Positions 1 through 64,000 of a stretch of DNA of 64,000 nt are shown in pieces. A program made the translations under genes and the position numbers. The DNA is from Alphaproteobacteria bacterium. Lineage in GTDB: Bacteria; Pseudomonadota; Alphaproteobacteria; UBA828. Within the stretch, counting starts at the first letter, position 1. Every line of letters begins with the position of its first letter. The notes below the pieces were generated by a model. That model worked only from the letters and a program-made list of their open reading frames with translations. It searched no databases and was not told where the DNA came from. The stretch spans positions 64,001 through 128,000 of the forward strand of contig CAXXVO010000006.1 of NCBI GenBank assembly GCA_963422645.2, read 5' to 3'.

Positions 1-1
1 C

Positions 2-475
2 GGGACCGCAGCAGCGTTGGTCTCGGTCGAGGCCGAGAGCGGCGAGTTCGACGTGGAGCGCTTCGTGATGGCGCACGACTGCGGCGTCGTGGTCAACCCG
101 CCGCTGGTGGAAGGCCAGGTGCGGGGCGGGCTGGTGCAGGGGCTGGGCGCGGCGCTGGCGGAGGAGCTTCGCTACGACGAAGGCACCGGCCAGCTCGTCA
201 GCGGCAGCATGCTGGACTACTTCGCGCCCACCATCATGGACGTGCCGCCGATCGACCTGCTGCACACCGAGCTCCCCTCCACGGTCACGCCCTTCGGCGT
301 GCGAGGCGTGGGCGAGGTCGGCACGATTCCGCCGGCCGCCGCCGTCACCAACGCCATCTGCGATGCGCTGGCGGACTACGGCGTCGAAATCTCGACCTTG
401 CCGCTCACGCCGGAGCGTGTCTGGCAGGCGCTGGCAGCGGCAAGAGGCGCCCGCGCGGGCCACGAGCCAGGATGA
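2..475 (+). CDS. Xanthine dehydrogenase/CoxL-family molybdopterin-binding subunit, C-terminal part (cut by window edge)
   Basis: HDCGVVVNP..VEGQVRGGLVQGLG..EEL.YD and RGVGEVG motifs typical of the Mo-hydroxylase large-subunit C-terminus. Confidence 0.9.
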   Translation, partial: GTAAALVSVEAESGEFDVERFVMAHDCGVVVNPPLVEGQVRGGLVQGLGAALAEELRYDEGTGQLVSGSMLDYFAPTIMDVPPIDLLHTELPSTVTPFGVRGVGEVGTIPPAAAVTNAICDALADYGVEISTLPLTPERVWQALAAARGARAGHEPG

Positions 476-485
476 GGTAGCCGAG

Positions 486-1160
486 ATGGAGTATCCCGCC
501 CGCGGGCGCTATGCCAACGCCGGCCTCTCGCCCTTGGAGGATGACGCGATGCAGTGGCTGGACGGCTTCTACCAGCTTGAGCATCTGATCGCGACGCGGA
601 TGTGGGCCATCAAGATCTGCCCGGAGGCCTCGCCCGAGCTCAAGTTCGCCGCGTTGACGCACGACGCCGAGCGCTTCTTCCCCGGCGGGCCTTCCAGCAC
701 GCCGACCAACGGCTTCGACGATCCCGACTACCTCTTCGCGCACTCCACCCGCTCGGCGAATATTGTCGAGGAATGGCTGCGCAGCCGCGCGCCGGCGCCG
801 GACGAGGCGTTCAACCGACGCGTGCGCCGGCTCATCCTGCGGCATGAGATAGGCGGCGGCTGGGAGGCCGACTTCGTGCAGGCGGCGGATTCGCTCTCGT
901 TCCTGGAGACCCTGGACTGGATTACCCTCGATTGGGTGCGGGAAGGCCGCTACACCACCGCGCAAGCACGGGAGAAGCTGGACTTCACCGTGGAGCGGAT
1001 CCGGCCCTCCATCGCCGTCGCCGCGGCGCTCCCGCTCTACGAGAGCGCCGTGCGCGCCCTGGACGCTGCCGAGGACTGCACCATGGACCTGCAACGGCGG
1101 CGCGAGCTGGCCGGCAGCCGGCGATTCCTGTTCGGGCTCCGGCAGTCTCAAACAGGATAA
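486..1160 (+). CDS. HD-domain (DUF4202-like) protein
   Basis: H...AALTHDAER...HS..SA...HE...ADSLSF pattern; ATG 486 follows GAGG just after the upstream stop. Confidence 0.65.
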   Translation: MEYPARGRYANAGLSPLEDDAMQWLDGFYQLEHLIATRMWAIKICPEASPELKFAALTHDAERFFPGGPSSTPTNGFDDPDYLFAHSTRSANIVEEWLRSRAPAPDEAFNRRVRRLILRHEIGGGWEADFVQAADSLSFLETLDWITLDWVREGRYTTAQAREKLDFTVERIRPSIAVAAALPLYESAVRALDAAEDCTMDLQRRRELAGSRRFLFGLRQSQTG

Positions 1161-1227
1161 CTCGGACCCGGATCAAACCGGCCAGCACTGTGTCTCACCG
1201 TAAATTCGGCATAGTCTGTGCGCCGCC

Positions 1228-2109
1228 ATGTATCCAGCGCCGATCGAGGCCTATTTCCTGCCGCGGACCATCGATGAGGCGCTGACCTGCCTCGCCCAGG
1301 CGGGGGACGGCGCCATGTTCATCGCCGGCGGCATGAGCCTGATGCAGGCGATGAAGGCGCGGCTGGCGACGCCGCATGCGCTCATTGACCTCAACGAGGT
1401 CGAGGCGCTCAGCGGCCTCGCCAAAGGGCCGCACGGCGTGACCGTGCGCCCCCTCACCCGCTACCGCGAGCTCACCGTGACCTCGGCCCTGCACGGCGCT
1501 CTGCACGCGATCGGCGATGCGGCGGCGACGGTGGGCGACCGCCAAGTGCGCAACGCCGGTACCATCGGCGGCAGCCTCTGCTGGAATTACGTCGCCTCGT
1601 GCCTGCCCAATGTCTGCCTCTGCCTCGACGCCACGCTTGTTCTCGCCTCGCTGAAGGGTGGTGAGAGAAGCGTGCCCATCGACGAGTTCCTGATCGGGCC
1701 GCTCGAAACCGCGCGGCAGGACGACGAGCTCCTGATTGAGATCAATTTCCCCTCCGCGCCGTATCGCGGCGCCGGCAGCGCCTACAGAAAATACGGCGCG
1801 ACGGTGGACGGACTGCCGATCGTCGGCATTGCCGCCTCCATTGAGGTCGACGAGGCTGGGGATTGCACGGACGCGCGCCTCAGCGTCGGCGGAATTCTGC
1901 CGACCGCCCAGCGATTCGATGGCGTGAGCGACCTTCTGTGCGGCCGGCCGGCGACGCCCGAGGCCTTCGCCGAGGCGGCGGGCGCGGCAGCCGATGCCAT
2001 CGAGACGCAGACCGACACTCTCGCCAGCGCCCACTATCGCAAGGTGCTCATCCGCACGCTCGGTCGCGATGTGCTGACCCTGGCCCATGCCCGCGCGACG
2101 GGAGGGTAA
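1228..2109 (+). CDS. Mo-hydroxylase FAD-binding (CoxM-like) subunit
   Basis: AGGMSL and QVRNAGTIGGS FAD-binding motifs. Confidence 0.9.
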   Translation: MYPAPIEAYFLPRTIDEALTCLAQAGDGAMFIAGGMSLMQAMKARLATPHALIDLNEVEALSGLAKGPHGVTVRPLTRYRELTVTSALHGALHAIGDAAATVGDRQVRNAGTIGGSLCWNYVASCLPNVCLCLDATLVLASLKGGERSVPIDEFLIGPLETARQDDELLIEINFPSAPYRGAGSAYRKYGATVDGLPIVGIAASIEVDEAGDCTDARLSVGGILPTAQRFDGVSDLLCGRPATPEAFAEAAGAAADAIETQTDTLASAHYRKVLIRTLGRDVLTLAHARATGG

Positions 2110-2113
2110 CGCC

Positions 2114-2629
2114 GTGGAGAAGACGATCACCGTCACCGTCAACGGCAGGGCGTATACGCGAGAAGTGCCGCTCCGCCTCCTCCTCGTCGATTTCATCCGC
2201 GACGAGTGCGGCCTCACCGGCACGCATATCGGTTGCACCTACGAAGGGCGCTGCGGGGCCTGCACGGTGCAGATCGACGGACGCGCCAACAAGTCCTGCA
2301 TGAAGCTCGCGGTGCAGGCCGACGGCAGGGAGATCACCACCATCGAGGGGCTCGGCACCGCTGACAAGCTGCACCGTTTGCAGCAGACGTTCCGCCGCTA
2401 TCACGCGCTGCAGTGCGGATTCTGCACGAGCGGGATTCTGATGAACGCGGCCGACTTCCTGGACGAGAACATCAACCCGACCGAGGACGAGGTGCGCCGC
2501 ACGCTGGTTGGAAACCTGTGCCGCTGCACCGGGTACAGCCACATCGTCGAGGCGATCCTCGCGGCCTCCGCCATGCGTCACGGGCTGAACCCCGAAGCGC
2601 CGCCGGCAGAAACCGAGACCGGGCCATGA
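2114..2629 (+). CDS. Mo-hydroxylase 2x[2Fe-2S] (CoxS-like) subunit
   Basis: GCTYEGRCGAC...SC and QCGFC...NLCRCTGY motifs; GTG start after GGAGG. Confidence 0.92.
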   Translation: MEKTITVTVNGRAYTREVPLRLLLVDFIRDECGLTGTHIGCTYEGRCGACTVQIDGRANKSCMKLAVQADGREITTIEGLGTADKLHRLQQTFRRYHALQCGFCTSGILMNAADFLDENINPTEDEVRRTLVGNLCRCTGYSHIVEAILAASAMRHGLNPEAPPAETETGP

Positions 2630-5100
2630 CCGCGACCGCGACCGGCGAGACACGCTGGATCGGCCGCTCGCTGAGGCGCCGCGAGGATGCCCGCCTACTC
2701 ACCGGTCGGGGCGAATTCCTGGCCGATGTGCGCGTCCCCGACTGCCTGCATCTCTGCTTCGTCCGCTCGAGCCATGCGCATGCCAGGATCAGAGACATCC
2801 GGCTCGAGACGGCGCTGGCAATGCCTGGCGTGGTGGGCGCCATCACCGGGGCCGAGCTCGCGACGGAGATGCAGGGCCAGAGGATTCCGGTGCTGATCCC
2901 CGCTTTTGCCGCCAAGTACCGGCAGTACTGGCCGCTCGCGGTGGACGAGGTGTACTGGCACGGCGAGCCGCTCGCCGCGGTCGTGGCCCAAGACAAGTAT
3001 CTCGCCGAGGACGCCGCCGCCGCGGTGGAGGTCGATTACGAGGAATTGCCCGTGATCACCGACGCCGAGGCGGCGCTCTGCGACGACTCTCCGCGCGTCT
3101 ACGACGACTGGGACGACAACGAGATCTTCGCGACGAGCTTCACCGGCGGCTTCGAAGCGGATCGAATCGCCAGGAACGACGCTGAGGTCGAGGCGTTGTT
3201 CGCGCAAGCCCACGTGGTGCTCAAGCAGCGCTTCCGCACCCAGCGCTGCGGCGTCTGCCCGATCGAGACCCGGGGGGCGCTTGCACTCTGGAGCGAGACC
3301 GACGGGCTCACCGTCCACCTCACGACCCAGCGCCCCCACATCGAACGCCTCGCGCTCGCCGACCTGCTCGAGCTTTCGACCGCCGAGGTCCGGGTCGTCG
3401 CGCCGCGCGATCAGGGCGGCGGCTTTGGCGTCAAGGCGCCCTTCTACCGCGAGCATGTCGTGGTCTGTCATCTCGCGCGCAAGCTCGGGCGCCCGGTGCG
3501 CTGGATCGAGACCCGCGAGGAGCACCTGATGACGGTCAGTCAGGAGCGCGATCAGATCCACGATCTCGAAATCGCGGCGGACAACGAGGGACGCATCCTC
3601 GCGCTCCGCAATCGCGGCATCGGCGACGTGGGCGATGGCCGTCAGGGGGTCTATTGGGGCTTCGTCATGCCCTCGCTGGGCTCGGTGATGCTGCCCAACG
3701 CCTATGCGATCGGCCATGCGGACATCAAGCTGCGCTGTGCCGTCACCAACAAGACCTGCCTCAGCCCGTCCCGCTCGTTCGGGGCCTTTCCGACACGCTT
3801 CGCGCTCGAACGCGGCCTCGACATGCTGGCGCGCAGGCTCGGCATGGAGACGGCTGCGCTGAAGCGCAGGAACCTGGTCACCGACTTTCCCTTCACCAGC
3901 GTGACCGGGGTTCATCACGACAGCGGCGACTACGTGAAGGCGTGGGACGCGCTGATCGACAGGGTCGATCTCGCCGGCTTTCGCGCGCAGCAGGCCGACG
4001 CCCGCGCCTCCGGCCGCTATCTCGGGATCGGCTTCGCCTGCGGTGCCGAGTTCTCCGGCATCCCCTCCGACGTGCTCGTGCCGCTCGAGAACCAGCCCGG
4101 CTACGGCGTCGTCACCATGCGCATCGACCCGCGCGGCAAGGTCGCCATCCATGAGGGCGACGCGCCGCAGGGGCAGAGCCACGAGACCACGATGGCACAG
4201 GTCGCCGCCGAGATATTCGGCATTCACCCGGATGACGTCAGCGTCCACCACGGCGACACCGGCACCACGCCGCTCAGCTCGGGCACGGTCGGCGCGCGCG
4301 GCGCGTCCTACACCGTTGCCGCCATCGCCGAAGCTGCGACCGCACTCAAGGCCAAGATGGCACGCTACATGAGCCACGATCACGGGCTGGAGGGTGCAGA
4401 CCCCGCCGATTTCAGCTTCCGGGGCGGCGCAGTCATTTACGAGAAGGACGGCAACATCCGGCGCGCGTTCGGCGCGCTCGCGGATCGCATCGTGATGGGC
4501 TCGATCAACCTGCCGCCCGGCGAGAGTCCGGGGCTCGAGCACACGGCCTATTTCGAGGCCCCCAAGCCGATGATCTGCTTCACGGCGCAGGCCGCCAAGG
4601 TCGAGGTCGACATCGAAACCGGGCAGTTCACCATCCTCGACTACGCCACCTGCGAAGACGTCGGCACGGTCATCAACCCGATCGTCGTCGAGGGCCAGGT
4701 TCAAGGCGGCGTGGTGCAAGGCATGTCGAACGCGATGTTCGAGGAGTTCCTTTACGACGAGAACGGCCAGCAACTGACTGCGGACTTCGAGAACTACCGC
4801 CTCGCCTCCGCGGCGGATGTCCCGAATGTGACGGTAGGCCATGCGCCGACGCCCTGCCCGGACCATCCGCTCGGCGTTCGCGCAGTCGGCGAAGGCCGGC
4901 CGGGGCCAGTGCCGGGTGCGCTCGCCAACGCCATCTGCGACGCCCTCGCGCCTTTCGGCGTCGAGATCACGACACTTCCCCTCAAGCCCGAGATGATCCT
5001 GGCGCTGATCGAGGCCGGCCGCATCCACTTCACCTCGGCTTACCCCGACGACGCCCTCTTCCGCCAGCTCGCAGGACGTCTCGCCGCAGCAGGCCCGTGA
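2626..5100 (+). CDS. Second xanthine dehydrogenase-family molybdopterin-binding large subunit (C-terminus probably IS-derived)
   Basis: RREDARLLTGRG, GGGFGVK, QGQSHETT, VGEG motifs; ATGA overlap with small subunit. Confidence 0.9.
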   Translation: MTATATGETRWIGRSLRRREDARLLTGRGEFLADVRVPDCLHLCFVRSSHAHARIRDIRLETALAMPGVVGAITGAELATEMQGQRIPVLIPAFAAKYRQYWPLAVDEVYWHGEPLAAVVAQDKYLAEDAAAAVEVDYEELPVITDAEAALCDDSPRVYDDWDDNEIFATSFTGGFEADRIARNDAEVEALFAQAHVVLKQRFRTQRCGVCPIETRGALALWSETDGLTVHLTTQRPHIERLALADLLELSTAEVRVVAPRDQGGGFGVKAPFYREHVVVCHLARKLGRPVRWIETREEHLMTVSQERDQIHDLEIAADNEGRILALRNRGIGDVGDGRQGVYWGFVMPSLGSVMLPNAYAIGHADIKLRCAVTNKTCLSPSRSFGAFPTRFALERGLDMLARRLGMETAALKRRNLVTDFPFTSVTGVHHDSGDYVKAWDALIDRVDLAGFRAQQADARASGRYLGIGFACGAEFSGIPSDVLVPLENQPGYGVVTMRIDPRGKVAIHEGDAPQGQSHETTMAQVAAEIFGIHPDDVSVHHGDTGTTPLSSGTVGARGASYTVAAIAEAATALKAKMARYMSHDHGLEGADPADFSFRGGAVIYEKDGNIRRAFGALADRIVMGSINLPPGESPGLEHTAYFEAPKPMICFTAQAAKVEVDIETGQFTILDYATCEDVGTVINPIVVEGQVQGGVVQGMSNAMFEEFLYDENGQQLTADFENYRLASAADVPNVTVGHAPTPCPDHPLGVRAVGEGRPGPVPGALANAICDALAPFGVEITTLPLKPEMILALIEAGRIHFTSAYPDDALFRQLAGRLAAAGP

Positions 5101-5254
5101 GCGCCCGGGCGACGTGCCCCGAAAACCCAAGCTCGTTCAACCCTCAACCCAATGGCGACCATCCCAAGATCCCGGCGCCAAACGGCGGCGCAGGACAACA
5201 GGCGCCGTCAACCAAAGGTCACATGCCAAACAGTCCGCGAATTGGTCGGGCTAG
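5020..5254 (+). mobile_element. Probable IS1380-family 3' remnant (transposase tail plus right end)
   Basis: RIHFTSAYPDDALFRQLAGRLAAAGP* resembles alphaproteobacterial IS1380 transposase C-termini; segment ends GAATTGGTCGGGCTAG (recognised from memory). Confidence 0.55.
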
Positions 5255-5440
5255 ACCACAGGAGGCACGGCAGAAATAGCGACGAGCGTCATGCGAGCGG
5301 TCGACAGTAGTTGGCGCGGGGGCTCGTGCCCATATGCGCCTCAGCTCGTTGGTCGAGCTGAAACCATGCAGGCAAGGGCTCGACGCAGACAGTTGGTCCG
5401 CAGCAAAGGCAAGCTCAAGTCTTCGCGCTTCAGCGGCTCC

Positions 5441-5953
5441 CTATCGCGAGGTGTGTTTTTCGTCGGGAAGGAGCAGCAGCAGAGATTGAATTATTTCGGC
5501 GACAAATTCGGCGCGGCCGCTGACCCCGGCCTTCGCATAGATGGCGGTGGCCTGTAGCCGGGTGGTGTTTTCCTTCACCCCACGCGCCTCGGCGATTTCG
5601 GCGAAGCGATATCCCTTGATGATGAGCCAGGCGACGTCCTTCTCGCTGCTTGTCATGCGCCATTCGTCCATCAGCTCGGCGATGCTGTCAGCAAGTCCCT
5701 GGGAAACCACCTTGTTCCGTTTCTCTTCCACGTCCAGCCGAGTGCGCAGTCGCCCCAGATCACGTGCATTGAGAAGAAGTGCCATCGTCACGCCAAGAAA
5801 AATTATCAACTCCATAATGAAATGGGTCGTACCTAATTCGTCTTCTATTACGATGTCTACAATAAGATCATACAAGAAGAACAGTATGGCCAACGTCAGC
5901 GCCGCTAAAGCAAGCAATCGTTGTTGGATGATCTTTCTCGATGTTTCCCGCAT
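5441..5953 (-). CDS. Membrane-anchored LuxR-type HTH regulator
   Basis: Two N-terminal hydrophobic helices, then MTSSEKDVAWLIIKG..FAEIAEARGVKENT.R.Q...IYAK LuxR HTH. Confidence 0.8.
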   Translation of the reverse strand: MRETSRKIIQQRLLALAALTLAILFFLYDLIVDIVIEDELGTTHFIMELIIFLGVTMALLLNARDLGRLRTRLDVEEKRNKVVSQGLADSIAELMDEWRMTSSEKDVAWLIIKGYRFAEIAEARGVKENTTRLQATAIYAKAGVSGRAEFVAEIIQSLLLLLPDEKHTSR

Positions 5954-6250
5954 TTGACCGGTAATCCTCCGTAGCGGGCCACTATCACCTGCGGGCCCTC
6001 GATCATTCTCACCGCCCGCGGTCCCAAATCCGACGCTGCCCGCGGCAAGGGTGCACCGGAGCGCGGCTCGTGGCGAGCGGGGTGACGGCCACGCCCATGG
6101 CACCGCGGTTCATATAACAGACCACAGGGCCCCCATTTATATAGCAATGGACCTACGTGGGGCGCCTCTCCCTATAACAAACCAGTCTAGTGGCCGTTCC
6201 AGCAAGCGGTTTGACTTGGCGTCCAGTCCAAATCGAAGGGGACGGTCGCC

Positions 6251-6973
6251 ATGAAGCCGCACGCCGCCATCCACCACGTGAGCCATCGATTCCACCGCGA
6301 CCCCTCCCAGGTATCGTCCCGGTGGTTCCAAATCTCCCGCTGGCACACGGAATTCCGCATTCGAGCGGCGACAAGGCTCGGCACCCTCCTCGGGTCCGTG
6401 TCGATGCTGACTCTCGAGATGCTGGCGAGGTCGGGGCAGCGATGGTCACGGTTCGCCAATCCGAAACTCGTCGCAGCTCTCACCTGTGTTGCGTTCCTTC
6501 TGAACGCGTGCGGCGGCGGTGGCGGCAGCAAAGAGCTGGCTGTCCTCCACGGGCAGGATGCGCGCCTTCAAACCGGGGCAAGTGAGCTTGCAGAAGGCGG
6601 GGACGGCGACGGAGATGGGGACGGCGATATTGGCGCGCCCAATGCGCTTGGCGTAAAAGGAAATGCTCTGACGCTCAGTAAACAGGTGAGCATCGTCACC
6701 GAAACGGACACGCCGACGCTAAGTACGGATGGGAGCGTCGGCAACGAAGGAACAACGAGCTATCAGGTCATCAACTTGGAGGGCCGCTACCCTGGGACCT
6801 TCTCCGGCGCACGCGTACAGCACTCATTCGACGATTGGGGCTACTGGGCAACGCAGGGCTTCGAGACGCTGTTCAAGGCATACAATAGCGGCAGCGTAGA
6901 GAACGGCTCGTTCTACACCCTGCACATCGAAGGCATTCCGACCGGCAATAATCCGGTCAGTGGCTCCTTAGTC
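6251..6973 (+). pseudogene. Secreted lipoprotein, 3'-truncated by IS-A
   Basis: Lipobox LLNA-C followed by GGGGGS; frame runs into the IS-A IR at 6974; true start may lie nearer 6400; remainder not found beyond the dimer. Confidence 0.6.
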
Positions 6974-9331
6974 TCAGACTTCCTGACCTCTGCTGATTTT
7001 AGGTGACACGAGCCGCGCGGATTCCGAGGCCCCGTCGATGTCGTAGACTATGCGCAGACGGGTGCCGGGGAAGACCGTTTCGGTGGCGTTCAGGTCGCTC
7101 AGAACCGCATCGATCCAACGGTCGCAGGCGTCGTTTGCGAGGCCAAGAATGTGGACCCGCAGGAGGCCATTGCCAGGATCCGGCAGGATGTCGGCATCGG
7201 CGGTGAGCAGCGCTTGAAGCAGTTTCCGGGGATGGGGCTTGTGGCCCTGCGCCTGCATGACGGGAAGCATCATGCGGGTTTCGGCGCGGTAGGCGATCAT
7301 CCGGATGACGTCGAGGAGGAGGCGCTCGCGCGCGGGCAAGGCATCGAGCTGCTCGGCTTCGTCGAGGTCGCCGGCCCGGCAGTGCTTGGGCGTCTCCCTG
7401 CGGCTGGCCCTGACGATGTCGCGGACATCCTGGAGGTCCCTGACTTCCCTCCTGAGTTCCGCCGTCGGCTGCTTCTTCCGGGCCGTGTCGGCGATGCGGT
7501 TGCGCAGGCGGCCAAGCTGGCGGTCGAGGCGATGGATTGCCTTGTCATAGGCCCGCCGCAGCGGGTTGACGACCATGGCGGCGGGATCGAGAGGCTCGAG
7601 CTCGTGGGTCGGCAGGGCGTCGAGATTGAACTCGTCACGCATGTACTTGAAGAAGTTCTCCTGCGACCAGCGCGAGAACATGGCGCCCGCAACCTCAGCC
7701 ATCGGCTTGTGCGGATCGGTGGTGATCAGCGGCACCTGACGGCCGTTGTCGAGCAGGCGGCGGATCTGGCGCACCCTGAAGCCGTTCGGCAACGTCACCG
7801 GCTTCTCAGCCAGCCGCATGGTGGCGCTGCCGTCCGCCGCCGGTCCGTGAATGGGAACGGTCATCGCGCCGAAGTCCTCGGCCGGCCAGTCCTCGCCCCT
7901 GAAGTTCTTGTGCCAGGTCAGGCAGGCGACGCCGCGCCTCGCCAGCCGGCGGAACAGATCCGGGCTCCAGCCCTCGCGGTCGAAGACCAGGGTGAGCGCC
8001 GGCTGGCCGGGATGCTCGGCGGTCAGGTCCGGCGCCCCGGCGCCAACGATCCCAAGCTCCTGCAGCGCCGGCACCACGTCGGCTTCGATGGCCGCGACCA
8101 TCTTCGGGTCCAGCGGCTTGTGCAGACAGAGCAGCGGCTTGCCGCCCAGAGCGTTGATCCAGTAGCTGGCGCTCGCCGGCAGGCACAGCTTCTCGCGCGA
8201 GACGAAGTGCTTGGGCAAGCGCCCCTTGCGGCCGGAGTAGACCTTGACGTGCCCGTCGATGGCCAGCGTCGCCCAGAGCTCCGGCTCGTCGGCCTGCCAG
8301 CGCCTGGCAAGGGCGAGCTGCCACGCCCGCACGCCGGCCTCGTCGTCGGCGATGAGAGCGATCTTGCGGCGCAGCGTCTTGACCTCGGGGCAGCGATCGA
8401 GGCCGAGAATGGCGCCCCATTCGCCCGGCGCCTGGTAGCGCAGGCTCTCGGGGTTGCGCACCCGCGCCAAGGTCATGAAGGCCAGGAAGAGCAGGATCGT
8501 AGGCAAGCCGTAATAGCCCTTCGGCAGCAATGGCAGGAGACCGGTCTCGGAGAGAAGACCTTCCTTCAGCAGGGCCGGCAGGGCGGCGAGCACGCCGCCG
8601 AAGCGGACACCGCGGGCGGCGGCGGCGAACTGCGGTTCGACCGGCCCCGCCTGTCCACAACTGGCCAGAACCCGAGCCGGAACATCGCAAGTCGCACGCC
8701 CCATCGGCGCCTGCCGGTCCCGCCGATCGCGCGCGCTGCGATCCGTTTGCGGCTGCGCTTCCAGCCCCGGCGCCGTCTCCGGCCCCGGGGCACCGGTACT
8801 CTCTTCATCGACACGGCCTTCAGGAGCCGCACCCGCGTCAGGCGGCGCAGCCAGCGCTGAGCGTCCGGGCTCCCCATCCGCCTCCGTGTTGCCGATCAGT
8901 CCCTGACGGCGCCACTTGTTGACCGATGGCGCTGACACGCCGAGAACCCGGGCCGCCGCAGAGCCGCTCAGGCCCGATGCCAGCAACGCCGTCGCCTTCT
9001 CCGCCAACTCCGGAGTGAACACCGACGGCCCGCGACCGCGCCGGGGCTTCATGAACCCCGCTTCGCCCTCGGCCAGGTAGCGCCGTCGTGCGCGCTGCAC
9101 CGTCGCGCGCGAGACAGCGAAAGCGTCAGCCAGTTCCTGCGGCGAGACCGCGCTGATCGCCGCGAGGCGGCCGATCCGCAAGAGCATGGCCGTGCGGTCA
9201 TCGGCGGCGTGGCTGTCAAAGGGAATGAGGTTGGAAAAGTAGGTGAAGGTGTCGTCCGAGATCAGGACGGCGAAGCAGCTGTTGCCGATCGAGACCGCCT
9301 CTGGAGGGCACATTGGGAGGGTACTGGGCAT
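6974..9331 (-). CDS. IS-A transposase, 785 aa (HTH plus DDE)
   Basis: N-terminal HTHs; IDGH / FDREG / RWSQENFF catalytic-like motifs; TGA stop is the last 3 nt of the element. Confidence 0.9.
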   Translation of the reverse strand: MPSTLPMCPPEAVSIGNSCFAVLISDDTFTYFSNLIPFDSHAADDRTAMLLRIGRLAAISAVSPQELADAFAVSRATVQRARRRYLAEGEAGFMKPRRGRGPSVFTPELAEKATALLASGLSGSAAARVLGVSAPSVNKWRRQGLIGNTEADGEPGRSALAAPPDAGAAPEGRVDEESTGAPGPETAPGLEAQPQTDRSARDRRDRQAPMGRATCDVPARVLASCGQAGPVEPQFAAAARGVRFGGVLAALPALLKEGLLSETGLLPLLPKGYYGLPTILLFLAFMTLARVRNPESLRYQAPGEWGAILGLDRCPEVKTLRRKIALIADDEAGVRAWQLALARRWQADEPELWATLAIDGHVKVYSGRKGRLPKHFVSREKLCLPASASYWINALGGKPLLCLHKPLDPKMVAAIEADVVPALQELGIVGAGAPDLTAEHPGQPALTLVFDREGWSPDLFRRLARRGVACLTWHKNFRGEDWPAEDFGAMTVPIHGPAADGSATMRLAEKPVTLPNGFRVRQIRRLLDNGRQVPLITTDPHKPMAEVAGAMFSRWSQENFFKYMRDEFNLDALPTHELEPLDPAAMVVNPLRRAYDKAIHRLDRQLGRLRNRIADTARKKQPTAELRREVRDLQDVRDIVRASRRETPKHCRAGDLDEAEQLDALPARERLLLDVIRMIAYRAETRMMLPVMQAQGHKPHPRKLLQALLTADADILPDPGNGLLRVHILGLANDACDRWIDAVLSDLNATETVFPGTRLRIVYDIDGASESARLVSPKISRGQEV

Positions 9332-9486
9332 GGTTGAGACCGTGCAATTGGTATCAAATTATAATATCAGACCTCGGGCGCGACACCCAGCGAAAAACCG
9401 CCTGAAACAACCGAAATGTATCAGAATTCAAGGAGTTCCCGGCACGCTGCCCAGAACAGCCAGCATCACGAGGTCAGGAAGTCTGA
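6974..9486 (-). mobile_element. IS-A copy 1 (2513 bp)
   Basis: Perfect 17-bp IR TCAGACTTCCTGACCTC at both ends; flanked by GTC (6971-6973) and GTC (9487-9489). Confidence 0.95.
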
Positions 9487-9489
9487 GTC

Positions 9490-11847
9490 TCAGACTTCCT
9501 GACCTCTGCTGATTTTAGGTGACACGAGCCGCGCGGATTCCGAGGCCCCGTCGATGTCGTAGACTATGCGCAGACGGGTGCCGGGGAAGACCGTTTCGGT
9601 GGCGTTCAGGTCGCTCAGAACCGCATCGATCCAACGGTCGCAGGCGTCGTTTGCGAGGCCAAGAATGTGGACCCGCAGGAGGCCATTGCCAGGATCCGGC
9701 AGGATGTCGGCATCGGCGGTGAGCAGCGCTTGAAGCAGTTTCCGGGGATGGGGCTTGTGGCCCTGCGCCTGCATGACGGGAAGCATCATGCGGGTTTCGG
9801 CGCGGTAGGCGATCATCCGGATGACGTCGAGGAGGAGGCGCTCGCGCGCGGGCAAGGCATCGAGCTGCTCGGCTTCGTCGAGGTCGCCGGCCCGGCAGTG
9901 CTTGGGCGTCTCCCTGCGGCTGGCCCTGACGATGTCGCGGACATCCTGGAGGTCCCTGACTTCCCTCCTGAGTTCCGCCGTCGGCTGCTTCTTCCGGGCC
10001 GTGTCGGCGATGCGGTTGCGCAGGCGGCCAAGCTGGCGGTCGAGGCGATGGATTGCCTTGTCATAGGCCCGCCGCAGCGGGTTGACGACCATGGCGGCGG
10101 GATCGAGAGGCTCGAGCTCGTGGGTCGGCAGGGCGTCGAGATTGAACTCGTCACGCATGTACTTGAAGAAGTTCTCCTGCGACCAGCGCGAGAACATGGC
10201 GCCCGCAACCTCAGCCATCGGCTTGTGCGGATCGGTGGTGATCAGCGGCACCTGACGGCCGTTGTCGAGCAGGCGGCGGATCTGGCGCACCCTGAAGCCG
10301 TTCGGCAACGTCACCGGCTTCTCAGCCAGCCGCATGGTGGCGCTGCCGTCCGCCGCCGGTCCGTGAATGGGAACGGTCATCGCGCCGAAGTCCTCGGCCG
10401 GCCAGTCCTCGCCCCTGAAGTTCTTGTGCCAGGTCAGGCAGGCGACGCCGCGCCTCGCCAGCCGGCGGAACAGATCCGGGCTCCAGCCCTCGCGGTCGAA
10501 GACCAGGGTGAGCGCCGGCTGGCCGGGATGCTCGGCGGTCAGGTCCGGCGCCCCGGCGCCAACGATCCCAAGCTCCTGCAGCGCCGGCACCACGTCGGCT
10601 TCGATGGCCGCGACCATCTTCGGGTCCAGCGGCTTGTGCAGACAGAGCAGCGGCTTGCCGCCCAGAGCGTTGATCCAGTAGCTGGCGCTCGCCGGCAGGC
10701 ACAGCTTCTCGCGCGAGACGAAGTGCTTGGGCAAGCGCCCCTTGCGGCCGGAGTAGACCTTGACGTGCCCGTCGATGGCCAGCGTCGCCCAGAGCTCCGG
10801 CTCGTCGGCCTGCCAGCGCCTGGCAAGGGCGAGCTGCCACGCCCGCACGCCGGCCTCGTCGTCGGCGATGAGAGCGATCTTGCGGCGCAGCGTCTTGACC
10901 TCGGGGCAGCGATCGAGGCCGAGAATGGCGCCCCATTCGCCCGGCGCCTGGTAGCGCAGGCTCTCGGGGTTGCGCACCCGCGCCAAGGTCATGAAGGCCA
11001 GGAAGAGCAGGATCGTAGGCAAGCCGTAATAGCCCTTCGGCAGCAATGGCAGGAGACCGGTCTCGGAGAGAAGACCTTCCTTCAGCAGGGCCGGCAGGGC
11101 GGCGAGCACGCCGCCGAAGCGGACACCGCGGGCGGCGGCGGCGAACTGCGGTTCGACCGGCCCCGCCTGTCCACAACTGGCCAGAACCCGAGCCGGAACA
11201 TCGCAAGTCGCACGCCCCATCGGCGCCTGCCGGTCCCGCCGATCGCGCGCGCTGCGATCCGTTTGCGGCTGCGCTTCCAGCCCCGGCGCCGTCTCCGGCC
11301 CCGGGGCACCGGTACTCTCTTCATCGACACGGCCTTCAGGAGCCGCACCCGCGTCAGGCGGCGCAGCCAGCGCTGAGCGTCCGGGCTCCCCATCCGCCTC
11401 CGTGTTGCCGATCAGTCCCTGACGGCGCCACTTGTTGACCGATGGCGCTGACACGCCGAGAACCCGGGCCGCCGCAGAGCCGCTCAGGCCCGATGCCAGC
11501 AACGCCGTCGCCTTCTCCGCCAACTCCGGAGTGAACACCGACGGCCCGCGACCGCGCCGGGGCTTCATGAACCCCGCTTCGCCCTCGGCCAGGTAGCGCC
11601 GTCGTGCGCGCTGCACCGTCGCGCGCGAGACAGCGAAAGCGTCAGCCAGTTCCTGCGGCGAGACCGCGCTGATCGCCGCGAGGCGGCCGATCCGCAAGAG
11701 CATGGCCGTGCGGTCATCGGCGGCGTGGCTGTCAAAGGGAATGAGGTTGGAAAAGTAGGTGAAGGTGTCGTCCGAGATCAGGACGGCGAAGCAGCTGTTG
11801 CCGATCGAGACCGCCTCTGGAGGGCACATTGGGAGGGTACTGGGCAT
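9490..11847 (-). CDS. IS-A transposase, 785 aa
   Basis: Translation identical to copy 1. Confidence 0.9.
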   Translation of the reverse strand: MPSTLPMCPPEAVSIGNSCFAVLISDDTFTYFSNLIPFDSHAADDRTAMLLRIGRLAAISAVSPQELADAFAVSRATVQRARRRYLAEGEAGFMKPRRGRGPSVFTPELAEKATALLASGLSGSAAARVLGVSAPSVNKWRRQGLIGNTEADGEPGRSALAAPPDAGAAPEGRVDEESTGAPGPETAPGLEAQPQTDRSARDRRDRQAPMGRATCDVPARVLASCGQAGPVEPQFAAAARGVRFGGVLAALPALLKEGLLSETGLLPLLPKGYYGLPTILLFLAFMTLARVRNPESLRYQAPGEWGAILGLDRCPEVKTLRRKIALIADDEAGVRAWQLALARRWQADEPELWATLAIDGHVKVYSGRKGRLPKHFVSREKLCLPASASYWINALGGKPLLCLHKPLDPKMVAAIEADVVPALQELGIVGAGAPDLTAEHPGQPALTLVFDREGWSPDLFRRLARRGVACLTWHKNFRGEDWPAEDFGAMTVPIHGPAADGSATMRLAEKPVTLPNGFRVRQIRRLLDNGRQVPLITTDPHKPMAEVAGAMFSRWSQENFFKYMRDEFNLDALPTHELEPLDPAAMVVNPLRRAYDKAIHRLDRQLGRLRNRIADTARKKQPTAELRREVRDLQDVRDIVRASRRETPKHCRAGDLDEAEQLDALPARERLLLDVIRMIAYRAETRMMLPVMQAQGHKPHPRKLLQALLTADADILPDPGNGLLRVHILGLANDACDRWIDAVLSDLNATETVFPGTRLRIVYDIDGASESARLVSPKISRGQEV

Positions 11848-12002
11848 GGTTGAGACCGTGCAATTGGTATCAAATTATAATATCAGACCTCGGGCGCGAC
11901 ACCCAGCGAAAAACCGCCTGAAACAACCGAAATGTATCAGAATTCAAGGAGTTCCCGGCACGCTGCCCAGAACAGCCAGCATCACGAGGTCAGGAAGTCT
12001 GA
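9490..12002 (-). mobile_element. IS-A copy 2, head-to-tail with copy 1
   Basis: Same length, IRs and translated ORF as copy 1; 3-bp spacer GTC; right flank GAC. Confidence 0.93.
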
Positions 12003-12181
12003 GACTGCGCTCCTGAACTTCTCCGGCTCATCCTGAGTATCGCTGTCCTCTCATCTTGTTCGCGACGCGGCGTTCATCATCCTCTCGCGCTCAAGAGAGT
12101 AGGCACCCCCGCGGCGTGGGGGCGTTGACGCAAAAGGAACTGGCTTGTTCCATAAGAGAGAGGGGGTACCTGGGCAGTTAC
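12003..12181 (-). mobile_element. IS66-family left-end remnant truncated by IS-A
   Basis: Minus strand from 12181 reads GTAACTGCCCAGGTACCCC, an 18/19 match to the IS66 left end at 47622. Confidence 0.75.
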
Positions 12182-12483
12182 ATATAACCACTCCGAGCCG
12201 AGCAATTACTTGACGATTCAATTGGATAGAGCGGTAAGAACATTCGGAGAGTCTAGCGAATGGATAGGAGTCGATGCGACCTGCTTTTATTCGGACCCTG
12301 AACTTCGATAAGAGTCGGGATTTAGATACTTCGACCTGTGTTGGACTTCACACCATGACACGGGCGAAGCTGAAATTCTTGTGTCTTCGAATTTCCCTCC
12401 GTATGGATGTCGGAGTTGCTGACGATTTATCTGCGCCAAGACCGGGCGTGGCCAGCCGAGCGTGAGGAGAAAGAGCAGGCGGG

Positions 12484-14088
12484 TTAGATCTCTCCGCGGC
12501 CCATCAGGCGGGCGATGTGTCCCGCTTGCCGGATGGCGAGGGTGACGATTGTGAGCGTCGGATTGCCCGCGAGCGACGAGGTGAACTGGCTGCCGTCGGA
12601 GATGAAGAGGTTGGGGATCTCGTGGCTCCGGCCCCAGCGGTCGACCACGCCTGCACCGGGGTCGTCGCTCATGCGGCAGGTGCCGAGATTGTGCGAGACC
12701 GGGAGCGGCGGCGAGCAGAAGATGCGGAACGCACCGGCCGCCTCCAGGATCGGGATCCCGTTGCGGTAGGCGTAACGCTTCATCGCGAGATCGTTGGGGT
12801 GATCGTCGAGATTGAGGCAAGCGATGGGTAGCCCATGCCGGTCTCTCTCGCTGGGATGCAAGGTCACCCGGTTGGAGGCGATCGGCATGTCCTCGCCGTT
12901 CACGAACAATCCCCCGACGCACTCATAGGCCTCGATCCAGCTCGCGTAGTCGCGGCCCCAGCGCCCCGGACTCATGAACGCCGCGAAGAAGGGCAGGCCG
13001 AGGCCCATGGAGCCGAAATAGAAACCGCCGGCGAAGCCGCGCGCCGGGTCGTGCCGGGCCTCGTCGCGGATGATGCCGGCGACGGTCATTCCGCGGTACA
13101 TGCGCACCGGCTTCAGGAACTCGCCGTACATATAGGCCGTCACATGACGCATGTAGTGCCGGCCGACCGCGCCCGCTCCGTTGGCAAGCCCGTCCGGCCA
13201 CGCGTTCGACTCCGAGTTGAGCAGCAGCCGCGCGGTCTCGATCGAGTTCGCCGCCACGCAAATCAGCCGCGCCTTCTGCAAGTGATGGTGCCCCGCGGCA
13301 TCGGCATAAAGCACGCCGCGGACCTTGCCGCGCTCGTCATGCTCGATGCGGAGCGCCATCGATCGCGTGCGAATCTCGCAATGGCCCGTGGCCTCTGCGC
13401 GCGGCAGCTCCGAAACAAAGGTGGACCACTTGCCGCCCGAGCGGCAGCCTTGCATGCAGAATCCGATCTTATCGCAGGCGTTGCGCCCGTCGCGCGGCAC
13501 CGCATTGATCGCCACATTGTTGGGACCATAGTCGCGATAGCCCATGCGCTTTGCGCCGAGCGCCATGACCCGACAGGCGTTATTGCCCCGGTGCTGCGCG
13601 ATATTGCCCCGCCCGCTGACACCCATCTTGCTCTCGGCCTCGCGGTAGAAGGGCTCTAACTCCTCATGGTCGACCGGCCAGTCCTCCAGGGCGGCGCCCT
13701 CGATCTCGCCGTAAGTGGAGCGCGCCTTGAACTCGTAGGGATTCGGACGCGGACACATGGCCGCCCAATGAAGCGTGGTCCCGCCCAATCCCTTGCAGGT
13801 CCAGGTCGGCGCCGTCGGGTAGTCGCGGGCGATGGGCGAGCCGCCGGTGCAGGCCCGCTCATCCTTCCAGGTGAGAAGGTCGTACATCGCCCACTCGTCG
13901 TTGACGAAATCGCTCGTCTTGAAGCGTGGCCCGGCCTCCAGCACGACCACGTCGATCCCCCGCCGGGTCAGCTCGTCGGCCATGGTGCCGCCGCCGGCGC
14001 CTGAGCCGATGATGACGACGACGCTATCGTCGGTCAGGTCATAGGTGACGGCGGGGACGTCCTCGTCATCGAGATAAGGCGTGGTCAT
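12484..14088 (-). CDS. GMC-family oxidoreductase
   Basis: IIGSGAGG, GLGGTTLHW, CxxxGFCMQGC, HNLGTCRM, NPTLTI motifs. Confidence 0.92.
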   Translation of the reverse strand: MTTPYLDDEDVPAVTYDLTDDSVVVIIGSGAGGGTMADELTRRGIDVVVLEAGPRFKTSDFVNDEWAMYDLLTWKDERACTGGSPIARDYPTAPTWTCKGLGGTTLHWAAMCPRPNPYEFKARSTYGEIEGAALEDWPVDHEELEPFYREAESKMGVSGRGNIAQHRGNNACRVMALGAKRMGYRDYGPNNVAINAVPRDGRNACDKIGFCMQGCRSGGKWSTFVSELPRAEATGHCEIRTRSMALRIEHDERGKVRGVLYADAAGHHHLQKARLICVAANSIETARLLLNSESNAWPDGLANGAGAVGRHYMRHVTAYMYGEFLKPVRMYRGMTVAGIIRDEARHDPARGFAGGFYFGSMGLGLPFFAAFMSPGRWGRDYASWIEAYECVGGLFVNGEDMPIASNRVTLHPSERDRHGLPIACLNLDDHPNDLAMKRYAYRNGIPILEAAGAFRIFCSPPLPVSHNLGTCRMSDDPGAGVVDRWGRSHEIPNLFISDGSQFTSSLAGNPTLTIVTLAIRQAGHIARLMGRGEI

Positions 14089-14501
14089 CGCTCGGTCTCC
14101 GCGTCCACTTCATCCTCGGAGATCCAGTCGATGTCGTCGAAGCCGCGTTGGATATAGCCGCCGAGGTGGGACGACGCCCCTTCGTAGCCGAAACGGGGCC
14201 AAAGCTCGCGATTGTCGTAGAGATGGCGCGCCGTGCCGGCCCGCACGACTTCGAAGAATTGCGAGCCCTCGACAGCATAGAGCGCGGTCACTTTCTCCTT
14301 CTCCGAAAGGGCGACGAAGGGGCGCTCGAGCGCCGCATCCAGCGCCGCAACCCCTTCCGCCAACAGCGAGCGCTGGGTCGCGCCCCCCTCCCCCGAGACG
14401 ATATCGACCACGCGGCGGTAAGGAGCGTCGTCCAGGAAGTCGTGCGGGTAGAGAGCGCGCGCCATCGCGGTCAGCGTCGCCTGCACGTGCTTATCGAGCA
14501 T
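14085..14501 (-). CDS. Gluconate 2-dehydrogenase subunit-3-like partner of the GMC enzyme
   Basis: LYPHD...FGYEG.S...GGY..RGFDDIDW pattern; overlaps GMC start. Confidence 0.7.
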   Translation of the reverse strand: MLDKHVQATLTAMARALYPHDFLDDAPYRRVVDIVSGEGGATQRSLLAEGVAALDAALERPFVALSEKEKVTALYAVEGSQFFEVVRAGTARHLYDNRELWPRFGYEGASSHLGGYIQRGFDDIDWISEDEVDAETER

Positions 14502-14505
14502 CCCC

Positions 14506-15856
14506 TCAGGTGTCGATGCCATAGCTCATCGCCATCAGCTCGATCGGGTGATGGGCGCGCGTCGGGTGCGCTCGGCCCGCGCCGATCCGCTCCATCCCTT
14601 GCACGATGTGCTCGCCGGCGAGCGGACACTCCGAGGCGAGGTAAGCGCGGCCGCTCTCGGCCGCCTGCCGGATGACCGGCTCGCCGACCTTCATGCCGGT
14701 CTCGAAATTCCGCTTCATCACGCCCCAGGTGCCGCCGTGCCCGGCGCAGCGCTGCATCATCAAGACGTTGCTCTCCGGGATCAAGCGCAGCATGACGGCG
14801 GCTTTCGCACCGATGTTCTGGGCCCTGGCGTGGCAGGCTTGGTGGAGCGCGACATCGCCGTCGAGCGGCGGCCAGTCCCTCGGCGAGTCCCTCATCGCGG
14901 GCGATGCCCACGATGTATTCCGAAATGTCGCTGGTGTGCTCCGCGAGGCGCGCCACCGCCGGATCGTCCGGCATGTACTGCGGCCACGTCGTCTTCATCA
15001 TCAGCGCACACGATGGAATCGGCGCGACCACGTCCCAGCCGCGCTCGATCCAGGAACCGAGCGTGGCCGCAACGCGACGGGCGCGCCGGCAAATCTCGGC
15101 AACATCGCCACGTTCCAACTGCGGCATTCCGCAGCATTCGTCGTAGACGATCTGGGTTTCGACGCCGTTCTTCGCAAGCACGCCCTGGGCAGCATGGCCG
15201 ATGCCCGGATTGTTGTACTCGACGAAGCACGTCGCGTAGATCACGGCCTTGCGACCGGCAGCCGGCGCTCCCTTGTTCACCGGCGGCGGGGACGCATCGG
15301 CCCGCCGACTGAAGCTCCGGGCATGGAAGCGCGGCAGCACCGCGTCGCGGTGAATGCCGGCAAACGCTTCCATGAGCGCCCGGGCGAGTCGGTTGCCCCG
15401 GCGCGCCGCCCAGTTGGCGAGCGGCGCGAAAGCCCCGAGCCACCGGCCGTTGCGATCGGTCTCGCCCAACGCGCGCTCCATAGGGCCGACCTCGCCATCG
15501 TGCAGCGCACGCGCCCGCTGGCGAATCATCAGAGCGGGAAAGTCCACCGCGTGCACGTGCGGCGGCGTGTAGGGGCAAACCGGATAGCACATGTCGCAGA
15601 GCGTGCAGGCCGCACCCACGCTCTCGAAGTCGGCGCTCTTCACCGCGCCGACGCTGCCCGCGCCGTCGATCAGGTCGAAGAGCCTAGGGAAGCTCTCGCA
15701 GAGATCCACACAACGGCGGCAGGTGTGGCACACGCCTGCGACGCGGTGCAGCTCATCGTCGAGCGCACCTGCGTCAAGATACGCGGGCGCCTCCCAGTCG
15801 ATGGGTGGCCGTGGCACGGAGCGGTCCCGCACGGCCCGATCGGCGCTTTCAGCCAA
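14506..15856 (-). CDS. GlpC/heterodisulfide-reductase-like Fe-S protein with CCG domains (apparent +1 frameshift near 14871)
   Basis: CHTCRRCVDLC, CTLCDMCYPVCP, ECCGMP, then ACHARAQ/RCAGHGG/ECPLA in the shifted frame; start approximate. Confidence 0.8.
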
Positions 15857-17195
15857 GGACGGCGCGCGTGGACTCGGCAGTGATCTCCACCATCTGATCG
15901 ATGGTCTCGTCATCGACGATGATCGGCGGCGCAACCATGTAGACGTCCGGCCGGAAGCGGCTGAAAAGCCCACGTGCAATCGCTTCGGCGTGGATCTTGG
16001 CGGCGATGCCGTCGCCGGGATCGAAGCTCTCCTTGGTCCCCCGGTCTTTCACGTACTCCACGGCGCACATGAGCCCGAGCCCCCGGATGTCCCCGACGTT
16101 GGGATGATCGGCGAGCGCGTCCTTGAGGCCAACCAACAGGCGCTTGCCCTTCTCGGCGGCCTGGCCGGGGAAATCCTCTCGTTCGATCAGGTCGATCATC
16201 GCGCAGCCGATGGCGCAGCCAGTGGGATGCGCGCTGTAGGTGTAGGCGTGCATCCAGGGCTTGCCACTCTCGTGCATGGTGTCGGCGATCTCGTCGCTGA
16301 TCCCGATGCCGCCGAGGGAGAAGTAGCCCGACGTGATGGCCTTGGCGAACTGGATCATGTCGGGCTCGACACCCCAGTGCTGCAAGCCGAACATCTTGCC
16401 GGTGCGGCCGAACCCGGTGATGACCTCGTCCGACACCATCAGCACGTCGTACTTGGTGCAGATCTCGCGAATACGCGGGAAGTAGTCGGGCTGAGGCGGA
16501 ATCACCCCGCCGCCGCCCTGCACCGGCTCGGCGATGAACATCGCCACTGTCTCCGGCCCTTCCGCGAGGATGGCCTTCTCAAGCTCGTCCGCCGCAGCGA
16601 TGCCCTGGCTCGCGGCCCCCTCCGGCGCCTCGTAGCGATAGGGATAGGGGCTCGGGATGTGGACGAAGCCAGGCATGCGCGGCTCGAAACTCGGCCAGTA
16701 GATGCTCATGCCCGTGGCGCACATGGCAGCAAGCGTGACGCCGTGATAGCCCCAGATGCGGGAGATGACCTTGGTCTTCTCCGGCTGGCCTTTCAGCTTC
16801 CAGTAGTAGCGGGCCATCTTGATGTTGCTGTCGGTCGCCTCGCCGCCGCCCGACGTGAAGAAGAAGTGGTTGATGTTCGGGTATGTGATCCGCGCGAGCT
16901 TCTCGGCAAGCTCGATCGCACGCGGGTTGGTGCTGCCGGCATAGCCTGAGGCGTACGCCATCTCGGCGAGCTGCTTGCTCCCGGCCTCGATCAGCTCGCG
17001 GCAGCCGTTGCCGGCGGTGTTGTTCCAGAGGCCGGAAAGACCGTCGATGAAGCGGTCCCCGTTCGCATCGACGAGGAAGGCCCCTTCCCCGCCGACCCAG
17101 ACTTTGCCGGTGGCGTGGGTGGCACGGCTGTGCAACGGATGGAGCAGGTGCGCGTTATCTCGATCGAGCAGCGCAGTTTCGGCGTCGTTGGACAT
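15849..17195 (-). CDS. Class III PLP aminotransferase (omega-transaminase type)
   Basis: DGLSGLWN, YHGVT, SDEVITGFGRTG, FAKAITSG. Confidence 0.92.
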   Translation of the reverse strand: MSNDAETALLDRDNAHLLHPLHSRATHATGKVWVGGEGAFLVDANGDRFIDGLSGLWNNTAGNGCRELIEAGSKQLAEMAYASGYAGSTNPRAIELAEKLARITYPNINHFFFTSGGGEATDSNIKMARYYWKLKGQPEKTKVISRIWGYHGVTLAAMCATGMSIYWPSFEPRMPGFVHIPSPYPYRYEAPEGAASQGIAAADELEKAILAEGPETVAMFIAEPVQGGGGVIPPQPDYFPRIREICTKYDVLMVSDEVITGFGRTGKMFGLQHWGVEPDMIQFAKAITSGYFSLGGIGISDEIADTMHESGKPWMHAYTYSAHPTGCAIGCAMIDLIEREDFPGQAAEKGKRLLVGLKDALADHPNVGDIRGLGLMCAVEYVKDRGTKESFDPGDGIAAKIHAEAIARGLFSRFRPDVYMVAPPIIVDDETIDQMVEITAESTRAVLG

Positions 17196-17415
17196 CTCGG
17201 TCGTTCCTCCCTGTAGCGACCGCGCGTGTACCCGCTCGGCCAGCCCTCCGATGCCAGTGTGGCCGGCAGGGCGGATTCGATCAAGTGAGGCAGAACCAGG
17301 GGCAGCGAAGTTCGCGCTGGCGCAAACCGGTTGGCAAGTCCTTTCGAATAGGCGTAAAGGTGCATGTGATGGGGGCCGATACGTAGCCCTGCGGGCACCG
17401 CGACACGTTTGGCCG

Positions 17416-17862
17416 ATGGACAAGAACGCGCGCGACGGCATGCTGGAGATCTCGCTGGTCAACGACCTGCGGGAGATCGCCGCCATCGCTGCGAAGATCG
17501 ACGCGTTCTGCGAAGAGCAGGGACTCACGCCGCAGACTGCCTACGCGCTCAATCTCTCGATCGACGAGATCCTGACCAACACCATCAGCTACGGCTACGA
17601 CGACGATGAACAGCACCGGATCGGGCTCTCCTTGCGCAAGGAGGGTGACGTACTCGTCGTGGAGATCGTGGATGACGGCCGGGCATTCGACTCCTCGCTG
17701 GCGAGCGACCCGGATATCGACTCGTCTTTGGAGGAGCGCGCTCTCGGCGGTCTTGGCCTCTTCCTCGTCCAGAAGATGATGGACGACGTGACCTACCAGC
17801 GGCGTGATGAGCTCAATGTCATCACGCTGAGGAAGAACACGGCCCAGCGGGCCGAGCAATAG
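17416..17862 (+). CDS. RsbW-like anti-sigma factor / Ser-Thr kinase (HATPase_c_2)
   Basis: DEILTNTISYGY, DDGRAFD, GGLGLFLV. Confidence 0.85.
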   Translation: MDKNARDGMLEISLVNDLREIAAIAAKIDAFCEEQGLTPQTAYALNLSIDEILTNTISYGYDDDEQHRIGLSLRKEGDVLVVEIVDDGRAFDSSLASDPDIDSSLEERALGGLGLFLVQKMMDDVTYQRRDELNVITLRKNTAQRAEQ

Positions 17863-18145
17863 CCGAACTAATCAGGTTGGGCGCTCGGGCACTTGCGGCT
17901 GGCCGGGAGCGTATCGACAAGTCCTACGGCATGCCCAGCGCGCAAACGGAGGATATCCACGGCTGATCCGGCCCGGGGGCTCGTGAACGGCGCGCGCCCC
18001 TGCCCCCAAATGCCTATCGAATTGATTGCGCCGGCATACTACCTTCGAGATCGCGGGCACAGGACAATGCGGCGACAAGGTCGCCGCGCGACTCGGCTGC
18101 ACGTGCTGCGCGCCTGTTGGGAGATTAACTTCGGCGGAGACGGCG

Positions 18146-19678
18146 ATGAACGCCCGGGTATTCGAGGAGGTGGAGCGCGAGCGGGCACGGGAGACTCCCA
18201 AGGCCGCGTTCGAGGAGCAGGCTGCGGCGCTCAGAGTCTCGCTCGTCGAGGCGCAGCGCAATCTCGCTGGCGCGGATTTTCCGGTCGTCGTGCTTTTCGC
18301 AGGGGTCGATGGCGCCGGCAAGGGCGAGACCGTCGACCTGATCACCGAGTGGCTCGACCCGCGCCGGATTGTCACCCACGCCTACGACCGGCTCACTGAG
18401 GAGGAAGGTCAGCGGCCCGAGTTCTGGCGCTACTGGCGCGACCTGCCGGAGCGCGGGCGCATCGGGCTCTTCCTCAGCGCGTGGTATTCCGAGCCTCTGT
18501 TGGACCGTGCCTACGGACGCATCGGGCCGAGCGCCCTCGACCGGCGGCTCTCGCGCATCGCGGCGTTCGAGCGGACGCTTGCCGATGACGGCGCCCTGAT
18601 CCTCAAGTTCTGGATGCACCTCGACAGGAAGGCGCAGCAGCAGCGCCTCGAGTCGCTGCAGAAGCATCCGCGCCACCACTGGCGGATCTCGCAGTGGGAT
18701 TGGCGCAACTGGCACCGCTACGAACACTTCAACGAGGCCGCCGAGCACATCATCACCCGCACCAGCACCGCCGAGGCGCCGTGGCTGGTGGTCGACGGCC
18801 GCCACGCGCGCTATCGCTCGCTCAGGGTGCTGGGCATGGTGAACCGGGCGCTGGAAGCGCGCCTGGCCGGCCTGCCGCCGCCGGATGCGGGCTTCCGCGC
18901 CCGCGCGCCGGTCGCGAGCCGGGCGGTGGTCGGTGCGACGGTGCGGGAGGTCAAGCCGCTCGCGACGATCGACCATTCGAACATCGTGGGCCGCAAGGCC
19001 TACGAGAAGTCGATGGCGCGCCTCAGGGCCGATCTCTACTGGCTCGCCGCGCAGAACCTCCTGCACGGCCTCTCCGTCGTGCTCGTGTTCGAAGGCTGGG
19101 ACGCCGGCGGCAAGGGCGGCGCCATCCGGCGCATGGTCTCGGCGCTGGATGCCCGCAGCTATCGCGTGCATCAGGTAAGCGCGCCGAGCGACGAGGAGCG
19201 TGCCCATCACTACCTCTGGCGCTTCTGGCGGCGTCTGCCCGAGGCCGGGCAGATCGCGGTGTTCGACCGCAGCTGGTATGGGCGGCTCCTGGTGGAGCGC
19301 GTCGAGTCTTTCGCGACCGAGGCGGAATGGCGGCGCGCCTACGCCGAGATCCGCGACTTCGAAGAGCAGATCATCGGCCACGGCACGTTGTTGATGAAAT
19401 TCTGGCTTCACATCGACAAGGACGAGCAAGAGCGGCGCTTTCTTGCGCGCAAGGATAATCCCTACAAGAGCTGGAAGCTGACCGAGGAAGACTGGCGCAA
19501 CCGCGCCAAGTGGGAGGCTTACGAGGACGCCGCCAACGACATGATCGCCGGCACGAGCACCCGTGAGGCGCCGTGGACTCTGGTCCCCGGCAACAACAAG
19601 AGGCATGCCCGCCTCGAAGTCCTGCGAACGCTCTGCGCCGCGCTGCAATCGCGGCTCAGCGAGCGGGCGGCGGAGTAA
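18146..19678 (+). CDS. pap: Polyphosphate:AMP phosphotransferase (two-domain PPK2)
   Basis: Tandem PPK2 domains: AGVDGAGKG and EGWDAGGKGG, FDRSWYGR. Confidence 0.88.
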   Translation: MNARVFEEVERERARETPKAAFEEQAAALRVSLVEAQRNLAGADFPVVVLFAGVDGAGKGETVDLITEWLDPRRIVTHAYDRLTEEEGQRPEFWRYWRDLPERGRIGLFLSAWYSEPLLDRAYGRIGPSALDRRLSRIAAFERTLADDGALILKFWMHLDRKAQQQRLESLQKHPRHHWRISQWDWRNWHRYEHFNEAAEHIITRTSTAEAPWLVVDGRHARYRSLRVLGMVNRALEARLAGLPPPDAGFRARAPVASRAVVGATVREVKPLATIDHSNIVGRKAYEKSMARLRADLYWLAAQNLLHGLSVVLVFEGWDAGGKGGAIRRMVSALDARSYRVHQVSAPSDEERAHHYLWRFWRRLPEAGQIAVFDRSWYGRLLVERVESFATEAEWRRAYAEIRDFEEQIIGHGTLLMKFWLHIDKDEQERRFLARKDNPYKSWKLTEEDWRNRAKWEAYEDAANDMIAGTSTREAPWTLVPGNNKRHARLEVLRTLCAALQSRLSERAAE

Positions 19679-19711
19679 CGCGCCGGGAGGGTCGCTCCAG
19701 CCTTCTACGAG

Positions 19712-21757
19712 TCACAGCGCACGGCCGAGCTCCTCGCCTTCATACATGGATTGGACCGGACGGCGGGGCGCGAGCACGTCTCCGACCCGGTGCAGCTCGA
19801 CGACACGCCCTTCGAGCGCCCGATAGAGTGCGTCGTTGGGCGAACGCAGCATCGAGATAACGACGGTATCCACCCCCTCGATCACGTGCGGCTGCCCGCC
19901 CCAGATCGAGCGCACGTGGACCCTGTCGCCCTCGATCTTGTCCACGTTCGTGTGGGTGCTGCAGACCACACCCGCCTCCTCCAGGCGCGGCATCACGAAC
20001 GAGAGATCGAGGGTGCGCATGACATCCTCGCCCACCATGGCGCGCGGCGTCACGATTTCGACCTCGACGCCGCCGGTCGCCAGTATTTCGGCGAGCCCGA
20101 GCGGCAGATAGAAGCCGGTCTCCTCCAGGATCACGAGCCGTTGCCCGAGCGCGCCCGCATCCGCCAGCGCCCGCTCGGTCGCCGTGCCGACGTCGACGAC
20201 GTTCTTCTGCTCGGTCCCGGCGAGGCGCGCCTGTCCCGGACGAAACTGGCTGCGGCCGTCGCAGTCCCAACGCGATCCGGTGGCGACGACCACGGTGTCG
20301 GGTTTTTCCCGTTCAATCAGGTCAGGCGTCGCCTCCTCGCCGAGTCTCACCTCTACGCCGGCGACCTCCATGGCACGCGCCAGATTGTCGATGGCGGTGC
20401 CCCATTCCTTGCGCGTCGGCAGCGCCATCAGCAGGTTCAGGTGGCCGCCGAGGCGCTTTTCACGCTCCAGCAACGTCACCCTATGGCCGCGGCTCCCGGC
20501 GACCGCAGCGGTCTTCATCCCGGCGAGGCCGCCCCCGACGACGAGGATGTTTTTCGCCGCCTCCGGTGCCACCGGCTGCAGCGTGTCACTCCCCCACCGC
20601 GCCTCCCGGCCGACGCTCGGATTGACTGCGCAGGTAACCGGCTTGTTATCGAAGAGGCGCGCGACGCACTCATTGGCGCCCATGCATCGGCGGATTTCCT
20701 TCTGGCGGCCCTCGCGGGTCTTCTTCACCAGGTGCGGCTCGGCCATCTGCGCGCGGGTCATGGCGACCATGTCGGTGTCGCCGTCGGCGATTGCCTGCTC
20801 CGCCTGGTGCAGGTCGATGACTCGGCCGACGACAAAGATCTTGGCCCGGTTGCCCACCACGGCCTTGGCGCGCTTCGCAAAGGGGAGCATGAAGCCGTTC
20901 TTCACATCCATCGGCGCGACGGCGTGGTGCAAGGTGTAATAGCCGCCGCCGGAGATGTTGAAGAAATCGAAGAGCCCGGTGGTCGAGAGAATCTCCAGCT
21001 GCTCCTCGGCCTGGTCCGGCGTGATTCCGACCTCACCCAGGAACTCGTCGAAGGAGAGCCGGACGCCGACCGTGAACCCGTCGCCGACCTGCGCGCGCAC
21101 CGACTCGCCGATCTCGAGCAGGATCTGGCAGCGGTTGCGCACCGAGCCGCCGTATCGGTCGGTGCGGTCGTTGTGGAGAGGGCTCAGGAACTGGCCCAAC
21201 AGGTAGCTGTGCGCGGCATGCAGCTCCACCCCATCGCAGCCCGCGACCTTGACGTTGAGCGCCGCTTCCCCGAACTCCCTGACCACGTCGTCGATGTGCT
21301 CTTGCTCCATCACCAGTGGGATTTCGTGGTGAACGATCGAAGGCAGCTTGGAGACACCCCAGAGCGGGTGCCACTCGTCCATGATCATCGTGCCCTTGTC
21401 GTGGACGCCGCAGCCGAAGAGCTGGACGAACTGCCGCGCGCCGTGCTCGTGCACCGCGTCCGCGAGCTTGGCGTACTGGGGGATGGCACGTTTTTCCCAG
21501 GCAGAGCAGCCTTCGACGAACGAGCCCTTGCCGATCCGGTGACCGGCCTGCTGCTCGGTGATGAAGAGCGCCGCGCCGCCCTTCGCGCGCTCCCGGAAGA
21601 ACTCGATGTGCCGGTCGCCGAGGATGTTGTCCTTGCCGAATAGCGTGGTCTGGGCGGTCATCATGATCCGGTTCTTCACACGCGTAGAGCCGATCTCCAG
21701 CGGCTCCCAGACCAGACGAAGCTCGGATCCGTTTCCCTCGGCTGCCGTTGCGCTCAT
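19712..21757 (-). CDS. NADH:flavin oxidoreductase (OYE plus Rossmann domain, TMADH/DCR-like)
   Basis: KNRIMM, ELHAAHSYLLGQFLSP..N.RTDRYGGS, C..ANEC...C.VNP, VVGGGLAG. Confidence 0.9.
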   Translation of the reverse strand: MSATAAEGNGSELRLVWEPLEIGSTRVKNRIMMTAQTTLFGKDNILGDRHIEFFRERAKGGAALFITEQQAGHRIGKGSFVEGCSAWEKRAIPQYAKLADAVHEHGARQFVQLFGCGVHDKGTMIMDEWHPLWGVSKLPSIVHHEIPLVMEQEHIDDVVREFGEAALNVKVAGCDGVELHAAHSYLLGQFLSPLHNDRTDRYGGSVRNRCQILLEIGESVRAQVGDGFTVGVRLSFDEFLGEVGITPDQAEEQLEILSTTGLFDFFNISGGGYYTLHHAVAPMDVKNGFMLPFAKRAKAVVGNRAKIFVVGRVIDLHQAEQAIADGDTDMVAMTRAQMAEPHLVKKTREGRQKEIRRCMGANECVARLFDNKPVTCAVNPSVGREARWGSDTLQPVAPEAAKNILVVGGGLAGMKTAAVAGSRGHRVTLLEREKRLGGHLNLLMALPTRKEWGTAIDNLARAMEVAGVEVRLGEEATPDLIEREKPDTVVVATGSRWDCDGRSQFRPGQARLAGTEQKNVVDVGTATERALADAGALGQRLVILEETGFYLPLGLAEILATGGVEVEIVTPRAMVGEDVMRTLDLSFVMPRLEEAGVVCSTHTNVDKIEGDRVHVRSIWGGQPHVIEGVDTVVISMLRSPNDALYRALEGRVVELHRVGDVLAPRRPVQSMYEGEELGRAL

Positions 21758-21865
21758 TCGTCCCCTCCTGAATTTGGTAGCCGGGATAGTACACTGCCCC
21801 TTCCCGGAAGGCTCACGCTGCGCCGGACCGCGCGCGGCGGGGGCAAGCAGGCACGCAGAGGTAAG

Positions 21866-23371
21866 ATGAGCGACGCGCTCCAGGCCGATGTCGTGGTCGT
21901 GGGCGGCGGCAACGCCGCGCTCACGGCAGCGCTCGCCGCGGCGGAGGCCGGCGCCAGCGTGCGGCTGCTTGAGGCCGCGCCAGAGGCCGAGCGGGGCGGC
22001 AACAGCACCTATACCGCAGGCGCCATGCGGGTGGTCTTCGACGGGCCCGAGGCCCTCAACGCGCTGATGCCCGACCTCTCCGAGCGCGAGCTGGCCGAGA
22101 CCGATTTCGGCACCTACACCGAGGCCGACTATTACGACGACATGGCGCGGCTGACCCAGTACCGCGCCGACCCCGACCTCGTGGAGCGGCTCGTCACCCG
22201 CAGCCACGCCACGCTCGTCTGGCTGCGCGAGAAGGGCGTGCGCTTTCAGCCGAGCTACGGCCGCCAGGCATTCAAGCGGGAGGACGGACGCTTTCGCTTC
22301 TGGGGCGGGCTCGCGGTCGAAGCCTGGGGCGGCGGGCCGGGCCTCGTCGCGGCGCTCTACGAGAGTGCCCAGGATTCTGGCGTGGCTATTCACTACGCAG
22401 CCGAGGCTCGCTCGCTTCTCGCGGACGACGACGGCGTGCGCGGCGTGATCGCACGCATCGGCGGGCGCACGGTCGAGGTCCGCGCGCAGGCGGTGGTATT
22501 GGCCTGTGGCGGATTCGAGGCCAATGCCGCGTGGCGGGCGCGTTATCTCGGACCCGGCTGGGACCTCGCCAAGGTGCGGGGAACCCGCTTCAACCAGGGC
22601 GACGGCATTCGCATGGCGCTGGAGGCAGGCGCCAAGCCGGCCGGCAACTGGTCGGGCTGCCACGCGGTCGCCTGGGACCGTAACGCGCCCGAATTCGGCG
22701 ACCTCGCCGTCGGCGACGGCTTCCAGAAGCACAGCTACCCCTTCTCGATCGTCGTCAACGCATTAGGCGAGCGCTTCGTCGACGAGGGCGCGGACTTCCG
22801 CAACTACACCTACGCCGCCTACGGCCGCCGGGTGCTGGAGCAGCCCGGTCAGGTGGCGTGGCAGGTCTTCGACGCGCAGGTGACCCACCTGCTGCGCGAC
22901 GAGTACCGCATCCGCCAGGTCACCAAAGCGAAGGCCGATACGCTGGAAGACCTTGCGGCGCGCATGGAGGGCATCGACGGCGCGCGCTTCCTTGAAACCG
23001 TGCGGGCGTACAACGACGCCGTGATGACGGAGGTTCCCTTCGACCCGACCGTGAAGGACGGCCGCGGCACCCGGGGCATCGCTCCGCCCAAGTCCAACTG
23101 GGCCAACCGGATCGAGACTCCGCCCTTCGAGGCCTATGCCGTCACCTGCGGCATCACCTTCACCTTCGGCGGGCTCGCCATCGACCCCGGCGCCCGGGTG
23201 CAGGCTGTCTCCGGCGCGCCGATCCCCGGCCTTTTCGCTGCAGGCGAGCTGGTCGGCGGGCTCTTCTACGGTAACTATCCGGGCGGCACCGGCCTGGTCT
23301 CTGGCGCGGTCTTCGGCCGCCTCGCCGGCGTCGGCGCCGCCCAATTCGCGAAGGAGGGAACGGCCCTGTGA
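21866..23371 (+). CDS. tcuA: FAD-dependent tricarballylate dehydrogenase TcuA family
   Basis: VVGGGNAA, RGGNS.YTAGA, LACGGFEAN, GITFTFGGL, NYPGGTGL. Confidence 0.8.
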   Translation: MSDALQADVVVVGGGNAALTAALAAAEAGASVRLLEAAPEAERGGNSTYTAGAMRVVFDGPEALNALMPDLSERELAETDFGTYTEADYYDDMARLTQYRADPDLVERLVTRSHATLVWLREKGVRFQPSYGRQAFKREDGRFRFWGGLAVEAWGGGPGLVAALYESAQDSGVAIHYAAEARSLLADDDGVRGVIARIGGRTVEVRAQAVVLACGGFEANAAWRARYLGPGWDLAKVRGTRFNQGDGIRMALEAGAKPAGNWSGCHAVAWDRNAPEFGDLAVGDGFQKHSYPFSIVVNALGERFVDEGADFRNYTYAAYGRRVLEQPGQVAWQVFDAQVTHLLRDEYRIRQVTKAKADTLEDLAARMEGIDGARFLETVRAYNDAVMTEVPFDPTVKDGRGTRGIAPPKSNWANRIETPPFEAYAVTCGITFTFGGLAIDPGARVQAVSGAPIPGLFAAGELVGGLFYGNYPGGTGLVSGAVFGRLAGVGAAQFAKEGTAL

Positions 23372-24281
23372 GCGCCGAGCGCATCGGCTTCATCGGCACG
23401 GGCGTCATGGGCGAGCCCATGTGCCGCAACCTCGTGTGCAAGCACGACGGACCAGTCACCGCCTACGACCTCGACCCGGCACCGCTGGAGCGGCTCGCCG
23501 CCGATGGAGCGGGGATCGCGCCCTCCATCGCGGCGCTCGCCCAGGCCGCCGATCTGATCTTTCTGTCGCTCCCCTCGGGCCACGAGGTGCGGGCGGTCTG
23601 CCTCCGCGACGGCGGCCTGATCAAGCACGTCGGCGCCGGGCGCACCGTCGTCGATACAAGCACCGCGCCGCCCGCGCTCGCCCGCGAGTTCGAAAGCGCC
23701 TTCGCCGCGCGGGGGGCATCGCCTTCGCCGACGCGCCGATCGCGCGCACGCGCCAGGCCGCCATCGACGGCACGCTCAGCATCATGGTGGGAGGCGATGC
23801 TACGCTGGTGGAGCGACTGCGCCCCTTACTCGCCCACATCGCGCAGGACGTGACACACTGCGGCCCGGTCGGCAGCGGGCAGGCGGTAAAGATCCTGAAC
23901 AACATGATCCTCTTCCAGAACGTCCGGGCACTGGCCGAGGGCCTCGCGATCGCGCGCCGGCAGGGGATCGAGCCGCAGACCTTCCTAGAGGCGGTGGGCC
24001 GCAGCTCGGGCGACAGTTTTGCGCTGCGCAACCACGGCATGAAGGCGATGCTGGCGGAGCGCTACCCCGAGGGCGCTTTTCCGCTGACCTATGCGATGAA
24101 GGACCTCGACTACGCTCTTGATCTCGCCGAGGAATCGGGACTCGACGCCGAGGGCGCGGCGCTGATCAAAGCCTTATTCACCGAAGCCATCGAGCGCGGT
24201 CTCGGCGCGCGCTACCATCCCGTAATCGCAACCCTGATCGACCGCACGCGCCCGACCCAGCCGGAGGAAGAAACACCATGA
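23368..24281 (+). CDS. 3-hydroxyisobutyrate dehydrogenase-family NAD(P) oxidoreductase (frameshift in G-run 23711-23716)
   Basis: IGFIGTGVMG in one frame; FADAPIAR...GSGQAVKILNN in the other. Confidence 0.82.
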
Positions 24282-24934
24282 CCCAGGTTCCCGACACGCT
24301 TCTCGCGAAGACACGTGCCGAACTCTCCACCGCGCAATTGGGGGACGTGCTGGACACTCTCGACCGCCGCCATCAGTTCCTGCCGCCCGAAATCTGTTCG
24401 GCCACGCCCGGCGCCACGCTGGTCGGCCGGGCGATGCCGCTGCTGGAGATCGCGGCGACGCCGGACGATCACAGCTTCGGCCTGATGTTCGAGGCCCTCG
24501 ACTCCCTCGGGAAGGACGAAGTGTACGTCGCCGCCGCCGGCGCGCCGCCCTTCGCGCTGTGGGGCGAGCTGATGACCACGCGCGCGCTGGCGCAGGGCGC
24601 GTCGGGTGCCGTTCTCGACGGTTATATGCGCGATACGCGGGAGATCCGCGCCATGACGCTGCCGGTCTTCGCGCGCGGCTCCTACGCGCAGGATCAGCGC
24701 GGACGGGGCCGTGTGGTCGCCTATCGGGAGCCGGTTCGCATCGCCGAAGTCGCCGTCCGGCCCGGAGACCTGATCGTGGGCGACGACGACGGCGTGCTCG
24801 TGGTCCCGAGCGACGTCGCAGCCGAATGCGTGGAGAAAGCGCTGGAGAAGCGCCGCATGGAAAACGTCATCGCCCAGGAGATCGAGGCCGGCCTCTCCAC
24901 CACCGAGGCGTGGGAGAAATACGGCGTCATGTAA
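24278..24934 (+). CDS. RraA / HMG-aldolase family protein
   Basis: ALWGELM, GAVLDGYMRD, PGDLIVGDDDGV. Confidence 0.85.
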   Translation: MTQVPDTLLAKTRAELSTAQLGDVLDTLDRRHQFLPPEICSATPGATLVGRAMPLLEIAATPDDHSFGLMFEALDSLGKDEVYVAAAGAPPFALWGELMTTRALAQGASGAVLDGYMRDTREIRAMTLPVFARGSYAQDQRGRGRVVAYREPVRIAEVAVRPGDLIVGDDDGVLVVPSDVAAECVEKALEKRRMENVIAQEIEAGLSTTEAWEKYGVM

Positions 24935-24961
24935 GGCCTCGGCCGGCGATTGAAGGGCGCT

Positions 24962-25999
24962 TTAGCGGAAGAGCGTCTCGAACTCGGTTGCGGCGGTATC
25001 CCAGCTTCGGCTCCGGGCGCTTCGACGGGCGATCTTGCTTGTGGCCTCGAAGGCGTCGTCGTCTTTCAACATGGCCAGAGCGTTCTCCACGAAGGCATCG
25101 TCGTCGGGCGCGAGAAAGCCCGATTGACGATCGGTGAATCGCTCTTTCACGGCACCGACCGGCCGGGCCACCGCCGGCAAGCCCACGGCCTGCGATTCGG
25201 CCAGCGTCGAGCAATACATCTCGCGTTCGGAGCCGGGATAGAGGTGCACTCGGGCCCTGGCGTAGGCCTTCGCCATGTCCCGGTCGCCGCCGGGCGCCAT
25301 GATCGTCACCCCGTGATCGGCGCCTGCGCTCGCCTTCTCGTAAATCGGCTTGAGATCGTCGGCGCGCGTGTCACCGGCGGTCTGGGCGCGCTTGAAGCCA
25401 GCCGAGTAGATCTGCAACTGGGCGTTCGGCGCCTGCGGGCGGATCCGCTCGATCCACAGGTCGAGCAGCCAATCGAGATCGTGCTTGGGGTGGGTCGTGA
25501 CCACTGCGGTCGGCGGCTCCTCCGGCGACATCTCCTCGTTGCTGCGGTATTCCTCGCGCACACCCGGCGCGATCGAGCGGTAGTAGACCAAGTCCTCGCC
25601 CTGGGTCCGATAGGCTTCGGAATGGGTATTGCCCTGGAACACCACCTTGGCGTCGGTGCGGTTCAGCACCTCGTGAACCTGCGGCCGGTGGAGATAATCC
25701 GGCGGTCCGGTGACCCAAAGAATGCGCGCGCGGGTCGCTCGCGTGAACTCAAGCAGCGCCGGCTTGCGAAATGCGATCAGCACCTCGGAGATCGGCGGCT
25801 TGCGACCTTCCCAGTGAATCCAGCTTACGTTCTCGAAACTCAGGCTGTTCGGGCTCCGATTGACTGCGCGCACGACATGGCCCTGGCGCGCGAGTGCCGC
25901 CGGCAGGCTGGCAAACGCCTTCTCGGCGCCTCCAATCGGTTGATATGCGGGGGTCATCCCGTTGAATGGGATAGAGTCGTCGACCAAGGTGACAAGCAT
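24962..25999 (-). CDS. GT4-family glycosyltransferase
   Basis: GGAEKA N-terminal motif; EMYCSTLAESQAVGLP E-x7-E motif. Confidence 0.8.
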   Translation of the reverse strand: MLVTLVDDSIPFNGMTPAYQPIGGAEKAFASLPAALARQGHVVRAVNRSPNSLSFENVSWIHWEGRKPPISEVLIAFRKPALLEFTRATRARILWVTGPPDYLHRPQVHEVLNRTDAKVVFQGNTHSEAYRTQGEDLVYYRSIAPGVREEYRSNEEMSPEEPPTAVVTTHPKHDLDWLLDLWIERIRPQAPNAQLQIYSAGFKRAQTAGDTRADDLKPIYEKASAGADHGVTIMAPGGDRDMAKAYARARVHLYPGSEREMYCSTLAESQAVGLPAVARPVGAVKERFTDRQSGFLAPDDDAFVENALAMLKDDDAFEATSKIARRSARSRSWDTAATEFETLFR

Positions 26000-26100
26000 G
26001 CGTCGGCTTATAGCCCTGCCCGCATGGCTTGCCAAGCAAGCCCCACACTGGCCGGACCGAGCTGGATGGGCGAGGATCGGCCTGGACCGATGAGAGGACG

Positions 26101-27447
26101 ATGACCACGACCGGAGCGAGCGAAAAGGCCGGGCCAGAACTGCCGAAGTGCCCGAGCGTGGAGGAGATTGCGGCCGGGGTCCACGCCGGTCGCGAGAGCG
26201 CGGCGGCAGCCTGCGACGCGGCTCTGGGCCGCATCGCCGAGACCGAATCGCGGGTTCACGCGTGGCACTATCTCGACGCCGCCGAAGCTTCAGCGCGGGC
26301 ACAGGCGATCGACGATGCCGGCCCGCGCGGCGTGTTTGCCGGCGTTCCCGTCGGCATCAAGGACATCATCGATACCGCTGATCAACCGACCGAGAACGGC
26401 ACCCCGCTCGACGAAGGACACAGGCCAGGCGCGGACGCCACGGTCGTGCGCCGCCTGCGCGCGGCGGGCGCGCTGATCCTCGGCAAGACCGTGACCACCG
26501 AGCTTGCCTGCGGTGCCGCCAACGCCACCCGCAACCCCCACGACCCCGCGCGCACGCCAGGCGGCTCGTCCTCGGGCTCGGCAGCCACGGTGGCGGCCGG
26601 CGGCGTGCCGCTCGCCCTCGGCACCCAGACCGCGGGCTCGGTGGTGCGGCCCGCCGCCTTCTGCGGCGTCTGGGGCATGAAGCCGAGCTTCGGCACGATC
26701 CCACGCACCGGGATCACGCGATTGTCGCGCACGCTCGATCATGCGGGCGTACTCGCGGGCTCTGTGCAGGACGTGGCGCTCGGCATCGACATCATCTCCG
26801 GCGACGACGGGTTGGATCAGGCGAGTGCCGGAGGGGCGCCGACCCGCCTCGCCGCTGCCCTCGCGCTCCCGCTCGGGCGGCCCCGGCTGGCCTTCATCAA
26901 ACAACCGGCCTGGGAGGAGGTCGGGCCGGGCGCCGCGGCAGCCCTTGAGGCCGCGGCGGGAGCGTGCGGCGCGGAGCCGCTCACCCTGAGCTCTTCCTTC
27001 GACGAGGCGGGGGCGGTACATATTGGAATCATGCGGCGCGAGGTCGCCCACGCGCTTGCGCCCTGGTACGAGCGCGGCGCGGCAGACCTTTCCCAAACCA
27101 TACGCAAGCATATCGAAGCGGGCCGGGAGATCGACGCCGACAACTATCTCGCCCTGCTCGACGCAGCCGACGCGATGCGGCGCGCCTTCGAACACGCGAT
27201 GCGGCCCTACGATGCGGCGCTGACCCTTGCCGCGCCGGGTGCCGCGCCCGAGGGCCTGGCCTTCACCGGCAGCCGCGCCCAGACCATGCTCTGGACCATG
27301 CTCGGCGTGCCTGCGGTCAACGTTCCCGTCCTGTCCGTGGATGGGCTGCCGCTCGGCCTTCAGGTCGTGGGGCGCTTCGGCGCCGATGCGACGACGCTGC
27401 GCGCGGCGGCCTGGTGTGCCGGCCGCTTGCAGGAGGCACGCCAGTGA
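26101..27447 (+). CDS. Amidase signature-family enzyme
   Basis: GIKDII, TPGGSSSGSAA, GTQTAGSVVRPA. Confidence 0.9.
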   Translation: MTTTGASEKAGPELPKCPSVEEIAAGVHAGRESAAAACDAALGRIAETESRVHAWHYLDAAEASARAQAIDDAGPRGVFAGVPVGIKDIIDTADQPTENGTPLDEGHRPGADATVVRRLRAAGALILGKTVTTELACGAANATRNPHDPARTPGGSSSGSAATVAAGGVPLALGTQTAGSVVRPAAFCGVWGMKPSFGTIPRTGITRLSRTLDHAGVLAGSVQDVALGIDIISGDDGLDQASAGGAPTRLAAALALPLGRPRLAFIKQPAWEEVGPGAAAALEAAAGACGAEPLTLSSSFDEAGAVHIGIMRREVAHALAPWYERGAADLSQTIRKHIEAGREIDADNYLALLDAADAMRRAFEHAMRPYDAALTLAAPGAAPEGLAFTGSRAQTMLWTMLGVPAVNVPVLSVDGLPLGLQVVGRFGADATTLRAAAWCAGRLQEARQ

Positions 27448-27486
27448 GCGCACCATTGGGCGCGCCATAGCGCCGGGACGCAAAGC

Positions 27487-28111
27487 ATGACGCAATTTCA
27501 CTTCGCCCACGCCGGTGGGTCCAGCGGCGAAGCCGCCATCGAGGCCTGCATCGAGCGGCTGGGCCCCACGCTGCCGCAGCAGGGCCTCGGCATGCTCTAT
27601 GTGACCGATGCGATTGGCGATCACCTGCCGGCCGCTCTAGACCGGCTCAAGCGCGCGACTGGCATCGACGAGTGGGTGGGCTCGGTCGGCATCGGCATCT
27701 GCGCCACCGGGCGGGAGTATTTCGACGAGCCAGCCGCCGCGGTCATGATCGCCGACCTCGACCCGGCCAGCTACCGGGTGTTCGAGACCATCCGCGACGA
27801 CCTCGGCGAGTTCAGCCGTGACAACGGCACCTGGATCGCTCGCGCTCCGGCACGGTTTGGCATCGTGCACGCCGACCCGCGCAACCAACGCACGGGCGAC
27901 ATCGTTGCCGACCTCGCCGAGGAGCTCGACGGCTTCCTGGTCGGCGGCCTCTCGTCGTCGCGGGCGGTGCCCGCGCAGATTGCGGGCGCGGTTACCGAGG
28001 GCGGGGTCTCCGGCGTCCTGTTGTCGGAGACCGTCACCGTCGCCACCGCGCTCAGCCAGAGCTGCATGCCGATCGGCCCGAGCCACGAGATTACCGATTG
28101 CCGGGCCAACA
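27487..28111 (+). pseudogene. FIST signal-transduction protein, 5' part (interrupted by composite IS-A)
   Basis: FIST-N motifs; rejoins 34872 in frame after removing insert and one ACA (..DCRANILIELDG..). Confidence 0.88.
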
Positions 28112-28228
28112 TCAGACTTCCTGACCTCGTGATGCTGGCTGTTCTGGGCAGCGTGCCGGGAACTCCTTGAATTCTGATACATTTCGGTTGTTTCAGGCGG
28201 TTTTTCGCTGGGTGTCGCGCCCGAGGTC

Positions 28229-28240
28229 TGATATTATAAT
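28229..28240 (+). promoter_or_regulatory. Putative -10 box of the IS-A transposase promoter
   Basis: TGATATTATAAT (extended -10 / TATAAT) about 26 nt before the transposase ATG in an AT-rich patch; present in all IS-A left ends. Confidence 0.4.
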
Positions 28241-28443
28241 TTGATACCAATTGCACGGTCTCAACCATGCCCAGTACCCTCCCAATGTGCCCTCCAGAGG
28301 CGGTCTCGATCGGCAACAGCTGCTTGTTGTTAAGCGTGGAAAAGTGACCCCCTATTGGGGGTGATCGGCGTCCAAAATTGACCCCCTTGGATTTGTGTCC
28401 ATGAACACACCTCGTCGTTTGGACGGACGGGGTGGTGGGGGAG

Positions 28444-29958
28444 ATGCTGGTTGTGGAAACGATCGCGAAGATCCGTCGGGATCATCTGGTGAAGGGCGTT
28501 CCGATCAAGAAGCTCGCCCGGGATTTGAGGGTTTCCAAGAACACGATACGCAAGGTGGTGCGGGGCGATGCGACCTCGCACAGCTACGAGCGCAAGATCC
28601 AGCCGATGCCGAAGCTTGGGCTGTGGGTGGAGGAGCTTGAGCGCCAGCTGAAGGCCAACGAGAAGAAGGCACGCAAGGATCGGCTGTCTCTTCTGCGGAT
28701 TCATGAAGACCTTGTGTCGCTGGGCTACAAGGGCGGCTATGACGCGGTTCGCCGCTATGCCAGGGCCTGGCGGCGCCGGTGGCGGCTGTTGTCGCCGGCG
28801 CAGGCCTATGTGCCGCTGATCTTCGATCCCGGCGAGGCCTACCAGTTCGACTGGAGCCACGAGTACGCGCGTCTGTCGGGCGCGACGACCAGGGTGAAGG
28901 CGGCGCACATGCGGCTGTGCCACAGCCGGATGTATCTGGTCCAGATCTTTCCCCGCGAGAGCCAGGAGATGGTCTTCGAGGCGCACGAGCGTGCCTTCCG
29001 CTTCTTCGGCGGGGTCTGCCGGCGGGGCATCTACGACAACATGAAGACGGCGGTGAGCACGATCTTCGTGGGCAAGAAGCGGGACTACAACCGCCGCTTC
29101 CAGGAGCTGTGCTCGCACCATCTGGTGGAGCCTGTGGCGTGCACGCCAGGGGCTGGCTGGGAGAAGGGGCAGGTCGAGAAGCAGGTGGGTGACCTTCGCG
29201 GCCGCCTGTTCGTGCCCATCCCGCGGGGCCGCTCCTACGCCGAGATCAACGAGTGGCTGATGGATCGGTGCATCGAGGACGCCAAGAAGCATCCGCATCC
29301 GACAATCCCGGGCAAGACGGTGTGGCAGGTGTTCGAGGAGGAGCAGCCCTTCCTGATGGCGTATCGCGGCCCCTTCGACGGCTTCCATGCCAGCGAGGTG
29401 TCGGTCTCGAAGACCTGTCTGGTGCGCTTCGACAACAACCAGTACAGCGTCGCGGCCCGCGCCGTCGGCCGGCCGGTGGACGTGCGGGCCTATGCCGATC
29501 GGATCGTCATCCGCCAGGACGGCGAGACCGTTGCCGAGCACCCCCGCAGCTTCGGGCGCGGCCGGTTCGTCTACGATCCGTGGCATTACGTGCCGATCCT
29601 GACGCGGAAGCCCGGCGCGCTACGCAATGGCGCGCCCTTCAAGGACTGGCAGTTGCCCAACGCGCTCGGCCGCCTGCGAACCCGGCTCGCGGGCCACGAC
29701 GACGGCGACCGGCAGTTCGTCAAGGTGCTCGCGGCGGTGCTGGAGGACGGACTGGAGGCGGTTGAGGCGGCCTGTGCCGAGACGCTCGACTGCGGTGCCT
29801 GCAGCGCCGACGTGGTGCTCAACATCCTCGCCCGGCAGCGCCAGCCGGCACCGCCGGCAATCATCCCGACGCCCGAGGGCCTGCAGCTTCGCCACAAGCC
29901 GGTAGCCGACTGTCAGCGCTACGACAGCCTGAGGGAGGCCGGTCATGGAGCGTCATGA
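28444..29958 (+). CDS. istA: IS21 transposase
   Basis: [20 protein letters not shown]. Confidence 0.95.
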
Positions 29959-30673
29959 TGTGCTGGAGATGATGACCCAGCTGAAGCTCGCAGGTATGCG
30001 CGCCGCTTACGACGACATCCTTGCCGACGGGCTCAAGCGCCGCCATCCGGTGCAACAGATCATCGGTACGCTGCTGCAGGTCGAGATCGCCGACAAGAGG
30101 GCCCGCTCGATCAAGTACCAGATGGCCTCCGCCAAGCTGCCGACGGTCAAGGAGCTGGCCGACTTCGACTTCGCCGCCTCGCCGGTCAACGAGCCCCTGA
30201 TCCAGGAGCTCGCCGGCGGCGGCTTCCTCGAGGGCAAACGCAACATCGTGCTGGTCGGCGGCACCGGTACCGGCAAGACCCATCTCGCCGTCGCCATCGC
30301 GCGGTCCTGCATCCGCAAGGGCGCGCGCGGCCGGTGCTACAACGTCGTCGACCTGGTCAACCTCCTCGAGGCCGAGCTTCGCGCCGGACGCCAGGGCCGC
30401 ACTGCAGACCAGCTCGTCCGCCGCGACTTCGTCATCCTCGACGAGCTCGGCTACCTGCCCTTCGCCCAGGCCGGTGGGCAGCTGCTCTTCCATCTGATGA
30501 GCCGGCTCTACGAGCGCACCTCGATCGTCATCACCACAAACCTCGCCTTCGGCGAATGGCCATCCGTCTTCGGCGACCCCAAGATGACCACAGCGCTGCT
30601 CGATCGCCTCACCCATCATTGCGAGATCATCGAGACCGGCAACGAGAGCTGGCGCTTCAAGAACCGCTCCTGA
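29945..30673 (+). CDS. istB: IS21 helper AAA+ ATPase
   Basis: [27 protein letters not shown]. Confidence 0.95.
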
Positions 30674-30875
30674 CCCGCCGCCGGCCTCCCTTGCGGCCCG
30701 GTTGCCCCGGTGGGCCAACAGGGACCCCCCACGCGGCTTCGCTCCGCGTAGCGCAGGGCGCCACACGAAGCCGCGCGGGTCCCCCCTATTGGCTACCGGG
30801 ACAACCTCCGCCGTGCCACTCAGGGGGGTCAATTTTGCACGCCGATCGGGGGTCAGTATTGAAAGCCGATTGACA

Positions 30876-31275
30876 CCTCAAGATGCGCCAGAGGCTGTGG
30901 ACCGAGATCCTGCGCCGGGCCGCAGACTACGCCATCGCCCGCAGGCTCGACCCCTCCGGCGCATCATGGCCCGATCCCGCAGACCCCGCCCTCGCCGTCT
31001 CCGTCGAATGGCCCGAGATGGTGGTCGCCGACGCCTCCCGACACGCCGCCGCGCTCGCCCAGACCGCAGGCGCCGCGGCGCTGGCCATCGAGCGCGGCCT
31101 GCTCTCGGACGCCACCGCGCTCCGCGTCATCGCCGCCGTCGCCGGGCGCCTCGGCGTCGAGATCGACGCCGACGCCGAACTCGAGGCGGCGCGCGAAGAC
31201 GCCGCCGGACGGGCCGAAGAAGACGCCTTCCGCGAGCCCCCGCAGGACGAGGACGCCGACGACGGCGAGGCGTAG
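30876..31275 (+). pseudogene. Probable phage portal protein C-terminal fragment, truncated by IS21
   Basis: Open frame begins at the IS21 end; lies directly before a head-morphogenesis gene; acidic tail. Confidence 0.5.
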
Positions 31276-31278
31276 CAC

Positions 31279-32218
31279 GTGGCTACCGACCGTCAGCGCG
31301 AGCGCAGGCTCAAGGGCGAGCGATCCCGCCGCGCCCGCGCCCTGCCCCGCATCCAGAAGGACACCGCCGCCGAGGTCGGCCGCATCCTCGGGCGCGCCGA
31401 GCGCGACATCCGGGCCACCCTCGCCGGCGCGCCCTCCGATTACCAGGCATGGGCGCTGCCATCCCTCCAGGCCTCCGTCCGGGACGCCCTCGACAGCCTC
31501 GGCGCAGACGCCGGGCAGGCCATGGCCGAGGGCGCAACCCGCGCCTGGGACGCCGGCATCGATACCATGGACGCCCCCGTCGACGCCGCCATGCGCCTCG
31601 ATGCCCCCGACTTCCGCATCGCCGCCGTCCTGCCCGAGGTCGACACCCGCCAGCTCCTCGCCATGCGATCCTTCCTCACCGACAGGATGAAGGACGTCTC
31701 CACGACGCTTGCCGAGCGCGTCAATACCGAACTCGGCCTCGCCATTGACCGGCTCGGTCCCCGTCGGCGAGACCACCGGCCGCGTCGCCGCCATCCTCAA
31801 GAGCGGCGGCAGGTCCCGCGCCCTGACAATCGTGCGGACCGAGCTCGGCCGCGCATACTCCATGGCCGGACAGCAGCGCATGGAGCAGGCCGCCGGGATC
31901 CTGCCGGGGCTGAGGAAGCAGTGGCGACGCTCCGGAAAGCTCAGAAGCCGCATCGCCCACGACGCCGTCGACGGACAGACCAGGGAAGCCGCCAGGCCCT
32001 TCGACGTCGGCGGCGCTTCGCTCATGTACCCCCGCGATCCCGCCGGACCCGCCGCCGAGACGATCAACTGCGGATGCCAGTCGCTGCCATGGATGGAAAG
32101 CTGGGAGGTCGAGAACCCCGGGCGAAAGCCGTTCTCCGACGAGGAGATCGCACGCGACCCGCGGCGCGCCGATCTCGAAGGGAAGGAGGCCGGCGCGGGG
32201 ACAACGCCGGCATCGTAG
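31279..32218 (+). CDS. Phage minor head / Mu gp30(F)-like morphogenesis protein (apparent +1 frameshift near 31745)
   Basis: RALTIVRTELGRAY...KQW...RIAHDAVDGQ...PF...LMYPRDP.GPAAETINCGC. Confidence 0.8.
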
Positions 32219-32361
32219 ACCGGGCGAGGCGAAGCCCCGCGCCGCACCCCGATTTACCGGCGAATCCGCACCCCCGGAACCGCCCCGATTTACAGGCCTT
32301 TCAGCACCCCTGAAACGCCCCGAAAATCACCGTTTCCAGCCAATTCACGGCCCTTTCCGGG

Positions 32362-32488
32362 CCGGATTCGCAAAGACTTTCGTCCGGCCCGCCAGACCCC
32401 GGAAACGCCGCCAACCCCTTGACCGTCCGCCATCTTCCGCCTTCTTCCCGGCATCTTCCGGATTCGCAATGACTTTCGTCCCCCTACA
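32362..32488 (+). repeat. Putative transposable-phage right end: two 24-bp direct repeats and terminal ACA
   Basis: CCGGATTCGCAA(A/T)GACTTTCGTCC at 32362-32385 and 32458-32481 (23/24), then CCCTACA abutting IS-A sequence. Confidence 0.65.
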
Positions 32489-32510
32489 CCAATTGCACGG
32501 GGTCTCAACC

Positions 32511-34868
32511 ATGCCCAGTACCCTCCCAATGTGCCCTCCAGAGGCGGTCTCGATCGGCAACAGCTGCTTCGCCGTCCTGATCTCGGACGACACCTTCACC
32601 TACTTTTCCAACCTCATTCCCTTTGACAGCCACGCCGCCGATGACCGCACGGCCATGCTCTTGCGGATCGGCCGCCTCGCGGCGATCAGCGCGGTCTCGC
32701 CGCAGGAACTGGCTGACGCTTTCGCTGTCTCGCGCGCGACGGTGCAGCGCGCACGACGGCGCTACCTGGCCGAGGGCGAAGCGGGGTTCATGAAGCCCCG
32801 GCGCGGTCGCGGGCCGTCGGTGTTCACTCCGGAGTTGGCGGAGAAGGCGACGGCGTTGCTGGCATCGGGCCTGAGCGGCTCTGCGGCGGCCCGGGTTCTC
32901 GGCGTGTCAGCGCCATCGGTCAACAAGTGGCGCCGTCAGGGACTGATCGGCAACACGGAGGCGGATGGGGAGCCCGGACGCTCAGCGCTGGCTGCGCCGC
33001 CTGACGCGGGTGCGGCTCCTGAAGGCCGTGTCGATGAAGAGAGTACCGGTGCCCCGGGGCCGGAGACGGCGCCGGGGCTGGAAGCGCAGCCGCAAACGGA
33101 TCGCAGCGCGCGCGATCGGCGGGACCGGCAGGCGCCGATGGGGCGTGCGACTTGCGATGTTCCGGCTCGGGTTCTGGCCAGTTGTGGACAGGCGGGGCCG
33201 GTCGAACCGCAGTTCGCCGCCGCCGCCCGCGGTGTCCGCTTCGGCGGCGTGCTCGCCGCCCTGCCGGCCCTGCTGAAGGAAGGTCTTCTCTCCGAGACCG
33301 GTCTCCTGCCATTGCTGCCGAAGGGCTATTACGGCTTGCCTACGATCCTGCTCTTCCTGGCCTTCATGACCTTGGCGCGGGTGCGCAACCCCGAGAGCCT
33401 GCGCTACCAGGCGCCGGGCGAATGGGGCGCCATTCTCGGCCTCGATCGCTGCCCCGAGGTCAAGACGCTGCGCCGCAAGATCGCTCTCATCGCCGACGAC
33501 GAGGCCGGCGTGCGGGCGTGGCAGCTCGCCCTTGCCAGGCGCTGGCAGGCCGACGAGCCGGAGCTCTGGGCGACGCTGGCCATCGACGGGCACGTCAAGG
33601 TCTACTCCGGCCGCAAGGGGCGCTTGCCCAAGCACTTCGTCTCGCGCGAGAAGCTGTGCCTGCCGGCGAGCGCCAGCTACTGGATCAACGCTCTGGGCGG
33701 CAAGCCGCTGCTCTGTCTGCACAAGCCGCTGGACCCGAAGATGGTCGCGGCCATCGAAGCCGACGTGGTGCCGGCGCTGCAGGAGCTTGGGATCGTTGGC
33801 GCCGGGGCGCCGGACCTGACCGCCGAGCATCCCGGCCAGCCGGCGCTCACCCTGGTCTTCGACCGCGAGGGCTGGAGCCCGGATCTGTTCCGCCGGCTGG
33901 CGAGGCGCGGCGTCGCCTGCCTGACCTGGCACAAGAACTTCAGGGGCGAGGACTGGCCGGCCGAGGACTTCGGCGCGATGACCGTTCCCATTCACGGACC
34001 GGCGGCGGACGGCAGCGCCACCATGCGGCTGGCTGAGAAGCCGGTGACGTTGCCGAACGGCTTCAGGGTGCGCCAGATCCGCCGCCTGCTCGACAACGGC
34101 CGTCAGGTGCCGCTGATCACCACCGATCCGCACAAGCCGATGGCTGAGGTTGCGGGCGCCATGTTCTCGCGCTGGTCGCAGGAGAACTTCTTCAAGTACA
34201 TGCGTGACGAGTTCAATCTCGACGCCCTGCCGACCCACGAGCTCGAGCCTCTCGATCCCGCCGCCATGGTCGTCAACCCGCTGCGGCGGGCCTATGACAA
34301 GGCAATCCATCGCCTCGACCGCCAGCTTGGCCGCCTGCGCAACCGCATCGCCGACACGGCCCGGAAGAAGCAGCCGACGGCGGAACTCAGGAGGGAAGTC
34401 AGGGACCTCCAGGATGTCCGCGACATCGTCAGGGCCAGCCGCAGGGAGACGCCCAAGCACTGCCGGGCCGGCGACCTCGACGAAGCCGAGCAGCTCGATG
34501 CCTTGCCCGCGCGCGAGCGCCTCCTCCTCGACGTCATCCGGATGATCGCCTACCGCGCCGAAACCCGCATGATGCTTCCCGTCATGCAGGCGCAGGGCCA
34601 CAAGCCCCATCCCCGGAAACTGCTTCAAGCGCTGCTCACCGCCGATGCCGACATCCTGCCGGATCCTGGCAATGGCCTCCTGCGGGTCCACATTCTTGGC
34701 CTCGCAAACGACGCCTGCGACCGTTGGATCGATGCGGTTCTGAGCGACCTGAACGCCACCGAAACGGTCTTCCCCGGCACCCGTCTGCGCATAGTCTACG
34801 ACATCGACGGGGCCTCGGAATCCGCGCGGCTCGTGTCACCTAAAATCAGCAGAGGTCAGGAAGTCTGA
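32511..34868 (+). CDS. IS-A transposase, 785 aa (copy 3)
   Basis: Translation identical to copies 1 and 2 from ATG 32511. Confidence 0.9.
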   Translation: MPSTLPMCPPEAVSIGNSCFAVLISDDTFTYFSNLIPFDSHAADDRTAMLLRIGRLAAISAVSPQELADAFAVSRATVQRARRRYLAEGEAGFMKPRRGRGPSVFTPELAEKATALLASGLSGSAAARVLGVSAPSVNKWRRQGLIGNTEADGEPGRSALAAPPDAGAAPEGRVDEESTGAPGPETAPGLEAQPQTDRSARDRRDRQAPMGRATCDVPARVLASCGQAGPVEPQFAAAARGVRFGGVLAALPALLKEGLLSETGLLPLLPKGYYGLPTILLFLAFMTLARVRNPESLRYQAPGEWGAILGLDRCPEVKTLRRKIALIADDEAGVRAWQLALARRWQADEPELWATLAIDGHVKVYSGRKGRLPKHFVSREKLCLPASASYWINALGGKPLLCLHKPLDPKMVAAIEADVVPALQELGIVGAGAPDLTAEHPGQPALTLVFDREGWSPDLFRRLARRGVACLTWHKNFRGEDWPAEDFGAMTVPIHGPAADGSATMRLAEKPVTLPNGFRVRQIRRLLDNGRQVPLITTDPHKPMAEVAGAMFSRWSQENFFKYMRDEFNLDALPTHELEPLDPAAMVVNPLRRAYDKAIHRLDRQLGRLRNRIADTARKKQPTAELRREVRDLQDVRDIVRASRRETPKHCRAGDLDEAEQLDALPARERLLLDVIRMIAYRAETRMMLPVMQAQGHKPHPRKLLQALLTADADILPDPGNGLLRVHILGLANDACDRWIDAVLSDLNATETVFPGTRLRIVYDIDGASESARLVSPKISRGQEV

Positions 34869-34871
34869 ACA

Positions 34872-35362
34872 TATTGATCGAGCTCGACGGGCGGCCGGCA
34901 CTGGACGTCTTCAAGGGGGAGATCGGCGAGGAGCTCGCCAGCGATCTCCGCCGGGTCGGCGGCCTCATCTTCGCTTCGCTCCCGGTCTCGGGCAGCGACA
35001 CCGGCGACTACCTGGTGCGCAACATCGTGGGCTTCGACGTCGACCGCGGTCTGATCGGCATCGGCGAGCTGGTGGAGCGCGGCACCCAGCTGCAGTTCTG
35101 CCGCCGCGATGCGGCTGCCGCAGAGCACGACCTCGGCCGCATGGTGGAGTCGGTGAAGCGCCGGGCCGGCGCCGAGCCGCGCGGCGCCCTCTATTTCACC
35201 TGCCTCGCCCGCGGCCCCAACATGTTCGGCGAAGCCTCCGAGGAGCTGCGGCTGATCGAACGCACTCTCGGTGACGTGCCCTTGGTGGGCTTCTTCTGCA
35301 ACGGCGAGATTTCGCACAACCGGCTCTACGGCTACACAGGCGTCCTGACCCTCTTCCCATAG
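34872..35362 (+). pseudogene. FIST protein, 3' part
   Basis: YLVRNIVGFD, YFTCLARG, GFFCNGEI..LYGYTGV FIST-C motifs. Confidence 0.88.
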
Positions 35363-35371
35363 GTCGGCCGG

Positions 35372-36391
35372 CTACGCCCTGAGATACGCCTCCGCCAGCC
35401 TGCACGCGAGTTGGGCAACTTCGGGCGCGAGGGCCTGCGCGCTGGCGGTCTCGGACCGCGTATGAACCCAGCCCAGATAGCTGAAGGCGCGCGCGAGCTC
35501 GAAGAGCGGCATATGGGCGAGCTCTTCGTCCGGCAGGTCGCGCTCGCTGAGGTAGCCTTCGACGACGCCGGCACGGATCTCCTCAGCGATCTCGCTGCCG
35601 TGATAGATCGTCCAGACCGTCGCCAGGTCGAAGAGATGCCAGCCGAAACCGCAATCGTCGAAGTCGAGGGGGATCACCCGGTCGCCGTCGAGCAGCATGT
35701 TGTCGAGGTTGAAGTCGGCGTGGATCAGCCCGTATTGCCGCGGTGAGCGGCCGTAGGCCGTCAGCGCCTCGTCGACGCTGGCGCGCGCGCGATCGATCAG
35801 GCGGCGCTCCTCGGTGTCGAGCACGGCGGCTTCCCAGAACCGACCCCAGAGAGGTTCCGGGCCTACGAGCCCCTCGCGGTCCCAGGCATGGCGGGTGAAA
35901 GCGGCGGGCAGGGTCCACGCCTCGGTCTGGTTGTGAAGACGGGCGCAAAGCCGGCCGACCCCGACGAAGACCGCGTGCACGTCATGGATTGCCGGGTTCA
36001 GGCCTTCCTCCAGGGTACCGATGGGGATACCCGGCATCCAGGTCAGCATGTCCACCTGGCGCGGTTCCGGCACGCCTGCGCTCTGCACTGTCTCGAAGCG
36101 CTCGCCGGCGGCGCTCAGGATCACCGCCGCCACGTCGATGCCCTCGGCGTGCAGCGCCTCCATCCAGGCAAGCTCGGAGCGGAGCGCCGCATCGCTATGG
36201 TAGCCGTGGCGGTGAATGCGGAGCACCGCGGGGCTTCCGTCCGCTGCGACCACCCGGAAGACCGCATTCTCGCGATACTTGACGATCTCGGGCTCGTAAT
36301 CCTCCACGCCCCAGCGCAGCAGCGCGTCTCTTGCAAGCGCGCGCAGGCGCTCGGCCCGCTCATGGAGCGGCAGGCGATAGAAATCGGTCAT
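35372..36391 (-). CDS. APH-family phosphotransferase (hydroxylysine/homoserine kinase type II-like)
   Basis: RENAVF, LIHADFNLDNML, LDFDDCG. Confidence 0.85.
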   Translation of the reverse strand: MTDFYRLPLHERAERLRALARDALLRWGVEDYEPEIVKYRENAVFRVVAADGSPAVLRIHRHGYHSDAALRSELAWMEALHAEGIDVAAVILSAAGERFETVQSAGVPEPRQVDMLTWMPGIPIGTLEEGLNPAIHDVHAVFVGVGRLCARLHNQTEAWTLPAAFTRHAWDREGLVGPEPLWGRFWEAAVLDTEERRLIDRARASVDEALTAYGRSPRQYGLIHADFNLDNMLLDGDRVIPLDFDDCGFGWHLFDLATVWTIYHGSEIAEEIRAGVVEGYLSERDLPDEELAHMPLFELARAFSYLGWVHTRSETASAQALAPEVAQLACRLAEAYLRA

Positions 36392-36401
36392 GGGCGCCCT
36401 G

Positions 36402-37658
36402 TTACGCGAGCGAATCGAGGGTCTCGTCAAGGGCTGCGAGAAGCTGATCCGCATCCGCCGCGGAGAAGGGCATGGGCGGGCGTATCTTGAGCACATGGTC
36501 GTGCCGCCCGGTGCGGCTGATCAGCACGCCCCGCTCGCGCATCTCGTTCACGGCGGCCTTGGTCAGCTCCGGCGCCGGCGTTTCTCGATCTCCGTCGGCG
36601 AAGAAGGGAACGCCTGTGAAGAAGCCCCGCCCGCGCGGTGCGCCGATCACGGCGTGCTTGTTGCCGAGAGCGAGCAGCCCCTCCTGTAGATGCTGGCCGA
36701 CCTTGCGCGCATTCTCCATCAGGCCTTCCTGCTCGATCACTTCAAGCACCGCGTGCCCCACCGCGCAGGAAACTGGATTGCCGCCGAAAGTGTTGAAATA
36801 CATTGCTTTCTCCGCAAAACCGTCGATCAACGCCGGCTGGGCGACGACGGCGGCCAAGGGATGGCCGTTGCCGAGCGGCTTGCCCAGGGTCACGAGGTCC
36901 GGCACGGCGTCGTAGAGCTGATGCCCCCACATGCCCGCTCCGGTACGACCGAGGCCCGGCTGGACCTCGTCCGCGATGTAGAGCCCGCCGGCTTCGCGGG
37001 TAAGGGCGACAGCCTGCTCCACGTAACCCTCGGGCACCGCCGGCATACCCTCGGTCGCGAATATCGTGTCGAAGAAGATCGCTGCAGGCTTCATGCCGGC
37101 CTCGGCCATCGAGGCGATGGCGGCCTCCACCTCGGCCGCCGCCTCGGCCGGGTCATCATCGGCCTCAGGCACCCTGATCGTGCGCACCCTGGGGTCGATC
37201 CCCTCGGGCATCTCGAACGCGGTGCAAAGCCCGGCAACCACGGCGGAGTTCCCGTGGTAGCAGAAGTCGGTGACGATGACGCCTTCGTTGCCCGTGCAGG
37301 CGCGGGCGATTCTGAGCGCGAGCTCGCTGGCCTCGGTGCCCGCGCAGACCAGCGAGACGCGGGAGAGCTCGTCCGCAAAGGTTGCCGTCAGGGCCTCGCC
37401 GTAGTCGAGGATGCGCTCGTCCAGATAGCGGGTGGAGAGATTGAGCCGACCGGCCTGGTCCGCCAGTGCCTGCACCACATGGGGATGGCAATGGCCGACG
37501 TGGGGCACGTTGTTGTAGGCGTCGAGATAGACGCGCCCGTCGCTGTCCCAGACCCGGGCCCCCTCCCCCTTCACCAGGTGCAGCGGCCGGTCGTAGAAGA
37601 GCGGCGCGCCGGCACCGAGCAGCCGATGCCGGCGTTCAAGTAGCGTGTCGTCAGACAT
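36402..37658 (-). CDS. Class III aminotransferase-fold protein, AGXT2L/phospho-lyase-like
   Basis: YLDAYNNVPHVGHCHP, IADEVQPGLGRTG, TLGKPLGNGHP, LKIRPPM. Confidence 0.85.
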   Translation of the reverse strand: MSDDTLLERRHRLLGAGAPLFYDRPLHLVKGEGARVWDSDGRVYLDAYNNVPHVGHCHPHVVQALADQAGRLNLSTRYLDERILDYGEALTATFADELSRVSLVCAGTEASELALRIARACTGNEGVIVTDFCYHGNSAVVAGLCTAFEMPEGIDPRVRTIRVPEADDDPAEAAAEVEAAIASMAEAGMKPAAIFFDTIFATEGMPAVPEGYVEQAVALTREAGGLYIADEVQPGLGRTGAGMWGHQLYDAVPDLVTLGKPLGNGHPLAAVVAQPALIDGFAEKAMYFNTFGGNPVSCAVGHAVLEVIEQEGLMENARKVGQHLQEGLLALGNKHAVIGAPRGRGFFTGVPFFADGDRETPAPELTKAAVNEMRERGVLISRTGRHDHVLKIRPPMPFSAADADQLLAALDETLDSLA

Positions 37659-37756
37659 GGTCGGGATCCTCACGTGACGGCCGGTGGAGCCTCGGCCGCT
37701 CTTCGATGGGACGGTTCACCTTTACCCGCGGGCACGGGCCGGGCTAGAGACATGCG

Positions 37757-38524
37757 ATGAGCATTACGGTCACGGCGCGCGGCGTGGTCAAGGCGTTCGA
37801 CGGCAGGCCGGTGCTGCGCGGGGTCGATCTCGACGTTCCGGAAGGGCGCTCGACCGTGCTGGTCGGTGCCTCGTCGAGCGGCAAGTCTGTGTTGCTGAAG
37901 TGCCTGCTCGGGCTGATGCCGATGGATGGCGGCTCCGTGCGCTACGGCGACACCGATCTCGCGACTCTCGACAAGAGTGAGCTGGAGCGCCTGATGCGCG
38001 ACGTGGGCGTTCTGTTTCAGCAGAACGCCCTCTTCGACAGCCTCACCGTGTGGGAGAACGTGGCCTTCACCCTGATACACGGCCAGGGGATGGCCCGCCG
38101 GGCCGCCAGGCAGCGGGCGCTGGAGACCATCGCTTCGGTAGGCCTGAAGCCGGAGGTCGCCGAGCTTTCGCCGGCCGAGCTTTCCGGCGGCATGCAGAAG
38201 CGCGTCGCGGTGGGCCGCGCGATCGCCGCCGAACCCCGCTTCCTCGTGCTCGACGATCCGACCGCCGGTCTCGACCCGATCCTGACCGGAACGATCGTCT
38301 CGCTCATTCGGGGCGCCATCGAACGAAGCGGCGCGACCGCGCTCACGGTCACGAGCGACATGAGCGTCGCGCGGGAGAGCTTCGACCGGCTCGCCATGCT
38401 GCATAACGGCGCCATCGTCTGGCAGGGCGAGGCCGCCGAGAGCGACGAGAGCGGCAGCGCCCACCTGGATCAACTGATCAACCAGCGCGCGGACGGCCCG
38501 ATCCGGATGCGCATCACCGCCTGA
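37757..38524 (+). CDS. MlaF/Mkl-like ABC ATP-binding protein with degenerate catalytic motifs
   Basis: FQQNALFDSLTVWENV, LSGGMQKRVA; Walker B LDDP; H-loop VTSD. Confidence 0.8.
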   Translation: MSITVTARGVVKAFDGRPVLRGVDLDVPEGRSTVLVGASSSGKSVLLKCLLGLMPMDGGSVRYGDTDLATLDKSELERLMRDVGVLFQQNALFDSLTVWENVAFTLIHGQGMARRAARQRALETIASVGLKPEVAELSPAELSGGMQKRVAVGRAIAAEPRFLVLDDPTAGLDPILTGTIVSLIRGAIERSGATALTVTSDMSVARESFDRLAMLHNGAIVWQGEAAESDESGSAHLDQLINQRADGPIRMRITA

Positions 38525-38569
38525 GCGCGCGGCACCTGCGGTCAAGCGGCCAGGGGATGGCCCGCCGCG

Positions 38570-39970
38570 TCAGCGGATCAGCAGGAAGAGCGCCCCCTCG
38601 CCTCGCCTGACGTTCAGCAGGATGGGAAGGCCGGTCTCCTCCACCACCGCCACGATCTCGTCGGGCTCGCGCACTTCGCGCCGGTTGACCTGGACGATGA
38701 CATCGTCCGCACGCAGGCCGGCCTCCCAGGCCGGCGTGCCTTCCTCGACCTCGATGACCAGCACCCCCTCCACCTCTTCGTAGAGCGGCGACGAGGGGTC
38801 GATCGGACCGAGCACGACGCCCTTCAACTCCGGTACTTGGCTGCCAGGGCCGAGGGCGACCTTTCCAGCCTCGCCGACCGCAAGATCGATGGTCATGGAT
38901 TCGCCGTCTCGCACGAGGGTCAGCTGAACCGCATCGCCCACCCGCAGCATGCCGACCTTGTTGCGCAGATCGGCAGAGCCCGTGACGGGATCGCCGTTCA
39001 TCTCGACGACCACGTCACCACGCTGAATCCCGGCCGTCTCCGCCGGCGTGTCGGGTAACACCTGGGCGACCAGAGCGCCCTTCTGATAGGTGGTCCCGAG
39101 CGCCTCGGCGATTTCGGGAGTGAGGTCCTGAATCTGCACGCCGATGCGGCCGCGCTGGATCTCGCCGTGGGTCAGCAGCTGGTCCATGACCTGACGCGCC
39201 ATATTGATCGGGATGGCGAAGCCGATACCGATATTGCCGCCGCCCCCGGTGAAAATTGCGGTGTTGATGCCGACGAGCTCGCCCTTGAGGTTGATGAGCG
39301 CACCGCCCGAGTTGCCGACATTGATGGCAGCGTCGGTCTGAATGAAGTCCTGGTAGGAATCGGGGCCGAGGCGAAGGCCGGAGCGGCCGATGGCGCTCAC
39401 GATTCCGGCGGTGACGGTCTGGCCGAGGCCGAAGGGGTTGCCGATGGCGACGACGTAGTCGCCGACCTGCAAGCCGTCCGAGTTCGCAAGCGGCATGGCA
39501 GAAAGCAAATCGGCATCGATCTTGAGCAACGCGACATCCGTCTCCGGGTCGGCGCCCACCAGCTCGGCCTTGAACACGCGGCGGTCGGTCAGCGTGACGG
39601 TAATCTCATCCCCGACTTCGACGACGTGATTGTTGGTGAGCAGGTAGCCGTTCTCCGAATCCACGATCACGCCGGAGCCCAGTGCGCTGGGCCGCCGCAT
39701 CTGCGGGCGCCGGCGCTCGAATTCGCGATCGCCGAAGAATTCCTTGAAGAAGGGATGATCGAAGAAGGGATGCGGCTGCTGCGGCTGCGACTCTGTCTGC
39801 TTCGGCGTGCCCGTGACCTGGATATTGACCACCGCGGGCCCGATCTCCTTCACCAGCGGCGCGAGCGAGGGCATCTCTTCAGCCGCCACGTGCGCGTGTG
39901 CCGGCGGGGCCGCGATGACAAGGGTCAGCGCGAGCAGAAAGGGCGTGAGCAAGGGCAGCAGGAAGCGCAT
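38570..39970 (-). CDS. DegP/DegQ (Do) serine protease with two PDZ domains
   Basis: Signal peptide; TNNHVV, TDVAL, GNSGGAL triad. Confidence 0.93.
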
Positions 39971-40069
39971 CGATTCCTCCCTTGAATCGTTAGACCCCAA
40001 TGTGGCGATTATCTGGCGCAGGTCCAGCCCCAAAGAGCCGCAAAATTCGCGCCGAAGCGAAATCGCCGA

Positions 40070-41120
40070 ACCGCTTATGCACATGGCTCCGGTCGCGAGA
40101 GTTTGCCACCAGATGTTGAGGTTGAGGTTAGGGCGGGAGAACGGGTAGAATGTTGCCTATACGTTCCTGCCGACGGAGCCACCACATGAAACAGGTCGCC
40201 GACAGCCTCCTCGCCTTCCAGCACATGTTCCCGGACGATGACGCCTGCGCCGCCTGGCTGATCGAAATGCGCTGGCCGGACGGCTTCGTCTGTCCCGCGT
40301 GCGGCCATGAAAAGGGATGGGCGCTGCGCAGAAAAGCACACACCTTCGAGTGCGCCGGCTGCCGCCGGCAGACCTCGGTGACGGCCGGGACGATCCTGCA
40401 CGCCAGCAAGCTGCCGCTCACCGTCTGGTTCTGGGCCGCCTACCTGATGGCGACCCACTCCAACGGCATCTCTGCCCTGCAGCTCCAGAAACAGCTCGGT
40501 ATCGGCTCTTACCGCAGCGCTTGGCTGCTCGCCCACAAGCTGCGCGCCAGCATGGTCGACCCCGAGCGCAACCCGTTGTCGGGCCTGGTGGAAATCGACG
40601 AGGCCAGCCTTCCATTCCGGACCAAAGACGATCCTCCCACCGGAGGGCAAGGACGCAGCCACGACGGCAAGATGCTCATCGTCGGCGCCATCGAACTGGG
40701 GGATGGAACCATCCCGGGCCGCCTGCGGCTGGCCGAAATCTCCTCCTACGGCGCCGCCGACCTCGGACACTTCGTCGAAACCGCCGCCGATCCCGACGCC
40801 ATCGCGAAAACCGACGGCTGGTCCGGCTACGCTGCGGTCCCCGCCGATCGCCACAATGTCCATGTCGTCGGGAAGACCGCCGCTCACCTCGTCCTGCCGT
40901 GGATCCACCAAGTCTTCTCCAACCTCAAAGGATGGGCGCGAGGCGTCTACCACGGGCTGCGCCGCAAGCATCTGCAGGCCTATCTCGATGAGTTCGCCTT
41001 TCGCTTCAACCGCCGCAAAACCCGCCACGCTGCTTTCCGCTCGCTCTTCCGCATCGCCACCAATGCAAAACCCCTTACCTACAGCATGTTGATCGAACCG
41101 GAGCCATGTGCATAAGCGGT
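40070..41120 (+). mobile_element. IS1595-family element (ISSod11-like group)
   Basis: Perfect 24-bp IR ACCGCTTATGCACATGGCTCCGGT; 8-bp TSD ATCGCCGA (40062-40069 / 41121-41128). Confidence 0.93.
40186..41115 (+). CDS. IS1595 transposase
   Basis: Zn ribbon CPAC..CAGC, VEIDE, TDG, WIH..FSNLK, YLDEFAFRFNRR. Confidence 0.93.
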   Translation: MKQVADSLLAFQHMFPDDDACAAWLIEMRWPDGFVCPACGHEKGWALRRKAHTFECAGCRRQTSVTAGTILHASKLPLTVWFWAAYLMATHSNGISALQLQKQLGIGSYRSAWLLAHKLRASMVDPERNPLSGLVEIDEASLPFRTKDDPPTGGQGRSHDGKMLIVGAIELGDGTIPGRLRLAEISSYGAADLGHFVETAADPDAIAKTDGWSGYAAVPADRHNVHVVGKTAAHLVLPWIHQVFSNLKGWARGVYHGLRRKHLQAYLDEFAFRFNRRKTRHAAFRSLFRIATNAKPLTYSMLIEPEPCA

Positions 41121-41184
41121 ATCGCCGATAACGCCGCGCCCCGCGCGGAGCCGTGCTACGTTCGGGGCAACAGGAGGTCAGGCC

Positions 41185-42117
41185 GTGGCGAAGACGATTT
41201 ACTTCAGCCATCCCGTGTGCGCGGACCACGACCCCGGCGCGCGGCACCCGGAGTCGGGCGCGCGGTTGGGGGCGATCGAGGAGGCGCTCGCCGCCGACGA
41301 ATTCGCGGCGCTCGATCGCCGCGAAGCGCCGGTGGGCGAACCCGAGATCCTCGCCTGGGCGCACGACCAGCAGCTGGTGGACGCCATTCTCGCCAATGTG
41401 CCCGATGAAGGACGCGTCGCCATCGACGCCGACACGGTGATGTCGCCGGCCTCGGGCGAGGCGGCGCGGCGGGCGGCGGGCGCAGTCGCGGCTGCGGTGG
41501 ACGCGGTATTCGCCGGCGAGGCGGATAACGCATTCTGCGCGGTGCGCCCACCGGGCCACCATGCCGAGCCCCGCCGGCCGATGGGATTCTGCCTCTTCAA
41601 CAATGTCGTGATCGGGGCCGAGCGGGCGCGGCGCACCCACGGGCTGACACGCATCGCCGTGGTCGACTTCGACGTCCACCACGGCAACGGCACGCAAGTC
41701 GCGTTCGAGCAGGACGGCGACCTCTTCTTCGGCTCCACCCATCAATCGCCGCTCTATCCGGGCACAGGCGCGGCGAGCGAGACCGGCGTCGGCAACATCG
41801 TCAACGCGCCGCTCTCGGCGGGCACGGGCTCCGCTGGCTTCCGCGACGCGATGGAAAGCCGCCTGCTCCCGGCACTCCGCGATCACCGGCCGGAGTTGAT
41901 CCTGATTTCGGCCGGCTTCGATGCGCACCGCGACGATCCGCTGGCGAACCTGGAACTCGTCGAAGACGACTATCGCTGGATCACCACGGAATTGACCCGG
42001 CTTGCGGGAGAGGTGTGCGACGGGCGCGTGGTCTCGACCCTCGAAGGCGGCTACGACTTGCGCGCCCTCGGTGCCAGCGCAGCAGCCCACGTCGAGACGC
42101 TGATGGCCGCGGACTAA
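41185..42117 (+). CDS. Histone deacetylase-family protein
   Basis: HPE..RL, RPPGHHA, GFCLFNN, DFDVHHGNGT, SAGFDAH, LEGGY. Confidence 0.93.
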   Translation: MAKTIYFSHPVCADHDPGARHPESGARLGAIEEALAADEFAALDRREAPVGEPEILAWAHDQQLVDAILANVPDEGRVAIDADTVMSPASGEAARRAAGAVAAAVDAVFAGEADNAFCAVRPPGHHAEPRRPMGFCLFNNVVIGAERARRTHGLTRIAVVDFDVHHGNGTQVAFEQDGDLFFGSTHQSPLYPGTGAASETGVGNIVNAPLSAGTGSAGFRDAMESRLLPALRDHRPELILISAGFDAHRDDPLANLELVEDDYRWITTELTRLAGEVCDGRVVSTLEGGYDLRALGASAAAHVETLMAAD

Positions 42118-42129
42118 GCCTGGCTGGCC

Positions 42130-42429
42130 TCAGCCTGCGGCGTCCTCGTCCGGCGTGACGGTCTTGAGCGCCAGCGCGTGCACGTCGGTGCGCAACTCGT
42201 CTTCGAGCACCCTGTAGACCAGGCGCTGGCGAGCGACCCGGGAAAGACCCGCGAAGCGCCCCGAGGCGATCTCGACGGTGAAGTGGCTTTCGCCCTCGGG
42301 CCGCGCACCGACATGGCCGGCGTGTCGCGCGGAATCGTCCACGATGTCGAGGCGGCTCGGCGTGAGCGCCTCGCTCAGCTTTTGGCGGATCGCGGCCTGG
42401 ACCCGCCCGCCCTCACCCTCAATCGTCAT
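42130..42429 (-). CDS. bolA: BolA-family protein
   Basis: DDSARHAGH...GESHF...FAGLSRVARQRLVY...VHAL. Confidence 0.88.
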   Translation of the reverse strand: MTIEGEGGRVQAAIRQKLSEALTPSRLDIVDDSARHAGHVGARPEGESHFTVEIASGRFAGLSRVARQRLVYRVLEDELRTDVHALALKTVTPDEDAAG

Positions 42430-42465
42430 GCCTCGATCCGACTCCGATCCAGTCACCCCACACAT

Positions 42466-42560
42466 CGTCATGCCCGGATTTGTTCCGGGCATCCATCTCG
42501 GCCATATCCCTTGGAGGGTAGGCGGCTGCATGGATGGCCGGAACTAGTCCGGCCATGACG
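42466..42560. repeat. Alphaproteobacterial palindromic REP-like doublet
   Basis: CGTCATGCCCGGATTTGTTCCGGGCATCCAT ... ATGGATGGCCGGAACTAGTCCGGCCATGACG: two hairpins in inverted orientation. Confidence 0.75.
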
Positions 42561-42606
42561 TGGTAAGGGCGCAGCGCAAAACCGTACGATCGTCTCGAGC
42601 GAGCCA

Positions 42607-42912
42607 CTACAGCCTCTTCTCGAAGTAGAAGCGCATGGTGTCGTCGGTAGTCTCGATCCGGCCCGAGAACGAGGTGAGGTTGACCTCCAGCTCCGCGATC
42701 CGGAACGGCCGGCCGAGCACCCGCGCCACGGTTTTGGCCCGCACCACGCACTCGCCCTCGGTCTCCGCCCTGACGTAGGCGACGCGGTCTTCGACCGTGA
42801 ACTCCTTGCCTGGATTGTCTTCCTGCAGGGCCTCGACCACGGCGTCGGCGACCTCGCCCGCGCGCAGCACCGGCCCCACCGAATTCTTGCGGGCTACGTC
42901 GTCACCGCTCAT
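42607..42912 (-). CDS. tmoD: Monooxygenase effector/coupling protein (TmoD/MmoB-DmpM family)
   Basis: VGPVLRAGEVADAV.EA..EDNP..D..AYVR..LGRPF..LEVNLTSFSGRI. Confidence 0.85.
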   Translation of the reverse strand: MSGDDVARKNSVGPVLRAGEVADAVVEALQEDNPGKEFTVEDRVAYVRAETEGECVVRAKTVARVLGRPFRIAELEVNLTSFSGRIETTDDTMRFYFEKRL

Positions 42913-42939
42913 CGCCGCTCCTTCCCCTTACCCGCGCCG

Positions 42940-43275
42940 TCAGGGCTTGGCATGTTTGGGCTCGATGCCTTCGACGTCCACCAGGACGTCCTCGCCCTCG
43001 ATCTTGACCGGGTATTGGGCGATCTCGGCGTGCCCGGGGTTCACCCCCTTGCCCGCCACCACGTCGAACTCCCAGAGGTGCATCATGCAGGTCAGCACCC
43101 GGCCTTCGAGATCGCCGTCCACGAGATCGACCTCCTGATGCGGGCACTGCGCCTGGATCGCGTGAATGCCTTCGCCTTCGACATGGACGAGCAGCACCTC
43201 GGTGCCGCCCACGTCGAAGGTCTCCATGTCGCCTTCCCAGATGTCGTCCAGCGTGCAGGCCTTCTTGAACGCCAT
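42940..43275 (-). CDS. tmoC: Rieske ferredoxin of toluene-type monooxygenase
   Basis: CTLDDIWEG.M, CPHQ...C..HLWEFD. Confidence 0.85.
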   Translation of the reverse strand: MAFKKACTLDDIWEGDMETFDVGGTEVLLVHVEGEGIHAIQAQCPHQEVDLVDGDLEGRVLTCMMHLWEFDVVAGKGVNPGHAEIAQYPVKIEGEDVLVDVEGIEPKHAKP

Positions 43276-43310
43276 GCGTCGGTCACTCCATCCCCGGTGC
43301 GCGCAGGCGC

Positions 43311-43580
43311 CTAGGGCTCTTCAAAGTAGATGTCGATGCAGTCGTAGAAGCGGATGCCCGCCTTCTCGACGGTGAGATCGCGCGGCCAGGCCGGCGCGGA
43401 GTCGTCCTCGGTGGTGGGCCGTACGCGAAGGGTCCGGCCGGGCTTGTCCGCCACGTGCAGGTCGATCGAGTGGAAGGCGCAGGTCGCCGCCACCTCGTCC
43501 ATGGTCTGGCCAGGCTGGATTTCCACGGTCTTGATGTGCGCATCCTGCTGGAAGCGCGAGAGGATCGGGAACGCGCTCAT
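43311..43580 (-). CDS. tmoB: Hydroxylase gamma subunit (TmoB family)
   Basis: MSAFP..S.F..D...TMDEVA..A.HS...R..TV..AG; canonical position after alpha. Confidence 0.8.
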   Translation of the reverse strand: MSAFPILSRFQQDAHIKTVEIQPGQTMDEVAATCAFHSIDLHVADKPGRTLRVRPTTEDDSAPAWPRDLTVEKAGIRFYDCIDIYFEEP

Positions 43581-43613
43581 GCCGCTCTAATTAACGCTAC
43601 AGATGCCGCTTGG

Positions 43614-45104
43614 CTATTCCGCAGCCTGGGCCCGAAAACCCTCGACCCAGCCGTAGTCGTGGCCGTCGCGGCCGCCCTCGCTGATGACGCCGATGCCCAT
43701 GTATTTAAGCACGTTCTCCAGCGTCGGCGGATCGATCTCGCCGGAATACATGCGGTCCACGATGGACTCGTGATCCTTGTAGCGCTCCGGGTCGGTATCG
43801 AAAATCCAGCGGCACACCTCGGTGCAGAAGTTGTAGCGCCGCTCGCCGTACTCGCGCTGATAGGCGCGGGCGCCCCACTCCGGGCCTGGCCGGTGCGAGA
43901 TCGGGATCTGGCACATGTTGCAGATGATCGGGATGCACTGGGGATGGGTCTTCTCCTCGTGCCCCTGGAGCAGGTTGTCGGTGATCACGTCCCAATAGCT
44001 GCCGTAGCTCTTGTTCCAGCCGGGGTATTTCTCCTCCAGCCACGCGCGCTCCTTGGGCCCCACCGCACCCGGCGGGTTCCACCAGACCGTCGGCCGCCAC
44101 GACCAGATGCCGCCCTGCTGGCAGTGGTGGTGGTTGTCGATGTCCAGGAGGAAGACGTCCCAGTACCACGGCCGCTCCAGGCCGAGGTCCTGCACCTGCC
44201 GCTCCCACTGGTTGATCACCCACTCGTGCATGAACTCCTTGAAGGACATGTGCCGCTGCTCGAGCGGGATGTAGTAGTCCATCGGGATGCCGACAGTGAT
44301 CGAGAAGAGCCGCCAGACCCGCCAGAGCGCGATGTCCATCGCCTGCTGCGCTTCCTTCTTGCGGCCGTTGCGGATCATTATCTCGATGGTGGGCGTGCCG
44401 AGCTGGGCGTGACGGGCCTCGTCCGACTGGATGCTGGTAATCAGATTGGCGAAGGTGTGATCGCCCATGTTGGCGGCGTCGGTGGAGAGGCCGATCATCT
44501 GCAGGTTGGTGAGCGCGGTCTCGAACGCGAAGGAGACCATCACCGAGGACGTGACGGCGTCCCGCGTCATCATGATGTCGTCAAACGCATGGCGGCCGCC
44601 GAGCACCGCCCAGTTCTTGGAATGCTGGGCTTCGTGAGCCCAGTCGTACTGGCGGTCCAGGTGCACCAGCTCATGCGGGAAGAAGAGCTGCAGCTGGGTG
44701 TGCCGCAGCTCGTCGAGCATGCCGTAGACTGACATGTTGCGCATCGCCGGAGACGGGCCGAAGCGCGACATCCGCGCCTGGAACTGGCAGGCCTGATACT
44801 CGGTGAGCGCCACCGCGCCATAGTGCAGCTTGAGCACGCTCGCCCAGCCCTCGTCGGCCTGGTCGTAGAACTTCGAGCGCGCCAGCGCCGCCTTCACCGA
44901 GTAGGCGGCCGAATCCTTCTCGCGCTGAATGTTCACGTATTCGCGGTAGGAGACCTTGTAGGGCTCGTCGAAGGTCTCCCACTCCTCGGTGGGGATGCCG
45001 TAGGGATCGCCCATCTCGGGCGGAAAAAGCTCCTCCTGCGAGACGTAGGAGGGCGTCCAGTTGGTATCCCGCGCGATATCGTACCACTCGGAGCGTTCGA
45101 GCAT
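43614..45104 (-). CDS. tmoA: Soluble di-iron monooxygenase hydroxylase alpha subunit (toluene/alkene type)
   Basis: WYDIARDTNWTPSYV; DELRH and DEARH iron ligands; WRPTVWW.P; YHS-like tail; GGAGG before ATG 45104. Confidence 0.9.
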   Translation of the reverse strand: MLERSEWYDIARDTNWTPSYVSQEELFPPEMGDPYGIPTEEWETFDEPYKVSYREYVNIQREKDSAAYSVKAALARSKFYDQADEGWASVLKLHYGAVALTEYQACQFQARMSRFGPSPAMRNMSVYGMLDELRHTQLQLFFPHELVHLDRQYDWAHEAQHSKNWAVLGGRHAFDDIMMTRDAVTSSVMVSFAFETALTNLQMIGLSTDAANMGDHTFANLITSIQSDEARHAQLGTPTIEIMIRNGRKKEAQQAMDIALWRVWRLFSITVGIPMDYYIPLEQRHMSFKEFMHEWVINQWERQVQDLGLERPWYWDVFLLDIDNHHHCQQGGIWSWRPTVWWNPPGAVGPKERAWLEEKYPGWNKSYGSYWDVITDNLLQGHEEKTHPQCIPIICNMCQIPISHRPGPEWGARAYQREYGERRYNFCTEVCRWIFDTDPERYKDHESIVDRMYSGEIDPPTLENVLKYMGIGVISEGGRDGHDYGWVEGFRAQAAE

Positions 45105-45291
45105 CGCCAACCTCCCACACGCCAACGGTCCCGGGGCGCCGCAGCCGAGCGCCGCTGCCGCCGCAACGTCCGTCATTGTCTTGTCATCGCCCAGCCGACG
45201 CAAGCGCGGGCACGGGGGCAGTCCGAGCCAAGGACGCGAGAGCCGGGCTCTTCGCCACAGCCGCGCGCGTGCATGCAATCGAAGCCAGAGG

Positions 45292-46339
45292 TCATTGGCC
45301 GTCCGTGCCGAGATAGATGCCGGAGCCGATGACGCCCCACTGGTCACTGTTGGGCACCGGGAAGCTCACCGCGTAACCGAACTTCGGGGAACCGGTTTCC
45401 TCGTCTCCCTCGATGGCCGGGTTGTCGTAGTGATATCGCAGGAACTTGTGCCCCTCGCGCCGCGCACCTCCGATCAACTCCTCGGCGATCTTCACCCCTT
45501 TGGAGTCCGTCCTCACCATGTCCGTGGGCTTTCCTTCGCGATAGGGCTCCGATCCGTGAAACAGGGTGACGCCCCCGCCACTCACGACCCATAGGTATAT
45601 GGACCCTGATTTCCAGTCCCCTCCTTCCTCCCGGAAGGCGTTTCTGACAGCGGTGAGGCCGCTGTAGCCTTCGGACATAACGGCTTCGCGGTAGGTCTCG
45701 GCTGCTTCCTCGACGAAGGCGATGAGTGTCTCGGGGTCCACGACCTGCGATGCGGTAACGGCGGGCTTCGGCAGATCCACGATCTGGATTGGGACATCCG
45801 AGACGTCCTGCGAATAGCCGCCGACCAGCACGAATTGTCTAGCGGTGATCCCGGAGGTGTACTCGACAGCGTAGGCCGTCTTCGGCCCGCCGTCGTGGTA
45901 TTCGACGAAACCGCCGCCCCCGGCAGCGGCCGCGAAGAGCTCCTCGACGACCCTGGTTCCGCGTTCGTCCTCGACGCCGAGCAGATTCTTGCCCTCCGCC
46001 GTGCGATCGTTCCCGTGGATGAAGGGCTCCCCGCTCTTGAGGAAGATGACGAGGAAGATCGATCCGGACTTCCAGTCGCCCTCCGTTCTCAGCCCCTCCC
46101 TGAGCTTTGCTCCTTCGTTCATGTCCGTGATCGCCTCGATATGCTCCTTTGCACCTTCAACAAAGGACTTCAGGCTTTCAGGGTCCGTCACTTCCCCGGC
46201 AACAGCTTCTCGCGCGAGACGAAGTGCTTGGGCAAGCGCCCCTTGCGGCCGGAGTAGACGTCGTTTGAGCTTGTGAGGCAGAGCTCGCGAAGATGCCCAG
46301 AGCCAGAACCGCAGCCGCGATCCGCGTTCTCGTCATCAT
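45292..46339 (-). pseudogene. Secreted protein with two Cache-like repeats, frameshifted by a 58-bp IS-A fragment
   Basis: Signal peptide; duplicated TA..V.DPE.L..FVE.A...R.EG.WKSGSI.L units; frame restored by removing 46202-46259. Confidence 0.75.
46202..46259 (-). mobile_element. 58-bp internal fragment of IS-A transposase gene
   Basis: Exact reverse-complement match to 33600-33657 of copy 3; no IRs. Confidence 0.9.
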
Positions 46340-46480
46340 GGATTTCTCCCCTTGTCTGCTCAGAAGTGAAGTTCTCGATGTCGCGCTGAGCGAGCGACGC
46401 AACTTACCATGGGAAGCGCTCGCCGTGCCGTTCGCCAATCGGCTGCCCGCGCCGCCGAGCCCTCTCCTGCCGCTGTGCCG

Positions 46481-47467
46481 TCATCGGCGGCGGCGGTGAT
46501 GTCGCCGGCCTCGATCGTGTCGCGGCCTGCTGCCTGCGCCACCATCCAGGCGCGGCCCGGAGTTCGGCGCTTTACGGCGCCAGGGCCCCAGCGCCTTCAG
46601 GGCGCGGTTCGGATAATCCGTCACGATGCCATCGACGCCGAGCCGGGCCAGCGCCTCCATGTCGGGTGCCTCGTTCACCGTCCAGACGATGACCTTGAGG
46701 CCGAGCGTCCGGGCTTCGGCGAGCGACTCTGCCCTCAGGTCGGCGTGGAAGGGCATCCATAGCGGGGTCCCGAATCGATGGACCAGCCTCGGCACCGAGC
46801 CGCCTTCCGCGTCGACACTCAGGCCCGCGGTCCAGGGCGAGGGCTCGGCCCGGCCGCGCAGTAGGGTGTCGCGCCAGCCTCGTTCGGAGGTCAGGCAGGC
46901 GATGGAGATTTCCGGCGCAATCGCGCGCAACTCCCGAAGCACGCGCCAGTCGAAGGACTGGACGGTCGCCCGGCCGCTCATCCCTTCCGCCCGCAGCACC
47001 GCTACAACCGCCAGCGCGAGCGCCTCGGGCTCCGCCGATTCGTGCGCTTCGAGCGGTGACGACTTGATTTCGACATTGAAGCGGACCGCGCCGGCTGCCG
47101 GCCGCCGCCCCAGCGCCAGAACGTCCGCCAGGGTAGGGATCCGAGCGCCGTCGCGCGGCTCCTGGTGCGGAAAGCGCATGGCTGTCCGGCTACCCGGCCT
47201 GGCTCTGCCGACATCGAGGCCCGGCAGTTCCGCCAAGTCCAGGTCCTTGAGCAAGGGCCCCGGTCCTTCGAGCCACACCCCGCTGGCGCCGCGCGTATGG
47301 TCCGGGTTGAGCGCCGTGTCGTGATGGACCACGGGAACGCCGTCCCGGGTCATGCCGATGTCCAGCTCCAGCGCATCGACGCCGAGAGCGATTGCGCGCT
47401 CGAACCCGGGCAGCGTGTTTTCCGGCAGCAAACCGCGCGCGCCGCGATGGCCATGTATCTCCAACAT
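46481..47467 (-). CDS. Glycerophosphodiester phosphodiesterase
   Basis: HGHRGARGLLPENT, LELD..VVHHD, NVEIK, QSFDW, WTVN, TDYP. Confidence 0.92.
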   Translation of the reverse strand: MLEIHGHRGARGLLPENTLPGFERAIALGVDALELDIGMTRDGVPVVHHDTALNPDHTRGASGVWLEGPGPLLKDLDLAELPGLDVGRARPGSRTAMRFPHQEPRDGARIPTLADVLALGRRPAAGAVRFNVEIKSSPLEAHESAEPEALALAVVAVLRAEGMSGRATVQSFDWRVLRELRAIAPEISIACLTSERGWRDTLLRGRAEPSPWTAGLSVDAEGGSVPRLVHRFGTPLWMPFHADLRAESLAEARTLGLKVIVWTVNEAPDMEALARLGVDGIVTDYPNRALKALGPWRRKAPNSGPRLDGGAGSRPRHDRGRRHHRRRR

Positions 47468-47773
47468 CCGTGCGCTTCCCGTAGTGCGGTCTATTTGCGC
47501 CTCCTGGTCATGGGGCTCGTCCTCCTTCTCGTCATGCGTGTCAGCCCGCACGCCATCATAGCGGAACGGCGCGGGCGCCGAGGCGGCCCCCGCCAACGGC
47601 CCCGGACGCGCAACAAATTTTGTAACTACCCAGGTACCCCGCCGCCAGTTCTGAGTGCGTGCTGATGTTGCTTGCCGTCGGTGCCGTTTCGCCGTCGGCG
47701 CGTCGTTGATCCCCGCTTGACTGTATAGGTTCTCTCGCCTATGGGTTGCACTCTCGCATGAGAGGAGCAGCCG

Positions 47774-48442
47774 GTGGGGTATTTCGGGTCGAAGGCGACG
47801 ACCGGTCTGAGCCAGGCGCTGATTGCGCTGATGCCGCGGCACTCTGTCTATATCGAGAGCCATCTTGGGGGCGGGGCGCTGATGAAGCGCAAGCCTGCGG
47901 CCATGCGCTCGATCGGGATCGACCGCGACGAGCGGGCGCTTGAGGCCTTTGGCTGCGACTACCCGGTGGAGTTGGTGCACGGCTGCGCCCATTCCTTCCT
48001 GGCCTCGTTCCCGTTTCTGGGCCCGGAGCTGGTCTACAGCGATCCGCCCTATCTGCACGCGACCCGGCGTTCGTCGCAGCGCTACCGCTTCGAGTACGAG
48101 GAGGCCGACCACGTCGCGCTCCTCGAACTGCTCAAGGGTCTGCCCTGCCAGGTGATGGTCTCGGGCCACCCGTCTGCGCTCTATGACGAGCTGCTGGCGG
48201 GCTGGCGCCGGCTGGCGCTGCAGGTGACGACCCAGGCCCAGGTGCGGACCGAGGTCGTGTGGTTCAACTTCGCGCCTGACCGGGTGCACTGGGCGAGCTT
48301 CGCCGGCCGGAACTTCACCGAGCGCCAGTGCATCAAGCGCAAGGCGGCCAACTGGGGCCGGCGCTACGAGGCCATGCCGGCGGGCGAACGCCTGGCGGTG
48401 CTGGCCGCGATCATGGCCGTCGAGGCCGACGAGGGTTCGTGA
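47774..48442 (+). CDS. Compact Dam-like (alpha-class) amino-methyltransferase
   Basis: GYFGSK (motif X), ESHLGGGA (motif I), YSDPPY (motif IV); GAGGAG RBS. Confidence 0.85.
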   Translation: MGYFGSKATTGLSQALIALMPRHSVYIESHLGGGALMKRKPAAMRSIGIDRDERALEAFGCDYPVELVHGCAHSFLASFPFLGPELVYSDPPYLHATRRSSQRYRFEYEEADHVALLELLKGLPCQVMVSGHPSALYDELLAGWRRLALQVTTQAQVRTEVVWFNFAPDRVHWASFAGRNFTERQCIKRKAANWGRRYEAMPAGERLAVLAAIMAVEADEGS

Positions 48443-49980
48443 CAGTGTCGCGCTGGCACGAGGACCTCGCTGCCCACGACGAGGCCTTCGCGTGCCTGCA
48501 GGACCTTTTCACCCCACAATCCTTCGCAATGACCGCCGTCAAGGCCATTCGGGAATGGGGCCAGGGGTTGCTGCGCCTGAGCGCGGCCCTGGTCAAGGAG
48601 AACGACGCGCTGGAGCGGGAGAACGCCCGCTTGCGCGAGCGGATCGCCGAACTCGAGCGCAGCGCCGCGCTCGACAGCACCACCAGCTCCAAGCCGCCGG
48701 CCAGCGACGGTCTGAAGAAGAAGAGCGGTGACCGGGAGAAGCGCACCCGGAGCCAGCGCGGCAAGTCCGACAGGCCCAGTGGCGGCCAGCCGGGCCACAA
48801 GGGAACTACCCTGGAGCGGACCGCGACGCCCGACCATGTCGTCGATCATGATCCGTCCGCCTGTGAGGGCTGCGGCGCGCCGCTGTCGGACGCTGACCGT
48901 CACGGAGCCCCCGTCTGCCGGCAGGTCTTCGATGTGCCCGAGCCGCAGCCCCTCGAGGTCACCGAACATCGCGGCCATCGTTGCCTCTGCGCTGCCTGCG
49001 GCACCGTGACGACAGCCGTCTTCCCGAACGGCGTGAGCGCACCGGTCCAATACGGGCCGCGCATCACCGCGTGGGTGACCTACCTGCTGCACGCTCAGTT
49101 CATTCCCGAGAAGCGGGTCGCCGAGGTCATGAGCGACCGCTTCGCGGTCAAGCTCTCAACAGCCACCATCGTCGCCATGGGAAGGCGCACCGCCCGGCGC
49201 TTCGAGGGCTTCCTCGATCGCCTCGCGGAGATCATCCGCACCGCAGCCCCAGTCAAACACCTCGACGAGACCGGCATCCGCATCGCCGCCCGGACCCATT
49301 GGCTCCATGTGCTGTGCACCCCGTTGCTCACCATCCTGCGCGTCGCCACCGGGCGCAGCCACATCGACGAGAAGCTCAACGGCATCGTCATCCATGACGA
49401 CTACGCCACCTACTTCGCTCTCGAGGGCGTGCGCCACGGGGCCTGCAACGCCCATCACCTGCGCGAGCTCCAAGCCCTCATCGAGATCGAGAAGGAAGAC
49501 TGGGCAACGAGCACGCACCGGCTCCTCATCCGTGCCAACAGAGCCGCCCGCTTCGCCCACAAGAACGACCGCGACGTGCCCGCCTCACTGGTGGCCCGCA
49601 TCTCGCGAGCCTGGGACCGCATCCTCGAACGTGCCATCGCCTCTCACGAAGAAATGCCACCGCTCCAGACCGGAAAGCGCGGACGACAAAAGCGCCGCAT
49701 CGGTCACAACCTCGCCCTCCGACTCCAGAAGTACAAGGAGGGGTGCCTGCGCTTCCTCACCGATCCGCGAACCCCCTTCTCCAACAACGAGGCCGAGCGC
49801 GACCTCCGAATGGGCAAGCTGCGCCAGAAAATCTCAGGCGGCTTCCGCTCGATACAAGGCGCCCGCGACTTCGCAAACCTGCGATCCGTCATCGCCACCG
49901 CTCGAAAACAGCGCTGGAATGTCCTCGAAACCCTGGCGCACCCCGATCCAATCCAGCTGATCCCCGTATTGCGCTTCTGA
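48439..49980 (+). CDS. IS66-family transposase
   Basis: Coiled coil plus SSKPPASDG, GGQPGHKG, two CxxC pairs, HLDETG / IHDDY / NNEAERDLR; GTGA overlap with MTase stop. Confidence 0.93.
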   Translation: MTVSRWHEDLAAHDEAFACLQDLFTPQSFAMTAVKAIREWGQGLLRLSAALVKENDALERENARLRERIAELERSAALDSTTSSKPPASDGLKKKSGDREKRTRSQRGKSDRPSGGQPGHKGTTLERTATPDHVVDHDPSACEGCGAPLSDADRHGAPVCRQVFDVPEPQPLEVTEHRGHRCLCAACGTVTTAVFPNGVSAPVQYGPRITAWVTYLLHAQFIPEKRVAEVMSDRFAVKLSTATIVAMGRRTARRFEGFLDRLAEIIRTAAPVKHLDETGIRIAARTHWLHVLCTPLLTILRVATGRSHIDEKLNGIVIHDDYATYFALEGVRHGACNAHHLRELQALIEIEKEDWATSTHRLLIRANRAARFAHKNDRDVPASLVARISRAWDRILERAIASHEEMPPLQTGKRGRQKRRIGHNLALRLQKYKEGCLRFLTDPRTPFSNNEAERDLRMGKLRQKISGGFRSIQGARDFANLRSVIATARKQRWNVLETLAHPDPIQLIPVLRF

Positions 49981-50104
49981 AATCCTGCGCTGCTCCGGGA
50001 AAGCGCCGCCTGACCCCTGGCTGGTCAGAACCATCAATCCATCACGTCCGAGTGCTCGGCAGAATCAGACCTGGGCAGTTACCAAATTTTGTCCAGGATT
50101 CGCC

Positions 50105-50165
50105 GGGACAAGTGGGATGTAAGTGGGATAAGTGGGACAAGTGGGATAAGTGGGACAGGCGGGAT
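50105..50165 (+). repeat. G-rich 9-bp tandem repeat GGGA(C/T)AAGT
   Basis: About six units plus a partial one; one unit carries a 2-nt insertion. Confidence 0.85.
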
Positions 50166-50309
50166 GCTGCGAGACGAGCGGTGGCCGGTGCGAGCGGCAC
50201 CCCCTCGGCCGGGAGGCACCCTCTTGCCGCAACTGTCGCGCTCTGTCCGCCCTCGATCCACATGGCGCGACCATGACGCGCACGCCACGCGCCGTGCACC
50301 GCACTATGT

Positions 50310-52469
50310 TCAGACTTCCTGACCTCGTGATGCTGGCTGTTCTGGGCAGCGTGCCGGGAACTCCTTGAATTCTGATACATTTCGGTTGTTTCAGGCGGTT
50401 TTTCGCTGGGTGTCGCGCCCGAGGTCTGATATTATAATTTGATACCAATTGCACGGTCTCAACCATGCCCAGTACCCTCCCAATGTGCCCTCCAGAGGCG
50501 GTCTCGATCGGCAACAGCTGCTTCGCCGTCCTGATCTCGGACGACACCTTCACCTACTTTTCCAACCTCATTCCCTTTGACAGCCACGCCGCCGATGACC
50601 GCACGGCCATGCTCTTGCGGATCGGCCGCCTCGCGGCGATCAGCGCGGTCTCGCCGCAGGAACTGGCTGACGCTTTCGCTGTCTCGCGCGCGACGGTGCA
50701 GCGCGCACGACGGCGCTACCTGGCCGAGGGCGAAGCGGGGTTCATGAAGCCCCGGCGCGGTCGCGGGCCGTCGGTGTTCACTCCGGAGTTGGCGGAGAAG
50801 GCGACGGCGTTGCTGGCATCGGGCCTGAGCGGCTCTGCGGCGGCCCGGGTTCTCGGCGTGTCAGCGCCATCGGTCAACAAGTGGCGCCGTCAGGGACTGA
50901 TCGGCAACACGGAGGCGGATGGGGAGCCCGGACGCTCAGCGCTGGCTGCGCCGCCTGACGCGGGTGCGGCTCCTGAAGGCCGTGTCGATGAAGAGAGTAC
51001 CGGTGCCCCGGGGCCGGAGACGGCGCCGGGGCTGGAAGCGCAGCCGCAAACGGATCGCAGCGCGCGCGATCGGCGGGACCGGCAGGCGCCGATGGGGCGT
51101 GCGACTTGCGATGTTCCGGCTCGGGTTCTGGCCAGTTGTGGACAGGCGGGGCCGGTCGAACCGCAGTTCGCCGCCGCCGCCCGCGGTGTCCGCTTCGGCG
51201 GCGTGCTCGCCGCCCTGCCGGCCCTGCTGAAGGAAGGTCTTCTCTCCGAGACCGGTCTCCTGCCATTGCTGCCGAAGGGCTATTACGGCTTGCCTACGAT
51301 CCTGCTCTTCCTGGCCTTCATGACCTTGGCGCGGGTGCGCAACCCCGAGAGCCTGCGCTACCAGGCGCCGGGCGAATGGGGCGCCATTCTCGGCCTCGAT
51401 CGCTGCCCCGAGGTCAAGACGCTGCGCCGCAAGATCGCTCTCATCGCCGACGACGAGGCCGGCGTGCGGGCGTGGCAGCTCGCCCTTGCCAGGCGCTGGC
51501 AAGGCCGACGAGCCGGAGCTCTGGGCGACGCTGGCCATCGACGGGCACGTCAAGGTCTACTCCGGCCGCAAGGGGCGCTTGCCCAAGCACTTCGTCTCGC
51601 GCGAGAAGCTGTGCCTGCCGGCGAGCGCCAGCTACTGGATCAACGCTCTGGGCGGCAAGCCGCTGCTCTGTCTGCACAAGCCGCTGGACCCGAAGATGGT
51701 CGCGGCCATCGAAGCCGACGTGGTGCCGGCGCTGCAGGAGCTTGGGATCGTTGGCGCCGGGGCGCCGGACCTGACCGCCGAGCATCCCGGCCAGCCGGCG
51801 CTCACCCTGGTCTTCAATCTCGACGCCCTGCCGACCCACGAGCTCGAGCCTCTCGATCCCGCCGCCATGGTCGTCAACCCGCTGCGGCGGGCCTATGACA
51901 AGGCAATCCATCGCCTCGACCGCCAGCTTGGCCGCCTGCGCAACCGCATCGCCGACACGGCCCGGAAGAAGCAGCCGACGGCGGAACTCAGGAGGGAAGT
52001 CAGGGACCTCCAGGATGTCCGCGACATCGTCAGGGCCAGCCGCAGGGAGACGCCCAAGCACTGCCGGGCCGGCGACCTCGACGAAGCCGAGCAGCTCGAT
52101 GCCTTGCCCGCGCGCGAGCGCCTCCTCCTCGACGTCATCCGGATGATCGCCTACCGCGCCGAAACCCGCATGATGCTTCCCGTCATGCAGGCGCAGGGCC
52201 ACAAGCCCCATCCCCGGAAACTGCTTCAAGCGCTGCTCACCGCCGATGCCGACATCCTGCCGGATCCTGGCAATGGCCTCCTGCGGGTCCACATTCTTGG
52301 CCTCGCAAACGACGCCTGCGACCGTTGGATCGATGCGGTTCTGAGCGACCTGAACGCCACCGAAACGGTCTTCCCCGGCACCCGTCTGCGCATAGTCTAC
52401 GACATCGACGGGGCCTCGGAATCCGCGCGGCTCGTGTCACCTAAAATCAGCAGAGGTCAGGAAGTCTGA
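50310..52469 (+). mobile_element. IS-A copy 4, internally deleted (2160 bp)
   Basis: Both IRs intact; +1 A near 51502; 354-bp deletion at TTC microhomology (junction 51815); 2513+1-354=2160. Confidence 0.92.
50465..52469 (+). pseudogene. Defective IS-A transposase
   Basis: Frameshift plus loss of the segment containing FDREG and RWSQEN. Confidence 0.88.
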
Positions 52470-52605
52470 GACTGTGACAGCTCATTCTATCCCCCTCATC
52501 CACCATTGATCGAAACGCCTTCTATCGCTATTGGATAGCCTCGATTTGGGAGAGGACCCTGTGCGGCGCCGGGGCGCGGTTGCGCGGGGCAAGGGAGTCT
52601 GCGCA

Positions 52606-53325
52606 ATGTCGAAGCCGCCCGCAGGCGCGGGGACGGGCCAAAAACCCGATCTTGAGGCCATCGCGCGCATCCGCGCGGACCACGCTCGCTGGCTCGAAAG
52701 CGAGGGCGCGGCGGGTACGCGCGCCGACTTCTCCGGCATGGAGCTTTCGGACGTGCGCTTCCCCGGCGCGGACCTGCGGCGCGCGCGCTTCGCCGACGCC
52801 AACCTCTTCCGCGCCGACTTCGCGGGCGCCGAGCTCTCCGAGGCGGATTTCACCGGCGCCAACATGAACCGCGCCGACCTCGCGGGCTCCACGCTCCAGC
52901 GCGCGGTGCTGGACAGGACCGATCTCTCCGACGCCGCCCTCGGCGATGCCCGCATGGAGCACGCCTCGCTGGTCGAGGCCAGCCTGCAGCGCGCCTGGCT
53001 CGGCCGCGCGCACCTGGAGCACGCCAACCTCACCCGCGCCGACCTGCACGGCGCCTGGCTCGGCCGCGCCAGCCTGGATCGGGCGAACCTGGAAGGCGCC
53101 ATGCTGGTGGGCGCAGAGTTCCCCGGCTCCAGCTTTCGCAATGCGTCGCTGAGGAGCGCCTACTTCGGCGGCGTGGCCCTGGCCGACGCCGATCTCTCCG
53201 GCGCCGACCTGGGCGAGGTGCGCAACCTCACGCTGGCACAGCTCGAGGCGGCGACGCTCGACGAGCGCACCATCCTGCCCCCGGAGCTCGACCTTCGCGC
53301 GGGCAAGGCGTCTGCGGCGGGCTAA
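52606..53325 (+). CDS. Pentapeptide repeat protein
   Basis: Many A(D/N)Lxx units after an H..WL....G.RADF leader. Confidence 0.88.
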   Translation: MSKPPAGAGTGQKPDLEAIARIRADHARWLESEGAAGTRADFSGMELSDVRFPGADLRRARFADANLFRADFAGAELSEADFTGANMNRADLAGSTLQRAVLDRTDLSDAALGDARMEHASLVEASLQRAWLGRAHLEHANLTRADLHGAWLGRASLDRANLEGAMLVGAEFPGSSFRNASLRSAYFGGVALADADLSGADLGEVRNLTLAQLEAATLDERTILPPELDLRAGKASAAG

Positions 53326-53404
53326 GGCCGGGGCCGAGGGAGATTTCAACGACGCGGCGACGCTGGCGCGGCGGCGACCGACAGAGCGCGGGAGGGAGGA
53401 CTTC

Positions 53405-55441
53405 GTGACGAATCTCAGGGTAGCGGTCGATATCGGCGGCACGTTCACCGACATCTGCATTCTCGACGAGGACTCAGGGGCCCTCAGGGTCGCGAAGACG
53501 GCATCGACGCCCGACGATCCTCTGATTGGCGCCATGCGCGGGCTCGAAGAGGCGAGCGTCGCGCTCAAGGACGTGACCCTCTTCTCCCACGGCACCACCG
53601 TCGCCACCAACGCGCTGATCACGCGCCGGCTGCCGCCCGCCGCGATGATCTGCACCGAGGGCTACCGCGACGTCATCGAGATCAGGCGCTCCAACAAGGA
53701 AGACCTCTGGGACACCTACAAGGACGTCGCCCAGCCCTATATCAGGCGCCGCGACCGGCTGACCGTGCGCGAGCGCATCGACCACGGCGGCAAGGTGACG
53801 ACCCCCCTGGACGAAGCGGACGCGCGCGAGAAGGCCCGCATCCTGCGCAAGCGCGGCGTCGACGCGGTCGCCGTCTGCTTCATGAACTCCTTCATCAACC
53901 CCACGCATGAGACCCGGGTGAAGGAGATTCTGGAGGAGGAGCTGCCGGGCGTGGAGATCACCACGTCGTCGGAAACCCTGCCCGAGATCTTCGAGCACGA
54001 GCGCTTCTCCACCACGGTGGTGAACGCGATCCTGAGCCCGGTCGTGGGCGGCTACGTCTCGCGCATGAACGACGCGCTGCAGCAGGGCGGCTACGCCAGC
54101 GACCTCCTGATGCTGCACTCCGGCGGCGGCGTGATGACGCCGGCCACCGCCGGCCAGTTCGCCGGCCGCCTCGCCGGCTCCGGCATCGCCGCCGGCGCCA
54201 TCGCGAGCCGCCACATCGCCATGCTCTGCGGCTACGAGAACTCCATCGGCCTCGACATGGGCGGCACCAGCTGCGACGTCTCGCTGGTGTTCGGCGGCGA
54301 ATCCCGCGTCACCAAGGACTGGCACATCGAGTTCGGCTACCCCATCCGCTTCCCCAGCATCGAGGTGCTGACCATCGGCGCGGGCGGCGGCTCGCTCGCC
54401 TGGATCGACGATGCCGGCTCGCTCCACAACGGGCCGCAGTCGGCAGGCGCGGATCCGGGGCCGGCCTGCTACGGCCGCGGCAACACCACGCCCACCAACA
54501 CCGATGCGAACCTGGCGCTCGGCCGGCTCGGCACCTCGCTCGCCGGCGGGCAGATCGAGCTCGACAAGGCGGCCTCCGAGACCGCCGTCCGCACCGGCGT
54601 CGCCGAGCCCCTCGGCATGGATGCCACCGCCGCCGCCAAGGCCATCGTCAGCGTCGCCAACGCCAACATGGCGGATGCCGTCAGGCTCATCTCCATCAGC
54701 CGGGGCTACGATCCGCGCGACTTCGCGCTCGTCGCCTTCGGCGGCGCGGGCGCGTTGCACGGCGTGGCGCTGGCCAAGGAGCTTTCGATCCCCACCGTGA
54801 TCGTGCCGCCCAATCCTGGGGTGACGTCTGCTCTCGGCTGCCTGCTCGTGGACGTGCGCCACGACCTCTCGCAGACCTACCTCGCGCTCGCGGCGGAGGC
54901 CGACCCCGCCGATATCGAGACCCAATTCGGCGAGATGGAGGCGGAGGCGCACAGCCGGCTGGTGAAGGAGGGCGTGGCGGAGGCCGACATGCTCCTGCAG
55001 CGCACGATCGACATGATGTACATGGGCCAGTGGCGCTCGCTCCAGGTGCCGGTGGCCTCGCCTTTCACCTCGGTGCCGGATGCGGTCGCCGCCTTCCACG
55101 CCGACCACGACCGGGAATACGCCTTCCGCCGGGACGAAACACCGGTCGAGCTTTTCCGCCTCAATCTCGCGGCCATCGGCACGGTGTCCAAGGCCGAGCT
55201 GATGCGTCATGCGGCGAAGGGCGCCAAGGCGGTGGCAGCGGCGTCGCGCCCGGTCGACTTCGACGAGGTTGAGGGCGCGGTCGAGACCCCGATATACTCC
55301 CACGAGGAGCTTCCGGCGGGTGTGACGATCGAGGGCCCGGCCATTGTCGAGCAGCTCGATTCGACGACAGTCATTCCGCCCGGCGTACGCGCAGAAGTGG
55401 ACGAGTGGCTCAATATCCGGATCCACGTAGCGGAGTCATAG
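53405..55441 (+). CDS. Hydantoinase/oxoprolinase subunit A (ATP-dependent lactamase)
   Basis: VDIGGTFTD, HGTTVATNA, DMGGTS.D, TIGAGGGS, AFGGAG. Confidence 0.93.
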   Translation: MTNLRVAVDIGGTFTDICILDEDSGALRVAKTASTPDDPLIGAMRGLEEASVALKDVTLFSHGTTVATNALITRRLPPAAMICTEGYRDVIEIRRSNKEDLWDTYKDVAQPYIRRRDRLTVRERIDHGGKVTTPLDEADAREKARILRKRGVDAVAVCFMNSFINPTHETRVKEILEEELPGVEITTSSETLPEIFEHERFSTTVVNAILSPVVGGYVSRMNDALQQGGYASDLLMLHSGGGVMTPATAGQFAGRLAGSGIAAGAIASRHIAMLCGYENSIGLDMGGTSCDVSLVFGGESRVTKDWHIEFGYPIRFPSIEVLTIGAGGGSLAWIDDAGSLHNGPQSAGADPGPACYGRGNTTPTNTDANLALGRLGTSLAGGQIELDKAASETAVRTGVAEPLGMDATAAAKAIVSVANANMADAVRLISISRGYDPRDFALVAFGGAGALHGVALAKELSIPTVIVPPNPGVTSALGCLLVDVRHDLSQTYLALAAEADPADIETQFGEMEAEAHSRLVKEGVAEADMLLQRTIDMMYMGQWRSLQVPVASPFTSVPDAVAAFHADHDREYAFRRDETPVELFRLNLAAIGTVSKAELMRHAAKGAKAVAAASRPVDFDEVEGAVETPIYSHEELPAGVTIEGPAIVEQLDSTTVIPPGVRAEVDEWLNIRIHVAES

Positions 55442-55443
55442 AG

Positions 55444-57441
55444 ATGAGCACGAACGGCACTGGCATCACGCTCGATCCGGTCACCTTCGAGGTCCTGAAG
55501 AATTCCTTCATCACGACCGTCGATCAGATGGCCGAGCAGATCCTCCGGACCTGCTACTCCTTCGTCATCTACAACCGCGACTTCTCCTCCGCCCTGAACG
55601 ACGCCAACGGCGATTCCATCGCCCAGGGCAACATGGACATCGCGGTCCACGTCGGCACGCTGCACTACACCTGCAAGGCGGTCATCGACACCTTCAAGGA
55701 CGACATGCGTCCCGGCGACGTGTTCATGACCAACGACCCCTACGCCGGCGGCACCCACTTCAACGACGTGCGCATCATCCGCCCGGTGTTCGTGGGCGAC
55801 GAGATCATCGCCTTCGCCCAGTCCAACGGCCACTGGTCCGATGTCGGCGGCTCAACGCCCGGCTCCTTCGACGTGCTCGCCAAGGAGATGTTCCGCGAGG
55901 GCATCCGCATCACGCCGACCCGGCTGATCGACGAGGGCAAGTGGCGCCACGACTTCGCCCAGATGATCGCCGCCAACACCCGCGATCCGGAATCGATCAT
56001 CGGCGACATGAACGCGCAGGCCGAGGCCACCCGCGTCGCCGAGCGCGAGATGCTCAGGCTGGTCGAGAAGTACGGCAAGGACACCGTCGTCACCGGCTGC
56101 AAGGAGGTGCAGGACTACGTCGAGCTCGCCACCCGCCAGCGCATCGCGGAGCTCCCCGACGGCACCTGGGAGAACGTCGACTACATCGACCGCGACCCGG
56201 CGTGCGGCGAGGGCATGATCCCGATCAAGGTGAAGCTCACCATCGAGGGCGACGAGGTCACCTACGACTTCACCGGCAGCCACGGCACCATTAGCACGCT
56301 CTACAACTCCGCCTTCGGCGGCACCTTCTCGGCCGTGGTTGCGGGCATGAAGACCTACTTCCCGGATCTGCCGCTCAACTCCGGCTTCTACCGGCCGATC
56401 AACGTGATCGCGCCCGAGAACTCCATCGTGGACGCCCAGTGGCCGGTGGCGGTAACGGGCTTCCTGATGCCCTTCGAGAAGATCATGAACTCGATCTACG
56501 AGATGTGGTCGGACATCGTGCCCGAGCGCGCGATCGCCTGCGCCTTCAACCTGGAGTACCTGCTCACCGGCGGGCGCGACCTGCGCACCGAGGACCGCAA
56601 CATCTTCATGTTCTACGACTGGCTGCCCGGCGGCTGGGGCGGGCGCAACGGCAAGGACGGCTGCAACGTCACCACCGCCTGCTTCGGCACCGGCCTGATG
56701 ACCCAGCCGGTGGAAGGCCAGGAGCGGCTCTGCCCGATCATCGCCAACGAGTACCAGATCGGCACCGATTCGCCCGGCCCCGGCAAGTGGCGGGGCGGCG
56801 CGGGCGTGGTCAAGACCAGCACCCTGCAGGAGGCGGAGAGCACCGTCATCTCCTACATCTGCGACCGCGAGCGCGCGATCGTCTGGGGCATCAAGGGCGG
56901 GCTGCCCTCCATGCCCCACGGGCTCTACATCCAGCGCAAGGGCAAGAACGAGCGCGAGTGGCTCGGCTCGATCTTCTCCGACGTGCCCATCGAGTCCGGC
57001 GACATCTTCTCGCGGCCGACCGCCGGCGGCGGCGGCCTGGGCGATCCGCTCGAGCGCGACCCCGCGGCGGTGGTGCGGGACGTGGAGGACGACTACGTCT
57101 CGATCGAGCGTGCGCGCAAGGATTACGGCGTGGTTCTCAAGGTGATCGATCAGGACCTCGCGAGCTACGAGGTCGACGTCGAGGCCACCCGTGCCGCGCG
57201 TGCCGCCATCGCCAAGGCGCGGCGCGGCTGGCTTGAGGAGGACGGCGCCGCCGTCGCCGAGCGCTACCGCAAGGGCGAGCTCAACGAGCTCGACATGGTG
57301 CGCCGCTACGGCGTCATCGTGGACTGGGGCACCGGCGAGTACTTCCCCAAGACCACCGCCGAGTTCCGCACGATGATGAAGAAGCGCTCCGCCGCCCACT
57401 GGAACGACGCCATCGGAGAGCTCGACCAGGCCGCCGAATAG
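55444..57441 (+). CDS. Hydantoinase B/oxoprolinase subunit B
   Basis: DPVTFEV, RDFS, NDPYAGGTHFND, HWSDVGG, GPGKWRGG, GGGGLGDPLERDP. Confidence 0.93.
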   Translation: MSTNGTGITLDPVTFEVLKNSFITTVDQMAEQILRTCYSFVIYNRDFSSALNDANGDSIAQGNMDIAVHVGTLHYTCKAVIDTFKDDMRPGDVFMTNDPYAGGTHFNDVRIIRPVFVGDEIIAFAQSNGHWSDVGGSTPGSFDVLAKEMFREGIRITPTRLIDEGKWRHDFAQMIAANTRDPESIIGDMNAQAEATRVAEREMLRLVEKYGKDTVVTGCKEVQDYVELATRQRIAELPDGTWENVDYIDRDPACGEGMIPIKVKLTIEGDEVTYDFTGSHGTISTLYNSAFGGTFSAVVAGMKTYFPDLPLNSGFYRPINVIAPENSIVDAQWPVAVTGFLMPFEKIMNSIYEMWSDIVPERAIACAFNLEYLLTGGRDLRTEDRNIFMFYDWLPGGWGGRNGKDGCNVTTACFGTGLMTQPVEGQERLCPIIANEYQIGTDSPGPGKWRGGAGVVKTSTLQEAESTVISYICDRERAIVWGIKGGLPSMPHGLYIQRKGKNEREWLGSIFSDVPIESGDIFSRPTAGGGGLGDPLERDPAAVVRDVEDDYVSIERARKDYGVVLKVIDQDLASYEVDVEATRAARAAIAKARRGWLEEDGAAVAERYRKGELNELDMVRRYGVIVDWGTGEYFPKTTAEFRTMMKKRSAAHWNDAIGELDQAAE

Positions 57442-57785
57442 GCAGCGCGCGAGCGCCCTCCCCTGCCCTGCCGGCACTCCTCAAACGCCGGTGAAGGGCA
57501 CTTCCGGCTAGCGCGTCTTGAGGTGGCCTCGCCGCGCCAATCGAAGGCAGTCGGGGCGAAGCCAACATAATCGGGTATCCCCGGGTCCGACCGCGCAGGG
57601 CCGGCCAGTTCGGGCGCGGTGCGCGAGGGACGAGTGCGCCGCGGCCCCTGCTCGGCTCCATCCTGCCGCGCGACGCCGCGATCGCATTCAGCCACGCGCG
57701 CAGCAGCCGAAACGAGCCCTGTGTGTTTTCGCGCCCACGGCTTGCGCTTCCCCGGATCGTCACCCTCGTGGCAGAGTCCCGTCCC

Positions 57786-58464
57786 GTGCGTGAAGCTTGT
57801 CTCTATTCCCCCGTAAAGGCGTTCCTCGAAGCCCAGGGGTATGCCGTCAAGGGCGAGGTCGAAGGCTGTGACCTGGTCCGCAGTCCGAGGCGACGAGGCA
57901 CCCGTCATCGTCGAGCTCAAGACGAGCTTCACCCTGCGGCTCGTCTTCCAGGGGATCGCACGGCAGCGCGTCACCGAAAACGTGTACCTTGCGGTACCGC
58001 CCTTCTCAACGCGCACCACCCGGCGAAGGGATGCACTCGCGCTTTGCCGCCGCTTGGGACTTGGCCTCCTCGCAGTACGGCTCAAGCCCGAGCCGCTCGT
58101 CGAGGCATTGCTGGACCCGGCGGAATTCCGACCGCGTCGACGGACGGAGCGCCTCGGCAGGCTGCTCAGGGAGTTTCAGCGTCGGGTCGGCGATCCGAAC
58201 GAAGGCGGGACAAACCGGCGCAAGGTGATGACCGCCTACCGCCAGGATGCCCTTCGCTGCGCCCTCTACCTCAACCTCCACGGTCCGACGAAGGCATCGG
58301 CGGTCGCCCACGACACCGGCGTCGCGCGGGCTCGGGCAATGATGTACGCCGACCACTACGGGTGGTTCGAACGACGGGTCGAGACACCCCGCGGAACCTA
58401 CGGGCTGACGCCGAAGGGTCGAGCCGCGCTCGACGAATACGGCGACGAAGTGTCGGACCTTTAG
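57786..58464 (+). CDS. DUF2161-like putative PD-(D/E)xK protein (apparent +1 frameshift near 57878)
   Basis: E..LY.PVKAFLEAQGY.VKGEV..CD then VIVELK...MTAYRQDAL...YGWFER. Confidence 0.75.
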
Positions 58465-58541
58465 AGAATATCCGGCCAGACGGGATCGTATCCGGTTGGC
58501 GCAAGGTGCCCAAATTCATACACGTTGGGGTCCGGAACCCC

Positions 58542-58612
58542 CCCACCTCACCCCGGCGCATTCTTCGTCCCCCCTCCGCCCTTGAGGGGGGAGGGGGACA
58601 GGGGGAGGTGGG
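58542..58612. repeat. Nested C/G-run palindrome between convergent genes (repeat or bidirectional terminator-like)
   Basis: Outer CCCACCTC..GAGGTGGG; inner GTCCCCCCTCC..GGAGGGGGAC. Confidence 0.55.
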
Positions 58613-58654
58613 TGTCGTTCGGGTCGAGGTGATCCGGTGTGGTCGGATAACGCG

Positions 58655-59062
58655 CTAAATTTCCGGCTCGCCTTCGGTCCTCGGCAGCCCGTCCGCGAAA
58701 TGCAGCCAGGGGACGCTGTCGGCCACGAATATGTGGCGCTGCGGCGTCAATGCCTCCGGCTGGTCGAGCGTGCCTACCGTGATCCACACTGCCGGGGTCT
58801 GCCCTTCGGTGTAATTGTAGAAGAGCTGCCCGCCGCAGCGTCCGCAGAATTTCCGGATCGCAAACGACGAGGACGCGTAGCTCTCCGTCCTTCCCTGCGT
58901 CACCGTGAGGGCGTCGCCCTCAAAACCCGCCCAGGTCTGGAACGCGGTGCCGCCCGCCCGGCGGCACATCGAGCAATGGCAGTGGAAGACGTACACCGGC
59001 TCCCCGCGGATCTCGTAGCGCAGGTCGCCGCAGAGGCAGCCGCCGGAAAGAGTCTCGGACAT
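58655..59062 (-). CDS. GFA (CENP-V) family protein
   Basis: GGCLCG...CHCSMCRR...FCGRCG. Confidence 0.9.
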   Translation of the reverse strand: MSETLSGGCLCGDLRYEIRGEPVYVFHCHCSMCRRAGGTAFQTWAGFEGDALTVTQGRTESYASSSFAIRKFCGRCGGQLFYNYTEGQTPAVWITVGTLDQPEALTPQRHIFVADSVPWLHFADGLPRTEGEPEI

Positions 59063-59171
59063 GGGTTCCGACCTCGGTCATGGAGTTCCTTCGTCCCCTA
59101 GTAGGGAAGGTCGGAAGGGCGTGCAAGGGAGCCTGTTCGTGCCGTAAGGAAAAGGGCGCCAGGGCGTGCGC

Positions 59172-59963
59172 CTATTCGAGGATCAGCTCCTCGATCATCA
59201 CCGGCAGCCCTGCCGTGAGCCCGCCGTCGACCACCAGGTTGGCGCCGTTGACGAAGCCCGCTTCGTCGGCTGCGACGAAGGCGACGGCGGCGGCGATATC
59301 CTCCGGTTGGCCGACGCGCCCGACGGGATACCAACGGGCCAGCTGCTCGAATATCTTGGGGTTCTTCTGCCGCCGGATTCGCCAGTTCTCGATATCCGTC
59401 TCCACCGTGCCGGGCGAGACCATGTTGGTGCGGATGCCCTTGGGTCCGTATTCGATCGCAAGCGATTGAGTGAGGCTCAGCAGCCCCGCCTTGGCCGCGC
59501 TGTAGGCCGGGTTGCCGAGCGCCATCAGGCCGTTCACCGAGCCAATGTTGACGATGGCGCCGGCCCCGCGCGCGACCATCCCCGGCAGCACCGCCTTGGC
59601 GCAGACGAACTGGCCGTTCAGGTCGACCTCCAGCTCCGCCTGCCAGTCGGCAAGCCCGGTGCTCTCCAGATCGCCCTTGGTGGCCCAGGCCGCGTTGTTG
59701 ACCAGCACGTCCGGCGCACCGATGGCGTCGGTCATCTGCTTCAGGGCCGCCGCGACGGAGTTCGGGTCGGTAATCTCGGCCACGAGCGCCAGCGCGCGCC
59801 CTCCCGCCGCCTCGACACGCGCCGCCACCCCCGCCGCCGCGTCCGGCTTCCGGTCGAGCACGCCGATGGCGCCGCCCTCCTTCGCCAGCCTGAGCGCGAT
59901 GGCGCTGCCGATGCCGCCGCCCCCGCCGGTGACCAGCGCGGCCTTCCCCTCAAAGCGCATCAT
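59172..59963 (-). CDS. SDR-family oxidoreductase
   Basis: VTGGGGGIG, LVNNA, YSAAK, VDGG. Confidence 0.92.
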   Translation of the reverse strand: MMRFEGKAALVTGGGGGIGSAIALRLAKEGGAIGVLDRKPDAAAGVAARVEAAGGRALALVAEITDPNSVAAALKQMTDAIGAPDVLVNNAAWATKGDLESTGLADWQAELEVDLNGQFVCAKAVLPGMVARGAGAIVNIGSVNGLMALGNPAYSAAKAGLLSLTQSLAIEYGPKGIRTNMVSPGTVETDIENWRIRRQKNPKIFEQLARWYPVGRVGQPEDIAAAVAFVAADEAGFVNGANLVVDGGLTAGLPVMIEELILE

Positions 59964-61135
59964 GGCGTCTCCTCCAGCACGGCTAGCGCCTCGCGCACCC
60001 GCTCGAACGCGCTGAGAGCGACGTGGCCGTAGTTGTAGAACGCGAGCCCTTGCAGCCCACTCGACTTGAGCGCACGCACGGCAGCAACCGTCTCCGCCCC
60101 GTTGCCAAGGTCGGGATGAGCCGGTCGCAGGACGTAGCTGATCCGCGCGTCCGCACCCGCCCGCCGGCGCACGTCGCCGGCGTCCAGAGCGACGGCCGCC
60201 GCGCTCGCCTCGTAGGCCGGAACCTCCAGCGTATCCGCCGCCTCGGCCAGCAGGCGCAGATCGCTTCCTTCCGACCAGGCCGCAGCCGTCGGCCGCTGCA
60301 CCGTCGGGATCACTGCGAGCGAAGTTTCCTTCGGCAGCGCCGCGCGGACCTCGGCCACCAGATCGGTCACGAGCTGGCAGCGCCAGCTCAGGAACAGCGC
60401 CCATTCGGGATCCGCGATCAGGTCCGCAATCCACCACTCGGCGGCAACGTGGTCCGGCACCGGCTCGGGCCGGGCGAAGAACGAATCCAGCGCCGCGCAG
60501 GCCTGCCAGCGCAGCCGCTCGGAATCGATGCCGCGCGCTTCCGCCGCGGCGATGGTGCCCTCTGAAAAGCAGAGCCCGAGCAGCCAGCCGGCCCAGCGGT
60601 TCATCGGCAGCATGAAGAACTCGTGGTGGAAGCCGTGATCGAAGGGCAGGAACCCGGGGGTCTCCAGCGCGAGCCCGTCGAGCGCGTAGCGCTCCGCCAT
60701 GTCGACGCAGAGCGTCACCACGTAGCGGCGCACCTCCTCGTAGGCCGGGCACAGGCTGTAGACGTAGGAATCGCCGTAGCAGTTGCGCACCGTGAACTCG
60801 GGATGGCGCATGCCGAGCGGCGTGTTGTGCAGGCACACCGTCCAGGCGACCCGCGCCATGTCGGGCGCCTCCGCCTTGAGCTCGGCGAAGACGTCGCGCT
60901 CACCCGCCAGCTTGCTCTGGATCGGCTTGATGGCGCCGTAACGGCCCGGGCGCGGGCGCACGTAGACCGTGCCGTCCTCGGGAAAGTAGACCTTCCCCGC
61001 CGGTGAGTGGGGCCGCAGGAACTTGCCGGCATGGTAGCTCGCGGCGAGGGTGAGCGTGTTGATGCCGCAGTCGCGCATTCGGCCCGTTGCGGTGCCGATC
61101 CCCTCGTCCACCAGGTCCCAGGGGTACGTGTACAT
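59960..61135 (-). CDS. Hypothetical TIM-barrel, glycoside-hydrolase-like protein
   Basis: YPWD, LAASYH, WTVCLHN, LCPA..EVR, LETPGF, FYNYG; coupled to SDR by ATGA overlap. Confidence 0.55.
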   Translation of the reverse strand: MYTYPWDLVDEGIGTATGRMRDCGINTLTLAASYHAGKFLRPHSPAGKVYFPEDGTVYVRPRPGRYGAIKPIQSKLAGERDVFAELKAEAPDMARVAWTVCLHNTPLGMRHPEFTVRNCYGDSYVYSLCPAYEEVRRYVVTLCVDMAERYALDGLALETPGFLPFDHGFHHEFFMLPMNRWAGWLLGLCFSEGTIAAAEARGIDSERLRWQACAALDSFFARPEPVPDHVAAEWWIADLIADPEWALFLSWRCQLVTDLVAEVRAALPKETSLAVIPTVQRPTAAAWSEGSDLRLLAEAADTLEVPAYEASAAAVALDAGDVRRRAGADARISYVLRPAHPDLGNGAETVAAVRALKSSGLQGLAFYNYGHVALSAFERVREALAVLEETP

Positions 61136-61221
61136 GCCCTTGTACAGAGTCGCGCCTCCCGCGCCACGCCGCCGGCGCGGCCATTGTGACAGATGCGGGC
61201 GAACGCTGCCCGGCGCGTGGG

Positions 61222-61779
61222 TCAGTTGAGCCGGTCGCGAACCTCTTGGATCGAGTCCTCGATCATGCGGTTGGCGCGGTCTTCGTCGATCGCCTCGCTC
61301 ATGAGACGGCGCGCGGCCTCAATCGCCAGCACCGCTGCGGTCTGGCGCACCTCCCGCATGGCCTCTTCCTCAGCGCGGGCGATGCGCTGCTCGGCGAGCG
61401 TGGCGCGGCGCTTCATGGTCTCCTCGAGCGCTGCGCGCGCTTCCGCCGCGTGGCGCTCGGCCTCCGCCTTGGCGTGCTCGACCATCTGGCGCGCCTCCTC
61501 CTCGGCCTCCTGGCGCTTGCGCTCATGCTCTGCCAGCAGCGCCTGGGCCTCGGCGCGGAGCGCCGCCGCCTCGTCGAGCTCGTTCTTGATCCTCTCCGCC
61601 CGCTTGTCGAGGATCTCGGTCACCTTCTTGTAGGCCGCGCGGCCGAAGGCGCCGAAGAAGGTGATGAAGGCGATGAGGATCCAGAAGTTGGCCGACTCGG
61701 TGATCTGGCTGCCGACGACGACGAAGACGCAGGCTGCGACGATGACCCAGAACTCGGGCTTGCGGATCATCTTCTTCAT
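61222..61779 (-). CDS. atpF: F0F1 ATP synthase subunit b
   Basis: TM helix plus LDKRAERIK.EL.EA coiled coil; operon position. Confidence 0.88.
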   Translation of the reverse strand: MKKMIRKPEFWVIVAACVFVVVGSQITESANFWILIAFITFFGAFGRAAYKKVTEILDKRAERIKNELDEAAALRAEAQALLAEHERKRQEAEEEARQMVEHAKAEAERHAAEARAALEETMKRRATLAEQRIARAEEEAMREVRQTAAVLAIEAARRLMSEAIDEDRANRMIEDSIQEVRDRLN

Positions 61780-61782
61780 GGC

Positions 61783-62274
61783 TCAGCGCCCCTCGCCCAT
61801 GCTGGCTTCCACCGCCGCACGGGCCGCGGCCTCGGAGGGCGCGGTGCCGACCAGCCGCTCGGTCGCGGCGCGCGCCACGTCGCCCGCCACGTCGCGCAGG
61901 CTGGCGAGCGCCTGGGCGCGCGTCTCCTGGATGCGCTCTTCGGCCTTCGCCGCCCTGGCCGCGAGATCGGCGTCGAGCTCCGCGCGCAGCGCGTCCGCCT
62001 CCGCCGTAAGCTTCGCCTGGGTCTCGGCGAGCACGCCGTGGGCCTTGGAGCGCGCGTCTGCCAGCGCCTCCTCATAGGCCTTGAGCGCGGCTTCCGCCCT
62101 GCCCTTCGCGCTTTCGGCCTCGGTCAGGTCGTCGCTGATCTTGTTCTCGCGCGCCTCGATCACGCGGCGGACCCGCGGCAGGCCCACGGACCACATGATC
62201 ACCATCAGCGCGACGAAGGTGACGACCAGCCAGAAGATCTGGGGCGCGTAGTCCCCCATCTCGAGTTGTGGCAT
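61783..62274 (-). CDS. atpF2: F0F1 ATP synthase subunit b'
   Basis: MPQL...YAPQIFWL. Confidence 0.88.
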   Translation of the reverse strand: MPQLEMGDYAPQIFWLVVTFVALMVIMWSVGLPRVRRVIEARENKISDDLTEAESAKGRAEAALKAYEEALADARSKAHGVLAETQAKLTAEADALRAELDADLAARAAKAEERIQETRAQALASLRDVAGDVARAATERLVGTAPSEAAARAAVEASMGEGR

Positions 62275-62318
62275 CGGGCGTCTCCTGCCTCGGTCTCAGG
62301 CAGCCGGGCTGCCGTCGA

Positions 62319-62558
62319 TCAGGAGCCGAAGAGGATGATGAAGGCCATGACGAGCGCGAAGAGCGCGATCGCCTCGGTCAGCGCGAAGCCCAGCAGCACG
62401 TTGCCGAAGAGCTTCGGCGCCGCCGCCGGGTTGCGTCCCGCCGCCGAGACGTAGTTGCCGAAGATGATGCCGATACCGACACCGGAGCCCGCCACGCCGA
62501 TCGTGGCGAGACCGCCGCCGATGAGCTGACCGAGCAGTTTCGCTGCATCTGCTTCCAT
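62319..62558 (-). CDS. atpE: F0F1 ATP synthase subunit c
   Basis: GxGxGxG, RNP loop, FALTEA. Confidence 0.95.
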
Positions 62559-62615
62559 GATCCTGGTTCCCTCGGTTTGTTCGGAGTTTGTGGCTTGCGA
62601 CCCGCGTCTTGCCGC

Positions 62616-63389
62616 TTAGTGATGCAACTCGATTGCGTCGCGGATGTAGAGGCAGGTCAGAATGGTGAAGACGTAGGCCTGGAGCACGGCGACCAGCAGT
62701 TCCAGCCCGTAGAGCGCCACGATGAACGCGAAGGGCAGAACGCCGGCGAAGCCCAGGACGAAGACGAAGGCGCCGAACACGTGCAGGATCGAGTGTCCCG
62801 CCATCATGTTGGCGAAGAGCCGCACGGAGAGGCTGATCGGCCGCGCCATGTAGGAGACGACCTCGATCGGCACCAGCAGCGGCGCCATCCACATCGGCAC
62901 GCCGGGCGGCAGGAAGAAGGTCAGGAAGCGGTGCTTGTGGATGACGATGGCGAGGATCGTCACGCCGACGAAGACCACCAGCGCGAATGCGAGCGTCACG
63001 ATGATGTGGCTGGTGAAGGTGAAGGAAAAGGGGACCAGCCCGAGCACGTTGCCGAGCAGCAAGAACATGAAGAGGCTGAACACGAAGGGGAAGAACTTCT
63101 GCGCGCCGCGGCCGCCCACGATGTCGCCCAGCATTCGGGCGATCATCTCGTAGCTCATTTCCACAATGGACTGCATGCGCCCCGGCACCAGCCGCCCGCG
63201 GCCCATGCCCACCGTGGTGAGCAGCGTGATGGCGATCACGGTCACGCACATCATCAGCGCTGAGTTGGTGAACGACGCGTCGAAACCGCCGAGGTCGATC
63301 TCGACGTAGCGGTTGATCGCGAACTGATCGAGCGGGCCGTGTTGCGCGTCGCCGTTATGTCCGGCGGCGCCGTTGTCCGTCGTTGCCAT
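62616..63389 (-). CDS. atpB: F0F1 ATP synthase subunit a
   Basis: RPISLSVRLFANMMAGH, LQAYVF. Confidence 0.95.
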   Translation of the reverse strand: MATTDNGAAGHNGDAQHGPLDQFAINRYVEIDLGGFDASFTNSALMMCVTVIAITLLTTVGMGRGRLVPGRMQSIVEMSYEMIARMLGDIVGGRGAQKFFPFVFSLFMFLLLGNVLGLVPFSFTFTSHIIVTLAFALVVFVGVTILAIVIHKHRFLTFFLPPGVPMWMAPLLVPIEVVSYMARPISLSVRLFANMMAGHSILHVFGAFVFVLGFAGVLPFAFIVALYGLELLVAVLQAYVFTILTCLYIRDAIELHH

Positions 63390-63397
63390 TGGCCGTC

Positions 63398-63748
63398 CTA
63401 CCTCTGGCTTCGCTCGTCCTGCTCTTCACTCCGCTCGTCCGCGCTTTCGCGGGACAAGGGCGTGGCACCCAATTTCTGTGCCGCCCGAAACGCGTTCAGG
63501 ATGCCGGCCGCGATCCCCACAAAAATAAAGACCACGAACAGCCACGGCCTGGTACCGAGCCATTCGTCGAGCAGCCAGCCGAGGCCGCCGCCGACGGCCA
63601 GCGCGGCCGCCATTTCGATCGCGAGATGCAACGCTTGCCCAAGACGCGTGCCGGGCAACCGACCACGGTTGCCCGACTCGTTCCCGCCTCGGGCCTTGCG
63701 CAGCCGGGAGTCCAGATCCTCCAGGGGTGGCCGTGGTTTGTCGTCCAT
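63398..63748 (-). CDS. atpI: AtpZ/AtpI-family protein
   Basis: GGGLGWLLD.WLGTRPW...G..AG..N. Confidence 0.85.
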   Translation of the reverse strand: MDDKPRPPLEDLDSRLRKARGGNESGNRGRLPGTRLGQALHLAIEMAAALAVGGGLGWLLDEWLGTRPWLFVVFIFVGIAAGILNAFRAAQKLGATPLSRESADERSEEQDERSQR

Positions 63749-63912
63749 GCAAACCCGCTCGGCCATGGCGCGCACGTGCACCTCAGTCGAAAAGCGCCCG
63801 CACCATAGGGGCTGACCTGCCCCCTGTCAAGCCGGAGAAGCGCCGCCGGGCGGAGCCTTAGAGCATTGATTTAGCGCAAGAAATCGTGTCACCGGAATTT
63901 GCATGCGTGGGG

Positions 63913-64000
63913 TTAGGCAGTCTCGCGCAACTGCACGGCGCGCTCCAGATCGACCGAGACGAGCTCGGAGACCCCCTGCTCCACCATCGTGACCCCGAAG
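63913..64000 (-). CDS. smc: Chromosome segregation protein SMC, extreme C-terminus
   Basis: Minus-strand FGVTMVEQGVSELVSVDLERA..* (not in ORF track); smc-atpI synteny. Confidence 0.8.
   Translation of the reverse strand, partial: FGVTMVEQGVSELVSVDLERAVQLRETA

Follow-up and report, generated by a model that had tools for sequence, protein, structure and literature searches.

Insertion sequences (IS) of the IS66 family have terminal inverted repeats that start with GTAA and generate 8-bp target-site duplications, a rule that is partly a matter of general knowledge. IS with passenger genes, methyltransferases included, are catalogued in ISfinder, and the "transporter IS" of that database is the definition used here for an IS with a passenger gene. 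DNA methylation is a textbook means of controlling transposition, one that has so far relied on the Dam methylase of the host; the transposase promoter of IS10 is under such control. The IS50 transposase promoter is likewise Dam-sensitive, via GATC sites in the promoter (PMC4265352). For IS66, PMC12898284 states the rule on GTAA-type repeats and the 8-bp duplication, and describes a single-ORF group, ISBst12, as well as ISDge4 with the repeats GTGACTACTCAGCA/GTAACTGCTCAGCA and an 8-bp repeat.

The stretch of DNA analysed (the window, 64,000 nucleotides; all coordinates are positions in it) contains an intact IS66-family element of 2461 bp (47622-50082, Table 1). Its 14-bp inverted repeats, GTAACTACCCAGGT and ACCTGGGCAGTTAC, are complementary at 13 of the 14 positions and are bordered by the 8-bp duplication CAAATTTT, as the original prediction had it. 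The same prediction had placed exactly two genes between the ends, overlapping by GTGA and with neither tnpA nor tnpB, and this held in every part. The ORF list contains only two long sense ORFs inside the element, the 222-aa methylase and the frame with the transposase; tnpA and tnpB were absent in ORF, Pfam and profile checks, the methylase being the only ORF besides the transposase; and the GTG start of the transposase (48439) overlaps the TGA stop of the methylase (48440-48442). Because of this overlap, the two genes should be translationally coupled. The transposase matched NF033517 (IS66 DDE type) at E 2e-84 with 283.9 bits, above the cut-off of 180, and its Pfam matches were PF03050 (E 4.5e-38), DUF6444 and zf-IS66. 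A frameshift fusion of methylase and transposase was considered and rejected: no slippery run was seen in the 37-codon open stretch upstream, and in the relatives L014-L016 the stop-to-stop transposase frame begins no more than 7 nt upstream of the methylase end. The element belongs to the single-ORF ISBst12-like organisation with one extra gene. Common to it and to the ISBst12 group (ISDge4, ISGst1, ISGka4) are the IS66 DDE transposase, the lack of tnpA and tnpB, the GTAAC repeats and the 8-bp duplication; what is added here is an upstream methyltransferase gene, translationally coupled and preceded by a promoter module of its own.

Table 1. Features of the methylase-bearing IS66-family element, in window positions
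Feature	Position	Strand	Remarks
Left target-site duplication, CAAATTTT, 8 bp	47614..47621	.	Seen directly and in copy comparison
Left terminal inverted repeat, GTAACTACCCAGGT	47622..47635	+	Identical in the 14 full copies of the own genome
-35-like hexamer, TTGACT	47717..47722	+	Aligned position conserved in 20 distinct cassettes
Dyad, ATAG-N10-CTAT, 18 bp	47725..47742	.	In the promoter spacer, overlaps the -10
-10-like hexamer, TATGGG	47740..47745	+	17 nt after the -35; weak, 8/12 together with the -35
Leader stem-loop	47746..47770	+	3' arm includes the Shine-Dalgarno GGAG (47764-47767)
Dam-like DNA adenine methyltransferase gene, 222 aa	47774..48442	+	GTG start; DPPY at residues 90-93
IS66-family transposase gene, 513 aa	48439..49980	+	ORF list, Pfam, profile match
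Right terminal inverted repeat, ACCTGGGCAGTTAC on the + strand	50069..50082	-	Repeat search and copies
Right target-site duplication, CAAATTTT	50083..50090	.	

The 2461-bp unit is present in its own genome in 14 full copies (at least 97% identity), and 11 of them are flanked by perfect 8-bp duplications, each different, which places the element far beyond chance. Full-length methylase genes number 76 in this genome, and the ORF downstream of the methylase is an IS66 transposase in 74 of 75 cases. Among 80 methylase loci from other genomes, an IS66 transposase follows in 69, GTAAC-type repeats enclose the gene in 59, and a perfect 8-bp duplication is present in addition in 42. Repeats starting with GTAA combined with the 8-bp duplication, the marks of IS66 membership, were accordingly found in 11/14 own copies and 42/80 foreign loci; these counts agree with the earlier claim that the two genes transposed as one unit, and they refute a one-off capture. 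As in a transporter IS, a non-transposase gene is enclosed by the ends and moves with them. The element is recently active and has been repeatedly mobilised as a methylase-transposase unit, and we regard it as practically certain that this is a mobile element of IS66 type whose methylase cassette is conserved and portable. Its distribution is patchy (9 of 301 genomes of the class, and also MAGs labelled as several phyla).

The methylase shares with Dam/DpnM (TIGR00571, PF02086) the N-terminal AdoMet-binding motifs and the DPPY region, which occur in the alpha-class order with both halves aligning to DpnM and Dam. A profile search matched it to DpnM at E 2e-10 and also to E. coli Dam; in the profile alignment its residues 2-70 correspond to DpnM 16-82 and residues 81-160 to DpnM 183-267, whereas DpnM residues 83-182 have no counterpart. 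The target-recognition segment of about 100 residues, present in DpnM and E. coli Dam, is thus skipped, the DPPY motif comes at residue 90 and hence earlier than in Dam, and a conserved, basic two-helix hairpin has been added at the C-terminus (alignment and model); on all three points the reading made from the bare sequence proved right. The AlphaFold model (pLDDT 92.2), with its best fold matches in E. coli Dam, Mcbe1 and DpnM, consists of a Rossmann core and the C-terminal helical hairpin only, and the fold is predicted to be catalytically intact without the recognition domain of Dam. Among 44 diverse relatives, G5, G32, D90, P91, P92 and other residues are invariant, and the gene is evidently under purifying selection (dN/dS 0.18-0.29, a constraint about equal to that of the transposase). 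A Dam-like methylase of about 220 residues without the usual recognition domain is notable as an enzyme in its own right. Its score is far below the cut-off of the Dam family (27.1 bits versus 114.85 for TIGR00571), and no Pfam match was obtained at E 0.01 or better. The family is thousands strong: at an E threshold of 0.001, 5949 cluster representatives were counted. A few of the close homologues bear a precomputed PF02086 label.

A candidate promoter precedes the methylase gene (Table 1). In a strict sigma-70 scan, the window promoter (TTGACT-17-TATGGG) gave 0 sites, and the homologous site passed only in two more distant cassettes, L090 and L088, in which no promoter-like site other than that of the cassette lies upstream of the transposase. 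The dyad in the spacer keeps the same position in about 17 of the 20 distinct cassettes (spacers compared by eye). It was counted 83 times in the genome versus about 6 expected (other spacings, 0-10), and 79 of these 83 dyads sit in the promoters of these IS. Avoidance of the dyad outside the elements was considered, and the 4 sites elsewhere versus about 6 expected gave no signal. The methylases M.SsoII and M.EcoRII, which belong to restriction-modification systems, repress their own promoters via an operator; a dyad at the methylase promoter is common to them and to the cassette and suggests autoregulation, which is putative here, although M.SsoII and M.EcoRII are C5-cytosine enzymes that have a helix-turn-helix at the N-terminus, and the present one is a Dam-like N6-adenine methylase. 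The centres of the dyad half-sites are 14 bp apart, a distance that is unusual for a simple dimeric repressor and argues against this view.

The leader hairpin folds with -11.7 kcal/mol (z -1.4, only modestly better than shuffles) and occurs at the same place of the leader in 18 of the 20 cassettes. Since the registers of the stem differ among subgroups, the leader pair count (82.6% paired versus 45-75% when slid, the structure being taken from one of the sequences) gives only modest support, and for the same reason the idea that one consensus RNA structure fits all leaders was dropped. RNA-library contigs from three studies cover close relatives of both genes, with one contig spanning the gene junction. 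This cover, which comes from contigs with a small share of the words and to which DNA carry-over may contribute, gives a weak hint of expression and no start, strand or level.

Methylases with 72-85% identity were also found inside elements of the IS701 and ISKra4 families. The IS701-family element (2781 bp) is present in five copies with CTNAG duplications and repeats of its own, and the ISKra4-family element has 23-nt repeats and an AATGACA duplication; the ends of the cassette-bearing IS66, IS701 and ISKra4 elements have no repeats in common. In the phylogenetic tree, the IS701-borne methylases are nested within the IS66-borne ones (support 98/96), and gene order, overlap and promoter are fixed over hundreds of copies and the three IS families. 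Apart from the dyad in its promoter, no conserved cis element accompanies the methylase. Because the cassette works with three unrelated types of ends and the dyad is the sole cis element to travel with it, regulation at the promoter appears more likely than regulation at the IS ends. IS630 was considered as a fourth family (locus L079, with an IS630 transposase downstream) and rejected: L079 has kept an IS66-type left end, its similarity to the sister locus L080 is confined to the cassette, and it was read as a nested insertion.

We tentatively favour, as a function that is quite possible, self-encoded control of transposase expression similar to the Dam control of IS10 and IS50. Methylatable sites that overlap the promoter would be common to both (the dyad being a putative site), but host Dam and GATC operate in IS10 and IS50, whereas the element's own methylase and a private 18-bp dyad may be linked here. 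The portable cassette (promoter, dyad, leader hairpin and methylase gene) would have taken over transposase expression, with the methylase binding the dyad of its own promoter, methylating it, or doing both. A sufficient level of methylase would shut off transcription of the methylase-transposase operon; replication would then leave the dyad site unmethylated or hemimethylated, and the promoter would briefly re-open. Only transcripts that read through from outside would contain the complete leader hairpin, since it begins immediately downstream of the -10, and their translation may thereby be blocked.

The nearest relatives outside IS are orphan "DNA adenine methylase" genes with 44-53% identity on 198 plasmid records, 134 of which were typed as conjugative, and they adjoin transfer, partition or radC-type genes. 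These orphans (e.g., of pP9014 and pCIX2779_1) are of the same family and length and have the same C-terminal hairpin as the IS-borne methylases, but they stand alone with no transposase following, and the tree places them as sister to the IS-borne clade. The dyad ATAG-N10-CTAT was present in 1 to 3 copies upstream of the orphan methylase on 4 of the 10 plasmids examined, and a search of the 300 nt upstream failed to show it in the other 6; in two plasmids of a more distant clade, the corresponding place in the promoter was taken by another dyad. The C-terminal hairpin is also conserved in the 6 plasmid relatives in which that search showed no dyad, so it is not specific to the dyad-bearing clades. 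A more far-reaching proposal, which we consider doubtful, is that the cassette acts as a self-contained epigenetic timer, by which transposase would be made only shortly after replication or upon entry into a naive cell, and that at least three unrelated families (IS66, IS701 and ISKra4) captured the module from plasmid orphans for control independent of the host.

Protection of incoming DNA from restriction is the presumed role of orphan methylases on conjugative plasmids, and the enzyme may instead be an anti-restriction or self-marking methylase that, lacking a target-recognition domain, marks a short or loose motif throughout the genome and shields the DNA carrying the element after transfer, the link to the transposase being one of co-expression. 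The orphan genes on mostly conjugative plasmids, a patchy spread typical of horizontal transfer and the possibility that loss of the recognition domain relaxed the specificity are consistent with this explanation. We nevertheless think it unlikely: an IS enters no cell alone, so that protection would mostly serve its vector, and the explanation accounts neither for the retention by three families of the methylase upstream with the same promoter, dyad and hairpin, nor for the confinement of the dyad to these promoters.

In the position of the canonical IS66 accessory genes, upstream of the transposase, the methylase could also replace TnpA/TnpB as a cofactor of transposition, e.g., as a marker of donor or target DNA or an aid to assembly of the transpososome; translational coupling suggests a fixed stoichiometry, and a partner protein could supply the missing recognition domain. 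A specific contact is hardly to be expected of a methylase that serves, at 72-85% identity, IS701 and ISKra4 transposases unrelated to IS66, and the plasmid-borne IS66 elements whose transposases come closest (45-47% identity) consist of that single gene and carry no methylase, which indicates that the transposase needs none; we judge this role improbable. The named plasmid relatives of the transposase are of ISGst1/ISGka4 type (34-37% identity). A plain passenger with no role for the element, retained only by lying between its ends, has catalogued precedents and orphan relatives outside IS in its favour, but is very improbable in view of the constraint on the methylase, its invariant catalytic residues, the fixed order, overlap and promoter, and the cassettes L090 and L088 with their sole promoter-like site upstream of the transposase.

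If self-encoded control of the transposase is true, mobile DNA can bring with it a complete epigenetic switch, i.e., a methylase and its private site, and transposon families can trade such a switch among themselves. A search of the full-text literature found no paper on a methylase-bearing IS66 group. Automatic annotation leaves the genes as stand-alone "DNA adenine methylase" or unnamed beside an "IS66 family transposase", and surveys of methylomes or defence systems may thus credit the host with dozens of methylases that are IS-borne (76 in this genome). As to a targeted invasion of the methylase promoter by a 2.5-kb IS, that IS lies at this junction in only 4 of its 67 full copies, and the 17 shared junctions may represent one event that was copied later.

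The studied element is 2461 bp long and is filled by two sense ORFs, the second encoding an IS66 transposase (NF033517, E 2e-84; also PF03050, DUF6444 and zf-IS66). The inverted repeats, the identical flanking duplication and the two enclosed genes overlapping by GTGA, as described in the original prediction, are all seen in the sequence: the transposase GTG overlaps the methylase TGA, with GAGGG 5-6 nt upstream of the GTG. The element lies ~150 bp upstream of a glycerophosphodiester phosphodiesterase gene on the opposite strand. A 9-bp tandem repeat, AAGTGGGAY (~6 units, 50105-50165), directly follows the right duplication.

Features of the IS66-family element and its predicted promoter region (window coordinates)
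Feature	Position	Strand	Remarks
Left terminal inverted repeat GTAACTACCCAGGT	47622-47635		Repeat search and sequence
Right terminal inverted repeat	50069-50082		Complements left repeat at 13/14 positions
Target-site duplication CAAATTTT	Both flanks of the terminal repeats		Identical on both sides
-35-like TTGACT	47717-47722		Predicted promoter
Dyad ATAG-N10-CTAT	47725-47742		Conserved TAG of the spacer and C before the -10
-10-like TATGGG	47740-47745		Predicted promoter
Leader hairpin	47746-47770		-11.7 kcal/mol, z -1.4
Methylase gene	47774-48442	Sense	222 aa
Transposase gene	GTG start 48439	Sense	513 aa

The element is live and multi-copy in its own genome (5.9 Mb, 23 contigs), in which 14 full-length copies of 97-100% identity were found. 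Eleven of them have their own perfect 8-bp duplication; the other three have unrelated flanks, an outcome expected if copies have recombined. Dozens of copies of a sister element, ~82% identical across both genes, are also present. There are 76 full-length methylase genes by tblastn (23 near 100%, 50 near 86% and 3 others), and a transposase match follows in 74 of 75 downstream ORFs (one of the 76 genes has no downstream ORF of at least 150 aa). The genome is extremely IS-rich, with dozens each of the studied element, the sister and a 2.5-kb IS, and a third IS66-type element (~79% identity over 160 bp) gave more than 80 matches. The common flanks of several IS copies are a sign of segmental duplications or of copies recombining with one another.

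No Pfam match was found for the 222-aa methylase, and its match to Dam was weak (TIGR00571, E 3e-6, 27.1 bits against a cut-off of 114.85, residues 85-154). A profile from an alignment of 44 relatives (37-71% identity), run against PDB sequences, found DpnM (E 2e-10) and E. coli Dam. Methylase residues 2-70 correspond to DpnM 16-82 and residues 81-160 to DpnM 183-267, so that ~100 residues of alpha-class enzymes are missing between the aligned halves, which bears out the earlier claim that this segment is largely absent. G5, H23, G32, D90, P91, P92, H113, S130, G178 and R184 are invariant in the 44 relatives, and K7, Y93, G131 and Y132 nearly so. The AlphaFold model (pLDDT 92.2, pTM 0.87) has a Rossmann-type core, after which come two long helices (181-200 and 203-220), and its top Foldseek matches were E. 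coli Dam, Mcbe1 and DpnM (TM ~0.5). The basic C-terminal extension noted earlier is a segment kept across the family in the same alignment (G-x-x-F-R-E-R-x-R-I-K-R-K...E-R) and an obvious candidate for DNA contact. Against six relatives, dN/dS was 0.18-0.29 for the methylase (similar for the transposase, 0.11-0.41), so the gene is maintained and the methyltransferase probably active.

A word-indexed search returned 2873 methylase homologues at E <=0.001 (the best 120 with 68-96% identity and lengths of 185-264 aa), and an exhaustive search 5949 cluster representatives, including 479 with E <=1e-30. A one-genome-per-species collection contained 133 stretches coding for a relative. The best 80 of these 133 were analysed, nearly all from MAGs, labelled Alphaproteobacteria, Paracoccaceae, Thalassobaculaceae, Binatia, Dehalococcoidia, Tectimicrobiota, Planctomycetota, Uhrbacteria and Ectothiorhodospiraceae. 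The count of GTAAC-type repeats around the methylase, which the original prediction had proposed, gave both repeats at 59 of the 80 loci (42 with a perfect 8-bp duplication as well; 17 with an imperfect or absent one, several off by one base), the left repeat alone at 7 and none at 14, among the last being the IS701 and ISKra4 loci as well as short contigs. Among 301 sampled genomes of the same class, 9 had a match at E <=1e-10 and only 4 of those, the window's own genome included, the close form; neither of two searched genomes of the same family had a match. Such a patchy distribution is expected for a horizontally moving element. Relatives of both genes (90-99% identical) were also found in RNA-library contigs from three studies, one bridging the gene junction (starts and strands are not readable in these contigs, and DNA may be included).

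The methylase gene, together with its predicted promoter, dyad and leader hairpin (hereafter the cassette), is portable across the IS66, IS701 and ISKra4 transposase families, the ends of which are unrelated. Downstream of the methylase in the best 80 loci, 69 have a match to the window's transposase (five at only 27-30% identity), six an IS701-family transposase (NF049999, E 4e-92, for L077, the one of the six scanned, the other five being near-identical), one an ISKra4-family transposase (NF033572, E 6.5e-103), one an IS630 transposase, and three no frame or a truncated one. The IS701-type element (2781 bp) carries the methylase upstream of the transposase within its own terminal repeats (AGCTCGACTTTGTACA...), and each of the five copies examined (from three genomes) has a 5-bp CTNAG duplication. 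In the ISKra4-type element, 23-nt repeats (91% complementary) surround methylase and transposase, with AATGACA on both sides. IS630 was rejected as a further host family: because the IS66-type left end is kept and only the cassette is common to the sister locus, we take IS630 to have inserted later into an element of the IS66 type.

A maximum-likelihood tree of 34 methylases (midpoint-rooted only, with several long plasmid branches) groups the IS-borne methylases together (support 82/87), places those of IS701 elements deep inside the IS66-borne set (98/96) and leaves the plasmid-borne relatives outside. The methylase is far more conserved than its partner transposases (68-75% identity versus 27-30% for IS66 transposases), and in four of six pairwise comparisons (own genome, loci L014-L072) its synonymous distance was about half that of the adjacent transposase. 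This fits cassette exchange between elements, although codon constraint on the methylase could be an alternative. On plasmids, the nearest relatives of the window's transposase share 45-47% identity with it and are IS66 elements of one gene, lacking a methylase; its named relatives are of the ISGst1/ISGka4 type. These relationships place the window's transposase with the ISBst12-like single-ORF group, which is described in PMC12898284.

About 60 nt upstream of the methylase start can be aligned among the cassettes of all three IS families, and the sequence beyond is IS-family-specific. The predicted promoter reads TTGAC(T/A), 17 nt, TATGGG or TATGCT. A strict sigma-70 scan of the window element gave no site, its promoter being too weak, and the homologous site in the related loci L090 and L088 (TTGACA-17-TATGCT, 10/12) was the only one found there. 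Read by eye from the spacers, the dyad occupies exactly the same promoter place in ~17 of 20 distinct cassettes. It occurs 83 times in the genome (~6 expected from counts of the halves), 79 of them in promoters of these IS, and the halves at other spacings from 6 to 15 occur 0-10 times. The identical dyad lies upstream of orphan methylase relatives on 4 of 10 plasmids examined (twice each on an IncP plasmid of Photobacterium and a Xanthomonas plasmid, once on a Lichenicola and three times on a Sphingomonas plasmid). At the same promoter position, another dyad, CATCGTCA...TGACGATG, is carried by two plasmids from a clade further removed. The dyad is thus a feature of the methylase rather than of the insertion sequence. 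A leader stem-loop begins 0-4 nt past the -10 and extends to 6-7 nt from the start codon, with the Shine-Dalgarno sequence in its 3' arm. A hairpin is present at this place in 18 of 20 cassettes, the divergent ones with quite different sequences. Imposed on 18 closer sequences, the window structure gave 82.6% paired positions versus 45-75% when slid, with four pairs changed on both sides (the structure was taken from one of the 18, and the register shifts between subgroups), moderate support for a conserved hairpin.

A single predicted promoter module, which travels between transposase families, drives expression of the methylase, whose stop codon overlaps the transposase start. As the IS ends are unrelated across families, any control by the methylase would be exerted at its own promoter and not at the ends, and the dyad overlapping the -10 would be the natural site. 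Its methylation or occupation might set transposase expression according to methylase level and replication. IS10 is under the control of host Dam. Host Dam also sets the promoter of the IS50 transposase (PMC4265352), and the proposed control by the element's own methylase would mirror this. Transcription would be expected to start ~7 nt past the -10, inside the 5' arm of the stem, so that the complete stem, and with it the block, would arise only in transcripts that enter the element from outside. Such blocking of read-through transcripts is a device of IS10 and IS50. That the methylase controls its own promoter, and hence transposase expression, is a possibility that we favour tentatively. 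A role as a restriction shield appears unlikely, and one as a transposition cofactor improbable. That the methylase is a plain passenger, of the sort already known from insertion sequences, we consider very improbable.

IS66 single-ORF elements, Dam-family enzymes, Dam-regulated transposase promoters and orphan plasmid methylases are established. In the full-text literature covered (few subscription papers; ISfinder, TnCentral and REBASE outside the scope), neither a methylase-bearing IS66 group nor a methylase cassette in several IS families was described. The studied element is a real, ordinary-looking and apparently undescribed variant of IS66; what makes it interesting is the conserved, exchangeable module of methylase and promoter. 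More distant methylase relatives on four plasmids (L128, L129, L130 and L131; 44-47% identity) have different gene neighbours: glycosylase-like, nitroreductase or dehydrogenase, and 7-cyano-7-deazaguanine synthase genes in three, and cysteine desulfurase and DUF4007 genes following the methylase in one, which suggests links to other DNA-modification systems.

The 2.5-kb IS (2512 bp; ends CAGACTTCCTGACCTC, Transposase_29-type gene) lies in the window at 50311-52467, 6976-9485, 9492-12001 and 32488-34866 and the genome contains 67-74 near-full copies of it. In the one adjoining the studied element, ~350 bp are missing internally, which splits its transposase into ORFs 50465-51898 and 51486-52469. 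At least 17 other copies of the studied element (e.g., G000 C10:125238-130216, in the window's own genome) are interrupted by this IS, or by a shorter derivative of it, at the same AGGTT, element position 106-111 (window 47727-47732), between the methylase -35 and -10. The IS also occurs at element position 2092 (AACCT), and some composites retain an 8-bp duplication around the whole. Of 67 full copies of the invading IS, the AGGTT junction accounts for only 4, and these insertions could be one event copied later or reflect a preferred target.
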